The notes below the pieces were generated by a model. The model was not told the DNA's origin, made no database searches, and worked only from the letters and a program-made list of their open reading frames with translations. From positions 174,236 through 238,235 of the forward strand of contig CAWAOD010000015.1 of NCBI GenBank assembly GCA_963783575.1: a stretch of 64,000 nucleotides of DNA, in the 5' to 3' direction. Below are positions 1 through 64,000 of this stretch, piece by piece. Both the position numbers and the translations under genes were made by a program. Source of the stretch: an uncultured Spirochaetota bacterium. GTDB taxonomy: Bacteria; Spirochaetota; Brevinematia; Brevinematales; JAOACQ01. Position 1 is the stretch's first letter; each line of letters begins with the position of its first letter.

Positions 1-1068
1 GAAAATAAGGTTTATAAGCTCTTTATTAACGGGAATTATCAGAAAGATATCAATAAAGGCGAAGGTTATATGGAGAATATCGTTGCTGAAGTACCCAATG
101 AAATATCATTGAGAATTCCGGGACAGGGAATTGAGAAGGAAGTTTACCGAAATTTTATAACAGTTAAGGAAGGTGAGGTTTATTCCCTGGATTATTTTCC
201 TTCGGGTTCCGTTACAATTAAAACAAAACCTTTTTCTGAAATATTTATTAATAATGTATCTTTTGGAAAAGCCGGAACTAACGGTGAGCTTAACCTCTAG
301 AATATCAGGGCCGAAGTTTCGAACCTGATCAGAATCGAAAATAACGGGAAAGTTCTTGATACAAGAATGATAAATATTGAAGAGGGTAAAAATTATGAGA
401 TTGTGTTCAATGCTGATAAAGAGCCCGTCACAAATGTTATAACAATCAATAATGAAACGGCTTTTTTGATTAAAAACATTGTTAAAACTAATTTGACATT
501 GATCAATGATTTTGAAGACGGAAAGAGCATTACACCTTTCGGGGGAAACTGGTTTTGTGCCAATGATGCCGCAAACGGCGGCAATTCGGTTGCTATGCCC
601 GATCCTTTTGAAATCGTTACAAATGACAATGGAGCGCATGGCTCTTCAAATTATGTCAGGTTAACCGGGAAAGTAACAACCAAATTTCAATACGGTTTTA
701 TCCTGATTTCCTTCAATTTGATTGATGAAAACACTACAATGGACCTTAGAAAATACAGCGGAATTAAGTTTTCATACCGCGGAGACGGTAAGAGCTATAC
801 GGTTCAAATAAAAGCGAAGAATAACACCGATTATAATTATTATACTTATACAATCACACCGACAGATAAATGGCAGGATATTGCAATCCCTTTTACTTCT
901 TTCAAACAACAGGCATGGGGCCAGAAAAAATCTCTTGAAGATTCGCTGAAAGCGGCATTCGGATTTCAGTGGGAGACCATTGGACAACCAATTTCTTCGG
1001 TAAAGCTTGAGCTGGATGATTTAAATTTTTATTCTTCCGGGGATGAAGCGTTTCGCAGAAGAAGATAA
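1..1068 (+). CDS. 5'-truncated protein with beta-rich (PEGA-like) repeats and a C-terminal CIA30/CBM11-like carbohydrate-binding domain; interrupted by an in-frame TAG at 298-300
   Basis: Frame is open from base 1; ORFs 70..300 and 367..1068 share a frame and only TAG separates them (..GELNL*NIRAEVSN..). The C-terminus has CIA30/CBM11-type motifs (INDFEDG, DLRKYSGIKFSYRGDG, WQDIAIPFTSFKQQAWG, LELDDLNFY). Confidence 0.7.
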
Positions 1069-1305
1069 ACCATCCATATTATAATATAACAGCTAGAAAA
1101 GAATTGCCTGTGCTGAGTAAACCTGAAATCTGCCATAGAATTCCTTGAAGAAGTTTATTCATGGCTCGTATCAGCATTTTATTAAAATTTGAATTTCCTT
1201 TCAAGCACTAATTAATATAATAATTGATACATCAATATTGATATAAAATTCATTTTTTATACTAATTGTTGTTGTATAGTACTGCTGATTCAAGGACTAT
1301 TATAA

Positions 1306-1322
1306 CTGGTATGGTTATTGCA
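1306..1322 (+). promoter_or_regulatory. candidate sigma54 (-24/-12) promoter
   Basis: CTGGTATGGTTATTGCA has exact GG-N10-GC spacing and lies about 40 nt upstream of the ATG at 1363. Palindromes TTGATACATCAA and ATCAATATTGAT lie upstream near 1224-1242. Confidence 0.5.
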
Positions 1323-1362
1323 ATATTATTTAGAACAAATTTATTTATGAATAGGAGACGTT

Positions 1363-2016
1363 ATGTTAAAAATTTACTTATTATCGGCAATTTTTTTCAA
1401 TACAATTTGTTATGGCGGAACATTTACTTATATGGGCAGTATAAAAGATATGGTCTATACAAATGAGATAACTGTCAGCAGTACTTCCGACGGTTATTTA
1501 ATTAAAACTAAATCCGTGAGTAATGCAGTTATGGAAATTGAAACAGATCATGGATTTGCTCAAACGGCATGGATTCTGCATGATGGTGTAAACAATATCG
1601 AAATTACCGCAAAAAGAACGGGAAATATTATAGCTATAAGCGGTATTTTCAAAGGTAAACAATATAATAAAGAAGTTAAAATAGATAAAAGCCCATGGTA
1701 CGAAGCATGGGGTAACGGTTTAACGGCATTTGCGATATCAAAGGAAAAGACTGAGGATTTCTGGTCGATCAATCCTTCGGATATAAATATGACGGCAAAG
1801 TTTAAAGCAAATAAGATTGGTGCAGAAAAAATTAATGTAAACGGTTCACAAATAGAAGCAGTTCATATTAAAGTATCCCTGACAGGATTGCTGGAATCAT
1901 TTTTCAGTTGTGATTATTGGTTCAGGGCTTCTGACGGCAGGGAGGTCCTGAGTAAAATTCCCGGAGGACCGGGTAAATCTCCTGTAATAACTGAATTGAT
2001 TGGAGAGGAATTATGA
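1363..2016 (+). CDS. hypothetical exported beta-rich protein
   Basis: 217 aa ORF with AGGAG RBS and a signal-peptide-like N-terminus; family not recognised. Confidence 0.7.
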   Translation: MLKIYLLSAIFFNTICYGGTFTYMGSIKDMVYTNEITVSSTSDGYLIKTKSVSNAVMEIETDHGFAQTAWILHDGVNNIEITAKRTGNIIAISGIFKGKQYNKEVKIDKSPWYEAWGNGLTAFAISKEKTEDFWSINPSDINMTAKFKANKIGAEKINVNGSQIEAVHIKVSLTGLLESFFSCDYWFRASDGREVLSKIPGGPGKSPVITELIGEEL

Positions 2017-2260
2017 AAATCGACTCAATCCGGCAAAACAAAATGATTTTACTGAAAATTTACACGGTATTTATTAAATTCTGTCATATTCAGGTATCCG
2101 TCTGGTTTCCCTTGGGATCTTATTTTTTGATGCGCATATTTTATCTTTGGATTTTTCCTCTAGCCGTATTAATTTGTAATAAGCAAATGAGAATAATGAA
2201 CTGACAGTCATTTTGAAAAATTTATCGATACGAATACCATAAATAGCATGCTTAATTCGA

Positions 2261-3101
2261 TTATTTTTTAACCCAGGTTGATATAGGAATCCAATTCTCA
2301 TTGTCTAAAGCTGGAGCGCCTTTCTTCCATAAACCTGAAAGTCCAAGTTCTATCGCCGCAAGATTAAAGTTCGCCATTGCGATTCCAATATCCAGGTTTT
2401 GAATTTTAATGCCTTTAAATGCGCTGTTGTAATTCTTATCTTCATCCATGTAAAATCGATATTCATAATCGGAACATATGATACGCCATGGCTGCTTATT
2501 CGAAGCGGAAGGTCCTGACCGGACAGCCTGAAGAATTTTGTAAAAAATATCATTGGGATTTTCCGGGTATTGTCCGGCATCATTATCCGAGAAAAACAAA
2601 CTGCCGAAGGGTTTCCTGTTTTTCGCTCCTATGATAATGCGGACTGCACTTTCCAAGAGTCTTGGATTATCAGCCTCATAGCCGAGCGGCGTTACCGCCG
2701 GGATAACTTCCCCTGGTCGAATTCCAGATTTATCGGCGAATACGTTCCGGTTTAAATTACCCCCGAGCCAGCATGTTCCCAATCCGAGACTCCGTCGCTT
2801 TAAGAATAACAGTTTGCATGCAGTAGCCAAAATCTTCCATTGCATAATCTCCCGGGTTAACCGAACCGGTAAGGTAGATATTAGCTCCCCGGATAATTCC
2901 ATACGTACCCAAAGACTTAATGTCCTCAAGATCATCTTCCTTTATTTCAATAATGGAAAAACTGATTTTATTCCCAAAAGGACCGGTATTATTTTTCCGT
3001 GTAAAATCAGCCACTTCTTTTATTATGCCCTCTTCAACTTTCTTTTCACTGTAAGTCCTCACGGAATGCCTTTTTTCAATTACTTCGAGCATAGTTCCCA
3101 T
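2261..3101 (-). CDS. nitroreductase family protein (two-domain), split by a 1-bp frameshift near 2790
   Basis: N-part has IEKRHSVRTY; C-part has LGLGTCWLGG, GPSASNKQPW and DIGIAMANF. Removing one T (GAG T CTC) gives KATE-LGLGTCW. Confidence 0.85.
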
Positions 3102-3140
3102 AAATTTCTCCTGATTATAATTTTATACTTCAGAGGCGGA

Positions 3141-4175
3141 TTAATTTGTCGTCTTATTTCCCCAGGGATTAAAATCCTCCCAGCCATCCGCCGGCGGATT
3201 TATACCTTTCCGGTATGATTCGATTAAAATATCTTCACATTTTTGCTTTTCAATGGAAAGGATTTTCTTATTTTCCTCCATCCACACAATCTGTCTTTTA
3301 AAAGTTTCCACAAGGGGTACTGTTGTTTTAAATCCAAGATCATTTTTTGCTTTTGAGTTATCAAAAATCGAATCGTATTGGTAGATATATTTCACTCCGA
3401 CGCTCCTTCGCGGAGCTACTTTATAAAGCCAGTCCGTAGGGATGTGAATGATTTCAGGAATCGCACCTGCGGCTTTTCCCAGGGCTTCGTAAACCTCATC
3501 CCAGGTGGTATGCTCATCGCTTGTCAGATGATATGCCTGTCCGAATGCTTTCGGGTTAAGGAGGACATTGACGAATCCAGCTGCGACATCGTTAACATGG
3601 CATATCGCCCATTTTGTCCGCCCGGAATCATGCACAATCACAGGCAGGCCTTTACGGATGCGTTCGACAAGGCTATCGTCAAAAAGGATTCCACTAGCTG
3701 TCACACCTTCACCGGTTGTAAACGACGGGCGAAGAACTGTTGTATAAAGGCCGTCTTTGCCGTTCTCATTTAGCAGAATGGATTCAATCTGTGATTTGTT
3801 TCTTCCATAATCCGAAACAAAGCGGTGAGGTTCGTCATCATCGGCAGGAAGCTTTGTCAGCGGGCCGCCATACACGCATACCGTGGAACATACAACAATC
3901 TGTTTAACCCTTCCCTTGAAAGCCCGCAGAACAGACCTTGCGTTTTCCGGATCGTATGCGACCATATCTATCACAGCGTCAAAACTGTGATCCTTCATCC
4001 GGTTTTCAAATTCCTTATAATTCCACCTGTCGCCAATTATTGTTTTAACTTTGGAAGAAATTCTTTTTTCCGTAACACCGCGGTTGAAAACAGTAACATC
4101 ATCACCGCGAATTGCAAGCCGGTTAACGATTGCTGTGGAAATGAGCCCTGTGCCGCCGATAATCAATATCTTCAT
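3141..4175 (-). CDS. NAD-dependent epimerase/dehydratase family (extended SDR)
   Basis: N-terminal Rossmann motif ILIIGGTGLIS, STVCVYG, and YGRNK (YxxxK). Confidence 0.85.
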   Translation of the reverse strand: MKILIIGGTGLISTAIVNRLAIRGDDVTVFNRGVTEKRISSKVKTIIGDRWNYKEFENRMKDHSFDAVIDMVAYDPENARSVLRAFKGRVKQIVVCSTVCVYGGPLTKLPADDDEPHRFVSDYGRNKSQIESILLNENGKDGLYTTVLRPSFTTGEGVTASGILFDDSLVERIRKGLPVIVHDSGRTKWAICHVNDVAAGFVNVLLNPKAFGQAYHLTSDEHTTWDEVYEALGKAAGAIPEIIHIPTDWLYKVAPRRSVGVKYIYQYDSIFDNSKAKNDLGFKTTVPLVETFKRQIVWMEENKKILSIEKQKCEDILIESYRKGINPPADGWEDFNPWGNKTTN

Positions 4176-4303
4176 GAATTTTCTCCTGAATCAGACAGAT
4201 TTCTTTAATAATATTTTATTCGATAGGCCGGCATATTGCAAATAAAAGATGTCAAAGTATTGAGGTCAAAGGAATGATCTCATTGTCTTCAATCCCGTAT
4301 ACT

Positions 4304-6091
4304 TTAAGGGAACGGTCTTTGCACCAGTATCTTCGGAATGCCGAGGTCGTGGGGTTTTATTATCCTAAAGCTGGAAACCGAACCGATTCCCGAAGAAACC
4401 ACATTGTATCCGATGTAAAAAGGGCCGTAATTGCCGGTACTGTTGGTAGCCATCCAGACGTATAGCACATTACCAAATCCGGAAGGCGGGTCAGTCACCA
4501 TCGCTGTAAAATTATATGCACCGCCCTGTGAAGGAGCTTCTATCGCTCCGACATTGGAACACGCGTTATTATTCGAATCCCAGTAATAAAGTGTGGAAGT
4601 GGTTTCATTCGAAGCTGAGTATATGAAATTGTAAGAGGCACCAGCCGTTAGATCACCCTGAAGAGGAAATGACATGGAAAAATCCCCTGAATAAACAGGC
4701 TCATATTCATAGGGGTATGGATCCGGTGTAGCCGAATAATCGCTTGTATAAACAAGGAAATCTGCCAGCACGTTCATAGGAGTCAAACAATTGTCCATCA
4801 ATATAACTGTAGCATAACCCGGAACTGCCGGAAGCATTTGTACGGCCGCAAGCAAGCCCTTCCTGGTGAAAAAAGTCCAGTTATTATACCAGGTTCCATA
4901 TACTGTAATAGCACCGGTTAAGGGCGCCGTTCCAGCCGGAAGATTGATTTGAAGCGAAGCCCCGCTTGAACCTGTCTGATAAACAGGGGTTACTGTGCCT
5001 GAAAAAGTATACCCATCCTCAAAAAAGATGCTTGTCATAGTTGAAAGGCCGTGAAATGTCCAGGGCGTATTGGTAAAGGCGGAAAGGCTCTCGGGAGTAT
5101 TGAGAAACTGGTACTGCTGGTTGGTCGGATAACGAGCAAGGATGTAATATTGCGGAGGAACGAAAAGCCAACCCGAACAGTAAGGACCCGGCGTATATGT
5201 GGAATTCTGATAGAGATTACCCCTGTCATATGTAACGTCGATGAAAAGGTAGTTACTGTTTATCTGGACAACGTTCCAGTAATGCGGCATAAGCGGTGTT
5301 GTTGTTACCACTGCGTTCGTACCCAGGCAGTAACCGAAAACATTGCAGGCATTCATGCCAGCAAGCACGCACATCGTTGAAAAAAGGAATGCCAAACCGT
5401 TGCACTCGGTCTTCCTTGTCGTTAATGTTACATACGGCGAGGGATCGAAGTCCTTCTGCGCCAAGTAGTTGTCCCAATCGTAGTATATATTTGAAACAAT
5501 CCAGTCATGGATGTACTTCATTCTGAGTACGGGATCCGAAGCCGATGAAACGAGGCAGTTTACTAGCTGCGGCAGGTAGTCGGCAGGGTCGGTAAATACG
5601 CCGCTCTGGATCGATGCTGGTACGGAAGCAAGTACTGACCGGGTATCCATATTTCTTACAGCGTCAATATTGCAGGAACTCTGGAAATTGCCGGGAAGTA
5701 TTGACCATTGCGCATACAGCTTTACGTTTTGAGCCCCCATGGAGAATGTGGAACCCACTGTGTACGGCTTGCCGCTTCCGTTCGCCGACGTATTCCAACC
5801 TGCGAATGAACCCTCTTCGCTGCCTGGAGGAAACAGATCCTCCGGATACTTGACGCTGACTGTCTGACCTGCTGAGTAGTAATTCGTATCCGTAGGCGCA
5901 ATTCCGCCGCCCACATTTGCGTTATAAGCTACATAAACAGAGTTGGAAGTGGCTGAATTGGCTTTACTTGATCCGCCTGCGCCTCCGTCCCCGCTACTCG
6001 AAAGCAGGGGTGCGCATGAGAACAAGGTAAAAAAAGTCAGGCCTGTCACGATAGAACACGAAGGTATTACAAACTCTTTCATAAATCCCAC
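4304..6091 (-). CDS. lipoprotein with an InlB B-repeat/Listeria-Bacteroides repeat and a transglutaminase-like domain
   Basis: Lipobox TLFSC plus Ser/Gly tether; VAYNAN..FAGWNT..KLYAQW repeat; triad TECNGLA / HYWNVV / IDVTYD. Start may be the ATG at 6082. Confidence 0.8.
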   Translation of the reverse strand: MGFMKEFVIPSCSIVTGLTFFTLFSCAPLLSSSGDGGAGGSSKANSATSNSVYVAYNANVGGGIAPTDTNYYSAGQTVSVKYPEDLFPPGSEEGSFAGWNTSANGSGKPYTVGSTFSMGAQNVKLYAQWSILPGNFQSSCNIDAVRNMDTRSVLASVPASIQSGVFTDPADYLPQLVNCLVSSASDPVLRMKYIHDWIVSNIYYDWDNYLAQKDFDPSPYVTLTTRKTECNGLAFLFSTMCVLAGMNACNVFGYCLGTNAVVTTTPLMPHYWNVVQINSNYLFIDVTYDRGNLYQNSTYTPGPYCSGWLFVPPQYYILARYPTNQQYQFLNTPESLSAFTNTPWTFHGLSTMTSIFFEDGYTFSGTVTPVYQTGSSGASLQINLPAGTAPLTGAITVYGTWYNNWTFFTRKGLLAAVQMLPAVPGYATVILMDNCLTPMNVLADFLVYTSDYSATPDPYPYEYEPVYSGDFSMSFPLQGDLTAGASYNFIYSASNETTSTLYYWDSNNNACSNVGAIEAPSQGGAYNFTAMVTDPPSGFGNVLYVWMATNSTGNYGPFYIGYNVVSSGIGSVSSFRIIKPHDLGIPKILVQRPFP

Positions 6092-6367
6092 CTTGACAAT
6101 TTACTGACCTCTCGGACTATAGTCGAAAAATCCTTGGTCAATAATTACATGCATTTTGATACTTTTATACCGCTATCGATCCCGCTAAATTTATGCCGGG
6201 AATACACATTTACCGCCTCCCACACCGGAAAGTTGCCGGACAATTTGAAATTTACCAATAAAAAAGCCGGATAAGCATAGGAATTATTGACTCCATACCC
6301 CAATTTAACCTGGGTTGTACTACTGTTTGTCCAGCAGCGGGCATTATAAAACCGCCGCTTAAAAAAA

Positions 6368-7456
6368 CTAAGGAGCCCTGCAGATATTGACACATTCCAT
6401 CGGAGAAAAAACGTTAAGGTAACTTAAGTTTGTCACTGTCCCGCTCAAATCGCCATATACCAATATGTCGCCCGTCTGGTCCCAAATGACCACATCGTTT
6501 TGATTGACGCTTAATCTCCATGGAGCAAAAGCGTTATTTGTAGAATAGACGGTCTTTTTATTTCCAAGCAAGTCATATCTTCTCAACTCAAGAAGGTTGT
6601 TGGAATCGCACCGGAGCACGAAAAGATAACTATTGTTCATTCCGAAAAACCATGACTTATTGTTCGGGTAAACCGATTCGTCTTCCGTTATCAAATTGCT
6701 TATCGAATTGCAGGACGACGGGTCGAGTTGTTGAAGGAGAAGGATGTTGCTCACGACATTCGCGGTGTAAAGATTTCCTCCGCTCTGAAGGATAGGCCCT
6801 TTTTGACTCCACCATAAATTTGTAGAATGTGTAATAACTCCGCTGGATATATCCATATATGAAAGATAACCGCCCTCATTCTTTAATTTTAAAGGATTCC
6901 ACCAGTAGTATTCGGAATAATATAAGAAATTGCCGATAAGAACAAAACCTTTGGAAAAATCCATACTATCATTGACTGTCGGGAAATTCCCGCTCATAAG
7001 CGTCACCGGATTATAGGTATTGAACGACCAGCTGCCCGAACTGTTGGCCGGGTTACTCCCTGAAGCCAGAATAAGGATATTGCTCGACAAGCCTGTTATC
7101 ACCGATAGTTCTTCGTCATAACCGGGAGCCCAGCTGTCGGCAGTATAGTACGTAAATTGAGTTAAAACACTCTGCATAAGCAGATAACGGAGGAATGAAT
7201 AGGCTTGAGAATGTACCACGACATCGTAGCCTGGATAGGTTGTGCTGCTTCCGGTGGAAATTTTGAAAAATAACATAAGGTCGCCAGAGTTAATTGTTAC
7301 CTGCTGGCTTGAAATACTTGATGCTGAAGAAGACGAATCTGCAATACTGCTTGATATGCTCGTTACTGAATCTGTAAGCCCCGGTTTGTTCTGACATGCG
7401 GAAATCATTAATACTATAGAAAAAGCGATAAATATCATGATACTTCTGTCTATCAT
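6368..7456 (-). CDS. hypothetical lipoprotein (beta-rich)
   Basis: Lipobox MISAC, Ser-rich tether, GGAGG RBS; no family recognised. Confidence 0.7.
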   Translation of the reverse strand: MIDRSIMIFIAFSIVLMISACQNKPGLTDSVTSISSSIADSSSSASSISSQQVTINSGDLMLFFKISTGSSTTYPGYDVVVHSQAYSFLRYLLMQSVLTQFTYYTADSWAPGYDEELSVITGLSSNILILASGSNPANSSGSWSFNTYNPVTLMSGNFPTVNDSMDFSKGFVLIGNFLYYSEYYWWNPLKLKNEGGYLSYMDISSGVITHSTNLWWSQKGPILQSGGNLYTANVVSNILLLQQLDPSSCNSISNLITEDESVYPNNKSWFFGMNNSYLFVLRCDSNNLLELRRYDLLGNKKTVYSTNNAFAPWRLSVNQNDVVIWDQTGDILVYGDLSGTVTNLSYLNVFSPMECVNICRAP

Positions 7457-7522
7457 TTTTCACCTCCGATTTACAACATTACCCAATAAAGTGTTGTATA
7501 GGAATAATATACTTCTTGAAGA

Positions 7523-9340
7523 TTAAAACCGCAATATGCTTCTTTTTTCTCCCAGAAATTCAACTTTGCTCGCCGGCAGACTGATAATGTAGTTTTCCCA
7601 ATCAGTGATTAAAGAATTGAAATCCTTCCCAAAGGCGAAATTGAATTCACCGGAGAATTGACTTGAATCGTTGTTGTTAGTAAAAGCCTGTATAAAATCG
7701 ACAATTTTTGCCCTTCCGTAACACAAATAAATGTAGTTCATGAAAGAAAAAGATTGATCATAAGCGACATCAGCCTCTGAGGCGGTAAGAACACCGAATG
7801 AATTCGTAGCTATGTATACCCAGTCAAGAAGCGAATTATTGGCAATATAGTTTTTCACATTATTATTAGCATTCGTAACCTGGACGCAATTACTGATGAA
7901 ATTGGCGCCGGCTATCTGCGCTATGCCTTCATTAATCCAGGACGGAAAACATCCTCCGCAGAGAATATTTAAAATTTCGTTATGCATAAACTCATGCTGT
8001 AAATCGTAAACAAACTCTGTCATTGACCAATTGGTAAAATACGGCGAGATGGCAATCAAATTGTCACCAGTTGCAAATCCTCCAGGCATCCATAAATTTG
8101 TTCCAAAAAATTGCATAAACTCGTTGGAAGTGGAGAAAAATACAATTATGGGTTTATTTAACCGGCTATAGTCATTCAGGAAACCATGATCCGCTATATA
8201 TACTGTGCTATCAATATCAGCAGTATAAGTGCTAACAAAAGAAGCATACTCCGGCCTGTAATTAATCTGAAAATACGTGCTCTGGAAGGATTCGGAAGAG
8301 TACGGCCAGCCGGAAGTTAAACAGGTATTGGTTATCCGGTTAAGGCTATCGTAACAATTTACAACCGTACAGCCCCGTGTGGTATTGACATGGCTTCCGT
8401 CAGGCAAGTAATCACAAATGTCGCCATTGGAAAGAATGTAAATCTTATGCCCTCCCCCTTCAACCTCCTTATAACCGTTTTCAAATATTGCATTAGTCAT
8501 TCCCGATGACTGCGCAATCCAAAGCTCTTTCCATGTATTCAGTATACATACATTCATTCCGTTGGAAAAGATCAAATTTTTATTGGAATTAACATTCCAG
8601 TAGCTGATGCCCCATGAATCAAACCCGGCTCTATAATCAGTGATTCCGAATGTCTCAAAAGTAATACCTTCCGGATAGATTAGTTTATAATAATCCGAGC
8701 CGTCGCTATTTGTCCAGCGGCAATAGTAAAAACCCGAGAAGGCATGGTAATCGATCAGGCCGCTGCTATATGCTGTCAGATAATAAGAAGACTGCCAGTT
8801 GCTGATATAGGTGTAATTGCGGGAAGCCGGTTCCCAGTAATAAGCGGAAGCCGTATTCATAGACCGTCCGCCGTCGGTATAGAGGCATTTCTGCCCACCG
8901 GAAGCATTTGTATAATAATTATAATTAGTAGCGGTATATGAAAGATACCATGTGTATGCGGCATCTGCCTGGTCAAAAGATTCCCATACGGGTTTCCGGT
9001 TTGTAATATCCGTCATTAAAGGAGGAATAACGGCCTGCCGCAGTGTCTCATAATTTGTAAAGAAATAATTGTAAACGTTCCGGTCTTGTTCACAGTTCCA
9101 GTAATTAAAATTGGTGCAGTTATAGCCCGACATTGTCTGTATGACAGACAGGACAGCCGGAGGAACGGAAAATGCCGAAGAGGAAGAACCGGAACCGGCC
9201 GACGATAAACCTGACGAAGTAGAACTGGAATGGGTTGTTGATGAAGATTCGGTCTCATTCGGTCCGGGAGTGGTCATATAACAGGAATTTTCAAGAATAA
9301 TGCAGACAGTTAATAGAAATAATAAAATAATTTCTTTCAT
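7523..9340 (-). CDS. lipoprotein with a C-terminal gluzincin (peptidase MA-like) zinc metalloprotease domain
   Basis: Lipobox LENSC and Ser tether; HEFMH ... PSWINEGIAQ ... AYDQS motifs. Confidence 0.8.
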   Translation of the reverse strand: MKEIILLFLLTVCIILENSCYMTTPGPNETESSSTTHSSSTSSGLSSAGSGSSSSAFSVPPAVLSVIQTMSGYNCTNFNYWNCEQDRNVYNYFFTNYETLRQAVIPPLMTDITNRKPVWESFDQADAAYTWYLSYTATNYNYYTNASGGQKCLYTDGGRSMNTASAYYWEPASRNYTYISNWQSSYYLTAYSSGLIDYHAFSGFYYCRWTNSDGSDYYKLIYPEGITFETFGITDYRAGFDSWGISYWNVNSNKNLIFSNGMNVCILNTWKELWIAQSSGMTNAIFENGYKEVEGGGHKIYILSNGDICDYLPDGSHVNTTRGCTVVNCYDSLNRITNTCLTSGWPYSSESFQSTYFQINYRPEYASFVSTYTADIDSTVYIADHGFLNDYSRLNKPIIVFFSTSNEFMQFFGTNLWMPGGFATGDNLIAISPYFTNWSMTEFVYDLQHEFMHNEILNILCGGCFPSWINEGIAQIAGANFISNCVQVTNANNNVKNYIANNSLLDWVYIATNSFGVLTASEADVAYDQSFSFMNYIYLCYGRAKIVDFIQAFTNNNDSSQFSGEFNFAFGKDFNSLITDWENYIISLPASKVEFLGEKRSILRF

Positions 9341-9393
9341 ATTACCCTGCTTAATTCTTAATGTAGAAACAGTTAATAACCTTCAATATTTTT

Positions 9394-9422
9394 ATTCTAA
9401 CTATCCCATTATGAATTGTCAA
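9394..9422 (-). promoter_or_regulatory. sigma70-type promoter for 7523..9340
   Basis: Minus strand reads TTGACA-17 nt-TAGAAT. Confidence 0.6.
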
Positions 9423-9625
9423 GAGAAATTCTAACTGATTTATCGGTTAAACCACCGGATTTCAACCCTTCAAAATTTATTTATGATTTAGATGTGCTTT
9501 TTAAAACTGAATGATCGAGTGGGCTTGCCGTTCCAGGAGAATTCGAGGCAGCCTGTTACGAGTGCGCCTGTGATATTTTCCTGGAACTGATTAGGGAATT
9601 TAACATACAATTTATTTGATAGAAA

Positions 9626-9709
9626 ATTTTATAATTTCCAGCCTTGGTAAGTATATTCAAATTCAAAATTATTGTCAAAATAAATCGAATTTTTCACCGC
9701 CAAAGTTTT
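9626..9709 (-). repeat. copy of an ~84 bp promoter-containing repeat (other copy 13462-13544); includes TTGACA-17-TATACT at 9650-9678
   Basis: Direct visual alignment of the two intergenic segments. Confidence 0.8.
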
Positions 9710-9766
9710 GCACACTCTTCATTGTAATAACATGCCACAAAATGTAAAGGTAATATACTTTAGGGG

Positions 9767-11331
9767 CTATTTTAACGTTGGTAGTACATAATTCCTGAAG
9801 AACGGTTTTATCCCCATTTTTGAAGTTCCGCTTCCGCATACCGGCCAGATGATTTGTCCGTATAATTGATATACGTTATTATTATCATAATATCCTATGC
9901 ATAAATTAACGTCACTGATTCCGGGATTTACTGTCACGGAGCCTGAGTAAAGGCCTTCATTATTATTCGAAAACCAATTAACATATGTATTTGAGATATT
10001 ATTACCCTGGCTGACACAAACACCATAGGCCGCTGTCATGCCGGGACGAGTACTGAAAAGCTGTAGCTACTTCCAACTTGAAGCTGACTCACTGTAGGAT
10101 AGGCCTGAAGCTGGATAGTGTTGGTTCCGTCATACCAAACTGAAGGCACGCAGTCCTGTTTCAGATAACTTAACATGTCTGACTTGTTACCGCCCATCTG
10201 GACGAACCATAGCGCATACCAGCTGAAGCTCTCGGGCAAAGGCAGGTAAGGACACATTCCCAGGATCTGATCAGGCGTATAACCAACCAATACCAATAAT
10301 GTCGGTAAGTCGCCATTAAACTGCGGAGCGCTTGCCCAGCTGACAAGTGTCATGTTTGACGGCATAAGCAGCCAGTTTGTATCAAGGGGGAAATGATTGA
10401 ATACAAACAGGCGGGGATCCATATCAAAAAATGCTGACCAGCAATTGGTTAAAATAGTTGTATAGGCCCCATGAAAATTCACTTCTGCCCAAGTAGTTTC
10501 CATGAAATGCCATGAACCATCAATCAGTACGGCATTCCAGGCATGTGAGCCTATGGCCAGGCCGCCGATATTCGTGGTGCAATATATACTGTTAGAGTAG
10601 CTTCCATATTGATCGGAACCTGCTATAACTTGAGCTTTCAGGCCCAACCCCGCAATAATATTCGAATAAAGCGCAGAGTGACCGCCGCAATCTCCTAAAC
10701 GGTTCTCGAATACAAGATTTGGATCATGGTCTGCTTCTGATATCGTACCGTTTGAAAATGCGGCCCAATCGTAGGTTATATTGTACACAATCCAGTCGTA
10801 TGCCCCGCGCGCACGGTCCCAATCATTATAGGATATGGACTGGATATAGTTAATTAAGCCCTGGATACTGCCCGGTGAAGCCATATTTCTTATAGCAGAA
10901 TCAATTCCGGGAAAATCGTTTGTATTTTCAGTGTTAACAGTCGTATAGACCGGAACCCAGTCCGCAAAAAGAGTAATATCAGACGATCCCATCGAAAATG
11001 TTGTTCCTGCGCAATAAACTGTCCCGGAAGCATTGGTCCAGCCAGCAAAGTTGTAGCCACTTATCGACATACCTCCTGTGTTTCCGAGAATTGTAACCTG
11101 TTGCCCATTTAAATATTTATTAGCGTCGATTGGAACGTTGCCCGCGGTTGCTCCATCAGCGTTGTATGTTACCATAAAGGTATTTGTATTAGTGCTATTA
11201 TTAGAACTAAAAGAAGATAATGATGAACTAGAACTCGATGATGTAGGGCTTGTTAGCGCAGAACAAGCAGCGATAAAAACTCCCAGAGTGATAATTATAC
11301 TGGAAAATAACGTAATATTTTTCAAATTCAT
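9767..11331 (-). CDS. lipoprotein with a B-repeat and a transglutaminase-like domain, frameshifted near 10042
   Basis: Lipobox FIAAC; GDCGGHS / HAWNAV / METTW; the 9767..10039 piece aligns with the C-terminus of 11629..13458 (LYSGSVTVNPGISDVNL vs LYSGAVTINSGISNVGL). Confidence 0.8.
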
Positions 11332-11628
11332 AATAGGCTCCGTGTTTTATCCTTTATAAACATTATGAATAATTATACTGAACTTTATATAATACCTCAA
11401 TAAAAGGGAAATACGATAAATTCCATGAAACTCGAAAATATTCTATTTTCGATACTATATTTAATATATAAACAATACTATTAGTGGAGAATTATCATAC
11501 CAGACCGTTTAAGAGTACCTTAGAGGTCATGAGCGGAAAAAATTATTACCCCTCGAAAACCAATACATCCACCAGGAATGAACGAGAATCCGGGGGACGT
11601 TAAATCCTACCATTTTAACAAATAAAAC

Positions 11629-13458
11629 TTATTTTTTCTGTTTTGAAACAGTGAACTTCGGAAGTGATTTGAGCATCGGCAGAATATAATTCTTGGTAAC
11701 CGGCTTGAACCAGAATTTTGATGCTCCAGCTCCGCTGCCACTGACCGTCCATTGCATTATTGGCATTGCCCCGGTTCCATTCGTGAGGCATATGAATAAA
11801 CCCACATTGCTGATCCCGGAATTTATCGTCACTGCACCCGAGTAAAGTACTCCATCGTTTGTCAGGCTTATCCAGTTGCCATCTTCGATTATCCAGGCGC
11901 CGCTTTCAGTTGAAAGGTCAATAACAAAGTCGTAAGTCTTGCCTGGTATCAACTCTCCATCGGAAGGATATTGCAAAAGCCGGATAGTGTAACCTGGGGG
12001 ATAATATGCCATAGGCACTTGAGCCTGAATTAACCAGGTGATCATGTCAAGTTTATTCCCTCCCATCTCAGCGAATTCGCTGGCATACCAGCTGTAACCA
12101 TCAGGCAGCGGAAGGTGCTGTGACATTTCAAGGATCTCATCGGCGGTATAACCGGCTGATAATAATTCACCAACGTCGCCGTTAAATACCGGTGCATTTA
12201 AATAATCGTTAAGAGTCATACCGTTATAAAATAACAGCATATTTGTGTCAGCAGGATAATGGTTAAATGCGAAAAGTCTAGGGTCCAAGTCGAACAGAGA
12301 AGGCACGAAATAAGGACAGAAAACATTGCTAGAACTTACTCCTCCCGCTCCCCAGCAGCTATCCAGGAGGTGCCCTGCGCCGTCAATAAGTACGGCATTC
12401 CATACATGGGTGACATTCGGCGACTGCCCGCCATGCCCTCCTATAACCGTGGCCTGCAGACCAAGATCTTCGGCCATTGCCATAAACAGCTCGGAATAAC
12501 CCTCGCAAACTGCCTTCCTGTTGCTGAACACACCCTGAGGATCAACCTCTGTCGCCGCACCGTTATTATATGCCACATCATAGGCTATATTGTAAGCAAT
12601 CCAGTCATAAGCACCTCTTGCGCGGTCCCAGTCGTCCTGTGATACAGACTGGATATAGTTGACTACATCCTGAATGCTGTCCTCGTAAGCCGCGGGAATG
12701 TTGCTTATTGCAATATCAAGGGCGGAAAAATTTCTAGATGTGCCTTCATTAGTTATAGTACCGCTATTACACCAAGATGAGTAAGTGATTATTTCATTTG
12801 AAAAAATACTCCATCCGGCGGCCGATCGGTAGACTGCAGAACAACTGGAAGGAACGAAGAACAGTGTCCCCGGAACATTAGGCCCCCCATACCATCCGTC
12901 ACAATCGTTAAAAGCCTCGGATCCTAGAGCAGGGGGAGTAATCGCCTGTAATGTAACGCTGTTAAGACAACAATACGTAAATGCGAAATTGCCGATACTC
13001 ATAATGCTGGCTGGAATTGTAACAGTCGGAATGCTGCAGGCCCAGAATGCATATCGGCCAATGCTTGTAACACTGGAGGGAATGGTTACACCTGTAATGC
13101 CAGGCAAGCCACAGAATGCATCATAACCGATAGAAGTAACAGGAAGCCCATTATAAGTTGAGGGTATAATAATATTCCCGTTTGTCGCTGTCCCCGCCGT
13201 TACGATGTAACCTCCGTTAGTGAGGGTGAAAGCAAGACCCGGTGTTCCGTTATAGGAATTATTTGTACTTGAACTGGAAAAGCTGCCGGTTGAGTCTGAA
13301 CTGCTGCCGCCTGATGCTGAAGGTGTAACCGCGCAGCCTTGCAAAAAAATTAATAAAATTATTCCTGAAAGAATCACAGAGATGAAAAGGATGTTTAATC
13401 TGAAACTTACAAAACACCCCCACAATAATTTTATTGTTAATATAATACTAAATGACAT
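11629..13458 (-). CDS. lipoprotein with BspA-type LRR (LRR_5) repeats and a transglutaminase-like domain
   Basis: Lipobox FLQGC; repeats of the type VTIPSSVTSIGRYAF; AVCEGYS / HVWNAV / LDSCWG. Exact start uncertain. Confidence 0.85.
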   Translation of the reverse strand: MSFSIILTIKLLWGCFVSFRLNILFISVILSGIILLIFLQGCAVTPSASGGSSSDSTGSFSSSSTNNSYNGTPGLAFTLTNGGYIVTAGTATNGNIIIPSTYNGLPVTSIGYDAFCGLPGITGVTIPSSVTSIGRYAFWACSIPTVTIPASIMSIGNFAFTYCCLNSVTLQAITPPALGSEAFNDCDGWYGGPNVPGTLFFVPSSCSAVYRSAAGWSIFSNEIITYSSWCNSGTITNEGTSRNFSALDIAISNIPAAYEDSIQDVVNYIQSVSQDDWDRARGAYDWIAYNIAYDVAYNNGAATEVDPQGVFSNRKAVCEGYSELFMAMAEDLGLQATVIGGHGGQSPNVTHVWNAVLIDGAGHLLDSCWGAGGVSSSNVFCPYFVPSLFDLDPRLFAFNHYPADTNMLLFYNGMTLNDYLNAPVFNGDVGELLSAGYTADEILEMSQHLPLPDGYSWYASEFAEMGGNKLDMITWLIQAQVPMAYYPPGYTIRLLQYPSDGELIPGKTYDFVIDLSTESGAWIIEDGNWISLTNDGVLYSGAVTINSGISNVGLFICLTNGTGAMPIMQWTVSGSGAGASKFWFKPVTKNYILPMLKSLPKFTVSKQKK

Positions 13459-13485
13459 GATATTTTATAATTTCCACTCTTGGTA

Positions 13486-13514
13486 ATTATATTTAAATTA
13501 AAAATTATTGTCAA
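13486..13514 (-). promoter_or_regulatory. perfect-consensus sigma70 promoter within repeat copy 13462-13544
   Basis: Minus strand reads TTGACA-ataatttttaatttaaa(17)-TATAAT. Confidence 0.7.
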
Positions 13515-13694
13515 AATAAGTCGAATTTTCACTGACAAAGTTTTACTGGATTACAATGCCTGAATAACAGGCAGCTTCACACCGAGAAAGGCGGCTTACA
13601 CCATAAAGATTCCCTGTAATGGAAGCCTGAAAAATTTTCCCGAAAATATTTTCTTAAAGTTCACTATCAGGATTGGGCTTAAAAGACAGACTCC

Positions 13695-15341
13695 TTATTT
13701 ATTCAGTTCCTTTTCATCGGATAATACACAGTTTAAAGCCCTGTCCCATAGGACTATCCTGTATTTGAGAATGTTTACGGGGAATAATCCCAAATTTGCG
13801 GTTATTTCACCGGTAGTTCCGGGATTGGAATTTCTGCAAGCTATAATCTGTCCGTTTATCAATAAATCCGCCCTCACGGGTTTAATTGTTGAGGCAGTAT
13901 CACTTTCAAGCGAATATTTGAAAGAGAATAAATTATCCTTAATTTTGAAAGGTTCTGAAATTATTAAACTGATTTTTCCGTTAAAAGGATTGAAGAGTCC
14001 TTTCATACTGATAGCCCTTGCATCTCCCCAGCCATCCTGGAAAGGATGTTTTCCAATCCGGGCATATGTATTGTATAAAAATTTTTTTGTTCCATAAAGT
14101 TTGTCAGCCTTTCGATCAAAATAAAACCAGGGTTGCTGTTTCCAAGTCCGGAACGATTGCCGGTCTCCAGAAGCCCTATTGAATCGGGATCATATCCTGC
14201 CAGCAAAGCCTCAGCCGTATCGATAGAAACCGGGTCTCTAGATGAAAGAATGGCATGCGTCATAATATAGTCAACAGGCTGCGCATAATCAAGGCTGGTT
14301 ATGCCCCCGGTCGGGTTTGTCGGCCCCCTCCTGTTCCCGGTTAAACAATCCATAAGGATAAAATCATATTCACGGACTTTGTGCTGTGCACAGAGATAAT
14401 CCAGAAGATTCTGTTTTTTATGCATTCCGGTCATATCCCAGTAAAGGCCGCTATGCCCCCAGCGTCCGGTATCACCTTCCGAAGCCTGAAAAGGCCTGAA
14501 ACCGTAATGCAGCTTCAGCGCTCCCGTTATACCGGTAATCCCATGGCTTTTAAAAACAGGCAAGCCGATCAGTATATCGCAGTATTCGTTTGTATCCGAC
14601 CCGGATTTTACGGCCTGTTCCTTTGTACGCATAAATTTCGGCATCCAGACATTAATATAATTATTCTCGTTGTCTTTAACCTGGACAAGATAACGATCCT
14701 TAAAGTATACAGAATCAAGGTTCACTAATTGAGCTTTTGACGGACCGTCCAGATAGCCGTTGCCGTTTTCGTCATAGTCAACATTAACGCCATGATCCTC
14801 TTTCCAGGCGCGACCAATAAAAACTCTGCAGGTTATCTCTTGCCGAAGGGTTTTTATCCATGGAATAGCAGGCATCCGCAACCTTCAAGCCGGCTGTTCC
14901 TTCAAAACCAATTATATCCCTGATTTTTTCAGCCATATACCGGGCAATCCTGGGGTCAGTTATCACACCCCGGCCTTTATCACCGTTTTTTCCGACATAC
15001 GGCCCGACATTGTTCACCTTTATAACTACTTTATCACCCTTTTTTATGATAACCGAAAGGCCGTCCGGGCCGAGAACCTGCGAGACGGCATCATCGATTA
15101 TTTTTTTCAGTTCTTCATCATCCGGTTCCGCCCGCCTGGATACAAAACCCACCCTGGAAAGGGCTGAGGGTTTGTCATACTCCGATTGCACTTTTATTGA
15201 GCCGGCTTCCAGTATGAATGCCGCTTTGTCCGATCTTTGAACTGATTTATTGCCGCAAGCCATCGTAATTATCCAGATAACTGTCATTACCGCCAATAAA
15301 ATTATAAGCCTCCATCTGATTTTAAAAGATGTTTTTATCAT
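13695..15341 (-). CDS. DUF362-domain lipoprotein split into three ORFs by frameshifts (near 14795 and 14080)
   Basis: Lipobox ITMAC; IKKGDKVVIKVN, ITDPRI, LPVFKSHGITGITGALKLHYG and SRDPVSID are DUF362-type motifs. Confidence 0.75.
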
Positions 15342-15359
15342 AATCTTACTCCCTTTTAA

Positions 15360-16396
15360 TTATTTCGGCGAAGCTTCGCCACAGAAGTATTTATACTCCG
15401 ACCATCCGGAATTCGATACCCTGACCGTCTTTTTTGAATTGATGTCATAGCAGTAAAATTGAAAAATACCGCTCCTGTTTGAGAAAAAAACAATACCTTT
15501 CTCATCCTTTGTAAACGCCGGGTAAAGTTCGCAGATCGAACCCGAAGGCTTTGAAATTACAACGGCATTGGATACTACCAAAGTCTTGATATCTATTTCT
15601 GCAGTAACAAGCGGATGCCCCGTATAGGAAAAATTTCCCATGACGTATCATATTCATAAGTTATACGGGTTTCACTCGGGGATAAGTTCAGACGGGAAGG
15701 AAGCGCGTCAAGCAGGTAATAAAAATTCATCGGTTCATATTTTCCTATTTGACCGGGGCTTGCTGTTAAAAGATACATAAATGGTGGATGATAAAAACCT
15801 TTACTGTCCGGTCCGCTATTCTCAGTCCCTCCCCTTCCGCTTGTTGTTATTATTCTTCCGTCCCTGGTGCAGGTGCATCCGAACTCGCTGTATTCCGGGT
15901 CGCTTATCAAAAGTTCATCGCCAGGTTTGGAGTTAGGCGTTGTACGATAGATATGACAGCGCTGCAATTTGTTATCATAGCGGTTGATAATAATATAATT
16001 GGATTCCTCCCTCGACCAGGTAGGGTTATAATCGGTAAATTTGCCGCTTGTCAGCTGGCAGAAGTCCGTCCCATCGGGCCGGACAATACAGATGGCGGTT
16101 TTCCAGCGGCTTATATCAGGCCCGTTGTTTCCCGTTATCCTGAAAAAAACAATCCACTTCCCGTCCGCCGACCATGATGGTTTGTAATCGGGATGCCCAC
16201 TTGTAATGGGCTTTCCTTCAGGCTTTCCAAGGACATTTACGTAAATTTCGTCATTCATTGAATAAGTCCCGGTTAAATCCGGCAAACCGGGGTTTGACAC
16301 AGCGTTATCAGGGACAATTGCGGCATTTCTGCCGGCGCATCCTGTAAGCAGGATAGTTCCTAAAATAACTATCAATCTTAAATAAAATAATTTCAT
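15360..16396 (-). CDS. TolB-like PD40/WD40 beta-propeller lipoprotein, frameshifted near 15638
   Basis: Likely start MKLFY (GGAGG RBS); lipobox LLTGC; PSWSADGKWIVF and NPTWS repeats; collinear with 16416..17441; one missing G restores SWGNFSY. Confidence 0.8.
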
Positions 16397-16415
16397 AAAT
16401 CCTCCTCTTTCCTGT

Positions 16416-17441
16416 TTACTTGGGCGTTGCTTCACCGCAGAAATACCGGTAATCGGCGTATTTATTAAAAGAAATTCTTGCCGTCTTTTTTGTTTTAAAT
16501 TCAAAACAATAGAACTGATGCCTTCCTTCCCGGTTTGAGAAATAAACGATTGCATTTTCATCGCAGGTAAATGCGGGGTAGAGTTCCTCAACATCTGCTC
16601 TGGAACGAGAGAAAACCAGTGCATTTGATATTATAAGTTTTTTTATATCAATTTCCGCGGTTACAAGAGGATGCCCCTCGTATGAGAAATTTCCCCAGGA
16701 TTGATCGTATTCATAGGCTATCCGTGTTTCTCCCGGTGATAAAGTCAAACGTGAAGGTAACGCATCCAGTTTGTATTGAAAGTTCAACCGCTCGTATTTC
16801 CCAATTTTTCCAGGTTCAGTGGTCAGAATATATATGAAGGGCGGGTGATAATACCCGTCATTATCCGGGCTGAAAGAAAACATATAGCTGTAATTGTTCC
16901 CGCCTCCTCTTCCGCTGGATACAATCATACGCCCGTCTTTCAGGCAGGAAAAACCAAATTCACTGTATTCCGGGTCGCTTAGAAGAACCTCATCCCCCGG
17001 GTGGGAATCTATTGCTGTCCTGTATATAAAATTTCTGTTCTTTTCGGGATCAAAACGGTTTATAATGATGAAGTTTGATCCTTCCCGCGACCATGTCGGA
17101 TTGAAATCGGCAAACTTACCGCTTGTTAAGGTACGTAAATCGGAACCGTCAGGCTTTATTACACAAATGGCTGTTTTCCATTTCTTTATTTCCATACCGT
17201 TGTTAGCTGCAATACGGAAAAATACAATCCATTTTCCGTCCTGCGACCATGACGGTTTATGATCGGGGAAACCGCTCGTTACCGGTTTTCCTTCCGGATT
17301 ACCGAGGCTGTTGACATAAATTTCATAATTAACGGTATATGCCCCCCGTAAATTTACATTATTAGCGGCGGTTGAATTTTCATCAGCGAAAATCATGCGG
17401 AAAATAATTAATGAAAATATAAAGAAAAGTATAGGCTTCAT
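16416..17441 (-). CDS. TolB-like PD40 beta-propeller exported protein (paralog of 15360..16396)
   Basis: Signal peptide; PSWSQDGKWIVF, NPTWS and YPAFTCDENAIVYFSNR repeats. Confidence 0.85.
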   Translation of the reverse strand: MKPILFFIFSLIIFRMIFADENSTAANNVNLRGAYTVNYEIYVNSLGNPEGKPVTSGFPDHKPSWSQDGKWIVFFRIAANNGMEIKKWKTAICVIKPDGSDLRTLTSGKFADFNPTWSREGSNFIIINRFDPEKNRNFIYRTAIDSHPGDEVLLSDPEYSEFGFSCLKDGRMIVSSGRGGGNNYSYMFSFSPDNDGYYHPPFIYILTTEPGKIGKYERLNFQYKLDALPSRLTLSPGETRIAYEYDQSWGNFSYEGHPLVTAEIDIKKLIISNALVFSRSRADVEELYPAFTCDENAIVYFSNREGRHQFYCFEFKTKKTARISFNKYADYRYFCGEATPK

Positions 17442-17605
17442 AATTTCCTCCCAAATTTTTTAATAATTAATATTATAATTCAAGAATATAGTTATTCAAT
17501 AGGAATTTTGGACTAGTATCTGTTAATTTTTGAATAGGAAATATGGCTCATTAATTTAAATACTTTTAATTTATTTTGATTAATTCAAATTCCTCATTAT
17601 AATAA

Positions 17606-18586
17606 ATGAAATTTAAGTTCAGGCTTTGCAGAATGAGATATTTATTATTCATTTTTTATCTTCTTTCCTATACAACTGGATTTGCGGCTTTGACCCTGAC
17701 GATTCTTTTGTTTTTAAAGTTCAGGATTCAGGCGGTGCTTTATTATGTCATCTGGCTTGTCGCGTTCACGGGCATTCTTATTTTCGGTAATGTTGAGTAT
17801 TACCGGATTACCATTCTCTTCCTAGACGATACTTATAACAGCTTCTGGACAATATTAGCACACCACTTACTTTACTGTATAATGTTTTTAACTATTCCGC
17901 TTTTCATATTCAGGTTTCTGAATATTACTTTTACTCTTTTTCATAAAATCGTTTTCGGTGTATTGTTTATCTATTTAATTTTAATCATATTCATCCCCTA
18001 TTATTATACGGGAATAAAGGCAGAGGAGGCAGTGGCCTTTGGTTTTAAAACCCAGGTCTGGTTTACTCATGGCATAATGCTTTATCTATTTATTATTTTT
18101 CTTATTAATTATAAAAATATAAAAATCAAGCAGAAAAAAATTTTTATGTTTACGCTTATGGCTTTGTATATTATTTTTGCACCGGCCTGGATTATGGATT
18201 ACTTCTGGAATTTCAATTTCCAGAATTTTTTAAGGCCCCTTTCATCATACAACCTTTTTTATTTTATCTGGAATCTCTTAACAATTATATTTTTGTCAAA
18301 ATATCTCTTTTTCAGCGAGAAGCAATTTTCCGAAGAAACAGTTTCTGTTGATTTTACAAGCAAGTTTGGGATTACACCAAGGGAAAAGGAGATTATCAAT
18401 ATGATCGCCAGGGGCTATACAAATAAAATGATGGCTTCGGCTTTGGGCATCGCTGTACTTACAGTTAAAAATCATGTCTATAACATTTATCAAAAAACAA
18501 AAGCAAAAAGCAAGATTGATTTGATAAACCGGATAAATCAAAGAAAACAAACTGCCGAATCCAGGATTGTATCGATATTGTCCTGA
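17606..18586 (+). CDS. membrane-anchored LuxR-family transcriptional regulator
   Basis: Multiple hydrophobic helices followed by ITPREKEII...GYTNK...TVKNHVYNIYQK. Confidence 0.9.
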   Translation: MKFKFRLCRMRYLLFIFYLLSYTTGFAALTLTILLFLKFRIQAVLYYVIWLVAFTGILIFGNVEYYRITILFLDDTYNSFWTILAHHLLYCIMFLTIPLFIFRFLNITFTLFHKIVFGVLFIYLILIIFIPYYYTGIKAEEAVAFGFKTQVWFTHGIMLYLFIIFLINYKNIKIKQKKIFMFTLMALYIIFAPAWIMDYFWNFNFQNFLRPLSSYNLFYFIWNLLTIIFLSKYLFFSEKQFSEETVSVDFTSKFGITPREKEIINMIARGYTNKMMASALGIAVLTVKNHVYNIYQKTKAKSKIDLINRINQRKQTAESRIVSILS

Positions 18587-18671
18587 TTTGCTTGTATCAT
18601 GAAAGTCACTAGTTAACGCTTGATTTTTCATTTATTTTATGACATACTATTTTCAATATAAGGGATGGCAT

Positions 18672-20127
18672 ATGAATACTTCTTTAATTGATAAAAAAAT
18701 GGATGAAATTAAGCTGCTTCAAAAATACATGGAAAATAAAATATCAGATTCCGCGATTGCTGATTTTTCCAAGGCACTTAAGAAACTTAAGGGCTGGGAC
18801 ACATTCAGAATCAACCCGGTCGATTTCTCACTAAAGAATAACCTTGAACCTGGCAAGACTATCGATTTATTCATTTATGGCGCAAAAACCGGACTTTTTA
18901 ATTTCGAACTGAGCCTTTTATGCCCTTTATGCGGTGGCCGCGAACATAGCTATAATTCCCTTAACCAGCTTGAAAAAGAATCATACCACTGCTCACTTTG
19001 CGATGTTGACGTTGAAGTCCTGGCCGATTCCCATCTTGAGATTTCTTTTACAATACCGCCGGATATCAGCGGTTTTTCTATCAATCCCTTTGTTTCTCTT
19101 GAAAACTACTGGTCTTATTATTTTTCATCATATCTAGTAATGCCCCCTGAATTGCAGTTAGTGTGGGATGATCAGCCTAAATTGAGGTTTGCTGCAATCC
19201 CGCCCGGAAGGAAAGTTTCTGTAAAAATAGGTCTTCCGCTTGTGAAAAAACACCGTTTTGTTTCTCTGAACACGCATTCGATTTTCAGGGTTAATATGCT
19301 TGGTAAAAAGGACGGACTTGTGCATAAAATCCAATTGAATCATCTGGAAAGCGGTTTTGACAAAAAAGAAGAAACCATTGAAGGCTGTGCAGGAGTGGTC
19401 AATATTACCAATAAATCCGGTAAAATGATAGGCTGTGTTTTCGCATCGCCGGATTCAAATCATATTCAGGAGGTTGTAAAAGAATATCCACCCTATTTCA
19501 AGCCCTTTGTGACCGGAAAAATGATACTTAACAACCAGATTTTCAGGGACCTTTTCCTTACGGATAATCTTCCCGATGACCTGTCACTTAAAATAAACGA
19601 TATCACACTTCTTTTCACCGATTTGAAGGGTTCTACGGAACTTTATGATAAATCGGGGGATGTTTATGCTTATAAGCTCGTCCAGCAGCATTTCAGAATC
19701 CTTCAAAAGGTAGTGCATGAGCATGATGGCGGAATTGTAAAAACTATGGGAGATGCCATAATGGCATCTTTTAATACACCGTATGATGGAATAAGCGCCG
19801 CTTTTTCCATGCTCTAAGGAAATGAATATTTTCAACCGGGCTGTGGGCGTAAAAGAAAATCCGATCGGATTGAAAATCGGCCTTCACCGCGGAAACGTTA
19901 TTGCAGTCAAAGCCAACCAGACGCTTGATTATTTCGGGCAGACCGTGAATATCGCCGCACGTGTCCAGGGACTCGCCGGGTCCGGAGAGATTTGGGCCAC
20001 GGATGATATTATGAAAGATAATAATACAACCGGTTACCTTAAGTCTTTAGGCTGCACAATAGTTCCAAAAGAAGTCGCGCTCAAAGGAGTCAGCAGCCAT
20101 GTTAAAACCTATTTATGTTATATATGA
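18672..20127 (+). CDS. class III adenylate/guanylate cyclase with a DUF5939-like N-terminus; 1-bp insertion near 19815
   Basis: CPLCG/CSLC motifs; LFTDLKGST, KTMGDAIMASF, KIGLHRG, DYFGQTVNIAARVQG. ATG CTC (T) AAG GAA ATG joins the two ORFs. Confidence 0.85.
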
Positions 20128-20212
20128 ACGATGAACCATGCTTGTAATGAGGCTGGCATTTACATCTATGTTAAAGAGATAACATTTTATAAATATTATT
20201 AAGATTAATTGT

Positions 20213-21943
20213 TTGGAGGTTTTCATTATGTTAAAATTCAACAAAAATCGGCTAGAATACATTAAATTTTTTATAGTTTCTCTGCTATTTATTTTTATAA
20301 ATAGTACAATCATTGCAGCTTCGGTTTCTACAGACACAAACCAGGGCAAAGCAGTTTTTATCAACCAGGTGGGATACCTGCCGGATCAACAGAAGTGGAT
20401 TGTTGCATCAAAAGGAGGCGATGAGTTTACGATTGTGAATGAGGACACTAAAGAGGTTGTTTTCAGGGGTAAACTTGAGAGCTTTGATGACCAGACGTCT
20501 GACCGTGATGTTTTAAGGGGAGAATTTACTCCGGTAAAAAAGCCGGGCAAATACCATGCCGAGGTAAAAGGAGCCGGAAGTTCATATGTTTTTTCCATCG
20601 GAAATGATGTTTACGATAATTTATTAAAAGATTCCTTAAGATTTTATTTTATACAGAGATGCGGAATAGCTCTTCAGGATCAGGAAACAGGTATCAGGCA
20701 CCCTGTCTGCCATTCCGAAGACGCATATATTGCCCGGGAAGACGGTTTTCACAAAAAAATGGACAAGGTGAACTCAACCGGTGGATGGCATGATGCCGGT
20801 GATTACGGAAAATACTCCACAACCACAGCCGTTACCGTGGCGCAGCTCCTTACGGTTTTTGAATTATGGCCCGAAAAGTTTTCCGACGGGCAGTTAAATA
20901 TCCCCGAAAGCGGCAATAAAATCCCCGATATTCTCGACGAGGCAAAGTACGGCCTGGACTGGCTTCTGACAATGCAAAGGCCCGACGGAGCAGTTTATCA
21001 CAAAATCGCCGGAAGGTATTTTCCCGGGTTAAGTACTCCCGATTTCGATATGCAGAAGCGTTATATTTATGGAATTTCCAGTTCCGATACCGCAAAATTT
21101 GCAGCGGTTTCAGCCATAGCCTCCCGTGTTTTTGAAAAAATCGATCCTGATTTTTCCGCAAGGACAAAGAAGGCCTCGTTAAAGGCATGGGACTTTTTAA
21201 GCAGTAATAGTAATTTTATCTGGGACCATGACGATTTTGACGATGAGGGGTCCGGCTCTTATTTTGTCGTTTCGGACTTTAGGGACCGTGTTTGGGCGGC
21301 TCTGGAAATATCAGCTATTTCTGGTGATCCGAAAATAAAAGGATGGATTGAAACAAATCTAAACGATTATTACCCGAACGCCATAACCTGGCGTGATGCT
21401 TCTTTACTGGGATTTTTGCACTACTGGAAGTCAGCGGACGCGGATAAAAAATTTAAAGATATGATCGCCGGGAGAATTGCATCTATGGCGGACAATTACA
21501 TGAAATCATCAGAATCCAGCGGTTACCGTTATTCCCTTTCATTCGACAATTTTTCCTGGGGCTCCAATGAAGACGGGTTGTCAAGCGGTATATCAATGAT
21601 ACTTGCCAACTATATTAAGCCGACGGCAGGATATTTAGCCGCAGCCCAGGCTCAGCTCGACTTTATTCTCGGGCAGAATCCTCTTTCAAAGTGCTTTGTT
21701 TCAGGTTTCGGAAGCAATCCGTTAAAGAGCCCTCATAACAGACTTACAGCTTCGACAGGAATTACATTTCCCGGTATTCTGGCCGGCGGCCCGAATAATA
21801 AATCGGAATCCGGAATCGAACCCGCGGGAAAGGGTCCGTTCAGTTATACCGATTCCCAGGGCGCTTTTTCTTGCAATGAACCTGCAATCGATTACAACGC
21901 GGCGCTGGTTTTTGTTGTTGCAGCTTTTGCAACAGCGAAATAA
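20213..21943 (+). CDS. secreted glycoside hydrolase family 9 with an N-terminal Ig-like CelD domain
   Basis: INQVGYLP, GGWHDAGDYGKY, PHNR and NEPAIDYNA motifs. Confidence 0.92.
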   Translation: MEVFIMLKFNKNRLEYIKFFIVSLLFIFINSTIIAASVSTDTNQGKAVFINQVGYLPDQQKWIVASKGGDEFTIVNEDTKEVVFRGKLESFDDQTSDRDVLRGEFTPVKKPGKYHAEVKGAGSSYVFSIGNDVYDNLLKDSLRFYFIQRCGIALQDQETGIRHPVCHSEDAYIAREDGFHKKMDKVNSTGGWHDAGDYGKYSTTTAVTVAQLLTVFELWPEKFSDGQLNIPESGNKIPDILDEAKYGLDWLLTMQRPDGAVYHKIAGRYFPGLSTPDFDMQKRYIYGISSSDTAKFAAVSAIASRVFEKIDPDFSARTKKASLKAWDFLSSNSNFIWDHDDFDDEGSGSYFVVSDFRDRVWAALEISAISGDPKIKGWIETNLNDYYPNAITWRDASLLGFLHYWKSADADKKFKDMIAGRIASMADNYMKSSESSGYRYSLSFDNFSWGSNEDGLSSGISMILANYIKPTAGYLAAAQAQLDFILGQNPLSKCFVSGFGSNPLKSPHNRLTASTGITFPGILAGGPNNKSESGIEPAGKGPFSYTDSQGAFSCNEPAIDYNAALVFVVAAFATAK

Positions 21944-22065
21944 AAAAACCGCATACCCGCGGCAGTAGTACTTTCATACCTTCCTTCTTGAAAAAGCACC
22001 GCCCGAGGGGACGGGTCATTTACGGGAAGAACGCTGCGAAAGAATGTGACTTTTGCGTTCCCTCT

Positions 22066-22291
22066 GCGCAATCGTTGCGCTGCCGAACTAGCGTTCGACT
22101 GTCATTATGACTAAAGGGTGGATTTTATGGCGCGTCCTTGCGCCTAATCTGGCTTCCCTATTTTGTAAAAAACCAATTAACAACGGGGGTAGGACACCCC
22201 TTGATAGCTTTTGTTTTATAATAATTTCAATGCAGTACGTCAGTACTGCAAACGCCACGATGGCATACGGGCACGCCGGCGTCCTGCCGGC
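22066..22291. repeat. cluster of short GC-rich hairpins (REP-like)
   Basis: GCGCAATCGTTGCGC, GGCGCGTCCTTGCGCC, GGGGTAGGACACCCC, TGCAGTACGTCAGTACTGCA, GCCGGCGTCCTGCCGGC. Confidence 0.55.
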
Positions 22292-22576
22292 TCGCAAAAG
22301 TAACATTCTTTCTCCACTTTACTATCCCGTAAATTTTTAGAATAAAACAGCCGGGATATTGTTAAACAATTCTTTTGTTATCAGCAATAGTCCGAAATTA
22401 CCGGTTCTTTCGATTTATTGGCCGGCTGTTCAAAAGGATTCTTTGATAAAAAAATTAGTAATCAATAGATGGAATATTTGTACCCAATGTAGCTTGATTT
22501 TCACATATTAAAATAATTCTTTTATGATTAATAAAAGTCTGAATTTGAGGGTTCTTTCTGTTTTTGACCTGCTATC

Positions 22577-22631
22577 TTGACAATCAATAAATTAAAATGC
22601 TATAATAAAAATATTTATGTCCGTTGACCGG
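22577..22631 (+). promoter_or_regulatory. strong sigma70 promoter, copy 1 (Pc-like position upstream of a cassette)
   Basis: TTGACA-18-TATAAT with extended -10 TG; the first 38 bp are identical to 25581-25618. Confidence 0.75.
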
Positions 22632-22740
22632 AAGTTTTATTTATTTTTTTAATAATATTTGCATTACGGAAGTCTGAAGCCTCAATTATTACAATTATAC
22701 CATAGAATTGAATATTGGAATAATCGATCACCAGTCCGTC

Positions 22741-22794
22741 GTCTAACTCAGTATATGCGCTCCGTTCTTCGCCTACGCTTGGGAAACGTTAGGA
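22741..22794 (+). other. integron-type recombination site (degenerate attC, or attI/attC hybrid)
   Basis: GTCTAAC ... GTTAGGA boundaries, 54 bp, weak internal symmetry; lies 35 bp before the cassette ATG. Confidence 0.55.
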
Positions 22795-22829
22795 TGACGC
22801 GTTCAGCGCAAGGGAGAAGATAAATACTT

Positions 22830-23720
22830 ATGGAAGAACTCAAAATAGTCAAAATAAATGATAGTATTCATCACATATATGAGTCATTAGGTGTTTATTG
22901 TACATTGATAGTTGGATCAAAAGCTGCTCTATTAATCGATACAGGTTTCGGGTTTGGTGATATTTTAGGTAAGGTAAAGACAATCACTAATCTACCAATA
23001 AAGGTAATAAATACTCATGGACATGTAGATCACATTCAAGGAAACAAGTTTTTCGATGACATAATGTTACATAAAGATGATAGCAAACTAATAAAGTTTC
23101 ATTCATCATTTCTACTGAAGTTATTTATCTATTTTGCGGAAAGAAAGAATCTGAATTTTGAAGAGAAAAAGAATACATCAAAGTTTTTCCAGAAAAACAT
23201 CCAGAAATTAGAGTATGTAAGTGACGGTTACTTAATTGATCTTGGAGATAGAGTTCTGGAAATAATACATATGCCGGGACATACCCAAGGTTCTATTTGT
23301 ATATTAGATAAAAAGGATCGAATATTGTTTTCTGGAGATTCAATCTCAAATGATATTTGGCTGTTCCAAAAAGAATCAACTACAGTAAATAAATTTATGG
23401 AAAGTATGTCAAAAGTTATAAAACGGAAATCAGAGTTTGATGTAATTATATTTTCACATTCATCTGTACTATTTAAAACAACAATATTGGAGAAGATACT
23501 CAATTGTGTGAGGAATATAGATATTCAGAAAAGTTATAGTTATAATTTTCATTTAGCGGGGAAGGCGCTAGTATACAGTGAAGGGTTTGAAAAAATGCAA
23601 TTAAAATATGGTTACAAAACATTTGAAGAATTTCAAAAACATGCAAATGAATTCGATCAAAAAGATATAGCAGATGGTGAATTTGTATCAATAGCATATT
23701 CAAAGATAAAATTAAGCTAG
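22830..23720 (+). CDS. MBL-fold metallo-hydrolase carried as an integron gene cassette
   Basis: LIDTG, THGHVDHIQGN (HxHxDH), PGHTQGS and FSGDS motifs; AT-rich; flanked by complementary core sites. Confidence 0.88.
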   Translation: MEELKIVKINDSIHHIYESLGVYCTLIVGSKAALLIDTGFGFGDILGKVKTITNLPIKVINTHGHVDHIQGNKFFDDIMLHKDDSKLIKFHSSFLLKLFIYFAERKNLNFEEKKNTSKFFQKNIQKLEYVSDGYLIDLGDRVLEIIHMPGHTQGSICILDKKDRILFSGDSISNDIWLFQKESTTVNKFMESMSKVIKRKSEFDVIIFSHSSVLFKTTILEKILNCVRNIDIQKSYSYNFHLAGKALVYSEGFEKMQLKYGYKTFEEFQKHANEFDQKDIADGEFVSIAYSKIKLS

Positions 23721-24852
23721 TGCTTAATTGCGTAAGTTAACGATAGTATTTCTTAATTGAGAACCTTTCACTTCCCGTTTTCTCCACACAAAAGGTTTTG
23801 CGGTTTCAGTGTATGCTTTAACAAATGCATCTATTGCTTCTCTCAATTCTTCCGTGTTTTTAAAACTGGCGCCTCTAAGAGCTTTTCGGCTCATAATACC
23901 AAACCATATTTCCACCTGATTTAACCAACTTGCCGAAGTAGGCGTGTAATGAAAAAAAACATTCTTATTCCGGGATAACCATTCATCGTTCTTTTTGTGA
24001 ATACAATAATTGTCTAAAATTACATGAATTTCTTTATCTTTTGAAACATCTACCACCACTCTATCCATAAACTCAAGAAATTCAATACGTCTTTTGTATT
24101 CAGTAGTTTGGGTGTGTATTAACCCTGTAGCTACTTCCAGCGCAGCAAATAGGTTCAGCGTTCCATTTCTTTTATATGTACTTTTGTATCCTCTTACAAT
24201 TTTTCCATTATCCGTCTCTACATAGCCGGTTGTCCTTTCCAACGCTTGAATACCAGGTTTTTCGTCTACAGATATAACCAATGCATTCATCGGCGGATTT
24301 AAATACAACCCAATAATATTTGTGGCTTTTGTCGAAAATTCAGGATCAGTGCTGACACACCAACTTCGCTGTCGGGATAAGCAAATTCCTTCTTTTCTTA
24401 AAACCCTCCATACCGCATGCGTTGATGTGTTTAAATGTTTTGCTAAAGCCGGACCATCCCAAATTGCCTGCCCGATAGGCGGTGTTTTTTCCAGAGTTTC
24501 TAAAACTTTGTCCCTGAAATTCTGCCCATATATTTTTGGCTTTCCTGACCTGGGCAGATCATACAATCCATCAATTCCTTTTTGCTGAAATCTTTTTTTC
24601 CAATCAATAACCGTATTTGGTCTTATGTGAAGGTCAGCCGCAATCTCAGATACATTTTGTCCTTTCAGGCTATTGACAATTATTTTCGCCCTCTCTACAA
24701 GTCGCGCTTCCATAGTTCGGCTTCTCACCCAACTATCAAGAATAATTTCATCCGCTTTGGTGCATGTTATAACTTGCGTTTTCTTAGACATACAACCTCC
24801 TTTTTTATGTCTAAGATTATAATTAATAACGCTTATTATTGCAATTAAGCAC
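23720..24852 (-). mobile_element. IS630-family element, copy 1 (1133 bp)
   Basis: Terminal IRs GTGCTTAATTGC / GCAATTAAGCAC; TA duplicated within a CTAG target that overlaps the MBL stop codon. Confidence 0.92.
23724..24791 (-). CDS. IS630-family transposase
   Basis: N-terminal HTH; VDEK, ILDN and SWLNQVEIWF (DDE) motifs. Confidence 0.95.
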   Translation of the reverse strand: MSKKTQVITCTKADEIILDSWVRSRTMEARLVERAKIIVNSLKGQNVSEIAADLHIRPNTVIDWKKRFQQKGIDGLYDLPRSGKPKIYGQNFRDKVLETLEKTPPIGQAIWDGPALAKHLNTSTHAVWRVLRKEGICLSRQRSWCVSTDPEFSTKATNIIGLYLNPPMNALVISVDEKPGIQALERTTGYVETDNGKIVRGYKSTYKRNGTLNLFAALEVATGLIHTQTTEYKRRIEFLEFMDRVVVDVSKDKEIHVILDNYCIHKKNDEWLSRNKNVFFHYTPTSASWLNQVEIWFGIMSRKALRGASFKNTEELREAIDAFVKAYTETAKPFVWRKREVKGSQLRNTIVNLRN

Positions 24853-24865
24853 TAGTTGTTAATTA

Positions 24866-24924
24866 TCCTAACAACTGCTTTAGCCTGACTCGCCTTCGGC
24901 TCGCAGGTTAAGCAAATGTTAGCT
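24866..24924 (+). other. attC site (59 bp)
   Basis: TCCTAAC-AAC-TGCTTTAGCCTG-ACTCGCCTTCGGCTCG-CAGGTTAAGCA-AAT-GTTAGCT: R''/L''/L'/R' symmetry with one extra base in L''. TCCTAAC is the exact complement of the GTTAGGA that opens the cassette. Confidence 0.88.
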
Positions 24925-25262
24925 TGGCGAAAAATACAGAAGAGGATTTTTTAAAGTATTCGACGTATGGCACGGCACACAACGTCAATGTAGAATAAGT
25001 CTAATTTAAATTGCAGTTTTCTTCTCCATCCGGTTCCAAAAATTTTTGTTTGCCTGATAGCGCTGATTTTCCTTAAAACAGGCCTCAAATCTAGCAATCT
25101 ACTTTTTTGAAAAAGTGCTCCCAACCTTAAGATTAAAGAAATTAGATTGCTTAAATTGCCCTCCGCAGCATTAGCACCATTTCTGTGCGACATAGTGTTG
25201 CTCGCAGAACTGCCGTTCTGCACTGGATTATTGTTTTTAAGAAGATTTCATGAAGCATCCGA

Positions 25263-25411
25263 GGGCTCACTGAAAATCAGCATAAATCTTAAAATGTTTA
25301 ATAAACAGTATTTTATTGGTGTCATATCCTATTTTATAGCAATGAGTTATAAATGCAATTAGAAAAGGTTGGTTATAGTTTTCAAATTTCAACTCATTTT
25401 TCAGTGAACCC
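25263..25411. mobile_element. candidate MITE (149 bp)
   Basis: 14-bp terminal inverted repeats GGGCTCACTGAAAA / TTTTCAGTGAACCC (1 mismatch) around an AT-rich core. Confidence 0.5.
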
Positions 25412-25580
25412 GTCCTTGCTCCCTTGGTTACTTGGCTTCACTCCTAATTAAACAATATTTTTATGATAAATAATTAGCTGAAATTAGTGGTTCTTTCCGA
25501 TTATTAGCTGGCTGTTCAGGGTATTGGGTATAATTCACAAGTTTGTGGAAGAAAGGATATAGCTCTTTAAATAATGACAT

Positions 25581-25635
25581 TTGACAATCAATAAATTAAA
25601 ATGCTATAATAAAAATATGTCTATCCGTTGATCGG
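25581..25635 (+). promoter_or_regulatory. strong sigma70 promoter, copy 2
   Basis: Same TTGACA-18-TATAAT block as 22577-22631. Confidence 0.75.
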
Positions 25636-25737
25636 GATACTAAAAGTTTAAAGTTTGATATTTGCTAAGTTTTGTACTAACTTAGTATATTGCAAGTTAA
25701 ATGCAATTTGCTGCCAATCAGATTTAAGGAGTAAACT

Positions 25738-27288
25738 ATGGCAAAAGTAAATTTGGATGCATTAATTCCAAGAGAAGATTTTGAAACAGAAGAAACAATG
25801 AAACCGGGTAAAAAAAAGGAAACTATTTCTATAGAAGATTTGAAAAACGAATCTTTCTTTTTACCATTCTTAAGAAAACCAGACTTTCAAAGAGAAACTA
25901 ATGAATGGGATGCAGACAGAATATCTCAATTTATAGAAAGTTTTATACACGGCGATTTAATACCTGCTCTTATTTTATGGAGAAGCTCAACAGGTTTTAT
26001 TTTTGTAATTGATGGCGCTCATAGATTGAGTTCTTTAGTTGCCTGGATAAATGATGACTATGGAGATGGAAAGTCTTCGAAATTATTTTATGATGGTATA
26101 ATTCCTGAAGATCAAATCAATATTGCTGAAGAAATGAGAAGAACTATTAGAAAGGGAATTGGAACTTATGAAGACTATAAATTAGCTCTTACTAATCCAG
26201 ATAAAGTTAAGCCTTTTATAGTCCAATTATCAAAAAACCTTGGTGCATTAGCTATTCAACTTCAATGGGTTGAAGGAGATGTTAAAACTGCTGAAACATC
26301 TTTCTTAAAAATTAATCAACAAGCTGCACCTATTGATCCAACTGAATTGAAACTTCTTGAATCAAGAAGAAAACCTAATTGTATTGCTGCCAGAGCTATC
26401 ATTAGAAGTGGTAAAGGTCATAAATATTGGTCAAAATTTGATTCTGACAATCAAAATAAAATTCAAGATATTGCTAAGGAAATTAATGAGATTCTTTTCT
26501 CACCAAAACTTCAAACACCTATTAAAACATTAGATATTCCAATTGGTGGCAAGTTATATTCTGCTCAAACTTTACCTTTGATTTTAGATTTTGTTAATAT
26601 TGCAAATAACATCAAGAGTGACTTCAAAGACTCTTTAATAGATGATGAAAATGGTAATGCAACAATTGAAATTTTAAATAAAACTCGTAAACTTGCACAA
26701 AGAATTAATAGTATTCATCCATCTTCTTTGGGATTACATCCAATTGTGTATTTTTATTCTCAAGAGGGTAGGCATAAAACCGCTTCGTTTTTTGCAACAG
26801 TTTCATTTGTTATGGATCTTGAAAAAAGAAATAAATTTAATGATTTTATAAAAGTAAGAGAAAATTTCGAGGATATTATATTAGATTATGATTATTTAAT
26901 ACAACAAATATTTCGGAAGTATAGGGGTGCAATTGCAAGTTACCCATATATAAAAGCATTCTTTTTAAAAGTAATTGATCTTTTAAATCAAGGTATTTCC
27001 AAAGATAAAGTAATCGATAATTTAATATCATTTCAAGAATTCAATTATTTAACTTTATACAAAGAAAAACAAGATATATCTACAAAAGACTTTAATACAG
27101 AAAGAAAAAGTGCAGTTTATATTAGAGACGCACTAAAATCTGCACCTAGGTGTAAAATTTGTAATGGCTATCTTCATAGAAATTCAATTAGCATAGATCA
27201 TATACAAAGAAAAGAAGATGGTGGGCTAGGAACTATTGATAATGGCCAAATTAGCCACCCATACTGTAACTCAACCTACAAAAATTAA
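25738..27288 (+). CDS. DUF262 (GmrSD N-terminal/ParB-like) plus C-terminal HNH nuclease; putative anti-phage restriction protein
   Basis: PDFQRE, VIDGAHRL and FLKIN motifs; C-terminal CKIC...IDHI..KEDGG...N...H.YCN. Confidence 0.8.
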   Translation: MAKVNLDALIPREDFETEETMKPGKKKETISIEDLKNESFFLPFLRKPDFQRETNEWDADRISQFIESFIHGDLIPALILWRSSTGFIFVIDGAHRLSSLVAWINDDYGDGKSSKLFYDGIIPEDQINIAEEMRRTIRKGIGTYEDYKLALTNPDKVKPFIVQLSKNLGALAIQLQWVEGDVKTAETSFLKINQQAAPIDPTELKLLESRRKPNCIAARAIIRSGKGHKYWSKFDSDNQNKIQDIAKEINEILFSPKLQTPIKTLDIPIGGKLYSAQTLPLILDFVNIANNIKSDFKDSLIDDENGNATIEILNKTRKLAQRINSIHPSSLGLHPIVYFYSQEGRHKTASFFATVSFVMDLEKRNKFNDFIKVRENFEDIILDYDYLIQQIFRKYRGAIASYPYIKAFFLKVIDLLNQGISKDKVIDNLISFQEFNYLTLYKEKQDISTKDFNTERKSAVYIRDALKSAPRCKICNGYLHRNSISIDHIQRKEDGGLGTIDNGQISHPYCNSTYKN

Positions 27289-27623
27289 CCCGATTGGATG
27301 GAAATGGATTTATAAAATAAGCTTGCTAATGTGCCCCCCGCAGCATTAACGCTATTTCTGATTGAGCTTTTATTTGATTCAAAGGAAGCTCAATATAAAA
27401 ATCGTTGTTATTCCCATTTAATAATAAATCGATCTGTTCGTATTTCGCGGACAGGAAGTTCGCGACCCGAACGCAGCCCGGACTGCAAAGTGAGGTTCTT
27501 TAATTATTGGAAATGATAAACTAATTTACCAGGGTAGCAATAAATGAAATTCCCATACCTGTCACAAACAGATTTCCCATAGGGGGAAATAGAAGTTAAA
27601 CTTTAATGAAAATTCATTAAAGG

Positions 27624-29186
27624 ATGGCAGGAATGGTGAAAAATATTATGTATCAGGACATAAAAAAACTGAAACTTTTGGGGAAAAGTAAAAATGGTGT
27701 ATCCCGGGAACTGTCAATAGATATTAAGACAGTCCGGAAATATTGGACTATGAACGATGCTGAATACCAGAAAAGCCTGATGGAATTCTCTTTCCGTGAA
27801 AAAGAATTCGAAGGAATAAAAACAGACATATTGAAAGTATATGCAAAGAATGATTACATCCGGCTGAATATGTCTGCTTTGTATGACTATTTATTGGAGG
27901 TAAAAGGCAAACTACCGGCGAATGAAAATACGATGAGGAATTTCGTACATTACCTGATTGAAAGCGGGCAGCTTACCTTGAATGAAAAGCGACGGTATTA
28001 CACAAAAGTGCCGGACATGCCATATGGAAAGCAGCTCCAGCTTGATTTCGGTCAATATACCGACAGATATGGCAGAAGGTATTACATATTTGCCGCGGTG
28101 TTATCCGCCAGTCGTTTTAAGTATGCGGCCCTCCAGGAGAGGCCATTCCGGACAGAAGACCTGATCAATCATCTGTTGGACTGTTTCGCATATATGGGCG
28201 GGATACCGCATGAACTTGTCATCGATCAGGACTGCACGATGGTTGCGAGTGAGAACTCAGGCGATATCATCTACACGAAAGACTTTCAGTATTTCATCGG
28301 GGAAATGGGTCTTAAATTGTATGTATGCCGGCCTTCAGACCCGGAAAGTAAGGGAAAGATTGAAAACGTAGTCAAATTCATCAAGCACGGTTTCTTCTCA
28401 GTCCGGGAGTTCAACAGTTTAATGGAAGCGGAAGAAAGCCTGATGAAATGGCTGGAAAGAAAAGCCAACGGGAGAATATCCCAGGCTACAATGAAAATAC
28501 CACTGATAGAGATTGAAACGGAAAGACCATATCTCCAATCTGTCAGGAATTCGATATTCCGTAAAGACAGGATAGGAGCAAGGGAAGAGCGCAGTGTAAG
28601 CGATAAATGCCGGATCGCAGTTGATGCAAGCCAGTATGATATTCCCGAAAAATACAGGAACGGTTCGGTGGACATCTACAAGACGGGCAGTCGGCTTTTT
28701 GTCTTTGACAGGATAACGGGAGAGCAAATCGCCGAATACCGGCTTTCAGTGATTCCGGGGCAGATTGTAACCAACAGGGCAATGATCCGGGAAATGGGAA
28801 AGAGTGTGCAGTTATTGAAAGAAGAAGTAAGCGGGTACTTTGATATTCCCGGCTGGAAGGATTTTCTTGAATGTAATTTCAGGAAGTTCAATCGTTATGT
28901 AAGGGACCAATGTCTTTCCGGAAGAAAATACTTCAGGGACAAGATAATTGATACCGGGAAGCTTACACAAGCGATCTCAAACTGCCTGGAGAGTGATAGT
29001 TATTCCATGAAGGATTTGTGGGATAATTACCTGAACTGTTTTATAACAGAAAAGGCAGAAATACCCTTGAATGTTGAAAAGATTGTCAGGCCTTCAGTGA
29101 ATCCTGAACACTATCTTGAAGTAGCTAAATCAGACATCGGGAAATACCAGAGTTTCTGTGACTCCATCGGGGGCCGGCAATGTTGA
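27624..29186 (+). CDS. istA: IS21 transposase
   Basis: HTH with KTVRKY; QLDFG, VIDQD and ESKGKIENVVKFIK motifs. Confidence 0.93.
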   Translation: MAGMVKNIMYQDIKKLKLLGKSKNGVSRELSIDIKTVRKYWTMNDAEYQKSLMEFSFREKEFEGIKTDILKVYAKNDYIRLNMSALYDYLLEVKGKLPANENTMRNFVHYLIESGQLTLNEKRRYYTKVPDMPYGKQLQLDFGQYTDRYGRRYYIFAAVLSASRFKYAALQERPFRTEDLINHLLDCFAYMGGIPHELVIDQDCTMVASENSGDIIYTKDFQYFIGEMGLKLYVCRPSDPESKGKIENVVKFIKHGFFSVREFNSLMEAEESLMKWLERKANGRISQATMKIPLIEIETERPYLQSVRNSIFRKDRIGAREERSVSDKCRIAVDASQYDIPEKYRNGSVDIYKTGSRLFVFDRITGEQIAEYRLSVIPGQIVTNRAMIREMGKSVQLLKEEVSGYFDIPGWKDFLECNFRKFNRYVRDQCLSGRKYFRDKIIDTGKLTQAISNCLESDSYSMKDLWDNYLNCFITEKAEIPLNVEKIVRPSVNPEHYLEVAKSDIGKYQSFCDSIGGRQC

Positions 29187-29929
29187 AGATAAGAGAACAA
29201 ATCATAACTGCGCTTACAACTCTCGGGTTGAAGGGTATGATAAAACGGATTGATGAGGAAATTGGTGAGGCTGAAAAGGCAAAAGAGTCTTATCTGAGTT
29301 TTCTGCAGAGGCTGCTTTCTCTGGAATTGAATTATAGAGTGGAAAAACGTTTTCAGCGGAATATGGCAGGAGCACACTTCCCGGTCCGCAAAGATGTGGA
29401 AGGTTTTAATTTTGAAAAAGTGAATGGAATATCTAAAATGGATGTTTCACAGCTATTGGATTTCTGCTGGATTGATAATCATCATAACCTGTTGTTCTTT
29501 GGGTCTCCGGGGCTGGGGAAAACGCATCTGGCAATTAGTATCGGAATCCGGGCAGTTGAAAAGGGATATATTGTCTGCTTTGAAAGGATGACTACTCTCA
29601 TTAAGTTTCTGAAAACGGCGGACATCCAGAGAAGCTCTGCTTTCAGGCTGAACCGGATGATGAAGTCACACTTATTAATCATTGATGAGATAGGTTACAC
29701 GCCTATCGAAAAGAAGGAGGCAAATCTATTCTTTAGTCTTGTAAGTGAATTGTATGAAAAGACATCGATAGTGATAACATCGAATAAGGGATTTCAGGAT
29801 TGGGCTGAAATGATGGGAGACCCGATTATGACAACCGCTCTTCTGGACAGGCTTTTACATCATTCAAATATTTATAACTTGAGCGGAGAATCTTACAGAA
29901 TACAAAATTTGAATAAGGAGGTTGAGTAA
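29180..29929 (+). CDS. istB: IS21 helper AAA+ ATPase
   Basis: GSPGLGKTHLA, LLIIDEIGY and LDRLLHH motifs. Confidence 0.95.
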   Translation: MLKIREQIITALTTLGLKGMIKRIDEEIGEAEKAKESYLSFLQRLLSLELNYRVEKRFQRNMAGAHFPVRKDVEGFNFEKVNGISKMDVSQLLDFCWIDNHHNLLFFGSPGLGKTHLAISIGIRAVEKGYIVCFERMTTLIKFLKTADIQRSSAFRLNRMMKSHLLIIDEIGYTPIEKKEANLFFSLVSELYEKTSIVITSNKGFQDWAEMMGDPIMTTALLDRLLHHSNIYNLSGESYRIQNLNKEVE

Positions 29930-30145
29930 CCATTCTTGCCTCCTCCTATGGGAAAAACTCCCGTGGAAGGGGTGGGAAATTACCCGAGTACAGGTATGGG
30001 AAAAACTCTTGACATTTCCAATTATGAGAAAATCTTTAATAAACCTGGAATAACAACACCTCTGTATAAACCGATTGCTTCACATGAAATGGCGTTCATG
30101 CGAAGGGGACGCCTTTTTCTTTGATTACTTTCTTTTTCCGCGGCC

Positions 30146-31871
30146 TTGTCTGTCGAAAAACTATAAAAAGAGAAAAAGCGATTTTCTATAACATTCGGAT
30201 ATCACATTTGATTTCTAGGATATCCGAAAATTAATCTCATATACAATTTATTATAGCTTAAATTACATAATTACACTCCTGTACCATTTTATATCATTCT
30301 CATATACTCAATCCTTTGCATATTACAGCCTGAAAATATTTTCCCAAATTATGTGAAGTGGAATTCCAGAGCCAATCCATTTCTACTTTTTCTTTTCCAC
30401 GATAATAGGTTTGAGAAAAATCTTTCTGCGTTTTAAGGTTGGCAAAATTGTGTTCCTTTCCAATTCTCTTGCTGTATATCTTTTGCCCTTCATCACTTCT
30501 CAATTTATTAAGATAACTGTCGATTTCCTTTCTGTTCTCTAACTCAAACAGATTGAAATTTACAGTCTTTTGGTTTCTGCTGGGATTTATGTTCGTATAA
30601 CATTCCTTATTATTTTCACATTCCTTACATTGTGATCGATTATAGAAAAAGTGGATTTTGCCTCTTTTATCATCAATGTATCCTTTGGTATTTAATCCAC
30701 CACAGCACTTTAACCGATACTCTCTGTTATCACCTTTTATGATTTCAAAATTCTTTCTCTTTTGTACCTCTTTCCCAAAATCTCTCTCTTTTATATCAAT
30801 ATAGCAATCCAATCCTTTTTCTTCCATTTCCAGAATGTCTGTCATATTTTGAAATCCCGAATCCAGCAGGTACTTACTTTCCTGCTTTACCCCCAATTCC
30901 TCTTTAAGCTTTTCCACTTCCTCAATCATGGGTTTCGCACTGTATTTCTCATTCAATTTATCGTTTTCACAGCTTAGTATTATGTCATTGTTACTGATCA
31001 TCATTCTTATATTATATCCCTGAATATATCCGCTCTTGTCAGGCCCCAATGTAAGAGAGCTGTCGGGATCGGTTAAATTATAATGATCTTTGCCTGTAAT
31101 GGTTTTGTCTCCTTCTTTTAATCTTTCTTCTTCAAGCATCTTTTGATAAACTTCCACCTGTTCCATCACTCTGTTGTAAAGCTTTTCCTGACGTTCTATA
31201 CGCTTTTTTTCAGCCATATACTTTTCTTCTTCCAATTCACCACGATTTAGTTTCTCATCTGTCTCCAAACTCCTTTTAACTACTTTGGTTGCCATTTTGC
31301 GGTAAGTTCTCATCACTTTGTCGGCTCTTTCCCTGGTCATCGTCTTTGACTTTGATGCATTGGCTTTGATTTTCGTTCCGTCCCCCACAACTACATCCCA
31401 ATCAATCTCTCCTATGTTATTTAATAAAAAAAGAATTGTCGCAAACAGATTTGTAATTTCGTCATCAAACTGGATTTTAAAATCGCAAAGCTTTGAATGA
31501 TCTATGCTAAGACGGTTTGATACATACATAAATCCTATGTGGGTTCTGAGAAGATTTTCTACCTTGCGGCTGGAATGGATTCCTTGCAAATAACCATAGA
31601 GAATCGCAGATATAACATCTTGAGGATGTTTCCCTTTCCGCCCTGTTTCATCATTGGAATAATATTTATCAAACCTTTGTATATCAATGTATTTCGCCAC
31701 AAACTTTTTTAGAAGGACTTCACGGCTGTATTCATCGAATTGTTCCTGCAAATTGATGGCTAACAATTCTCCCTGGTCTAGATTTCCTCTCTTATATCTC
31801 GCCATTGTCTTTCCCCTCTTTAATTTTGCAACTAACTATTATATCATATTTTCGGATTTTTCGACAGACAA
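30146..31871 (-). mobile_element. IS1182-family element
   Basis: 15-bp IR TTGTCTGTCGAAAAA at both ends, flanked by GGCC on each side (likely target duplication; exact ends could differ by a few bp). Confidence 0.8.
30300..31805 (-). CDS. IS1182-family transposase
   Basis: LYGYLQGIHSSRKVE (DUF772-like), DGTKIKANAS, TDPDS, QGYN, LDSGF and EHNFANLK motifs. Confidence 0.9.
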   Translation of the reverse strand: MARYKRGNLDQGELLAINLQEQFDEYSREVLLKKFVAKYIDIQRFDKYYSNDETGRKGKHPQDVISAILYGYLQGIHSSRKVENLLRTHIGFMYVSNRLSIDHSKLCDFKIQFDDEITNLFATILFLLNNIGEIDWDVVVGDGTKIKANASKSKTMTRERADKVMRTYRKMATKVVKRSLETDEKLNRGELEEEKYMAEKKRIERQEKLYNRVMEQVEVYQKMLEEERLKEGDKTITGKDHYNLTDPDSSLTLGPDKSGYIQGYNIRMMISNNDIILSCENDKLNEKYSAKPMIEEVEKLKEELGVKQESKYLLDSGFQNMTDILEMEEKGLDCYIDIKERDFGKEVQKRKNFEIIKGDNREYRLKCCGGLNTKGYIDDKRGKIHFFYNRSQCKECENNKECYTNINPSRNQKTVNFNLFELENRKEIDSYLNKLRSDEGQKIYSKRIGKEHNFANLKTQKDFSQTYYRGKEKVEMDWLWNSTSHNLGKYFQAVICKGLSI

Positions 31872-31935
31872 GGCCTGGAAAAAGAAAGTAATAAAGCCGC
31901 ATTGCCGTGCTTTACGGCAAAAATTTATAGTTTTT

Positions 31936-32454
31936 TTATATAAACAAAGCGATTTCCCCAACCGGTTTCCGTTCTTTCATCCCTGAAGGTTTGTAATCCG
32001 GTTTGGGATAACCAAGCGGGGTGATGGCAAATACCATTTCATTATCTTTCAATCCCATGGCTGAGGCCAGCAACGGATATTGAAAAGCTTCAATCCAGCA
32101 TGTGCTAACTCCTTCCGCCGTAGCAGCGAGAATAATATGATCCATGGCAATTGCAAGATCTGTTTCCAGAGAATTGTAGCCGTCGTATTTCCTGACCCAG
32201 GCCTTATCATGGAATCCCTTAACAATCAGAATATGCGGAGCATCTTGAAGCCATGTCCGCTGGTAGCATTGTTTGATTTTTTCAAGTATTTTCGGGTTTG
32301 AAACAACTATAAACTGCCAGGGCTGCAGATTAACGGCAGAAGGTGCAAACCTCCCCGCCTCTATTATCCGTAAAATGATTTCGTACGGAACCTTCTTCTC
32401 AGGATCATAATTTCGAACGCTAACTCTTCGTTTTACCAGTTCAAGAAAATCCAT
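31936..32454 (-). CDS. nitroreductase family protein
   Basis: RRVSVRNY, APSAVNLQPW and GVSTCWI motifs. Confidence 0.9.
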   Translation of the reverse strand: MDFLELVKRRVSVRNYDPEKKVPYEIILRIIEAGRFAPSAVNLQPWQFIVVSNPKILEKIKQCYQRTWLQDAPHILIVKGFHDKAWVRKYDGYNSLETDLAIAMDHIILAATAEGVSTCWIEAFQYPLLASAMGLKDNEMVFAITPLGYPKPDYKPSGMKERKPVGEIALFI

Positions 32455-32484
32455 AATGTTACCTCCGGTGTTTGGCGCGGAACA

Positions 32485-33057
32485 TCATTGCGCTCCATAG
32501 CTTATAATTAGCTTAAGGTAATCAATGCCATACAGTACAAGTTTCAGCACAAGCCCGAAAACAAGACCAGCAACTATCGCGGAGACTATGTCTGTCCTCA
32601 TTTCGACTTCCTTCTCCTTTTTTACGGACAGCGATACAATTTCAATTAATATTATTGTGATCATAATAACAATAACAATAGTTACAAAAAAATAAAACCT
32701 GCTTATTTTTTCTGTTAATCTGTAAGCCTGATCGGAAATGAAATAGACAAAAGCTGAAATAACACCCCTGTAGACAGATTCAAGATATTTTATTTTATTT
32801 ATGCCTTTTATAAAAAACGGAAAAAAGAAAATAAATAAAACCAGAAAAATCATACCGATTGAAATTCCTGTCAATAATTCTGCAGAAAGAGTCCCGTTTA
32901 CAATACCGATATCCTGGTTGATAAATTCGATCACGTTGTCGAAAAGATGGAAATAATATTGAATAACATATAATCCCGCCAGTAAAACGGCAAAAACAAT
33001 AATTGTTATAAAAATCCTCTTTAAATAATTAATCACTCTCGGCATAATTTCTCCCAA
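32485..33057 (-). CDS. hypothetical integral membrane protein
   Basis: Several hydrophobic helices; co-oriented with the downstream nitroreductase. Confidence 0.7.
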   Translation of the reverse strand: MGEIMPRVINYLKRIFITIIVFAVLLAGLYVIQYYFHLFDNVIEFINQDIGIVNGTLSAELLTGISIGMIFLVLFIFFFPFFIKGINKIKYLESVYRGVISAFVYFISDQAYRLTEKISRFYFFVTIVIVIMITIILIEIVSLSVKKEKEVEMRTDIVSAIVAGLVFGLVLKLVLYGIDYLKLIISYGAQ

Positions 33058-33348
33058 TATATTGTATTATAATTATTTTATGTCAAAACATTGAAATAAT
33101 CAAGAAGGATGGGCTGCAAAGTATAAAGCTTGATTGATTTTAGGAAATTATAATATTGATTATACTGCATTTAACTTGATTTATTATTTGATTAGATATA
33201 GACTTTTAAAGTAAGTTAATACTAAAATAATTTACTCATATTTAGTATATTGAGAATCAATAAATTGTGACATAATAAAGCACATCAAAAAATCAAAAAT
33301 CTTCGGTTAAAAATTCTATCAAGATTACGGGGGTAATTTCTGATTAAA

Positions 33349-34431
33349 TTGCATGAATTAATAGACAATATTTTAGGGACAAAAATTATCCAACCGGAGA
33401 ATAAGCATTTTTATACTTTAATCGAGAACAGCTCCTTATTCGGTTTCTGGGGTCACACTTTATTCATCTTCATCCTTGCCTGGATAGGAATTAAACCTCT
33501 GGTTTATTATAATATCTTCAGTTCTTTTATTTATATGATCTGCTATTTAATCAACAGAAAAGGCTTTCATTATTCAGCGCAGATTCTTGGATCTTTAGAA
33601 ATAATATTTCATGCATGGCTGGCTGTAATTTTGATCGGCTGGAGCAGCGGTTTTCATTATTATATACTTAGCATTGTTCCAATTGCCCTGTTTTCTCCGA
33701 AAAGAAATTTTTCATTCAAATTGATTATTGTTCTTTTATTTTTTGCCTCTTATTTAGGATTGAATATTTATAGTAATTTTTCAATCCCAATATACATATT
33801 AAATAATATAATAATCACCGGATTCAATTATATGAATATTATTGGTATTTTTTTGATTTTATTTCTTTTAGCTTATTTTTATTATAAAACAGTAAGGGAA
33901 ACCGAAAATGAATTAATACAGACAAATAAGCACTTTGAAGAACTCGCAAGTATTGATTCTTTGACAAAGCTTTTAAACCGGAGATCAATTTTAGATATCA
34001 TCAAGAATGAGGAAATCAGGTTCAAAAGAAGCGGGAAGCCTTTTGTTATTATGATTATCGATATTGATGACTTTAAGCGATTCAACGATCAATATGGCCA
34101 TGACTGCGGTGATTTTATACTGAAAGAATTGTCGGTACTTTTAAAAAACCTTCTCAGGGAGCAGGATTTCATATCCAGATGGGGCGGGGACGAACTGCTA
34201 ATATTGCTGACCGAAACAGAGATCGATAGAGGCTTTCTAATTGCTGAGAGAGTGAGGCAAAAAATCTGTAACGAATTGTTTTTGTATCATGGCATCGAAC
34301 TTCATGTAACAATAACTTTCGGAATATCTCAATTAGAAAGCCATTGTGATGCCGACCAATGCATAATCAAGGCGGACCAGGCTTTGATCGAGGGTAAAAA
34401 AATGGGTAAAAATATTGTTATAAAAAAGTAG
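33349..34431 (+). CDS. membrane-bound diguanylate cyclase (GGDEF domain, variant GGDEL)
   Basis: DSLTKLLNRR, DIDDFKRFNDQYGHDCGD, REQD I-site and RWGGDEL. Confidence 0.9.
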   Translation: MHELIDNILGTKIIQPENKHFYTLIENSSLFGFWGHTLFIFILAWIGIKPLVYYNIFSSFIYMICYLINRKGFHYSAQILGSLEIIFHAWLAVILIGWSSGFHYYILSIVPIALFSPKRNFSFKLIIVLLFFASYLGLNIYSNFSIPIYILNNIIITGFNYMNIIGIFLILFLLAYFYYKTVRETENELIQTNKHFEELASIDSLTKLLNRRSILDIIKNEEIRFKRSGKPFVIMIIDIDDFKRFNDQYGHDCGDFILKELSVLLKNLLREQDFISRWGGDELLILLTETEIDRGFLIAERVRQKICNELFLYHGIELHVTITFGISQLESHCDADQCIIKADQALIEGKKMGKNIVIKK

Positions 34432-34445
34432 TTTTATTAGGGATT

Positions 34446-35942
34446 TTATATCCCCAGGATTTCTTTAATTACTTCTCTTCCCTGTTTTAATTCGATTACT
34501 TTTGAATGGTTAATTTTAAGCTTTTCCAATCCGTTCAAAGCATGGTATTCAGGTATTCCGGAAATTCCGCTAAGTTTTTCGGCGGCTAAAATTTCATCCT
34601 TAACAGCAGAATCTCCTGTTAGGGCAAAATATACGGCCTGATTGAACTTAAACGGAGAAGCAGTCCCGCAGATAAAAGCCGGGGTAAAATCGCCTTTTGA
34701 CTTTTTGTATTTTTCATAAACGGAAACACCGACCGCAGTATGCGGATCAAGAAGATAACCGGTTTTTTCAAAGGTTGTTTTAATCTGTAAAAATGTTTCT
34801 TCTTCTGTTGCAAAATCTCCGTAAAGAATATTTTTAAGACGCTGACGAGTGGTTTCATCTACCTTGAACTGGCCTCTCTCAGTAAGTTCCTGGTACCACC
34901 GGTTTATTTTCAATGCGTTGTGATTTGTGATTTCAAAAAGAAATCTTTCAAGGTTAGATGAAATCAGAATATCCATAGACGGACTGGAAGTTTTGAAAAA
35001 TTCCCTCTTTCTATTATAAATTCCAGTATTAATAAAATCAGATAGTACATTATTTTTGTTGGATGCGCAAATGAGATTTTTTATCGGAAGACCCATTTCT
35101 CTCGCGTAAAACCCGGCCAGAATGTTGCCGAAATTACCGGTTGGAACGACCGTATTTATTTGATCACCGGGCTGAATCTTATTACTGCGGATCATCTGCA
35201 TATAAGCCCAGAAATAATATACGATCTGAGGTACAAGCCTTCCCCAATTTATTGAATTCGCCGAAGACAGGTCAAAGTTTTTATTATTAAGATACAAATT
35301 GAAGGTATTATCAGCGAAGATATTTTTAACCATATTCTGGCAGTCGTCAAAATTCCCTCTGACACCGACCACGAATGTATTTGATCCTGATGTTGTCAGC
35401 ATTTGCAGTTCCTGAACCCTGCTGACGCCTTCCTTTGGGTAAAAAACTATTATCTTTGTACCGGTAACATCTTTATAACCTTCGAGTGCGGCTTTACCGG
35501 TATCTCCTGAAGTAGCGACAAGGATTACTATTTCTCTGTTCCTTTTAAGTTTCTTTGCTCCAGCAGTCAGAAAATAAGGCATTATCTGGAGCGCGATATC
35601 CTTAAACGCCGCTGTAGGGCCATGCCATAGCTCAAGCACCGCTGTTTTTTCATCAAAAAAATTTAAAGGAGCTATCAGTTCATTATCGAATTTATCCTTA
35701 TTGTACGCCGAGGAAATAAAAGATTTTATCTCTTCTTCATTATAATCTTTGACGGTACCGGTCATAAAAGGTTTTAAAATGGAGTATGCCAGTTCTTGAT
35801 AATTCAAGTCCTCAAGGGATTCCATTTCAATTCCGGGTATTTGTTCCGGAATAAAGAGGCCTCCACGGGGTACCATTCCAAGGACTATCGCCTGAGCGCT
35901 GCTGACAGTATCATAATTACCCCTGGTACTGATATAATTCAT
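34446..35942 (-). CDS. thrC: threonine synthase
   Basis: YISTRG, ELWHGPTAAFKD, ATSGDTG, NSINWGR, PTGNFGN and DPHTAV motifs. Confidence 0.95.
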   Translation of the reverse strand: MNYISTRGNYDTVSSAQAIVLGMVPRGGLFIPEQIPGIEMESLEDLNYQELAYSILKPFMTGTVKDYNEEEIKSFISSAYNKDKFDNELIAPLNFFDEKTAVLELWHGPTAAFKDIALQIMPYFLTAGAKKLKRNREIVILVATSGDTGKAALEGYKDVTGTKIIVFYPKEGVSRVQELQMLTTSGSNTFVVGVRGNFDDCQNMVKNIFADNTFNLYLNNKNFDLSSANSINWGRLVPQIVYYFWAYMQMIRSNKIQPGDQINTVVPTGNFGNILAGFYAREMGLPIKNLICASNKNNVLSDFINTGIYNRKREFFKTSSPSMDILISSNLERFLFEITNHNALKINRWYQELTERGQFKVDETTRQRLKNILYGDFATEEETFLQIKTTFEKTGYLLDPHTAVGVSVYEKYKKSKGDFTPAFICGTASPFKFNQAVYFALTGDSAVKDEILAAEKLSGISGIPEYHALNGLEKLKINHSKVIELKQGREVIKEILGI

Positions 35943-36123
35943 TAAATTACCCTCAATATAGTTCAAACATTATTATAAAAACAAAACGGCTAAGAGTAAA
36001 GGAAAATTGATTACTCATTACTGTGTGTCAAAATTATTCGGAGTATTTTTGAAGCCCTTGTTTAACAAACATTTTTAATATTCCGATGAATTAATAGAAA
36101 TTGCGGAATAAGGTTATTGAAAT

Positions 36124-36762
36124 ATGAAAATGAATTTACCGGTAATTTTATTTTTAATGCTTTTATCTAATCCAATTTATACCGATTCGGATTTAAAAAG
36201 TATATTTTACTCAAATGTGGTCAGTATAGCTGAAAAAGCTATCGGTATGACTGAATTGCCGGTTATTAAAGGGGAAAAATTCCGGCCGGATTGCATAGGT
36301 TTCGTGAGGTATGTTTATTACAGGGCGGGACTTGATCTAGTGAAAGTATACGGGAACGGCCGCGGTGGCGTAAGTTCGCTTTATGACGGCCTGGAGAAGC
36401 GGGGACTTGTTTATACCGGGCGGCTTCCTGAACCGGGGGACCTTATTTTTTTCGATAATACCTATGATGTCAACGGGAACAGTAAATGGGACGATCCGCT
36501 GAGCCATATCGCAATAGTTGAAGCTGTCGGAAAACACAATACTATTTATTATATAGATTATTCAAATTCCAGAGTCAGCGAGGAAAGGCTTAATTTAAGT
36601 TATCCTAATACCCATGCCTTCAGGCAGGCGGACGGCAAATATTTTATAATAAATTCCTTTTTAAGAAGGGACAGGGGTGAGGGACTGGAACGGAAAGATT
36701 ATGTTTCCTCTTTTTTTTTCAGAGCTTTTGCTCATATCAGGGTTAACAAGCGTACCGCTTGA
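36124..36762 (+). CDS. NlpC/P60-CHAP family cell-wall hydrolase
   Basis: Signal peptide; DCIGFVRYVY, PGDLIFFDNT and SHIAIV motifs. Confidence 0.8.
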   Translation: MKMNLPVILFLMLLSNPIYTDSDLKSIFYSNVVSIAEKAIGMTELPVIKGEKFRPDCIGFVRYVYYRAGLDLVKVYGNGRGGVSSLYDGLEKRGLVYTGRLPEPGDLIFFDNTYDVNGNSKWDDPLSHIAIVEAVGKHNTIYYIDYSNSRVSEERLNLSYPNTHAFRQADGKYFIINSFLRRDRGEGLERKDYVSSFFFRAFAHIRVNKRTA

Positions 36763-36822
36763 TCGCTATGAAATCCAATGAAGGATATTTGTCAGATCGA
36801 AGGTCACTCACCACAGAATTAA

Positions 36823-37404
36823 TTATTCCAGCATTTTTCTTTGTATTCTGGCTGACTGTTCGGGATCCATCAGGGACAAAAGATAAGATACAATTGACTG
36901 ACGGCCTGTTTCTGTCGCCCTGGTTTCCATGCGTTTGAGAATATCTATAATGAACATATCATCCTGCTTCTCCAGAATCTTAACCGCATTTTGAGGCGGC
37001 ATGCCTTCTATCCAGGCCGCTTGCTGATCCACCTGAACATCATAGGTTTCTTTTTTAGCCTTTTCTTTTTCAAAATTATCTATCATATTCCGGGTATTTT
37101 CGCGTTCTTTAGCGACATTCTCTTTTTCGATCAGGATATTCCTGGTTTCTTCCTCGAGCTTCTTTTTATCGCTTTCAAAGTTTCTGATCTTTTCATCAAG
37201 AATTTGTTCTTTCTTTTCAAGTTCCAGCTTTTCCAGGAGATAAGGGTCTTCGATCTTTACCGCATAAGCCTCGCGTATGAAAGGAACGCTGCTTAAAATC
37301 TGCTTGTAGTCAATGATCTGCAGCATATCCAGGATGTATAAGGATAGAAAAGCAAGCCCCAGGTTGATTAATAATAAAAAAAGTACCCGGTTATTTCGGT
37401 TCAT
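36823..37404 (-). CDS. flbB: periplasmic-flagellum collar protein FlbB-like
   Basis: N-terminal TM, coiled coil, GMPPQNAVKILE and SIVSYLLSLMDPE; located downstream of fliJ. Confidence 0.7.
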   Translation of the reverse strand: MNRNNRVLFLLLINLGLAFLSLYILDMLQIIDYKQILSSVPFIREAYAVKIEDPYLLEKLELEKKEQILDEKIRNFESDKKKLEEETRNILIEKENVAKERENTRNMIDNFEKEKAKKETYDVQVDQQAAWIEGMPPQNAVKILEKQDDMFIIDILKRMETRATETGRQSIVSYLLSLMDPEQSARIQRKMLE

Positions 37405-37428
37405 ACGGTTCTTTTCTCCGGCAGTTTA

Positions 37429-38157
37429 TTATTCGAAATTCTTAAATTCATTATAATATTTCAGGACCTGTTTAACATAATTTTGTGTTTCATCGTACGG
37501 CGGAATGTCGCCGTATTTGTCCACAACTCCCGGTCCGGCATTATATGCGGCCAGGGCAAGGTTTAAGTTATTATTGTATTTATTCAAAAGCATTTTAAGA
37601 TATTTAGTGCCGCCGATAATGTTGTCATGGGTATTATAAGGATCGGAAATCCCCAATAATCCGGCGGTTTCGGGCATTATCTGCATAAGCCCCATTGCTC
37701 CCTTCGGTGAAGTCGCATTATTATCATATTCCGATTCCTGTTTTATAACGGCCTTGATAAGTGATCTGTCCACGCCGTAAGTGCCGGAAGCTTCCGAAAT
37801 TGTGTTTGAGATTTCGGTATTTTTATTCTCGGAACGCAAATTTTGATACAGAAGTTTAAGCATTTCCTCGCTTTCTTTTTTATTTCCGATCAGCCGGTTA
37901 ATTTTGCCGATATCGCTTCCGGATAAGGAATCGGTTTCACCGGAATTATCCGCTCCTTGTAAAGAACCGTTTTCATCAAGTACCTGCTTCAAAATCTCGT
38001 TAAAAGTCTTTTGATTTCCGGAATTTTCATTGTTATTATCTTTAATTTCCGGTTTAAGACCTTTAATTTCAGAATTCTTCCCTAGTGATTTAATTTCTTC
38101 TATCCTTGCGCCGATTTCTGATATCCGGCCGATTACGCCTGAAATTCCTTCAACCAT
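37429..38157 (-). CDS. lytic transglycosylase (SLT domain)
   Basis: AVIKQES, SPKGAMGLMQIMP, ALAAYNAG and ETQNYV motifs. Confidence 0.93.
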   Translation of the reverse strand: MVEGISGVIGRISEIGARIEEIKSLGKNSEIKGLKPEIKDNNNENSGNQKTFNEILKQVLDENGSLQGADNSGETDSLSGSDIGKINRLIGNKKESEEMLKLLYQNLRSENKNTEISNTISEASGTYGVDRSLIKAVIKQESEYDNNATSPKGAMGLMQIMPETAGLLGISDPYNTHDNIIGGTKYLKMLLNKYNNNLNLALAAYNAGPGVVDKYGDIPPYDETQNYVKQVLKYYNEFKNFE

Positions 38158-38181
38158 ATTCCCCTCTTTCTGATCTTTTTA

Positions 38182-38646
38182 TTAATTTTCGGAATTTATC
38201 CCGGCCCCTTTATTTTTTATGTACAGATTCTTTCCTATTTCATCGGTATCTTTTTGTTCTTCTTTGTTTGCTTCTTCTTCATAGCGCTTGACAGCTTTAT
38301 CCTTTAGCACTCCAACAGCTTTTTTATCCCGTTTTAAGGCTGCATACTTTTCAATATGTTCCTGCATTATTTGACGTTTTTCTTCTATTACAACATTGAG
38401 TTTATTTATGGCAAGATCGGAATTTCTGATAAACCTGTCATAGGATTTGAGATTTTCAAGCAACAGCTTATTTTTATTTTTAACAAGTTCCTGTCTTAGA
38501 TTATTCAGGCCGTTGAGGATTTTTTCTTTTTTGTTCAGTTCGAATTGATAAGCTCCGCTGGCCTTTGCCAGCTCGATTTTTTCCTGATCCTCTTTTTTCT
38601 GGCGGATTTCAAGCAATTTTTGAAGTTTGAATTCAAACTTCCTCAT
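38182..38646 (-). CDS. fliJ: flagellar export protein FliJ
   Basis: MRKFEFKLQKLLEIR N-terminus, coiled coil, EEQKDTDE C-terminus. Confidence 0.88.
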   Translation of the reverse strand: MRKFEFKLQKLLEIRQKKEDQEKIELAKASGAYQFELNKKEKILNGLNNLRQELVKNKNKLLLENLKSYDRFIRNSDLAINKLNVVIEEKRQIMQEHIEKYAALKRDKKAVGVLKDKAVKRYEEEANKEEQKDTDEIGKNLYIKNKGAGINSEN

Positions 38647-38834
38647 AATTTCCCCTCAACTTATTTTACATTATTTTATTCCATAATTCCAGTAATTGAG
38701 CAATTTCCATCAAATTGATTCAATCATAAAAAGCTAAAGCTTTGTATTATAAGTCGGTTAGTCTTTTGGTTTAGCAATATTTTATTTTAATATAACTAAA
38801 AGACTAACTGACTAGCTGTCTTTCAACTAATACA

Positions 38835-39587
38835 TTACCTGCCGAAATAAAGCCTTTCTGCCAATTCTTCCGGTAAGCCGTTCTTAATAATCTTTTTTGC
38901 AGCCTGGTCAACATTGTATTGAAATCGGTAAAAATCTACGCTGAACTCAATATCGTCAAATACGCAGAATGAGGAACGGCTGTCTCCATCCCTGGGCTGT
39001 CCGATGCTGCCCGGATTTATCAGATACGAGCGGCCCGGTATGAGTTTGATTTTTGAATTTGCCTCATAAAAATATCGGCCGTTATCGTCAAATATTCCCG
39101 GCAGATGTGTGTGCCCGAAAAAACAGATGCTTAAGTTCAACTCATTTATTTTTTTGATTGACTGCGTTGCAGTCGAGCTTCTCAAGATATATTGATCGGG
39201 ATTGATTGGCGATCCATGTACGGCTAGGCATTTATTATCCAATACTGCCTGTTCTCTAAAATTTTCAATGTATTTTTTTTCAATATCATTCAGGTGGTTT
39301 TCGGTCCAGATTATTGCTTTATAAGCGATTTCATTTGCCTTCATTCTAAGCGAAGGGTTTATAATCATTCTTTCATGATTGCCTGATAATACAATATCGG
39401 CGTTTGATTTTACATATTCAAGACACTCAGAAGGAGAAGCCCCGTAACCTATTATATCTCCCAGACAGATAAGCCTGGCATCAGCTTTCTTTAAATTATC
39501 AATGACATTGACAAATTCCGATAAAGCCTCAAAATTCGAATGAATATCGCTGAATATAATATTTTTCATAAGATTATTATATACCAT
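38835..39587 (-). CDS. metallophosphoesterase family protein
   Basis: SDIHSN, GDIIGYG, GNHE, GHTH and NPGSIGQPRD motifs. Confidence 0.92.
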   Translation of the reverse strand: MVYNNLMKNIIFSDIHSNFEALSEFVNVIDNLKKADARLICLGDIIGYGASPSECLEYVKSNADIVLSGNHERMIINPSLRMKANEIAYKAIIWTENHLNDIEKKYIENFREQAVLDNKCLAVHGSPINPDQYILRSSTATQSIKKINELNLSICFFGHTHLPGIFDDNGRYFYEANSKIKLIPGRSYLINPGSIGQPRDGDSRSSFCVFDDIEFSVDFYRFQYNVDQAAKKIIKNGLPEELAERLYFGR

Positions 39588-39613
39588 TTTTCATATTTTT
39601 GCCGGTTAGCACC

Positions 39614-40656
39614 TTAAAGGCCTTTATCACACTTCAAAGGATTAAATCCCGGCGCAATATATCTGTTAAAATTTCTTGTATAACTGGCCTCGAATATTTT
39701 ACCTATAAATGGAATTTGCTCCAGTAAAAAGAAAAACCTATCCAGAATATAGAATTGTAATAATATCGCGATGAGTAATATTAAAAAAAAGAGTGCCGCA
39801 TCCGCAATTATTGTAAGAATTGTACCTAGAAAACCGGATATAAGGATATAAAAAACCGGCAGCAGCCTGAAACAAATCACAAACAATGCGATGTTTGTTG
39901 TCATATGAAGTATCAGCCTGAGGGTTGAAACCTGAATTGCTTTCTTGGGACATAAATTTATACAGCGATTGCAGTTTTCACAGTTGAAATTCCAAAACGG
40001 TTTTTTATGCAGAATTCCTTTTATGCTGATAACGTTTGCCGGACAGCTTTTTACGCATATTCCGCAAGCATTACAGTTTTTATCCGCAATGTAAATTTTT
40101 CCGAAAAACCTTCTTCCTATGAGCCGAAAAGAACTGCCGCAAGCCAGGTCCATAATGAATTGAAGAATCCGCACTTAAAATAATCTCTTTTTTGATTAAT
40201 AAATTTTTCAATGAATGATTCAATCTTTAAATCGCCTTTTGTTATAATTTTCCTTGATTCATTGCTGTCGGGAAGGTTTGAAACCTGAATCCAGTTATCC
40301 GGGTATTCCGCCCCGCCGGTAAGGAATACTTCAAAATGCCTTCTTTGAAGCATTCTCTTCACCTGCCGCAACGCCTGCATGGAATGGCCGCCATAAGTTG
40401 CTGCTACTGCTGCTTTAACACCGTTTCCATCTTTTAGTTTACTGATATATCTTTTTACAATAACAGGCGCAGAAAAACCAAGTACCGGGAAAGCAAAGAT
40501 ATGAAAATCATATTTTTCATCAGGAATTGTAATATCTTTATTAATAGAAAGCAGTTTTACATTGTATCCGTTCTTTATCAAAGATTCCCGGATAATTGTA
40601 ACGGCATGCGAGGTGTTTCCGGTTCCGGAAAAATAATGTATCAAGATCTTATTCAT
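39614..40656 (-). CDS. EFR1-family flavodoxin-ferredoxin protein, frameshifted near 40122
   Basis: N-part has YFSGTGNT; C-part has CNACGICVKSCP and CENCNRCINLCP. Confidence 0.85.
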
Positions 40657-40887
40657 TTATTTCCTTCCTTCAGACCCTCAGTTTCCTCAGTGCGCCTTTC
40701 TATATTCTTCTTTATGAAAGGTACCCGGTATATTTCATATATATTGTATATCCTTTATATTTTAATTGTAAAGTATTTTCATTATTGATTCAGCGGTAAA
40801 TAGATCTACTCTTTAGTAACAAATTTTGATTTTATTGCAAATATAACCTAAAATTATATTGTATTATCAATTTTTCAGGAGACTATT

Positions 40888-42009
40888 ATGATATCAAAAA
40901 GGGCGCTAAGAGTAGACTCTTCAGGGATCAGGAAAGTATTTGAACTTGCAGAAAAGATAGAAAACCCGGTAAACTTCAGTATCGGGCAGCCTGATTTCGA
41001 TGTGCCTGACTTATTAAAAGAAAAAGCGATTGAAGCCATAAAGAAAGGTTTCAACCGCTATTCATTAACCCAGGGGATTAACGAGCTTCGGGAAAAAGTG
41101 ATAGATCATATCCAGAAGACCCGGGGAAGAAAGTTTGAAATGGATGAGGTTATTATTACTTCAGGGACTTCCGGCGGATTATTCCTTGCCCTGATATCAT
41201 TATTGGATCCCGGAGATGAAATAGTTTTCTTCGATCCTTATTTTGTTATGTATAAGCATCTTATTAATTTAATAGACGGCAAACCGGTAATCATCGACAC
41301 ATACCCTGATTTTAAAATATCGGAAGACAAGCTCAGAAAGGCAGTTTCAAGAAGAACAAAAGCTATAATTATCAATAGTCCGAATAATCCGACAGGATAT
41401 GTTTACTCCAGGCAGGACATTGAGACAATAATTAAAGTCGCTAAAGAAAAAAATATTCTGGTCATTTCCGATGAAATCTATGACGGCTTTGTTTATAACG
41501 GAGAATTCCGGAGCGCTTCCATGTACTATGATAATGTTTTGATTTTGGGAGGTTTTTCAAAGACATACGCAATGACAGGCTGGAGGCTGGGTTATGCACT
41601 CGGCAACAGGGAATTGATTTCCAGAATGATTATACTTCAGCAATATTCCTTTGTTTGCGCGCCGACACCGTTTCAATTCGCCGCCGTCGCTGCGCTTGAT
41701 ACCGATACAAGCGCTTTTAATGAAAGCTACCGTAAGAAAAGAGATCTTATCTTTGATGGATTAAAAGATAATTTTGAAATTGTAAAGCCGAATGGGGCAT
41801 TTTATATTTTCCCGAAGCTGAAATATGGAAAAATCGATGAATTTGTCGAAAGGGCAATTCAAAATAAAGTGCTGATTATTCCGGGAAATGTATTCTCCGA
41901 AAAGAACACCAATTTCAGGATTTCATTTGCCACAACCGATGAAAAAATTAAAGAAGGTGTGGAGATATTGAACCGAACGGCTATCAAATATTATGCTGAA
42001 TACAAATGA
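40888..42009 (+). CDS. PLP-dependent aminotransferase class I/II
   Basis: GQPDF, NSPNNPTG, SDEIY and FSKTYAMTGWRLG motifs. Confidence 0.93.
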   Translation: MISKRALRVDSSGIRKVFELAEKIENPVNFSIGQPDFDVPDLLKEKAIEAIKKGFNRYSLTQGINELREKVIDHIQKTRGRKFEMDEVIITSGTSGGLFLALISLLDPGDEIVFFDPYFVMYKHLINLIDGKPVIIDTYPDFKISEDKLRKAVSRRTKAIIINSPNNPTGYVYSRQDIETIIKVAKEKNILVISDEIYDGFVYNGEFRSASMYYDNVLILGGFSKTYAMTGWRLGYALGNRELISRMIILQQYSFVCAPTPFQFAAVAALDTDTSAFNESYRKKRDLIFDGLKDNFEIVKPNGAFYIFPKLKYGKIDEFVERAIQNKVLIIPGNVFSEKNTNFRISFATTDEKIKEGVEILNRTAIKYYAEYK

Positions 42010-42049
42010 AAATGATTGACGATTTATATAAGGCTTAAAGGATCTAAAA

Positions 42050-43270
42050 ATGAATTTTAACCGAATTATTCAATTAATGATTATTATTTCGACTGCGGTC
42101 ATTTTTAATGCTTGCAGTAATAAACCGAACTTTATGAAGTATGATGTAGTTTTCTACGCCCCATTAGGTACTAATATTAATGAAATAGGAAACAATATCC
42201 CGATTTTACAAACAATATATACAAATGAGACTGATTTTTTTGTCGGGGATTATATCGATGTCCCGACAAGCTTAAAGATTTTCAGAAACAAGGTATATAT
42301 TGCCGATAAATATAACAACCGTATTTCAATCTATCCCCTAACCTCGTCGGCCGTATCCAATACACCGATACTCTCATCCGGCGACGGTTATAGTTTCGGA
42401 ACTCCTTTCCAGGTATTACTTAATAAATACGGTGAAATTTACGTACTTGCATCCATTTCAAATTATAATTATAATTATTTGACAAATGAAGGAGTTATTT
42501 CAATCCTGGAACCTTCAAACCAGGCAACAAATTACAGCCAGTATTATATATATAAATTTTCCGCGGACGGAAAATTTATATATGAAATCGGCGAGAACGG
42601 CATACATTCCAATCCGATGCAATACCCTGAAAGGATCGATATCGATCTTTTCGATAACATTTACGCTTATTTCAAGGATTACGACAGCGATATCGAAGAA
42701 TGGACCGTGAAAAGATTCTCACCGTCGGGAGAATTAAGTTTTGAATTCAACACAAAATATGTTTCTGCAACAAATGTCATGGATGACAGGGTATTTCTTG
42801 GAAGGATAAACGATGTCTATAACCTTAAAAATGATGAAAGGCTTTTAATATACAGCGATAATTATGCTATTGAGAAAAAGAACAAAACAAACGGCAATTT
42901 TGAACCCATTGTCACACCTGATGAATATTACCGCTCGCTGGATGTATATAGTGTTCTGCAGAATGCAATAACAAAAAATATTTTTACATCGAAAAAATTC
43001 ACCGATGAATTTATTAATATCACAAAGGATGATATTCTTGTTTTATATTCCTTTGACGAAAAATATTCCGGTATCAGGTTCCGTTTTATAGATATCGGCA
43101 GCAGTGCGCGTAAAGATGAAGTATATTATGCGCCTCCCATCCCGCAGCATTACCTTCATGTTAAGTACTTCGTGGATGATAACGGTCAGATATACAGCAT
43201 TATTATAAAAGATAACTTATATTACTTAATTCTTCAGTGGAAAAAGAAAGTAAGCAAGGATCTTTCATGA
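42050..43270 (+). CDS. beta-propeller/NHL-like lipoprotein
   Basis: Lipobox IFNAC; VYIADKYNNRI and IYKFSADGKFIYEIG repeats. Confidence 0.65.
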   Translation: MNFNRIIQLMIIISTAVIFNACSNKPNFMKYDVVFYAPLGTNINEIGNNIPILQTIYTNETDFFVGDYIDVPTSLKIFRNKVYIADKYNNRISIYPLTSSAVSNTPILSSGDGYSFGTPFQVLLNKYGEIYVLASISNYNYNYLTNEGVISILEPSNQATNYSQYYIYKFSADGKFIYEIGENGIHSNPMQYPERIDIDLFDNIYAYFKDYDSDIEEWTVKRFSPSGELSFEFNTKYVSATNVMDDRVFLGRINDVYNLKNDERLLIYSDNYAIEKKNKTNGNFEPIVTPDEYYRSLDVYSVLQNAITKNIFTSKKFTDEFINITKDDILVLYSFDEKYSGIRFRFIDIGSSARKDEVYYAPPIPQHYLHVKYFVDDNGQIYSIIIKDNLYYLILQWKKKVSKDLS

Positions 43271-44433
43271 AAATTTTATTGGGAATAACAGGCGGTATTT
43301 CCCTGTACAAATCATTGAATGTCACCCGTTTACTTGTAAAATCCGGGCATGAAATTCGTGCTGTAATGACTGAAAATGCGGCAGGAATGATCGATCCGAT
43401 TCTATTTAAAACCCTTTCCGGCGGGGAAGCATATGTTAAGGATTTTGATTTCAGAGAACCTTTAGCTCATATCCGTTTAAGCGACTGGGCGGATGTTATG
43501 GCTATTGTCCCGGCAACAGCAAACACGATCGCAAAAATCGCAGGAGGCATTGCCGATAATCTTTTAACCTCAACGGCCCTGGCTTTTAACAAAAAAATGT
43601 ATGTCTTTCCTGCCATGAATGTGAAGATGTATGAAAACCCGGTAACACAGGAAAACCTGGATAAACTACGTTCCAGAAAAATAGAAGTTATCGAACCTTT
43701 CTGCGGAGACCTTGCCTGCGGCTATTCCGGAATGGGAAAGCTTCCTGACGAAGATTTCATATTCGGGTATATCACCCGGGATGCCGATGAACCGCTTAAG
43801 GGGAAGAGTTTTATTGTAACTGCCGGAGGAACAATTGAAAAAATCGATCCGGTCAGGTACATATCCAATTTTTCATCCGGCAGGATGGGAATTGAAATCG
43901 CGAAAACTTTATTCAGAAAAGGCGCCGGGGTTCTTTTAATATATGGAAATATTTCTATTACCTTACCATCCTACATCCGCTCAATAAAGATTCAATCAGC
44001 CATGGATTTACTTGAGGCTTTAAGAAAAAATTTGGCTTCATATGACGGACTTTACATGGCCGCCGCTCCTGCAGATTTCAGGACGGATAGTATGTCAGAA
44101 AGTAAGATCAAAAAGTCCGCTGAGCTGAATCTTCACCTGGTAAAAAACCCGGACATCTTAAAAACTGTATCCAAGGAACTTAAAGGGAAGCTGCTTGTAG
44201 GGTTTGCGCTTGAAACGGAAAACCCTGTCGATTCCGCGGCCGCAAAACTTAAAGAAAAAAACCTTGATTTTATAGCACTGAATATCATAAAGGACGATTT
44301 TAACCCGCTTGGGAGCGATTTCAATAATATAACATTGATATCCAGGGACGGTACTATTAAAGAATTCGGTGAAAAAACCAAGAACGAGACAGCCGGTCTT
44401 CTGGTTGAGGAAACATTAGCGGGGCTGAAATGA
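43267..44433 (+). CDS. coaBC: phosphopantothenoylcysteine decarboxylase/ligase
   Basis: ILLGITGGI, PATANTIAK, PAMNVKM, IDPVRYISNFSSGRMG and VGFALET motifs. Confidence 0.95.
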   Translation: MKILLGITGGISLYKSLNVTRLLVKSGHEIRAVMTENAAGMIDPILFKTLSGGEAYVKDFDFREPLAHIRLSDWADVMAIVPATANTIAKIAGGIADNLLTSTALAFNKKMYVFPAMNVKMYENPVTQENLDKLRSRKIEVIEPFCGDLACGYSGMGKLPDEDFIFGYITRDADEPLKGKSFIVTAGGTIEKIDPVRYISNFSSGRMGIEIAKTLFRKGAGVLLIYGNISITLPSYIRSIKIQSAMDLLEALRKNLASYDGLYMAAAPADFRTDSMSESKIKKSAELNLHLVKNPDILKTVSKELKGKLLVGFALETENPVDSAAAKLKEKNLDFIALNIIKDDFNPLGSDFNNITLISRDGTIKEFGEKTKNETAGLLVEETLAGLK

Positions 44434-44930
44434 CTGTGCTTGGCATCGACCCTGGTCTTGAAAGGCTGGGATATTCTATCCTGGAATTTACAAACAGCGC
44501 CATTCTCCCACTTTCTTACGGTTTGATCTCAACGGATAAAGATACGGAAAAATCCCGGAGGCTTTTTCAGATATACAGCGATCTGACATCATTAATAGAG
44601 AAGCATCGTCCGGATTATATCTCTGTCGAAACGCTGATTTTTGCAAAAAATGTCAAAACAGCCCTTATTATTAGTGAAGTCAGGGGCATCATACTTTTGC
44701 TCGGGGCTCAGCATAACCTGGCTATTTACGAATTTACACCGCTTGAAGTTAAAATGTCCCTGACCGGTTACGGCCGTTCATCAAAATCGCAAATTCAAAG
44801 CGCGGTAAAGCTCATCCTTAATCTACCCGAAATCCCAAAACCCGATGATATTTCTGATTCAATCGCCATAGCTATCTGCGGAGGCAATACTATAAACTTT
44901 AGAAATAAGCTTAAACAGCCGTCTAAATAA
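44430..44930 (+). CDS. ruvC: crossover junction endodeoxyribonuclease
   Basis: LGIDPG, VETLIF, EFTPLEVK and PDDISDSIAIAIC motifs. Confidence 0.95.
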   Translation: MTVLGIDPGLERLGYSILEFTNSAILPLSYGLISTDKDTEKSRRLFQIYSDLTSLIEKHRPDYISVETLIFAKNVKTALIISEVRGIILLLGAQHNLAIYEFTPLEVKMSLTGYGRSSKSQIQSAVKLILNLPEIPKPDDISDSIAIAICGGNTINFRNKLKQPSK

Positions 44931-44955
44931 ATTCTTACGCAAAATACAGGAGCAT

Positions 44956-46160
44956 TTGATGTTATTACCGAAAATAACAAACCCGGCTCATAAGAAATTA
45001 TATCTTGCCCTGCTTTTTAATTTTCTTCTTTTCGGTACCACGATGACAGTTGTCGGCGCGACAGTCCCGCAAATAATCCGTTCATACCAGTGGAAATATA
45101 CAACTATGGGAATTCTCCTGGCCTCCGGTTCAATAGGCTATTTTATCTCCGCATTAATCGGCGGGTTTTTGATAAAAAAACTTGGGCCGAAAACAATTCT
45201 TTTGACAGGCCTTATCCTGGAGTTTTTAAGCCTGTTTTTCTTTATGAGAACACCCGGTTTATTGATTAATTTTATATTGTTCTTTTTAATCGGCATAGGT
45301 CAGGGCTGCGCGGAAATTGTGACAAATTATCAGGTTATACTAATGGAAGACAGGGGCAACGAGGGAAGACTGATGAGCCTTATGCATTCCGCCTTCTGCC
45401 TTGGCGCGATTCTGGCTCCGTTTGCCGTCGGAATCGTAGAAAAATTCTCAATTAGATGGATGGTAATATTCACCGCTGCCGGAATTTTAATATTTCTGGT
45501 AACGATTTTATTCACCTTCCTGCCGTTTATAAAATCTTCCGAAAAATCTATTGGGCAAAATCATAATAAAAAAACAAGCCTATTCAGTCCACTGCTTTTT
45601 ATTTTATTCATAACAATACTCTTATATGTAGGTATTGAATTAGGCGTTTCCAACTGGATATCGGAATATTTTGTCAGTATAATCAAGACACCTGTCCAAA
45701 CCGGGGCCTTTATGGTTTCCGTTTTATGGCTGGGAATTTTCGCCGGAAGGGTTCTGATATCGACTTCTTACCGGGGAAAAAGGCAGGAATGGCTTTTAAC
45801 CTGTCTGATTCTATTTTCCTGTTTTTCTCTGGTTTTTCTTTTATTATCCAGGTATGAACTTCTATCTATAATTGCCGTATTTTTAATCGGCACAGGATAT
45901 TCCGGTATATACCCAATAATTACCTCTCTTGTAGGAAGACACTACAGAAGCCCGGAAGCGGTTGGTATACTCGCAACAGGAGGCGGATTGGCTCATTTTC
46001 ATTTCCATTCATTATCGCTTACATTGGGGACAAGGTTGGTTTAAGGGGCGGCTTTATTTTTACTTTGATCGTCGATTGCATAATTTTGTTATTATCAATA
46101 ATTGTAATTTTAATTATCCGGGGAAAAATTGATTTATCTGAGGGTGATAATGAAGTTTAG
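44956..46160 (+). CDS. MFS transporter (FucP/TsgA-like), frameshifted near 45986
   Basis: Multi-TM pattern and LYVGIELGVSNW; the last two helices continue in another frame to TAG at 46158-46160. Confidence 0.85.
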
Positions 46161-46256
46161 TCAATTTTAAGGGATTTCAGATTCCACCTGTAACTCAGAG
46201 ATTATCATAAATTTGATTTATATATTGGTTATAATTAATATATTTAGAACCTAATA

Positions 46257-48458
46257 ATGGCAGCAAATCAGCAATTAAAAATCAACAGAAATCATAGAAT
46301 AAAAATTACTGTTATTTCAACAATTAAAAAGATTAATAACAAATTCAATTGTCATCAGGCTATTATGAATAAAATAACCGGACCTTTCTTATTATTAATC
46401 TTTTTAACTTTATTATCTGGCTGTATCAATCCACAATTCAAAAAAAATATGCCCCTTGCCATTAATGGTGTCATCGACTGCAGCAAATGGAATTTTCAAA
46501 ATGACGGCCCGGTTGAACTATCAGGGCAATGGGAGTTTTACTGGAATCAGCTGCTTTCTCCTGAATCGATCTCAACAAACTCTGTCATAAATAAATCATA
46601 TATCCGGGTTCCGGCTTCCTGGAATTCTCAATATCTCCATGGAACAAAACTCCCCGTATTCGGTTGCGCCACTTACAGGTTAACAGTTAAGCTGCCCGGG
46701 AATTTTACAAATAGTATCGGTATTAAAACAGAGGACATCAATACAGCCTATAATATTTTTATTAATAAAATTTTTATAGGTTCAAAAGGGAAAGCAGGAA
46801 TAGATAAAGAATCTTCAATAATGGGTTTTAAGCCAAAATTATACCGGATTGAATATACAAACGGTGTACTGGAGATTGTCCTTCAGGATTCAAATTTCTT
46901 TGACAGATTAAGCGGTATAAATAACAAGATTTTACTGGGAGATTATGAAACCCTGCATTGGTCCTGGATAAAAACAATCCTTTTCGATTTCTTTATGTTA
47001 GGAAGTCTGACAGTTATGGGATTATATTACCTGGGCCTGTTTATTACAAGAAAATTCAAGGAAAAATCGCTTTTCTTATTTGGGTTATTCTGCCTGTTAA
47101 TAGGATTCCGCTCGATCATTGCAGGGGAGAGGATTCTTGTCGATTTTATACGGCAAATGCCCGCCAGCGTTTACTTTAGGCTGGAACTTTTGACAATATA
47201 TCTAGGATTCCCTGTTTATATTATGTTTATAAGATCTATCTTTTTTCAAGAATTTTCTGCTAATATTTTCCTTATATTTCAGACAATTGCGGCTATTTTT
47301 ATTATCATAATGGCATGCCCGATACAGATTTATTCATATTCCCTGCCGATTTATCATATTTTCATTATTATCGGGGCAATCTATGTTTTTTATATAATTC
47401 TATTAGCTGTAAAAATGAAACGTGAAGGTTCCATAATCATTTTATCAGGAACAATTATTTTGTTTCTCTTCGTACTGAATGACATCTTATATGCCAATAA
47501 GATAATCGATTCCATTCTTGTGACTCAATATGGGCTTCTGATTTATGTTTTCCTGATGTCATTTTTACTGAATGTACGTTTTTCAAGAGCCTTTACCGCT
47601 GTTGAAAATCTTTCCCGGAGCCTGAAGGACTATACAGAAAATCTGGAAGAAAAGGTCCTTGAAAGAACAAGCGAACTCGATGAAGAAAAGAATAAACTGC
47701 TTCAACAAAACCAGCTAATGCTTGATGAACTTGAACTCGCCAGGGTCATTCAATACCAGTTCATACCTAAAAAAAGCCCCGGTCCAAATATCGGGTATTT
47801 TTATAAGCCCATGCATCAGATCGGCGGTGATTTTTACGATTTTATACAATTACCGAACAGCGAAAAACTTGGTATTTTTATGAGTGATGTATCTGGACAT
47901 GGCGTTCCTGCCGCTCTGATTACCTCAATGCTTAAAAGCTTCATTTTACAGGCCGGTGATAAATTGGAAGATCCTGCGGATCTTTTATTCTATTTAAATG
48001 AAATGCTTTTAAACCAGACAGCCGGGAATTTTATAACAGCATTTTACTGCATTTATAATAAGGCAAAAAATAATCTGTTTTACGCAAATGCGGGGCATTA
48101 TTCTCCCTATATGATTGAGAAAGAAAATATTAATTCCCTAAGCGCAGCTAACAGGGGTATTCCACTGGGTATTATGAATAACGAAGAGCTTAATAAACAA
48201 AATAAATTATACCGGAATGTACAAATATCAATTCAGAAGGGAAATAAACTTATATTTTTCACCGACGGATTAACTGAAACTATGAATATCCTTAATCCCG
48301 AATTAAATTTTGAGGAAGAAAAGCTGAGAAATATCTTACTGGCTTATAAAGACTTTAGTCCCCAAAATTTTGTCAACAGGATTTACAGTGATCTGGTAAA
48401 ATTCCATGGAAGCGATAGTTTTAATGACGACGTCTGTATTATCTGCCTTGAAACCTGA
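46257..48458 (+). CDS. 7TM-DISM sensor with a SpoIIE/PP2C phosphatase domain
   Basis: LSGQWEFYW extracellular domain, TM block, GGDFYD, DVSGHG, FTDGL and DDVCI motifs. Confidence 0.9.
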   Translation: MAANQQLKINRNHRIKITVISTIKKINNKFNCHQAIMNKITGPFLLLIFLTLLSGCINPQFKKNMPLAINGVIDCSKWNFQNDGPVELSGQWEFYWNQLLSPESISTNSVINKSYIRVPASWNSQYLHGTKLPVFGCATYRLTVKLPGNFTNSIGIKTEDINTAYNIFINKIFIGSKGKAGIDKESSIMGFKPKLYRIEYTNGVLEIVLQDSNFFDRLSGINNKILLGDYETLHWSWIKTILFDFFMLGSLTVMGLYYLGLFITRKFKEKSLFLFGLFCLLIGFRSIIAGERILVDFIRQMPASVYFRLELLTIYLGFPVYIMFIRSIFFQEFSANIFLIFQTIAAIFIIIMACPIQIYSYSLPIYHIFIIIGAIYVFYIILLAVKMKREGSIIILSGTIILFLFVLNDILYANKIIDSILVTQYGLLIYVFLMSFLLNVRFSRAFTAVENLSRSLKDYTENLEEKVLERTSELDEEKNKLLQQNQLMLDELELARVIQYQFIPKKSPGPNIGYFYKPMHQIGGDFYDFIQLPNSEKLGIFMSDVSGHGVPAALITSMLKSFILQAGDKLEDPADLLFYLNEMLLNQTAGNFITAFYCIYNKAKNNLFYANAGHYSPYMIEKENINSLSAANRGIPLGIMNNEELNKQNKLYRNVQISIQKGNKLIFFTDGLTETMNILNPELNFEEEKLRNILLAYKDFSPQNFVNRIYSDLVKFHGSDSFNDDVCIICLET

Positions 48459-48606
48459 GTATCCATTTTTATCAAATAATTTAATTTTGACAAAAACCTG
48501 TATCTATATTAGTATATTTGTCTTGTAATTTATTGTTTCCCTTACAATATCGTTTTCAGCACTTGTATAATAATTATCAAGTAATATTATAAACATAGGT
48601 TATCCA

Positions 48607-48691
48607 GGAGGAGTGTCCGAGTGGTCGATGGAGGCAGTCTTGAAAACTGTTGTACCGCAAGGTACCGGGGGTTCGAATCCCTCCTCCTCCG
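48607..48691 (+). tRNA. tRNA-Ser (anticodon UGA), CCA not encoded
   Basis: GGAGGAG/CTCCTCC acceptor stem, anticodon arm GCAGT-CTTGAAA-ACTGT, long variable arm, GGTTCGAATCC, discriminator G. Confidence 0.95.
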
Positions 48692-48797
48692 AAAATTTAT
48701 AATCTAATTTATATTCAAAGTCCACACATATAACCCCAAAATTCTTAAAGAAACAGAGTAAGGGATTCGTATGCCATCGCAGATGGCACGGATCACT
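48680..48797 (+). repeat. tRNA 3' end plus ~110 bp trailer, repeated (diverged) at 51685-51813
   Basis: Shared ATAATCTAAT, TCCACA.ATATAACCC, AAAATTCTTA.AGAAACA.AGTAAGGGATTCG and CGGATCAC blocks; CCTCCTCCTCCGAA recurs at 51800-51813. Confidence 0.85.
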
Positions 48798-48855
48798 TCC
48801 AGATAAACACAGATTCGCCAGATAAATGTAAAGATTTAATCGGCAAAGAATCATT

Positions 48856-50553
48856 TCACATTTTCACCCAAGCCAAGACTCCCATTAAAGGTATAACCCA
48901 TTCTTTTTTTTCTGTATCGTAAAGCGGAACACTTTTGATAATGCCCCAATAACACCATGGAATATTATGATCTTCAAGTTCCTGGCGGACATATGCCGTC
49001 CAGTTGCTCCTGGAGGTCATATTCGCGGCATCATGACAGCAAAATTCCCCCATCCATAAGGGGCGGCAGTTCATTTGCCCCCAGTAATATACTGAAGCCA
49101 GAACATCATGCGTGGCTTTTACGCCTGCCGGATTTAAAAGCGGGTCTTTGACATTATTGTAACTGTCGATCCAGTTGGAAGCCCACTCAGGGATTCCTTC
49201 GGCGGGAATGACGGGATTTATTGAAGGTCCCGGCCAAACGATGTTGGATGTCCTCGTAACCGGGAAAAGATATTCGGCCCCCTGGAAGCAAAATAAAAAT
49301 GGGTAATAAAAATGGAAGGTAACTATGCAGTTTGTTTCTTCATCCGGGATCTTCAGCCCGTATAAACCATCGGGATTGGCCCAATCGGCGGCCGAAACGA
49401 TAATAGTATGGGTCCCGTCAATTTTTCTGATTTCCCTGATAGCGTCGGAGACGATCTTATTCCATATAATTACGGTCAGTTTGTCGTTCGGTTCGTTAAG
49501 AAGCTCATAATAAAGGGTATCGGGATAATTTTTATAGTGCCTTGCAATCTGTTTCCATATCTTAATAAAACGGTTTGAATTTTCGACAGGGTGTTTGTTT
49601 ATTTCTGTATAATCCTGCATATCGATGACTACCCGGAGCTTTCGTTCCAGCATCCAACCGATGACCTCATCCACCCTGTTTAAAAAACGGATGTTTATTT
49701 CAAAAGGGCTGATATATGACGCGTGAACTGGCCAGCATATCGGTATGCGCACGGTCTCGAAACCTCCGTTAGTGATCAGGTCGGCATGCCATTCCTGAAT
49801 CTTATATCCTCCGGTCCATGATCCTTCGTCCGGTTCGGCGTTAAGAAATGTCCCCAGAGTAGTCCCTCGATCGAGCGCTTTTGCCTGATTGTAAGAATAT
49901 GCATACTTCGTATTGATGCATATGCTGTTGTCGAAATTGACAGGAGTTTTCTCATTATCAATGAAATATTTATAAACAATCGGCATGGCACTTTGGATTT
50001 CAAGATTGTTAGTATTTTTATCGAATTCAGTTTCGATGAATTTGAAGTCTTCCTTCACTATTTCGCTTTTACTAAAAAAGCTTGGAAAATTCATATAAAA
50101 AGAGCCTCTCATATAACGGATTCTCCATTCGTAAGTTTTTCCTGCAGCTAAAAAAACGGCCCTGTCACAATTATCACAAGCTTTATTGATCTCGGTATAT
50201 TTTTTAAATACATCAAAGTCAGGTGTATCCCTGGCAACGAAGGCATGTCCTAGTCCGTTATAAATAAGCGCAAGAGGATTTCCGGGTACTTTTGCAAGGA
50301 ATTTATCAGTGTAATAAATAATGTTAGAAGTGGATGACATATTGCAATAAAGTATGCCAAGCGCCAGGTATGAATAATAATCCGTATCATCTGTTTTTAA
50401 TTTCGCCTCGTATTCGGCGATCTTCCGGGGTATAGTCGTTTTATCGTTAGAAATACTGAGTAAATAACAATCGTCAAAAGTTGTGGAAAATAATTTTCCC
50501 GAATAAATAAATAAAAATACCAGGGCGGAAATTACTATTTTTTTCATAATCAT
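48856..50553 (-). CDS. secreted glycoside hydrolase family 5 with an N-terminal TPR-like domain
   Basis: VRIPICW, ELLNEP (acid/base), TFHFY and WMGEF (nucleophile) motifs. Confidence 0.88.
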   Translation of the reverse strand: MIMKKIVISALVFLFIYSGKLFSTTFDDCYLLSISNDKTTIPRKIAEYEAKLKTDDTDYYSYLALGILYCNMSSTSNIIYYTDKFLAKVPGNPLALIYNGLGHAFVARDTPDFDVFKKYTEINKACDNCDRAVFLAAGKTYEWRIRYMRGSFYMNFPSFFSKSEIVKEDFKFIETEFDKNTNNLEIQSAMPIVYKYFIDNEKTPVNFDNSICINTKYAYSYNQAKALDRGTTLGTFLNAEPDEGSWTGGYKIQEWHADLITNGGFETVRIPICWPVHASYISPFEINIRFLNRVDEVIGWMLERKLRVVIDMQDYTEINKHPVENSNRFIKIWKQIARHYKNYPDTLYYELLNEPNDKLTVIIWNKIVSDAIREIRKIDGTHTIIVSAADWANPDGLYGLKIPDEETNCIVTFHFYYPFLFCFQGAEYLFPVTRTSNIVWPGPSINPVIPAEGIPEWASNWIDSYNNVKDPLLNPAGVKATHDVLASVYYWGQMNCRPLWMGEFCCHDAANMTSRSNWTAYVRQELEDHNIPWCYWGIIKSVPLYDTEKKEWVIPLMGVLAWVKM

Positions 50554-50605
50554 CTACTCCTTACGAATCATTAACATTTAATTTTATTGTTAAAAGCTTT
50601 TTGTC

Positions 50606-50917
50606 TTATCTATTATCCTGCTGAATATTCAGCAGTTTACCCAGATTATCCACGTACAGTTTCAATCTTTGGCGGCCCAGATCGGTCAGGGAATAATATG
50701 TGACCGGTTTACGATCGACAAACATTTTTTTTACGTTTATATATCCCTCATCTTCGAGCCTTTTCATGTGCGTCTTCATATTTCCATCCGTTACGCCCAC
50801 AGTGTCCCTGATATAGGTAAATCCGGCCTCTTCGACGCCGGAAAGCAGGGACACTACAGCAAGGCGCATACGGGAATGAAGGACAGGATCAATCTGCCGG
50901 TAATCGAAATCCGTCAT
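50606..50917 (-). CDS. winged-helix transcriptional regulator (HTH_34-like)
   Basis: IDPVLHSRMRLAVVSLL..TDGN...H...LEDEGY..K.F..RKP.T. Confidence 0.88.
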   Translation of the reverse strand: MTDFDYRQIDPVLHSRMRLAVVSLLSGVEEAGFTYIRDTVGVTDGNMKTHMKRLEDEGYINVKKMFVDRKPVTYYSLTDLGRQRLKLYVDNLGKLLNIQQDNR

Positions 50918-51499
50918 TTACTTAACCTCATTCCTCTTCCATCGGAAATATATAAATAAACCGGGGATCAATTCCAGCAATGTAAAGGCTATAGATAACG
51001 TCAACAGGGCGAAATCAGCCGTTATAAGTGGGAACAAAAAGGAAAAGGCGAACCATCCTACCGAAATAACGGCGATCCATTTTATTTTTATTATATATCC
51101 GCTGATAAACTTTGCGGAACCCATAACAGCGCAAACAAAAGAAAGAAAAACCGGGATATCGAACTTACCGGAAATTAATAAGGCAAAGAAAGGTACCCCG
51201 ATTACCGCCCCAAGCCCCAGGTTAACGGAACGGTAAACCCTCATCGAAAAGGTCACCGTTTCTCTCCTTTTGTTGTGGTATAAGACTGTCCAGATATAAA
51301 AAGGAACAAGCAGGGCCAGCCATACCCAGTTAATCAGACTATAACTTTTTAGGTATCTTAAAAGATAAGTTAAACCGCTGCCCAGCAGGACAAAAACGCT
51401 CCAGAATATCCTGTAAATGCCGTTGTCGATTACGATGTTTTTAGATTCATCCATCATCCGCCGGATAAGGGCAAGATTTTCCTTTGCTTCGTCGTTCAT
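50918..51499 (-). CDS. hypothetical membrane protein paired with the winged-helix regulator
   Basis: ENLALIRRMM N-terminus, several TM helices, abuts the regulator. Confidence 0.75.
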   Translation of the reverse strand: MNDEAKENLALIRRMMDESKNIVIDNGIYRIFWSVFVLLGSGLTYLLRYLKSYSLINWVWLALLVPFYIWTVLYHNKRRETVTFSMRVYRSVNLGLGAVIGVPFFALLISGKFDIPVFLSFVCAVMGSAKFISGYIIKIKWIAVISVGWFAFSFLFPLITADFALLTLSIAFTLLELIPGLFIYFRWKRNEVK

Positions 51500-51889
51500 G
51501 AAAAACCTCTAACTATTTTTTTAATAGTACTATTATTATATATTAGACCCCAATGATTTGTCAATAGATAGGTTAAATCTAAATTATTTAGAAAAGTGAT
51601 GTTTTATTCTGCCAGTCACGAGCCAGTAAAAATTTTTCTACAACTTGTTATTCTATATTTAGTAGTGAATTAGGTGTATTTGTATTCCCCCTCTGAATAA
51701 AAATAATCTAATCTATTACAGAATCCACATATATAACCCTAAAAATTCTTACAGAAACAAAGTAAGGGATTCGCATATTGTCGAAGACAATACGGATCAC
51801 CTCCTCCTCCGAATAATAATCTTTCAGGAGAAGATTTATACCATAACAACTTGCCTCATAAACGGCGGTTTATTATTATCATGACCAGC

Positions 51890-52130
51890 CTAACGGTATT
51901 TCCCGGGCTTCTTATCATATAGCTTGAGGACGGTTTTAGGGCCATCGTCCAGATAGCTTATCATTACCGCGTCTCCGGCCCTCACTTCCGAAAGTTTTTT
52001 TACTCCCTTGTACTTTGACTTTGAATTCAGCGTAAAAGTCAGGTGGGATTTTCTGTGTTTTATCGTTACGGAAGCCGCTCCGACAGCAGTTACTCTGCCA
52101 TGGACCAGGCTGAGCCGGAACCTCTTTGCC
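51890..52130 (-). pseudogene. 5'-truncated fragment of a small OB-fold/DUF5666-like gene
   Basis: VHGRVTAVGAASVTI...LSEVRAGDAVMISY, with no native start, joined to LRR DNA. Confidence 0.4.
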
Positions 52131-53782
52131 GGTGCAATCATAAAACGCGCCATCTCCTATGCTGGTGGCACCGGTTGGGATGGTGACGTCCGTCAGATTT
52201 AAGCAGTTGTTAAACATGTTACTCTGTATGCTTGTGACTCCGGATGGAATTACAATGCTCTTCAGACCGTAGCATCCTGTAAACGCTCCCTCCCCGATGT
52301 TCGTGATACCGGATGAGAGTGTGATATTTGCCAGATTTCACAATACCAGAATGCTTTCTCCCCGATGCTGACGACGCTGGATGGAACGACTATGCTCGTC
52401 AGACCATAGCATTGGTCGAATGCGCCGGCGCCTATATTGGTGACGCCGGATGGAATTGTGACGTCCGACAGGGAGCTGCACCAGTGGAATGCCATATCCC
52501 CGATATTGGCAACGCTCGAAGGAATCGTAACGCTGGCCAGATTGGTGCATTGATTGAACGCAAAGCCTCCGATGTTCGTGACGCCGGACGGGATCGTAAC
52601 GTCCGTCAGACCGGTGCAGGAGTAGAACGCATAATTCCCGATGCTGGCGGCCCCCGGTTGAATCGTGAGATCTGTCAGGGAGCTGTCCCCCGTAAATGCA
52701 TAATCCCCGATGGCTTTGACGCTTGACGGGATCGTAATGCCCGTCAGGCCCATGCAACCGTAGAAGGCCCCGTTCCCGATATTGGTGACCCCGGATGGGA
52801 TCGTGACACCCGTCAGATTGGTGCAGGAGTTTAATGCATTGTCCCCGATGCTCGTGACCCCGGCCGGGATTGTGATCCCGGCCAGAGAAGTACAGCTATC
52901 GAATGCGCTATCCCCTATGCTGGTGACGCTCGAAGGGATCGTGACGCCCGTTAGGTTGGTGTTGCCGGAGAACACATAATCCCCTATGCTGGTAATGCCG
53001 GACGGAATGGCATAATTTCCGCTTATGTTGCCCGGGCATTGCAGTAAAGCGCCCTGTGTCTTATCGAATAATGAGCCGTTTGCCGAAGAGTAAACCGGCT
53101 TGCCGCTATCCACCTGGATGCCGGCAAGCCCCGTACAGCCATCGAATACATCCATCCCGATGTTGTTGACGCTGGAAGGGATATAGACGCTTGTCAGGCT
53201 GGTTTGGCCGGCGAAGGCGTAATCACCAACGGCGGTGACGCTGTACCCGTCTATCGACGCTGGTATGTATATCATGGCCTTCTGCGAAGCGCTCTCGTTG
53301 TACCATACGTCGGATAATCCGTCAATCGTAATGGTCCCGGAATTCGTTTCGTAGGTAAATATGGACGGCATATATATATTGATTATGACCGTAACGTTTG
53401 TCATCCAGTTGGTCAAATAAATCCAGTTTGTCAAATAGTTCGATAGATAGCTCAAGTTTGTCAGGCAATTGGTCAGGTTATTCCAGTTGGTCAGAATATT
53501 CACCGTATTATTACTGATAACAATAAGGTTTGAAATGTATTGAATCGTCGAATCCGTTATTACATAAAAATTTGTAACCGATGTATAATTTGTCTGGATA
53601 AGAAAATTTGTTTTTATTAAAATATTGGTTATATATATTGCTGTTGTCGAAGAAGAGCTGTTTTGGGAAGAACTGTTCTGTCCCACCTTTTCAGTGACAT
53701 CGTTCGGATTTAAGAAAAGTGCGCATGTTGAGATAAAAACGGAGGAAAATAAAATTATAAAAATAAGATAATATTTTTTCAT
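51936..53782 (-). CDS. BspA-type LRR_5 surface lipoprotein with a TN-repeat N-terminus; frameshift near 52336, C-terminus runs into unrelated sequence
   Basis: Lipobox FISTC; tandem 23-aa repeats such as LTGVTIPSSVTSIGDSAFDSC; one missing A joins it to 51936..52217. Confidence 0.8.
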
Positions 53783-53796
53783 AATAACTCCAGTTT

Positions 53797-54961
53797 CTAA
53801 AAACGAAAGCCGACGGCTGTGAGCGGGTAAATACTCCCCGTTTCTGTTCCATACCGTATACCGACTTCACCGATGAACATCCAAATGTCGGCTTCAAGCA
53901 GAATATCCGGAGAATATGTCAAAGGACCTGTAATAACAAAAACTTCCGGCTTTAACATAAACTGAAAACCATGTTAACTTTAATATCATGAAAGAAGCAT
54001 CCATAGCCGCAGTCGGAATAATGGCGTTTTTCATCCAGACTGATCCTCCGAGAACCGATAGCCGCAGATAATCCAAAGCCTGAAAATCCAAAGCGGCAGA
54101 ACCACCAATACCTCCCAGGAATGCATGTATAGAGCCATAAATTACTCTTTTACCCGCAGGTTTTTCAGCTGGTATAATGAGTTTCATAGTTATTTCCGGG
54201 ATGCTGATGTTTGTTATTACAGCGGGAACTGAAGCTTGTAAAGAACTTAACTCCACATATGTAAGATTCACTGTCTCCCCGTCGGCAATTGTGATATTCG
54301 TACTGTATAATGGATTTCCGGTTGCCGGTTCGGAAAGTATAATGTTAAGAGGAGTTTCCGCCAGCTCGGTTTCATTGTATTTTTCCTGTTTTGATATCTT
54401 TTTCATAAAACGGCCGTTTATGGAGAGACTGTATTCCTTATCGGCCGTAGATTCCACTTCAAGCTTTCCAATCCGGATGACTCTACCGGCAATAAAGGTT
54501 GAAATATTGTAAATCATTTTATCTATCGTATCGAAAATACTTGCATCGGATTCTCCCATATACTGTCTTTTCAATTTAAGTTCGCCTGTCACGGTATCGA
54601 AAACGTAAACGTTGATCTTAATGGTTTCTTTATTTTGATCAATGACATATTCGCCGGCTATGATTTCTTGAACCGATAATAATAAACCTATATCCACGGC
54701 TTTCTCCGGCTGAACCATGTCACTACCCCAAAACTTATTATCTTCCGCGATTTTTTCCGATGCTTCGTAAGCGGTAACATAAAGACCTGGAATCTTGGCC
54801 AGGAATATATTCAGAGAGTGCCCTATAACTTTTCCAGTGCTGTCGTCGGATTTAACTCCCATGTTGATAAATCCCGCAATGGCGACCGATTTATTCTCGG
54901 CTGAATAGCCGGCTGCGAATGAAGCAAATATTAAAAACATTGAAAATAATGAAAATTTCAT
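53797..54961 (-). CDS. exported protein with a TolB-N/CsgG-like N-terminal domain and a probable C-terminal beta-barrel; frameshift near 53940
   Basis: Signal peptide; SVAIAGFIN...IIAGEY...DTVTGE. Removing one T from a T-run extends the frame to ...TAVGFRF*. Confidence 0.65.
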
Positions 54962-55179
54962 AACTTCCTCATTTTAAGTATTATATTTTCAAAAGTTTTA
55001 TGATCGAAAATACTAAACTCTCCCTCTTGGTACCTGAGACTGCCAAAAGATAGGAGGGGTTGGGTCCTTCTCCTCATAATCCGATAATTTTTATTCAACC
55101 CGGTTCCTGATCCGTACTTTCCGTTCCCTGAGTGTATTATGACGTAACCATAGATACAATTGCCATAGCAAGCGCCCGG

Positions 55180-55674
55180 TGATTTGATCGCAGCCTGCGC
55201 ACCGGATAATCCGGTGATCGTTATGGGCCTGGAATTTGTTGCATAAGTCTAATCTGTATTGGTAATGATGACGATGTTTGTCGTCCAGTTGGTCAGGTAG
55301 CTCAAGTTCGTCAGAGTGTTTGTAAGAATAATCAAATTCGTGAGGTAATTGGTCAGGTTATTCCAATTGGTCATCACGCTCCAGTTGGTAAGACTATTCG
55401 TGGTATTATTACTGCTGGCGATAAAGTTTGTAATGTATTGACAAATTAGTTAATACGACAAAATTTGAACTTGATGTATAATTTGTCTGAATCAGAAAAT
55501 TCGTTTCGACTGAAATATTTGTCAGGCAGATTATATTTGTCGGATAAGAGCCGCTTAGGGAGGAACTACTCTGTCCTACCTTTTCATCGACATCGTTCGG
55601 ATTTATGAAAAATGCGCAGGATGTAATAAGAATAACAGATATGAAAATAATAAAATATTGTAACTTTTATTCAT
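55180..55674 (-). pseudogene. decayed paralog of the N-terminus of 51936..53782
   Basis: Frames read TSCAFFINPNDVDEKVGQ, ETNFLIQTNYTS and LTNWSVMTNWNNLTN, with two frameshifts, an in-frame TAG and no LRR region. Confidence 0.8.
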
Positions 55675-55806
55675 ATTTATTCTGCCTTTTAATACTCCGC
55701 ATAACCGATTACTATATGCTTGGAAATATATTCCTGGAATTAAACTGCGGATAGATTATATATTTGAATTTCAGTATAATGAGTATGAGCTTTATGATAG
55801 TAACTA

Positions 55807-56939
55807 GTGCTTAATTGCAATAATAAGCGTTATTAATTATAATCTTAGACATAAAAAAGGAGGTTGTATGTCTAAGAAAACGCAAGTTATAACATGCACC
55901 AAAGCGGATGAAATTATTCTTGATAGTTGGGTGAGAAGCCGAACTATGGAAGCGCGACTTGTAGAGAGGGCGAAAATAATTGTCAATAGCCTGAAAGGAC
56001 AAAATGTATCTGAGATTGCGGCTGACCTTCACATAAGACCAAATACGGTTATTGATTGGAAAAAAAGATTTCAGCAAAAAGGAATTGATGGATTGTATGA
56101 TCTGCCCAGGTCAGGAAAGCCAAAAATATATGGGCAGAATTTCAGGGACAAAGTTTTAGAAACTCTGGAAAAAACACCGCCTATCGGGCAGGCAATTTGG
56201 GATGGTCCGGCTTTAGCAAAACATTTAAACACATCAACGCATGCGGTATGGAGGGTTTTAAGAAAAGAAGGAATTTGCTTATCCCGACAGCGAAGTTGGT
56301 GTGTCAGCACTGATCCTGGATTTTCGACAAAAGCCACAAATATTATTGGGTTGTATTTAAATCCGCCGATGAATGCATTGGTTATATCTGTAGACGAAAA
56401 ACCTGGTATTCAAGCGTTGGAAAGGACAACCGGCTATGTAGAGACGGATAATGGAAAAATTGTAAGAGGATACAAAAGTACATATAAAAGAAATGGAACG
56501 CTGAACCTATTTGCTGCGCTGGAAGTAGCTACAGGGTTAATACACACCCAAACTACTGAATACAAAAGACGTATTGAATTTCTTGAGTTTATGGATAGAG
56601 TGGTGGTAGATGTTTCAAAAGATAAAGAAATTCATGTAATTTTAGACAATTATTGTATTCACAAAAAGAACGATGAATGGTTATCCCGGAATAAGAATGT
56701 TTTTTTTCATTACACGCCTACTTCGGCAAGTTGGTTAAATCAGGTGGAAATATGGTTTGGTATTATGAGCCGAAAAGCTCTTAGAGGCGCCAGTTTTAAA
56801 AACACGGAAGAATTGAGAGAAGCAATAGATGCATTTGTTAAAGCATACACTGAAACCGCAAAACCTTTTGTGTGGAGAAAACGGGAAGTGAAAGGTTCTC
56901 AATTAAGAAATACTATCGTTAACTTACGCATTTAAGCAC
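55807..56939 (+). mobile_element. IS630-family element, copy 2 (1133 bp; transposase 55868..56935)
   Basis: Same IRs and CTAG target; the protein differs from copy 1 at two residues (PEFS/PGFS and terminal N/I). Confidence 0.93.
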
Positions 56940-57531
56940 TAGCATCGCCTCAGGCGATAACGCAGTATTCTTTGCCTCTGGATCAAGTTTATACGGTATG
57001 GATGTGAATCCGTAAATATCAGCAATTAGAATTGATGCCAGGGGACGATCCAATTTTGTCAGGAATTGGTTCATTTATACTCTTCCTGGATAAACGGGAA
57101 GAGTTAACTATTTTAAGTTATTATAGATAAATGTTTATTTTTTGTCAAACTGTTTGTTGATAAAATAAAAACGGCAGAAAAGGTTCTTTCTAGAAACAGA
57201 GCATGGGATACGCATAACGTCAAAGACAATGCGGATTTCACTCTCATTGAAGTGAATCAACATATATTTCATAAAAATCTTCACATTTACTGAAATAAGA
57301 CTTTTTAGAAACAGAGTCGAAATTCGCAAAGTATCAAAGACACTATGGATCATCCCCCCTGCCATTCCTAAGAATTCTCTCAATAAAATTCTATATTTTA
57401 TATATCGAAGTCGTTCCCTGAGCAATTGCTTTGTCAAATTAACCTCATATATATCATTTAAGAGTTTATTTTGATTGCAGTGTTTGAAAAAAGTCTTTAA
57501 ATAATTGAACACAAATTAATCATTACCATTG

Positions 57532-57562
57532 AAAACGGCCGCGGTTTATTGCCGCGGCCGTT
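57532..57562 (-). terminator. intrinsic terminator downstream of 57598..58395
   Basis: AACGGCCGCGG-7 nt-CCGCGGCCGTT stem ending in a T-run on the minus strand. Confidence 0.7.
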
Positions 57563-57597
57563 CGATTTTTCCATTTGTTTCCTATGATTCCAAGGTC

Positions 57598-58395
57598 TTA
57601 ATATCCGGGCCAAATCCATCCATACCATACCGAACCATTATAAACATTGGGATCGGTAATACTATGATAGGTGGTTATGGATGCCGCAGTTTTCGGGTAG
57701 CTGCCAGTCACTAATAAGCCCACAACAGTGCAGCCGTTCGTATTATAGACAGTATTCCCAAGCTGAACACCGCTATCAACAATTGCTATAGTCTGGCTGG
57801 CAGCCATGAATGGCGATGTTGTATGCACTGAACTGCTTCCTGTCTTAACATTGAAATAAATAGCGTAATAATCATCTAATAAATTTTGTGATGCATAATT
57901 AAAACTGAACCAGGGTGTTGAGCAGGTGTTAACAGTAACGTGCAATGAATATATATGAGATAAAGTTTGTGTGGCATAATTAGGTATAGATGATGTACTA
58001 GTCCAATAACCTATTTGTTGACTGACTCCGTTTAAATAAATGTTTCTTGATTCTGATACGTTAGTGACGGATGTTGTAAGCTCCTTTTCAATAACGAATT
58101 TCTGATAATCATTTCCAAACTGTTTCTGCAAGAGGGTCTCAACCCTGTCTTTAATAAGATTAGCTTGCTCCAAACTGACAGTTTTTCCATTGGTGAGCGC
58201 TGACGGATCAGAGCCTGTCACATCATTGATAATCTGGTACACCTGCGGTTTCATAGCGTCCAGCTGCTCTTTTTCCTGGCCGGTGACGGCGGTCCCATTG
58301 GACGGTGTCCCAGCAGGCTGCTGAATCTGGCACGAAGACATTAATACCGTGCAAAAGATTGCGCACATAGTACTAATTTTCCATAAAACTTTCAT
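57598..58395 (-). CDS. hypothetical lipoprotein
   Basis: AGGAGG RBS; lipobox LMSSC. Confidence 0.75.
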   Translation of the reverse strand: MKVLWKISTMCAIFCTVLMSSCQIQQPAGTPSNGTAVTGQEKEQLDAMKPQVYQIINDVTGSDPSALTNGKTVSLEQANLIKDRVETLLQKQFGNDYQKFVIEKELTTSVTNVSESRNIYLNGVSQQIGYWTSTSSIPNYATQTLSHIYSLHVTVNTCSTPWFSFNYASQNLLDDYYAIYFNVKTGSSSVHTTSPFMAASQTIAIVDSGVQLGNTVYNTNGCTVVGLLVTGSYPKTAASITTYHSITDPNVYNGSVWYGWIWPGY

Positions 58396-58501
58396 CTGTT
58401 CCTCCTTTTATTATTGATTAATTTGAATCTGTTTTAATTATAGATGTTAATTTGAGATTTCCCAAATGACTCATAATTTTGTCACTCCCGATTCAATTCT
58501 A

Positions 58502-58783
58502 TTATGATTCTGTTTCATCGATAAAACTGGTGAATGAAATCAGGTCTTTATGCTGCAGTATAACGTAATCTTTTATAAATGGTTTGATATATTTGATGAA
58601 AGCTCCTGTCCAATAGCTTTTCTCAATGCCGATGACAGTCTTATTATCCAGCTCTATTAAAAAGTCCTTCATACCGTTTTCATTTCTGTGGTAGCTTTGA
58701 ATTTTATGTACGCCACTTTCTTCGATATGAGCAATGAAAAAGCTACTACCGATAGAGATGCCAATTTTTTTTGATGAACCCAT
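58502..58783 (-). CDS. small protein resembling the N-terminal RuvC-like (DEDD) domain of IS110 transposases
   Basis: KIGISIGSSFFIAHI...VIGIEKSYW...YVILQH matches the GID..(V/I)E..V.P layout but has Ser in place of the first Asp. GGGGG RBS before the ATG at 58783. Confidence 0.5.
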   Translation of the reverse strand: MGSSKKIGISIGSSFFIAHIEESGVHKIQSYHRNENGMKDFLIELDNKTVIGIEKSYWTGAFIKYIKPFIKDYVILQHKDLISFTSFIDETES

Positions 58784-58821
58784 TTTCATCCCCCGTAAAT
58801 TGTTAATTATTAGCGTATTAT

Positions 58822-58838
58822 TGCAAATAGCATTCCAA
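58822..58838 (-). promoter_or_regulatory. candidate sigma54 (-24/-12) promoter
   Basis: Minus strand TTGGAATGCTATTTGCA with exact GG-N10-GC spacing, directly downstream of a sigma54 activator gene. Confidence 0.65.
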
Positions 58839-59003
58839 TTTATTGTCACAGATCTGATAATTACTCTTAATTGAAGTTATTGTCATTAATTAAAAAGAAT
58901 TGAAATTTATTTTCATTTATTGTTTCAATTTTTTAAGAGTGTTTTAATATCTGACGGTTGTTGTAAAATTCGACATAAATCCGGAAAACTGACAAATTTT
59001 CAG

Positions 59004-62000
59004 TCATTCAATATCGAATTCTTTCATCTTGTAATAGAGTGTGGTGCGTTTTATTCCCAGTAATTTGGCTGCCATGGTCCGGTTCCCTTCCGCTTTTTTA
59101 AGAGATGCTAAAATTATTTTTTTTGTATACCGGTTAAGAAGCTCATCCAGGGTGCCATCCAGGGCTTCTTCCTGGAGACTTTCATTTCCAGGAATTGGGT
59201 AGGATTTATCATTAACTTCCTTTTCAGGCTTAATATTTTCAAACAAGCCCGGTGGAAGATCGGTCAGCTTCAAGATATCACTATCCTTTTCTTTTCTTGA
59301 GGAAACGATAGCCAGGGTCCTGATCACAAGATTTTCCATTTCCCTTATATTTCCGGGCCAATAATAACCGTTTAGCTTTTCCATTACTCCTTTTTCCATT
59401 CTGACCGGGACCTCAATTTGAAATTCTTTTGTGTATTTCCGGATAAAATGATCCAGCAATACAGGTATGTCTTTTTTTCTTTCCCTGAGCGATGGAAGAT
59501 GTATATTGAATACGCTGATGCGATAATACAGATCTTCTCTAAAAGTACCTTCACCGATCATTTTCCAGATGTCCCTGTTAGCCGCAAAAACAAAACGGCA
59601 TTCCGATGAAAGCACCTTGCGGCCTCCAATAGGAGTATACTGGTTCTCCTGCAGAAGACGGAGCATTTTGGATTGAATTTCGAGGGGCATTTCCCCGATC
59701 TCGTCAAAAAAGAGAGTCCCTTTTCCGGCTGTTGAAACAAGGCCTTCCCGGTTTGTTTTCGCGTCCGTGAATGCGCCTTTGATATGTCCGAAAAGCTCGG
59801 ATTCCCAGAGTGTTTGCGGGATAGTTGCACAGTTAACGGCAATAAAAGGCTCATTTTTATGTTTTCCAGTATTATGGATAAGCTTGGCGATTAGTTCCTT
59901 TCCTGTGCCGGTTTCCCCCGTTATCAGAATTGGTCTTGATATTAGGACCACCTGGTTTACTTTATCAACAACTTCCTGCATTTCCTGGCTCCTAAAAACA
60001 ATGGTGTTTTTATCATCAAGAAGCTTTTCCTGTCTTTGGGATATATGGACAGTCAGTTTTTCCACCTCATCTTCGATACGGCTTTTAATCGCGTTAGTCC
60101 GTTCATACAACCTGGCATTTTCTATGGAGATGGCAGCCTGGGTCGTAATCGCTTCCAGAATTTCCACATCCTCGCTTGAAAAGATAGAAACGGATAAGGG
60201 ATTATCAAAATAGCAGACACCTATGATTTTTTCATGGCGCTTGATAGGAATACAGAGGATAGATTTCAGTTCGTACTGAATAACGCTGTTGAATTCCGAT
60301 AACTTTTCGTCTTTCCCCGCGTTGGCCGAAAGAATAACCTCACCCGTATTGAAAACTTTCTCGACAATATTCATAGAGAACTGGTCCTGCCGGAAAGGCG
60401 GAATGTCTTTGTCCTTGTAATCATGGATATCGGATTTGACGCGCAATTCCAGAATGCCGCTTTCTTCGTTTTTTATGAACAAGTAACCTCTCTGAGCTCC
60501 GATCGTCTCCATAGCCAGGGATACGATATTATTAAGAAGCTGGTCGAGATGAAGGATTGAACTAATGGTTTGAGTTACTTTTATTATCGAGGACAATCTT
60601 TCTCTATTCTTTAAATGTTGAATGGAATCGACGGCTTCTTCCTCCCGGCCATTTTCACTAATTCCAAGAATATCGGAAACCCTTTTTAAATAGTCTGCGG
60701 ACCCGATTTCCTTGAAAAGAATGTAAGCGGATTCAAGGTTTTTTTTGGCTTCCCCGAATTTTCCTGTGTTTTTCAGAAAGAGCGCGTACTCATAATGGCT
60801 TTTTCCTGATTCGTATTTTTGGCCCAATCGGTCTGCAAGTTGGATGCTTTGTAAAAATAGTTTTTCTGCTTTCTGTATTTTTCCGGTCAAAGTGTAATAT
60901 TTGCCGCTCACTCTCAATGCTTCCGTATAAAGAACCAGCCAGGATTTTGTTTTATGGAGGGCTTTATTAGTGATTTTTTTTATAGGGATAAGGTTCTCTG
61001 TCAAGGCAATCTTTTTGATTGAAGTATCATGATTAAATTCTTTTTTATATTTTTCTATTAAAGTGTCCGCAAGAGAGGGATAAACATATTCGGAGTATTG
61101 TTTCAGGAAATGGTTCTTCTCGTTGATATTCCTGGATTCATTCAGATACTCGATGGATTTGTCATAATCTTTCATTTCCTTATAAATTCTTCCAAGATTT
61201 AATGTTGTGAAACACTTAACAAAGTCAAATCTGTTTCCCTCAATTATTTTTAATACTTCATCATAGTCATTTATGGCTGATTGATAATCTCCCTTAATGT
61301 AGTCGATCAGGGAATAGTGATCCAGAACATTGCATTTACCATTATTATCATTCAATTGCCTGCTGATATTAAAGTACAATTGAAGAAATTCCATACCTTT
61401 ACTGCAGTTACCCCGGTAAATATGATTAAGAGACAGCCCGTTATAAACCATACTCAGTTCCCACAAATCGCCTATTCTTTTAAATATCGTTGCACTTTCT
61501 TCGAAATAGCGGCTGCTTGTTTCAAACTCGCCTTTCCATTGGTAACAAAAACCTAACCACATAAGGGATTGGGCACATCCCCAAGTGTCGTCCATCTCTT
61601 TCCTGTACTCCAGGGCCTTATTGTGGAACTTTATCGCCTGCTTAAACAGCGGAACGGCCATACAGACACTGGCGAATCCGCCAATGCATACACTAAGCTC
61701 TGTAGAATTTCCTATTTTACTTTCGGACAGATTCAATATCCTTAAGGTTGTGCTGACTGATTTCAATACATCCGTCAGGAAGTACATCCAGGTCAGACTC
61801 TTATAAAAGCCAATAATCAGTTTATATTTATCTTCTTCAGGGTTTCTTTTTTTTCTGAAGAAGAGTGCTGGAAAGAAGTTATGTAAATTGTGCAGGATCA
61901 ATTCCTTTAAAATTCTCAGAATTACGAAAGCATTCCTGATCGGCAGTTTTTCTCCCAGTATGGATAAACCGATCCTTCCGTATTCTTCGCAATTTCTCCA

Positions 62001-64000
62001 ATCCCCTTTTTTAAAATAGGCTTCGCTTGTCTTTTTGTACACATCAGCAATATCAAGTTTAGTGCTGATAAAAGAAAGTAATCTGTTATTGATTTCTATA
62101 GCTTCATCGTTTTTTCCTATAATCAGGTAAATTTCACTGATATTTTTATTAGTGTTGACCCATAATTTTCTTTCCTCTTTTATTTTTTTCTCAGCCAGGG
62201 TATTAACCTGTAAAAAATATTTTAATGCTTCTTCATAGGCAAAGTTTTCCTTGGCTTTCAGGCCTGCGGGGTATCCGTATTCCAGGATCTTCGCATCATT
62301 TTTACCTTCAATATAATGATAGATCAAGTCAAAGACAATTTTATCCTTTTCATTCGGATATAAACTTTCCAGCATCATTCCTATCTGCATATGCAGGCCT
62401 TTCTTTTCTTCCTCGCCAAGTTTCCTATAAAACGCTTCCTTTATTCTGTCATGCGCAAAAAGTATTTTCCCATTTTCCTGCAAATCCTCCTCCAGCAACT
62501 GGAGATGAATAGCCCTGTCCACTATCCCGATAATCTCCGATGCTTCGTAATCCAGAAGACGAAACAGCACTTCCACATCAAACTTTCTTCCGATGACCGC
62601 AGCAAAAGACAAAACGCGGGATTCTTTATCACTGAGTAATGAAATCCTCTTCATAACAACATCTAATATCGTGGGAGCTATCTTGGTCTTATCCAGAATT
62701 TCCTGATCGATTACCCAGCCTTTCTCTTTGTAATAAATCACTTTTTCATCTACAAATTGTTTTAATATTTCAATCGTAAAGAATGGATTACCTTTACTTT
62801 TCTGATAAATAATTCCGGATATTTCATCAATATTTTCTTCTTTTGCGTACAAAAGCGAACTGACAAAACTGTGATTCATAGTTTTGTTAAAAGTTTCCAG
62901 GTAAATTTCAGTAAAAGACGCTTGCTTTCCAGCGCTTCCTTCCGATACACGCTTACCCGGTGTTCATAATTAACTTCATCGTTCCGGTATGTCCCGACAA
63001 TCAGGAGCGGGTATTTGCCCATCTCTTCCGATAGCTCGCTTAAGAGATCCATACTTCCATCGTCAACCCATTGCAGATCGTCCAGCAATAGTACCAACCC
63101 ATTTTCTACAATGCTCAGGTTCAATATAAACTGGGCTGCAACCATCAAAAACCGTTTCTTCTCCCTTTCCGCCTCCAGCCTAACCAATTCTTCGCTGTTT
63201 TCAAAGATTACCGAAAACGAGGCACTCAAATTGAAGAATAATTCCGCTCAGATTTCCTGTCATTTCGATGAGTTCATTTTTAATTTTCAGTTTTTTTTCA
63301 TCAGGGTAGTCCTGGTATATCTTTAAATAGATATTAAGGGCATCTTTTATTGCTCCGTAAGGGGTCTTGCTTTTTCCCGAAAAACATTTGCCATAAATAA
63401 AAAGCCCTCCTATGGAATAAACGAAGCTTCTTAATTCCTCTACGAGTCTTGTTTTTCCTTTACCCGCCTCACCGCTGATCAGGCAGACATTACCTTTATT
63501 ATCCAGCGCTTTGCCATATAAGCTCATTAGATTTTTTAGTTCCGCTTCGCGGGATATCAGCCCGGTTTTAAACGAAAGCCTTATCTGTTTGTCATTCAAC
63601 CCCAGAGGAAAATTATGCATGCCTTTTTGATATTTTTCCAGATCGTCCATTAGTCCTTTAGCGGACAGGTAACGGTTATCCGGTTCTTTTTCCAGGAGTT
63701 TCAATATAATACTTTCAAGTATTTCAGGAATAACCGTATTGTATTTAGAGGGAGGATCGGGAAGCATGGCAATCTGCTGGTGGATAATAGAGCTGATGCT
63801 CGTTACTTCAAAAGGCAAAACTCCGGTAAAGAGCTGGTATAAAATAATGCCCAGGGAATATAAATCGCTTCTCTCATCAATGCTTCTCCTTGTAACACCG
63901 AAATGCTCCGGCAACATATAGCTGAAAGTGCCGGCGATCTTGTCCTGTTCCTTTATCGACGAAAACTCTTTTACAAGCGCCATTCCAAAATCAATGATCG
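59004..64000 (-). CDS. Ser/Thr kinase - AAA/STAND ATPase - TPR - GAF - sigma54 activator - Fis HTH protein; 5' end outside the window; frameshifts near 63225 and 62905
   Basis: IDFG, RSDLYSLG, GEAGKGKT, LDDLQW and GNPFF motifs; TPRs; GAF domain; GETGTGKE, GAFTDA, FREDLYYR, WPGNIRE and C-terminal HTH. Confidence 0.9.

Follow-up and report, generated by a model that had tools for sequence, protein, structure and literature searches.

In the usual integron model, a single attI and a single promoter Pc per array limit the number of strongly expressed cassettes, and the additional domain of the integrase IntI is held necessary for attC recombination. For Treponema-type chromosomal integrons, the description in PMC3607928 gives intI transcribed toward attI and one attI per integron. 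CALIN and SALIN arrays are defined by attC only, and split-off CALIN are described as severed from Pc (PMC4889954; 10.1101/2022.09.11.507474). Integrase-free arrays have been found through attC alone because attI is reportedly unsearchable in most lineages (PMC4889954), and SALIN insertions are described as using attG sites that are unlike attI (10.1101/2022.09.11.507474). Additional attI copies are reported from class 1 and 2 integrons as delta-attI cassettes, with attI-gene-attI layouts recombined by IntI1 and one delta-attI2 fragment of 244 nt (PMC12901181).

The 64,000-nucleotide stretch of DNA analyzed here (the window) lies on contig C15 of a Brevinematales genome (assembly 89.85% complete), and the IntI-like gene of this genome lies on contig C5. 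An earlier note, made from the sequence alone, had described two tandem modules in the window, each with an upstream block (a), a promoter (b), an attI-like motif (c) ahead of an unrelated gene, and a downstream block (e), and proposed that they may be stand-alone promoter-attI landing pads served by an integrase in trans. The likenesses that it listed between the modules are all present: 53/71 in block a, 38/38 in promoter b (two copies 3 kb apart, both near-consensus with a score of 12/12 and a spacer of 18 bp), 13/14 in the letters of motif c and 25/29 in block e, while the distance from GTT to ATG, put at about 40 bp, is 42 bp at both modules. The two genes are likewise unrelated and AT-rich, encoding an MBL-fold hydrolase and a GmrSD_N (DUF262)-HNH protein, both with 29% G+C against 37% for the genome, and intI is absent from the window, which has zero tyrosine recombinase matches (Table 1).

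Table 1. Features of the two modules and their surroundings, in window coordinates.
Feature	Position	Strand	Remarks
Block a, copy 1	22351..22432	+	3' end of a ~270-bp palindromic dispersed repeat starting near 22000
Second block a, degenerate	22503..22574	+	directly 5' of b1; E 6.7e-10
Promoter block b1, putative Pc	22577..22634	+	-35/-10 consensus, 18-bp spacer, conserved tail
Unique 108-bp stretch where attI is expected	22635..22742	+	single copy in genome
Motif c1, degenerate, attC-like	22741..22794	+	left arm from 22741, crossover G 22788
Cassette 1	22788..24918	+	MBL-fold hydrolase gene 22830-23720 and its own attC
IS630-family element	23717..24856	-	inserted at MBL stop codon; transposase 23724-24791
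attC of cassette 1, 59 nt	24866..24924	+	crossover G 24918
Block e, copy 1, truncated	25150..25239	+	left end of a ~270-300 bp dispersed repeat with inverted ends
Element m, 158 bp, MITE-like, inverted ends	25261..25418	+	between e1 and a2
Block a, copy 2, left-truncated	25446..25519	+	
Promoter block b2, putative Pc	25581..25637	+	
Motif c2, diverged attI	25677..25702	+	crossover G 25696
Cassette 2	25696..27289	+	GmrSD_N (DUF262)-HNH gene 25738-27288
Block e, copy 2	27320..27480	+	E 3.7e-42

Blocks a and e, taken in the earlier note for parts of the platform, both belong to longer dispersed repeats. Block a has 21 copies in the genome, 10 of them with b within 300 bp downstream. Block e has 41 matches, and of its 38 strong copies only 4 have a b at a distance of 6 kb or less; conversely, only 3 of the 14 b copies are followed by a same-strand e over the next 6 kb, and two of these are the window copies. 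Block e is not tied to cassettes or to b. Element m occurs at 21 distinct places, mostly at 88-99% identity, with 8 self-reverse matches in addition. As to block e being REP/REPIN-like repeats of a RAYT, which would flank a Y1 HUH transposase gene, both Y1_Tnp remnants, each partial, lie within ~650 bp of e copies. Several candidates were tried and rejected, including an IS91-type mover (the Y2_Tnp profile matched nowhere, controls likewise), a LexA box in the tail of b (no full LexA turned up, the score of 85.6 bits falling short of the 110.95 cut-off), and an origin of b by copying of a (weak likeness, 30.0 vs 24.4 shuffled).

Searching the host genome for promoter b recovered 14 copies on 6 contigs. 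The genes that follow them all differ, ordinary housekeeping genes are headed by 0/14, and 12/14 head a cassette when weaker sites are counted, four of these heads being weak (7-13/20) and chosen by looking downstream of b. For five of the 12 cassette heads, an attC-like site farther along contains an exact inverse core of 8-10 nt. We infer from the consensus score that b acts as a cassette promoter (Pc). In addition, an unbiased scan with a 27-mer from the attI beside the sole IntI-like gene (up to 6 mismatches allowed) gave 7 matches, namely the one beside that gene and six others, every one of which lies downstream of a b copy at no more than 400 bp (0.00057 per site expected by chance; 0 in a reversed-genome control). 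Attachment sites resembling attI number at least 7 and up to ~17 in the host genome; solo copies are full-length, up to 53-55 bp, and two match the intI-adjacent attI at 42/43 positions and have no integrase trace nearby. These matches support stand-alone promoter-attI units with different cassettes across the genome, so that the landing-pad proposal holds at this scale, whereas module 1 of the window has no recognisable attI.

The earlier note had named, as grounds for its own refutation, blocks confined to this place as one segmental duplication. The identity and nearness of the two window promoters would fit a single local duplication of an intergenic segment whose integron-like motifs arose by chance, but such an event is already refuted by the spread of b over 6 contigs, by copies elsewhere whose match to b1 extends further than that of b2, and by the linkage to attI with its control of 0, and we regard it as extremely unlikely.

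Alternatively, b may be a mobile promoter or the outward end of the palindromic repeat ending in block a, the cassettes and attI fragments having landed at secondary sites (attG, delta-attI) and been kept through expression. Block a precedes 9/14 b copies and is weakly similar to b, the likeness among b copies ceases within a few bases past the tail, and minimal promoter-attI pairs with other promoters occur at C16:32451 and C16:33463, all of which would suit this scenario. It is nevertheless improbable, given that block a is missing at five b copies, that no housekeeping gene is headed by b, and that the attI copies extend over their full length, attG being reported as unlike attI (10.1101/2022.09.11.507474). 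For the multiplied-head account favored below, it is a point against that block b was found neither before nor after the main intI, nor in 11 family relatives. Points in favor of that account are the copy at C9:382103, which combines an upstream flank shared with a pair of copies and a downstream spacer shared with a different one, and C-terminal remnants of IntI in the interval from b to attI at C13:218524 (E 1e-5) and C4:26890 (E 1.5e-4), although only these 2 of the 14 b copies retain such a remnant.

The dispersed arrays have one long attC family in common with the main array, which holds 12 of the 28 attC right arms found genome-wide; its first attC folds well (z -3.40, 0/200 shuffles as good). 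Moreover, the main array and the array at C9:382286 share two cassettes (2.6 kb) that are identical at 2598 of 2600 positions. The crossover G marks the start of the shared block, the attC arms upstream of it differing between the two arrays, and in the C9 array it is second and ends inside an IS. Judged by this placement, it shows traffic between arrays rather than use of the solo attI itself, and its identity is evidence that this traffic was recent. Among sequencing runs, no RNA run was listed as carrying the sequence, no listed run contained as much as half of its words, and three that were compared consisted of contigs covering mostly the IS elements, with no joint at any cassette boundary. 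Searching for cassette heads by pattern alone showed no enrichment (135 vs 132 in a reversed control), and a search of Rfam gave a single match (E 0.58), far under the cut-off. A generic finder of attC proved over-strict: of the known sites, it recovered only the window attC. In a crude count at 53 AT-rich integrase loci, with GC-rich and IS91-like loci excluded beforehand, attC numbered 8 on the same strand and 1 on the opposite strand downstream, and 7 and 2 upstream.

The sole IntI-like gene in the assembly, and so the only candidate for an integrase in trans, is broken across three reading frames; an assembly error is an unlikely cause of these breaks because 14,814 bp of IS630 copies contain 0 gaps. 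Its intact relatives are without ~42 residues of the IntI additional domain by comparison with PDB 2A3V (37 against an IntI-type protein) and score 212-219 bits against TIGR02249, below the cut-off of 265 in 3/3. Because of the missing domain and this score, attC recombination by the clade is putative, as is service by an integrase in trans given the broken gene and the missing domain, and the intact relatives make recombination without the additional domain directly testable. In the host genome, a recombinase of this kind heads a 12-attC array. A genome of a related genus (G011) has four IntI-like genes, three of them near-identical, together with a solo promoter-attI at C6:171585. This unit shares homology with the promoter-attI located behind one of the integrase genes of that genome; on its own contig, the closest IntI-like gene is 255 kb away. 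Scanning metagenomes with one integrase gave 1 distant locus.

The near-identical integrase genes imply that whole integrons multiply in this family, and each unit might be a frozen leftover of a complete integron (a CALIN with its head), loaded while the integrase was adjacent, with the solo attI never used in trans and the promoter surviving only through expression of the first gene. The integrase remnants at two b copies, the broken host gene and the decay of the window modules agree with this, as does a report that about a third of intI genes are pseudogenes (PMC2426708). The 99.9% identity of solo-array and main-array cassettes, joined at the crossover, and the two solo attI near-identical to the main one without integrase trace nearby speak against it, and we consider this reading rather unlikely.

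Both window modules are decayed members of the genome-wide unit family. Motif c, presented in the earlier note as one homologous motif, differs in kind between them: c1 fits attC left arms (13/19) and c2 does not (5/19), c2 agrees with the intI-adjacent attI at 13/20, and the GTT at 22788 does not score as attI (attI matrix score -24.7). Motif c2 is a weak, diverged attI, ranking 64 among 149,296 GTT sites with a matrix trained on sites outside the window, and its 13 nt from GTT are identical to a main-array cassette head. The stop codon of cassette 2 lies inside an inverse core that is 6/7 complementary to the cassette head, and there is no attC hairpin (197/200 shuffles fold as well). Homologues of the DUF262-HNH protein span many phyla; at E 1e-80, however, 400 further genomes from the phylum of the host gave no match to it. 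This cassette has lost its attC and is probably fixed.

In module 1, the left arm of c1 agrees with main-array attC at 13/19 (a fraction of only 0.00095 of 20,000 sampled sites equals that) and the motif folds poorly (101/200 shuffles as good); from its sequence, c1 is an attC remnant or left arm, not a landing pad or forward attI. An inverted attI (minus-strand score 12.1) was rejected, since an attC left arm reads so by symmetry and the flanks fit attC, although a small residual probability stays with it. The unique stretch before c1 probably represents the 3' part left over from a first cassette that was deleted, its last 13 nt being GC-rich like cassette ends. The leading 8 nt of cassette 1 show exact pairing to the 8-nt stretch that ends at its attC left core, and its attC forms a bottom-strand hairpin (z -2.27; 6/200 shuffles as good). 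The MBL hydrolase scores under every beta-lactamase cut-off. The earlier note had missed this well-folding attC and the 1.14-kb IS630 element, both between the MBL gene and block e, as well as the degenerate block a directly 5' of b1. The element has CTAG at both ends, its transposase matches NF033545 above cut-off, and the genome holds 13 copies that are >98% identical.

Taken together, we favor, with a probability of about 0.6, integrase-free integron heads that have multiplied, been reshuffled, and until recently traded cassettes with the main array via a recombinase acting in trans. The lineage would have an integron-like system whose recombinase gene is directed toward attI and cassettes; copies of its head (promoter and attI) would have multiplied with the recombinase gene deleted from them and been reshuffled by homologous recombination via the common b and a blocks, and about a dozen promoter-attI units would now each lead 1-4 cassettes. 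As part of the same reading, module 1 would have lost attI and most of its first cassette, b1 now preceding the attC remnant and the MBL cassette. This account joins computed copy numbers, b-attI linkage, remnants, shared cassettes and decay to a presumed promoter activity, site recombination, acting enzyme and order of events. More tentatively, one tyrosine recombinase without the additional domain might serve a central store and at least a dozen promoter-attI docks, the dock itself spreading, for example as a gene-promoter-attI circle excised between tandem attI sites like those at C16:33463 and C16:32451, in which case several cassettes at once would hold the first, strongly expressed position.

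The scattered promoter-attI units depart from the usual single insertion site per integron, and our literature searches, which covered article texts, found no paper on multi-copy promoter-attI platforms. If many CALINs retain a promoter and attI, they would be sites that are expressed and can be reloaded, rather than leftovers, a point that matters for how CALINs arise. Similarly to the Treponema-type integrons as described, the system here has a spirochaete host, co-directional recombinase gene, attI and cassettes, and palindromic attC between short accessory genes (PMC3607928). The differences are the many attI-like sites against one per integron in that description (PMC3607928) and a recombinase clade without the IntI additional domain, as judged against PDB 2A3V and an IntI-type protein. 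Of the hallmarks of a complete integron, attC with paired R and L boxes and a bottom-strand fold is present, and attI with a GTT crossover is present by homology at the 6 strong solo copies and weakly at c2, not at c1; no intI adjoins an attI in the window, and the IntI-specific domain near patch III is absent from the intact relatives. For a putative integrase-mediated attI x attC recombination, the signs are indirect, namely the matched cassette ends and the shared block with its start at the crossover. CALIN and SALIN, in their published descriptions, also have attC and cassettes far from intI and possible mobilisation by an integrase elsewhere (PMC4889954; 10.1101/2022.09.11.507474). The window has one good and one degenerate attC, and other b-headed arrays, such as that at C16:120156, fall within the CALIN definition; unlike CALIN and SALIN, however, the arrays here each retain an attI copy and a common promoter, and in module 2, as in 6 or more of the other copies, the insertion point is occupied by attI homologues rather than attG. 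The delta-attI cassettes likewise provide extra attI copies, but are described inside mobile-integron arrays, where they replace attC (PMC12901181), whereas here attI heads separate chromosomal arrays; in the window the MBL cassette retains its own attC, and the C16:33463-32451 tandem fits and comes closest. Finally, a repeated promoter before unrelated genes is also reported for Vibrionaceae gene-less promoter cassettes (10.1101/2023.11.21.568050) and putative mobile promoters (PMC3575422), yet block b, unlike these, is followed by attI rather than attC and is tied to cassette arrays.

The two tandem modules of the window, the first carrying a gene for an MBL-fold hydrolase (under every beta-lactamase cut-off) and the second a gene for a GmrSD_N-HNH (DUF262-HNH) protein, contain the four paired repeats reported in an earlier note: block a (53/71 identical), the inferred promoter block b (38/38), the core-site motif c (13/14) and the downstream block e (25/29). 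All four were confirmed in place, with 42 bp from GTT to ATG in both modules. The blocks are repeats dispersed over the whole genome: in iterated profile searches of the host's own genome, the source of all repeat copy numbers, block a was recovered 21 times, b 14 times and e 41 times. The same searches place a 158-bp MITE-like element at 21 sites, including the stretch between the first e and the second a. A palindromic repeat of ~270 bp terminates in block a, which precedes 9/14 b copies and is followed by b at 10 of its 21 copies. Block e, noted earlier as a sequence shared downstream of both genes, lies at the left end of a longer repeat whose ends are inverted; of its 38 strong copies only four have a b within 6 kb, so it is no cassette boundary. 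Both Y1 (RAYT-like) transposase remnants in the genome adjoin e copies, which hints that e is a REP-like family. Among the 12 family genomes, the b pattern is confined to the host's own, and a DNA search with a and b in 34 further genomes of this order returned three weak matches only.

The host genome has one IntI-like gene. It points into the main array, which has 12 attC right arms and whose first attC has a fold z of -3.40. A 27-nt query that ends with the GTT immediately behind this gene, with up to six mismatches allowed, matches seven sites: its own and six others, all of which lie on the same strand as a b copy and at most 400 bp downstream of it (chance 0.00057 per site; reversed control, 0). 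Two of these solo attI copies agree with the main site at 42/43 positions. With weaker sites included, chosen by inspecting the DNA downstream of b, an attI-like cassette head lies 41-355 bp from 12 of the 14 b copies; of 20 positions in the main site, eight heads share 16-20 and four share 7-13. Different genes follow each head, and for five of the 12 an attC-like site further on contains an exact inverse core of 8-10 nt. The putative attI copies are marked by block b. Another four attI-like heads have no b; two of these form a tandem pair of minimal promoter-attI units (46-55 bp) with another promoter, and the 302-aa gene between the units has no attC and ends within the second unit's -35 box. 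A second promoter block (159 bp, 91% identical) lies upstream of further cassette regions on two contigs.

At two copies, the DNA that separates b from attI still encodes the 25-28 C-terminal residues of an IntI-like protein (E 1e-5 and 1.5e-4), and these copies are probably deletion products of co-oriented integrons; no integrase trace was found near any other head. The flanks around b are mosaic, a pattern that homologous recombination would fit. The main array and a b-headed array on contig C9 share two cassettes, identical at 2598/2600 positions, in a match that begins at the crossover, with different attC arms upstream, and extends into an IS; this shows recent cassette traffic between the two arrays. 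In the standard integron model, attI is the entry point of new cassettes, and if they do enter there, the C9 solo attI would have been used after the shared-cassette event. An IS end, IS1182-like judged from its transposase, abuts the attC left arm at nine of 14 motif matches, and this element is apparently an attC-targeting IS.

The same recombinase is present in 5/11 family relatives, and at all six of the loci listed an attI-like site lies downstream of its gene. In G011, a relative from another genus, a solo promoter-attI located 255 kb from the nearest integrase gene on its contig heads an attC array and is homologous to the one behind that genome's own integrase gene; a second solo site lies on C2. 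G011 also encodes three near-identical IntI-like genes (C1, C6 and C7), with a type I methyltransferase-like gene upstream of each; two of these copies have different first cassettes, joined at the same GTT.

The host's IntI-like coding sequence is broken up over three frames and, given 0 gaps in 14,814 bp among the IS630 copies, is probably a real pseudogene. The integron-like system may be frozen today, barring an intact gene in unassembled DNA or one gained by transfer. Public sequencing runs yielded nothing that bears on expression or on the exchange of cassettes. The assembly comprises 18 contigs and 4.9 Mb at 89.85% completeness, and the nearest relatives of its RecA are Brevinematales proteins. 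No block b was found beside an intact integrase gene, and b may have begun as Pc, as the promoter of the integrase gene or as the end of a repeat. Intact recombinases of relatives lack ~37-42 residues near patch III (the IntI additional domain), score 212-219 against TIGR02249 (cut-off 265) and fall nearest to Atlas clusters of mostly Bacteroidota recombinases. One report describes this domain as necessary for integron recombination (10.1101/2022.02.06.479319). By its anatomy the system is integron-like, but by this domain its recombinase does not qualify as an integron integrase. On C5 and C15, tyrosine recombinase genes also occur as five adjacent pairs, which showed no link to the attI sites.

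Scored with an attI matrix trained on nine sites, all outside the window, motif c of module 2 ranks 64 among 149,296 GTT sites, and the 13 nt from its GTT are identical to a cassette head of the main array; an inverse core contains the DUF262-HNH stop codon, and no hairpin follows it. The forward GTT of motif c in module 1 scores -24.7 as attI; its left arm matches a main-array attC at 13/19 positions (5/19 in module 2), and its fold is no better than that of shuffled sequences. By these tests module 1 is without attI, and the attC of module 2 has been lost. Motif c, earlier read as one shared element, is attC-like in module 1 and attI-like in module 2 despite the 13/14 likeness. The proposal of stand-alone promoter-attI units is right genome-wide and half right in the window; both window copies are decayed. 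The MBL cassette is sound, its first 8 nt pairing with the 8-nt stretch that ends at the left core of its attC, and the stop codon of the MBL gene is the insertion point of an IS630 with 13 near-identical copies. The window region is an IS hotspot.

Coordinates of features in the window and in the host genome (G000, contigs C3-C16)
Feature	Sequence	Position	Length
attC of MBL cassette	window	24866-24924	59 nt
Further cassette head after attC, then scar like attC-targeting IS end	window	24918-25150	
IS21 (istA/istB), DDE transposase, second IS630 copy	window	27624-31805 and 55868-56935	
Guanylate-cyclase-like gene in two ORFs, apparently split	window	18639-20127	
Kinase/AAA/sigma-54 activator region in three ORFs, apparently split	window	59004-63983	
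IntI-like gene	G000	C5:457099-458190	
Co-oriented array headed by split recombinase gene without IntI additional domain; many attC unusually long	G000	C5:457099-481399	attC ~240 bp
IS end against attC left arm	G000	C4:21610, C5:476346, C5:479092, C9:387963, C10:77453, C10:82573, C10:86263, C16:115971, C16:118844	
Tandem promoter-attI units	G000	C16:33509-32451	
Second promoter block	G000	C12:17097, C13:202368	
Partial Y1 transposase genes beside block e	G000	C3:121030, C4:184483	
Tyrosine recombinase pairs	G000	C5:3402-32380, C15:6573-27747	~450 + 350-370 aa

A literature search that covered few subscription journals found no account of many scattered promoter-attI heads per chromosome. The closest known systems are Treponema-type integrons, which are likewise co-oriented (PMC3607928), CALIN and SALIN (PMC4889954; 10.1101/2022.09.11.507474) and delta-attI cassettes (PMC12901181); many promoter-attI heads over one chromosome are absent from the accessible parts of these descriptions. 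The scattered promoter-attI heads are a real feature, a variant of known integron-type systems that is itself new.
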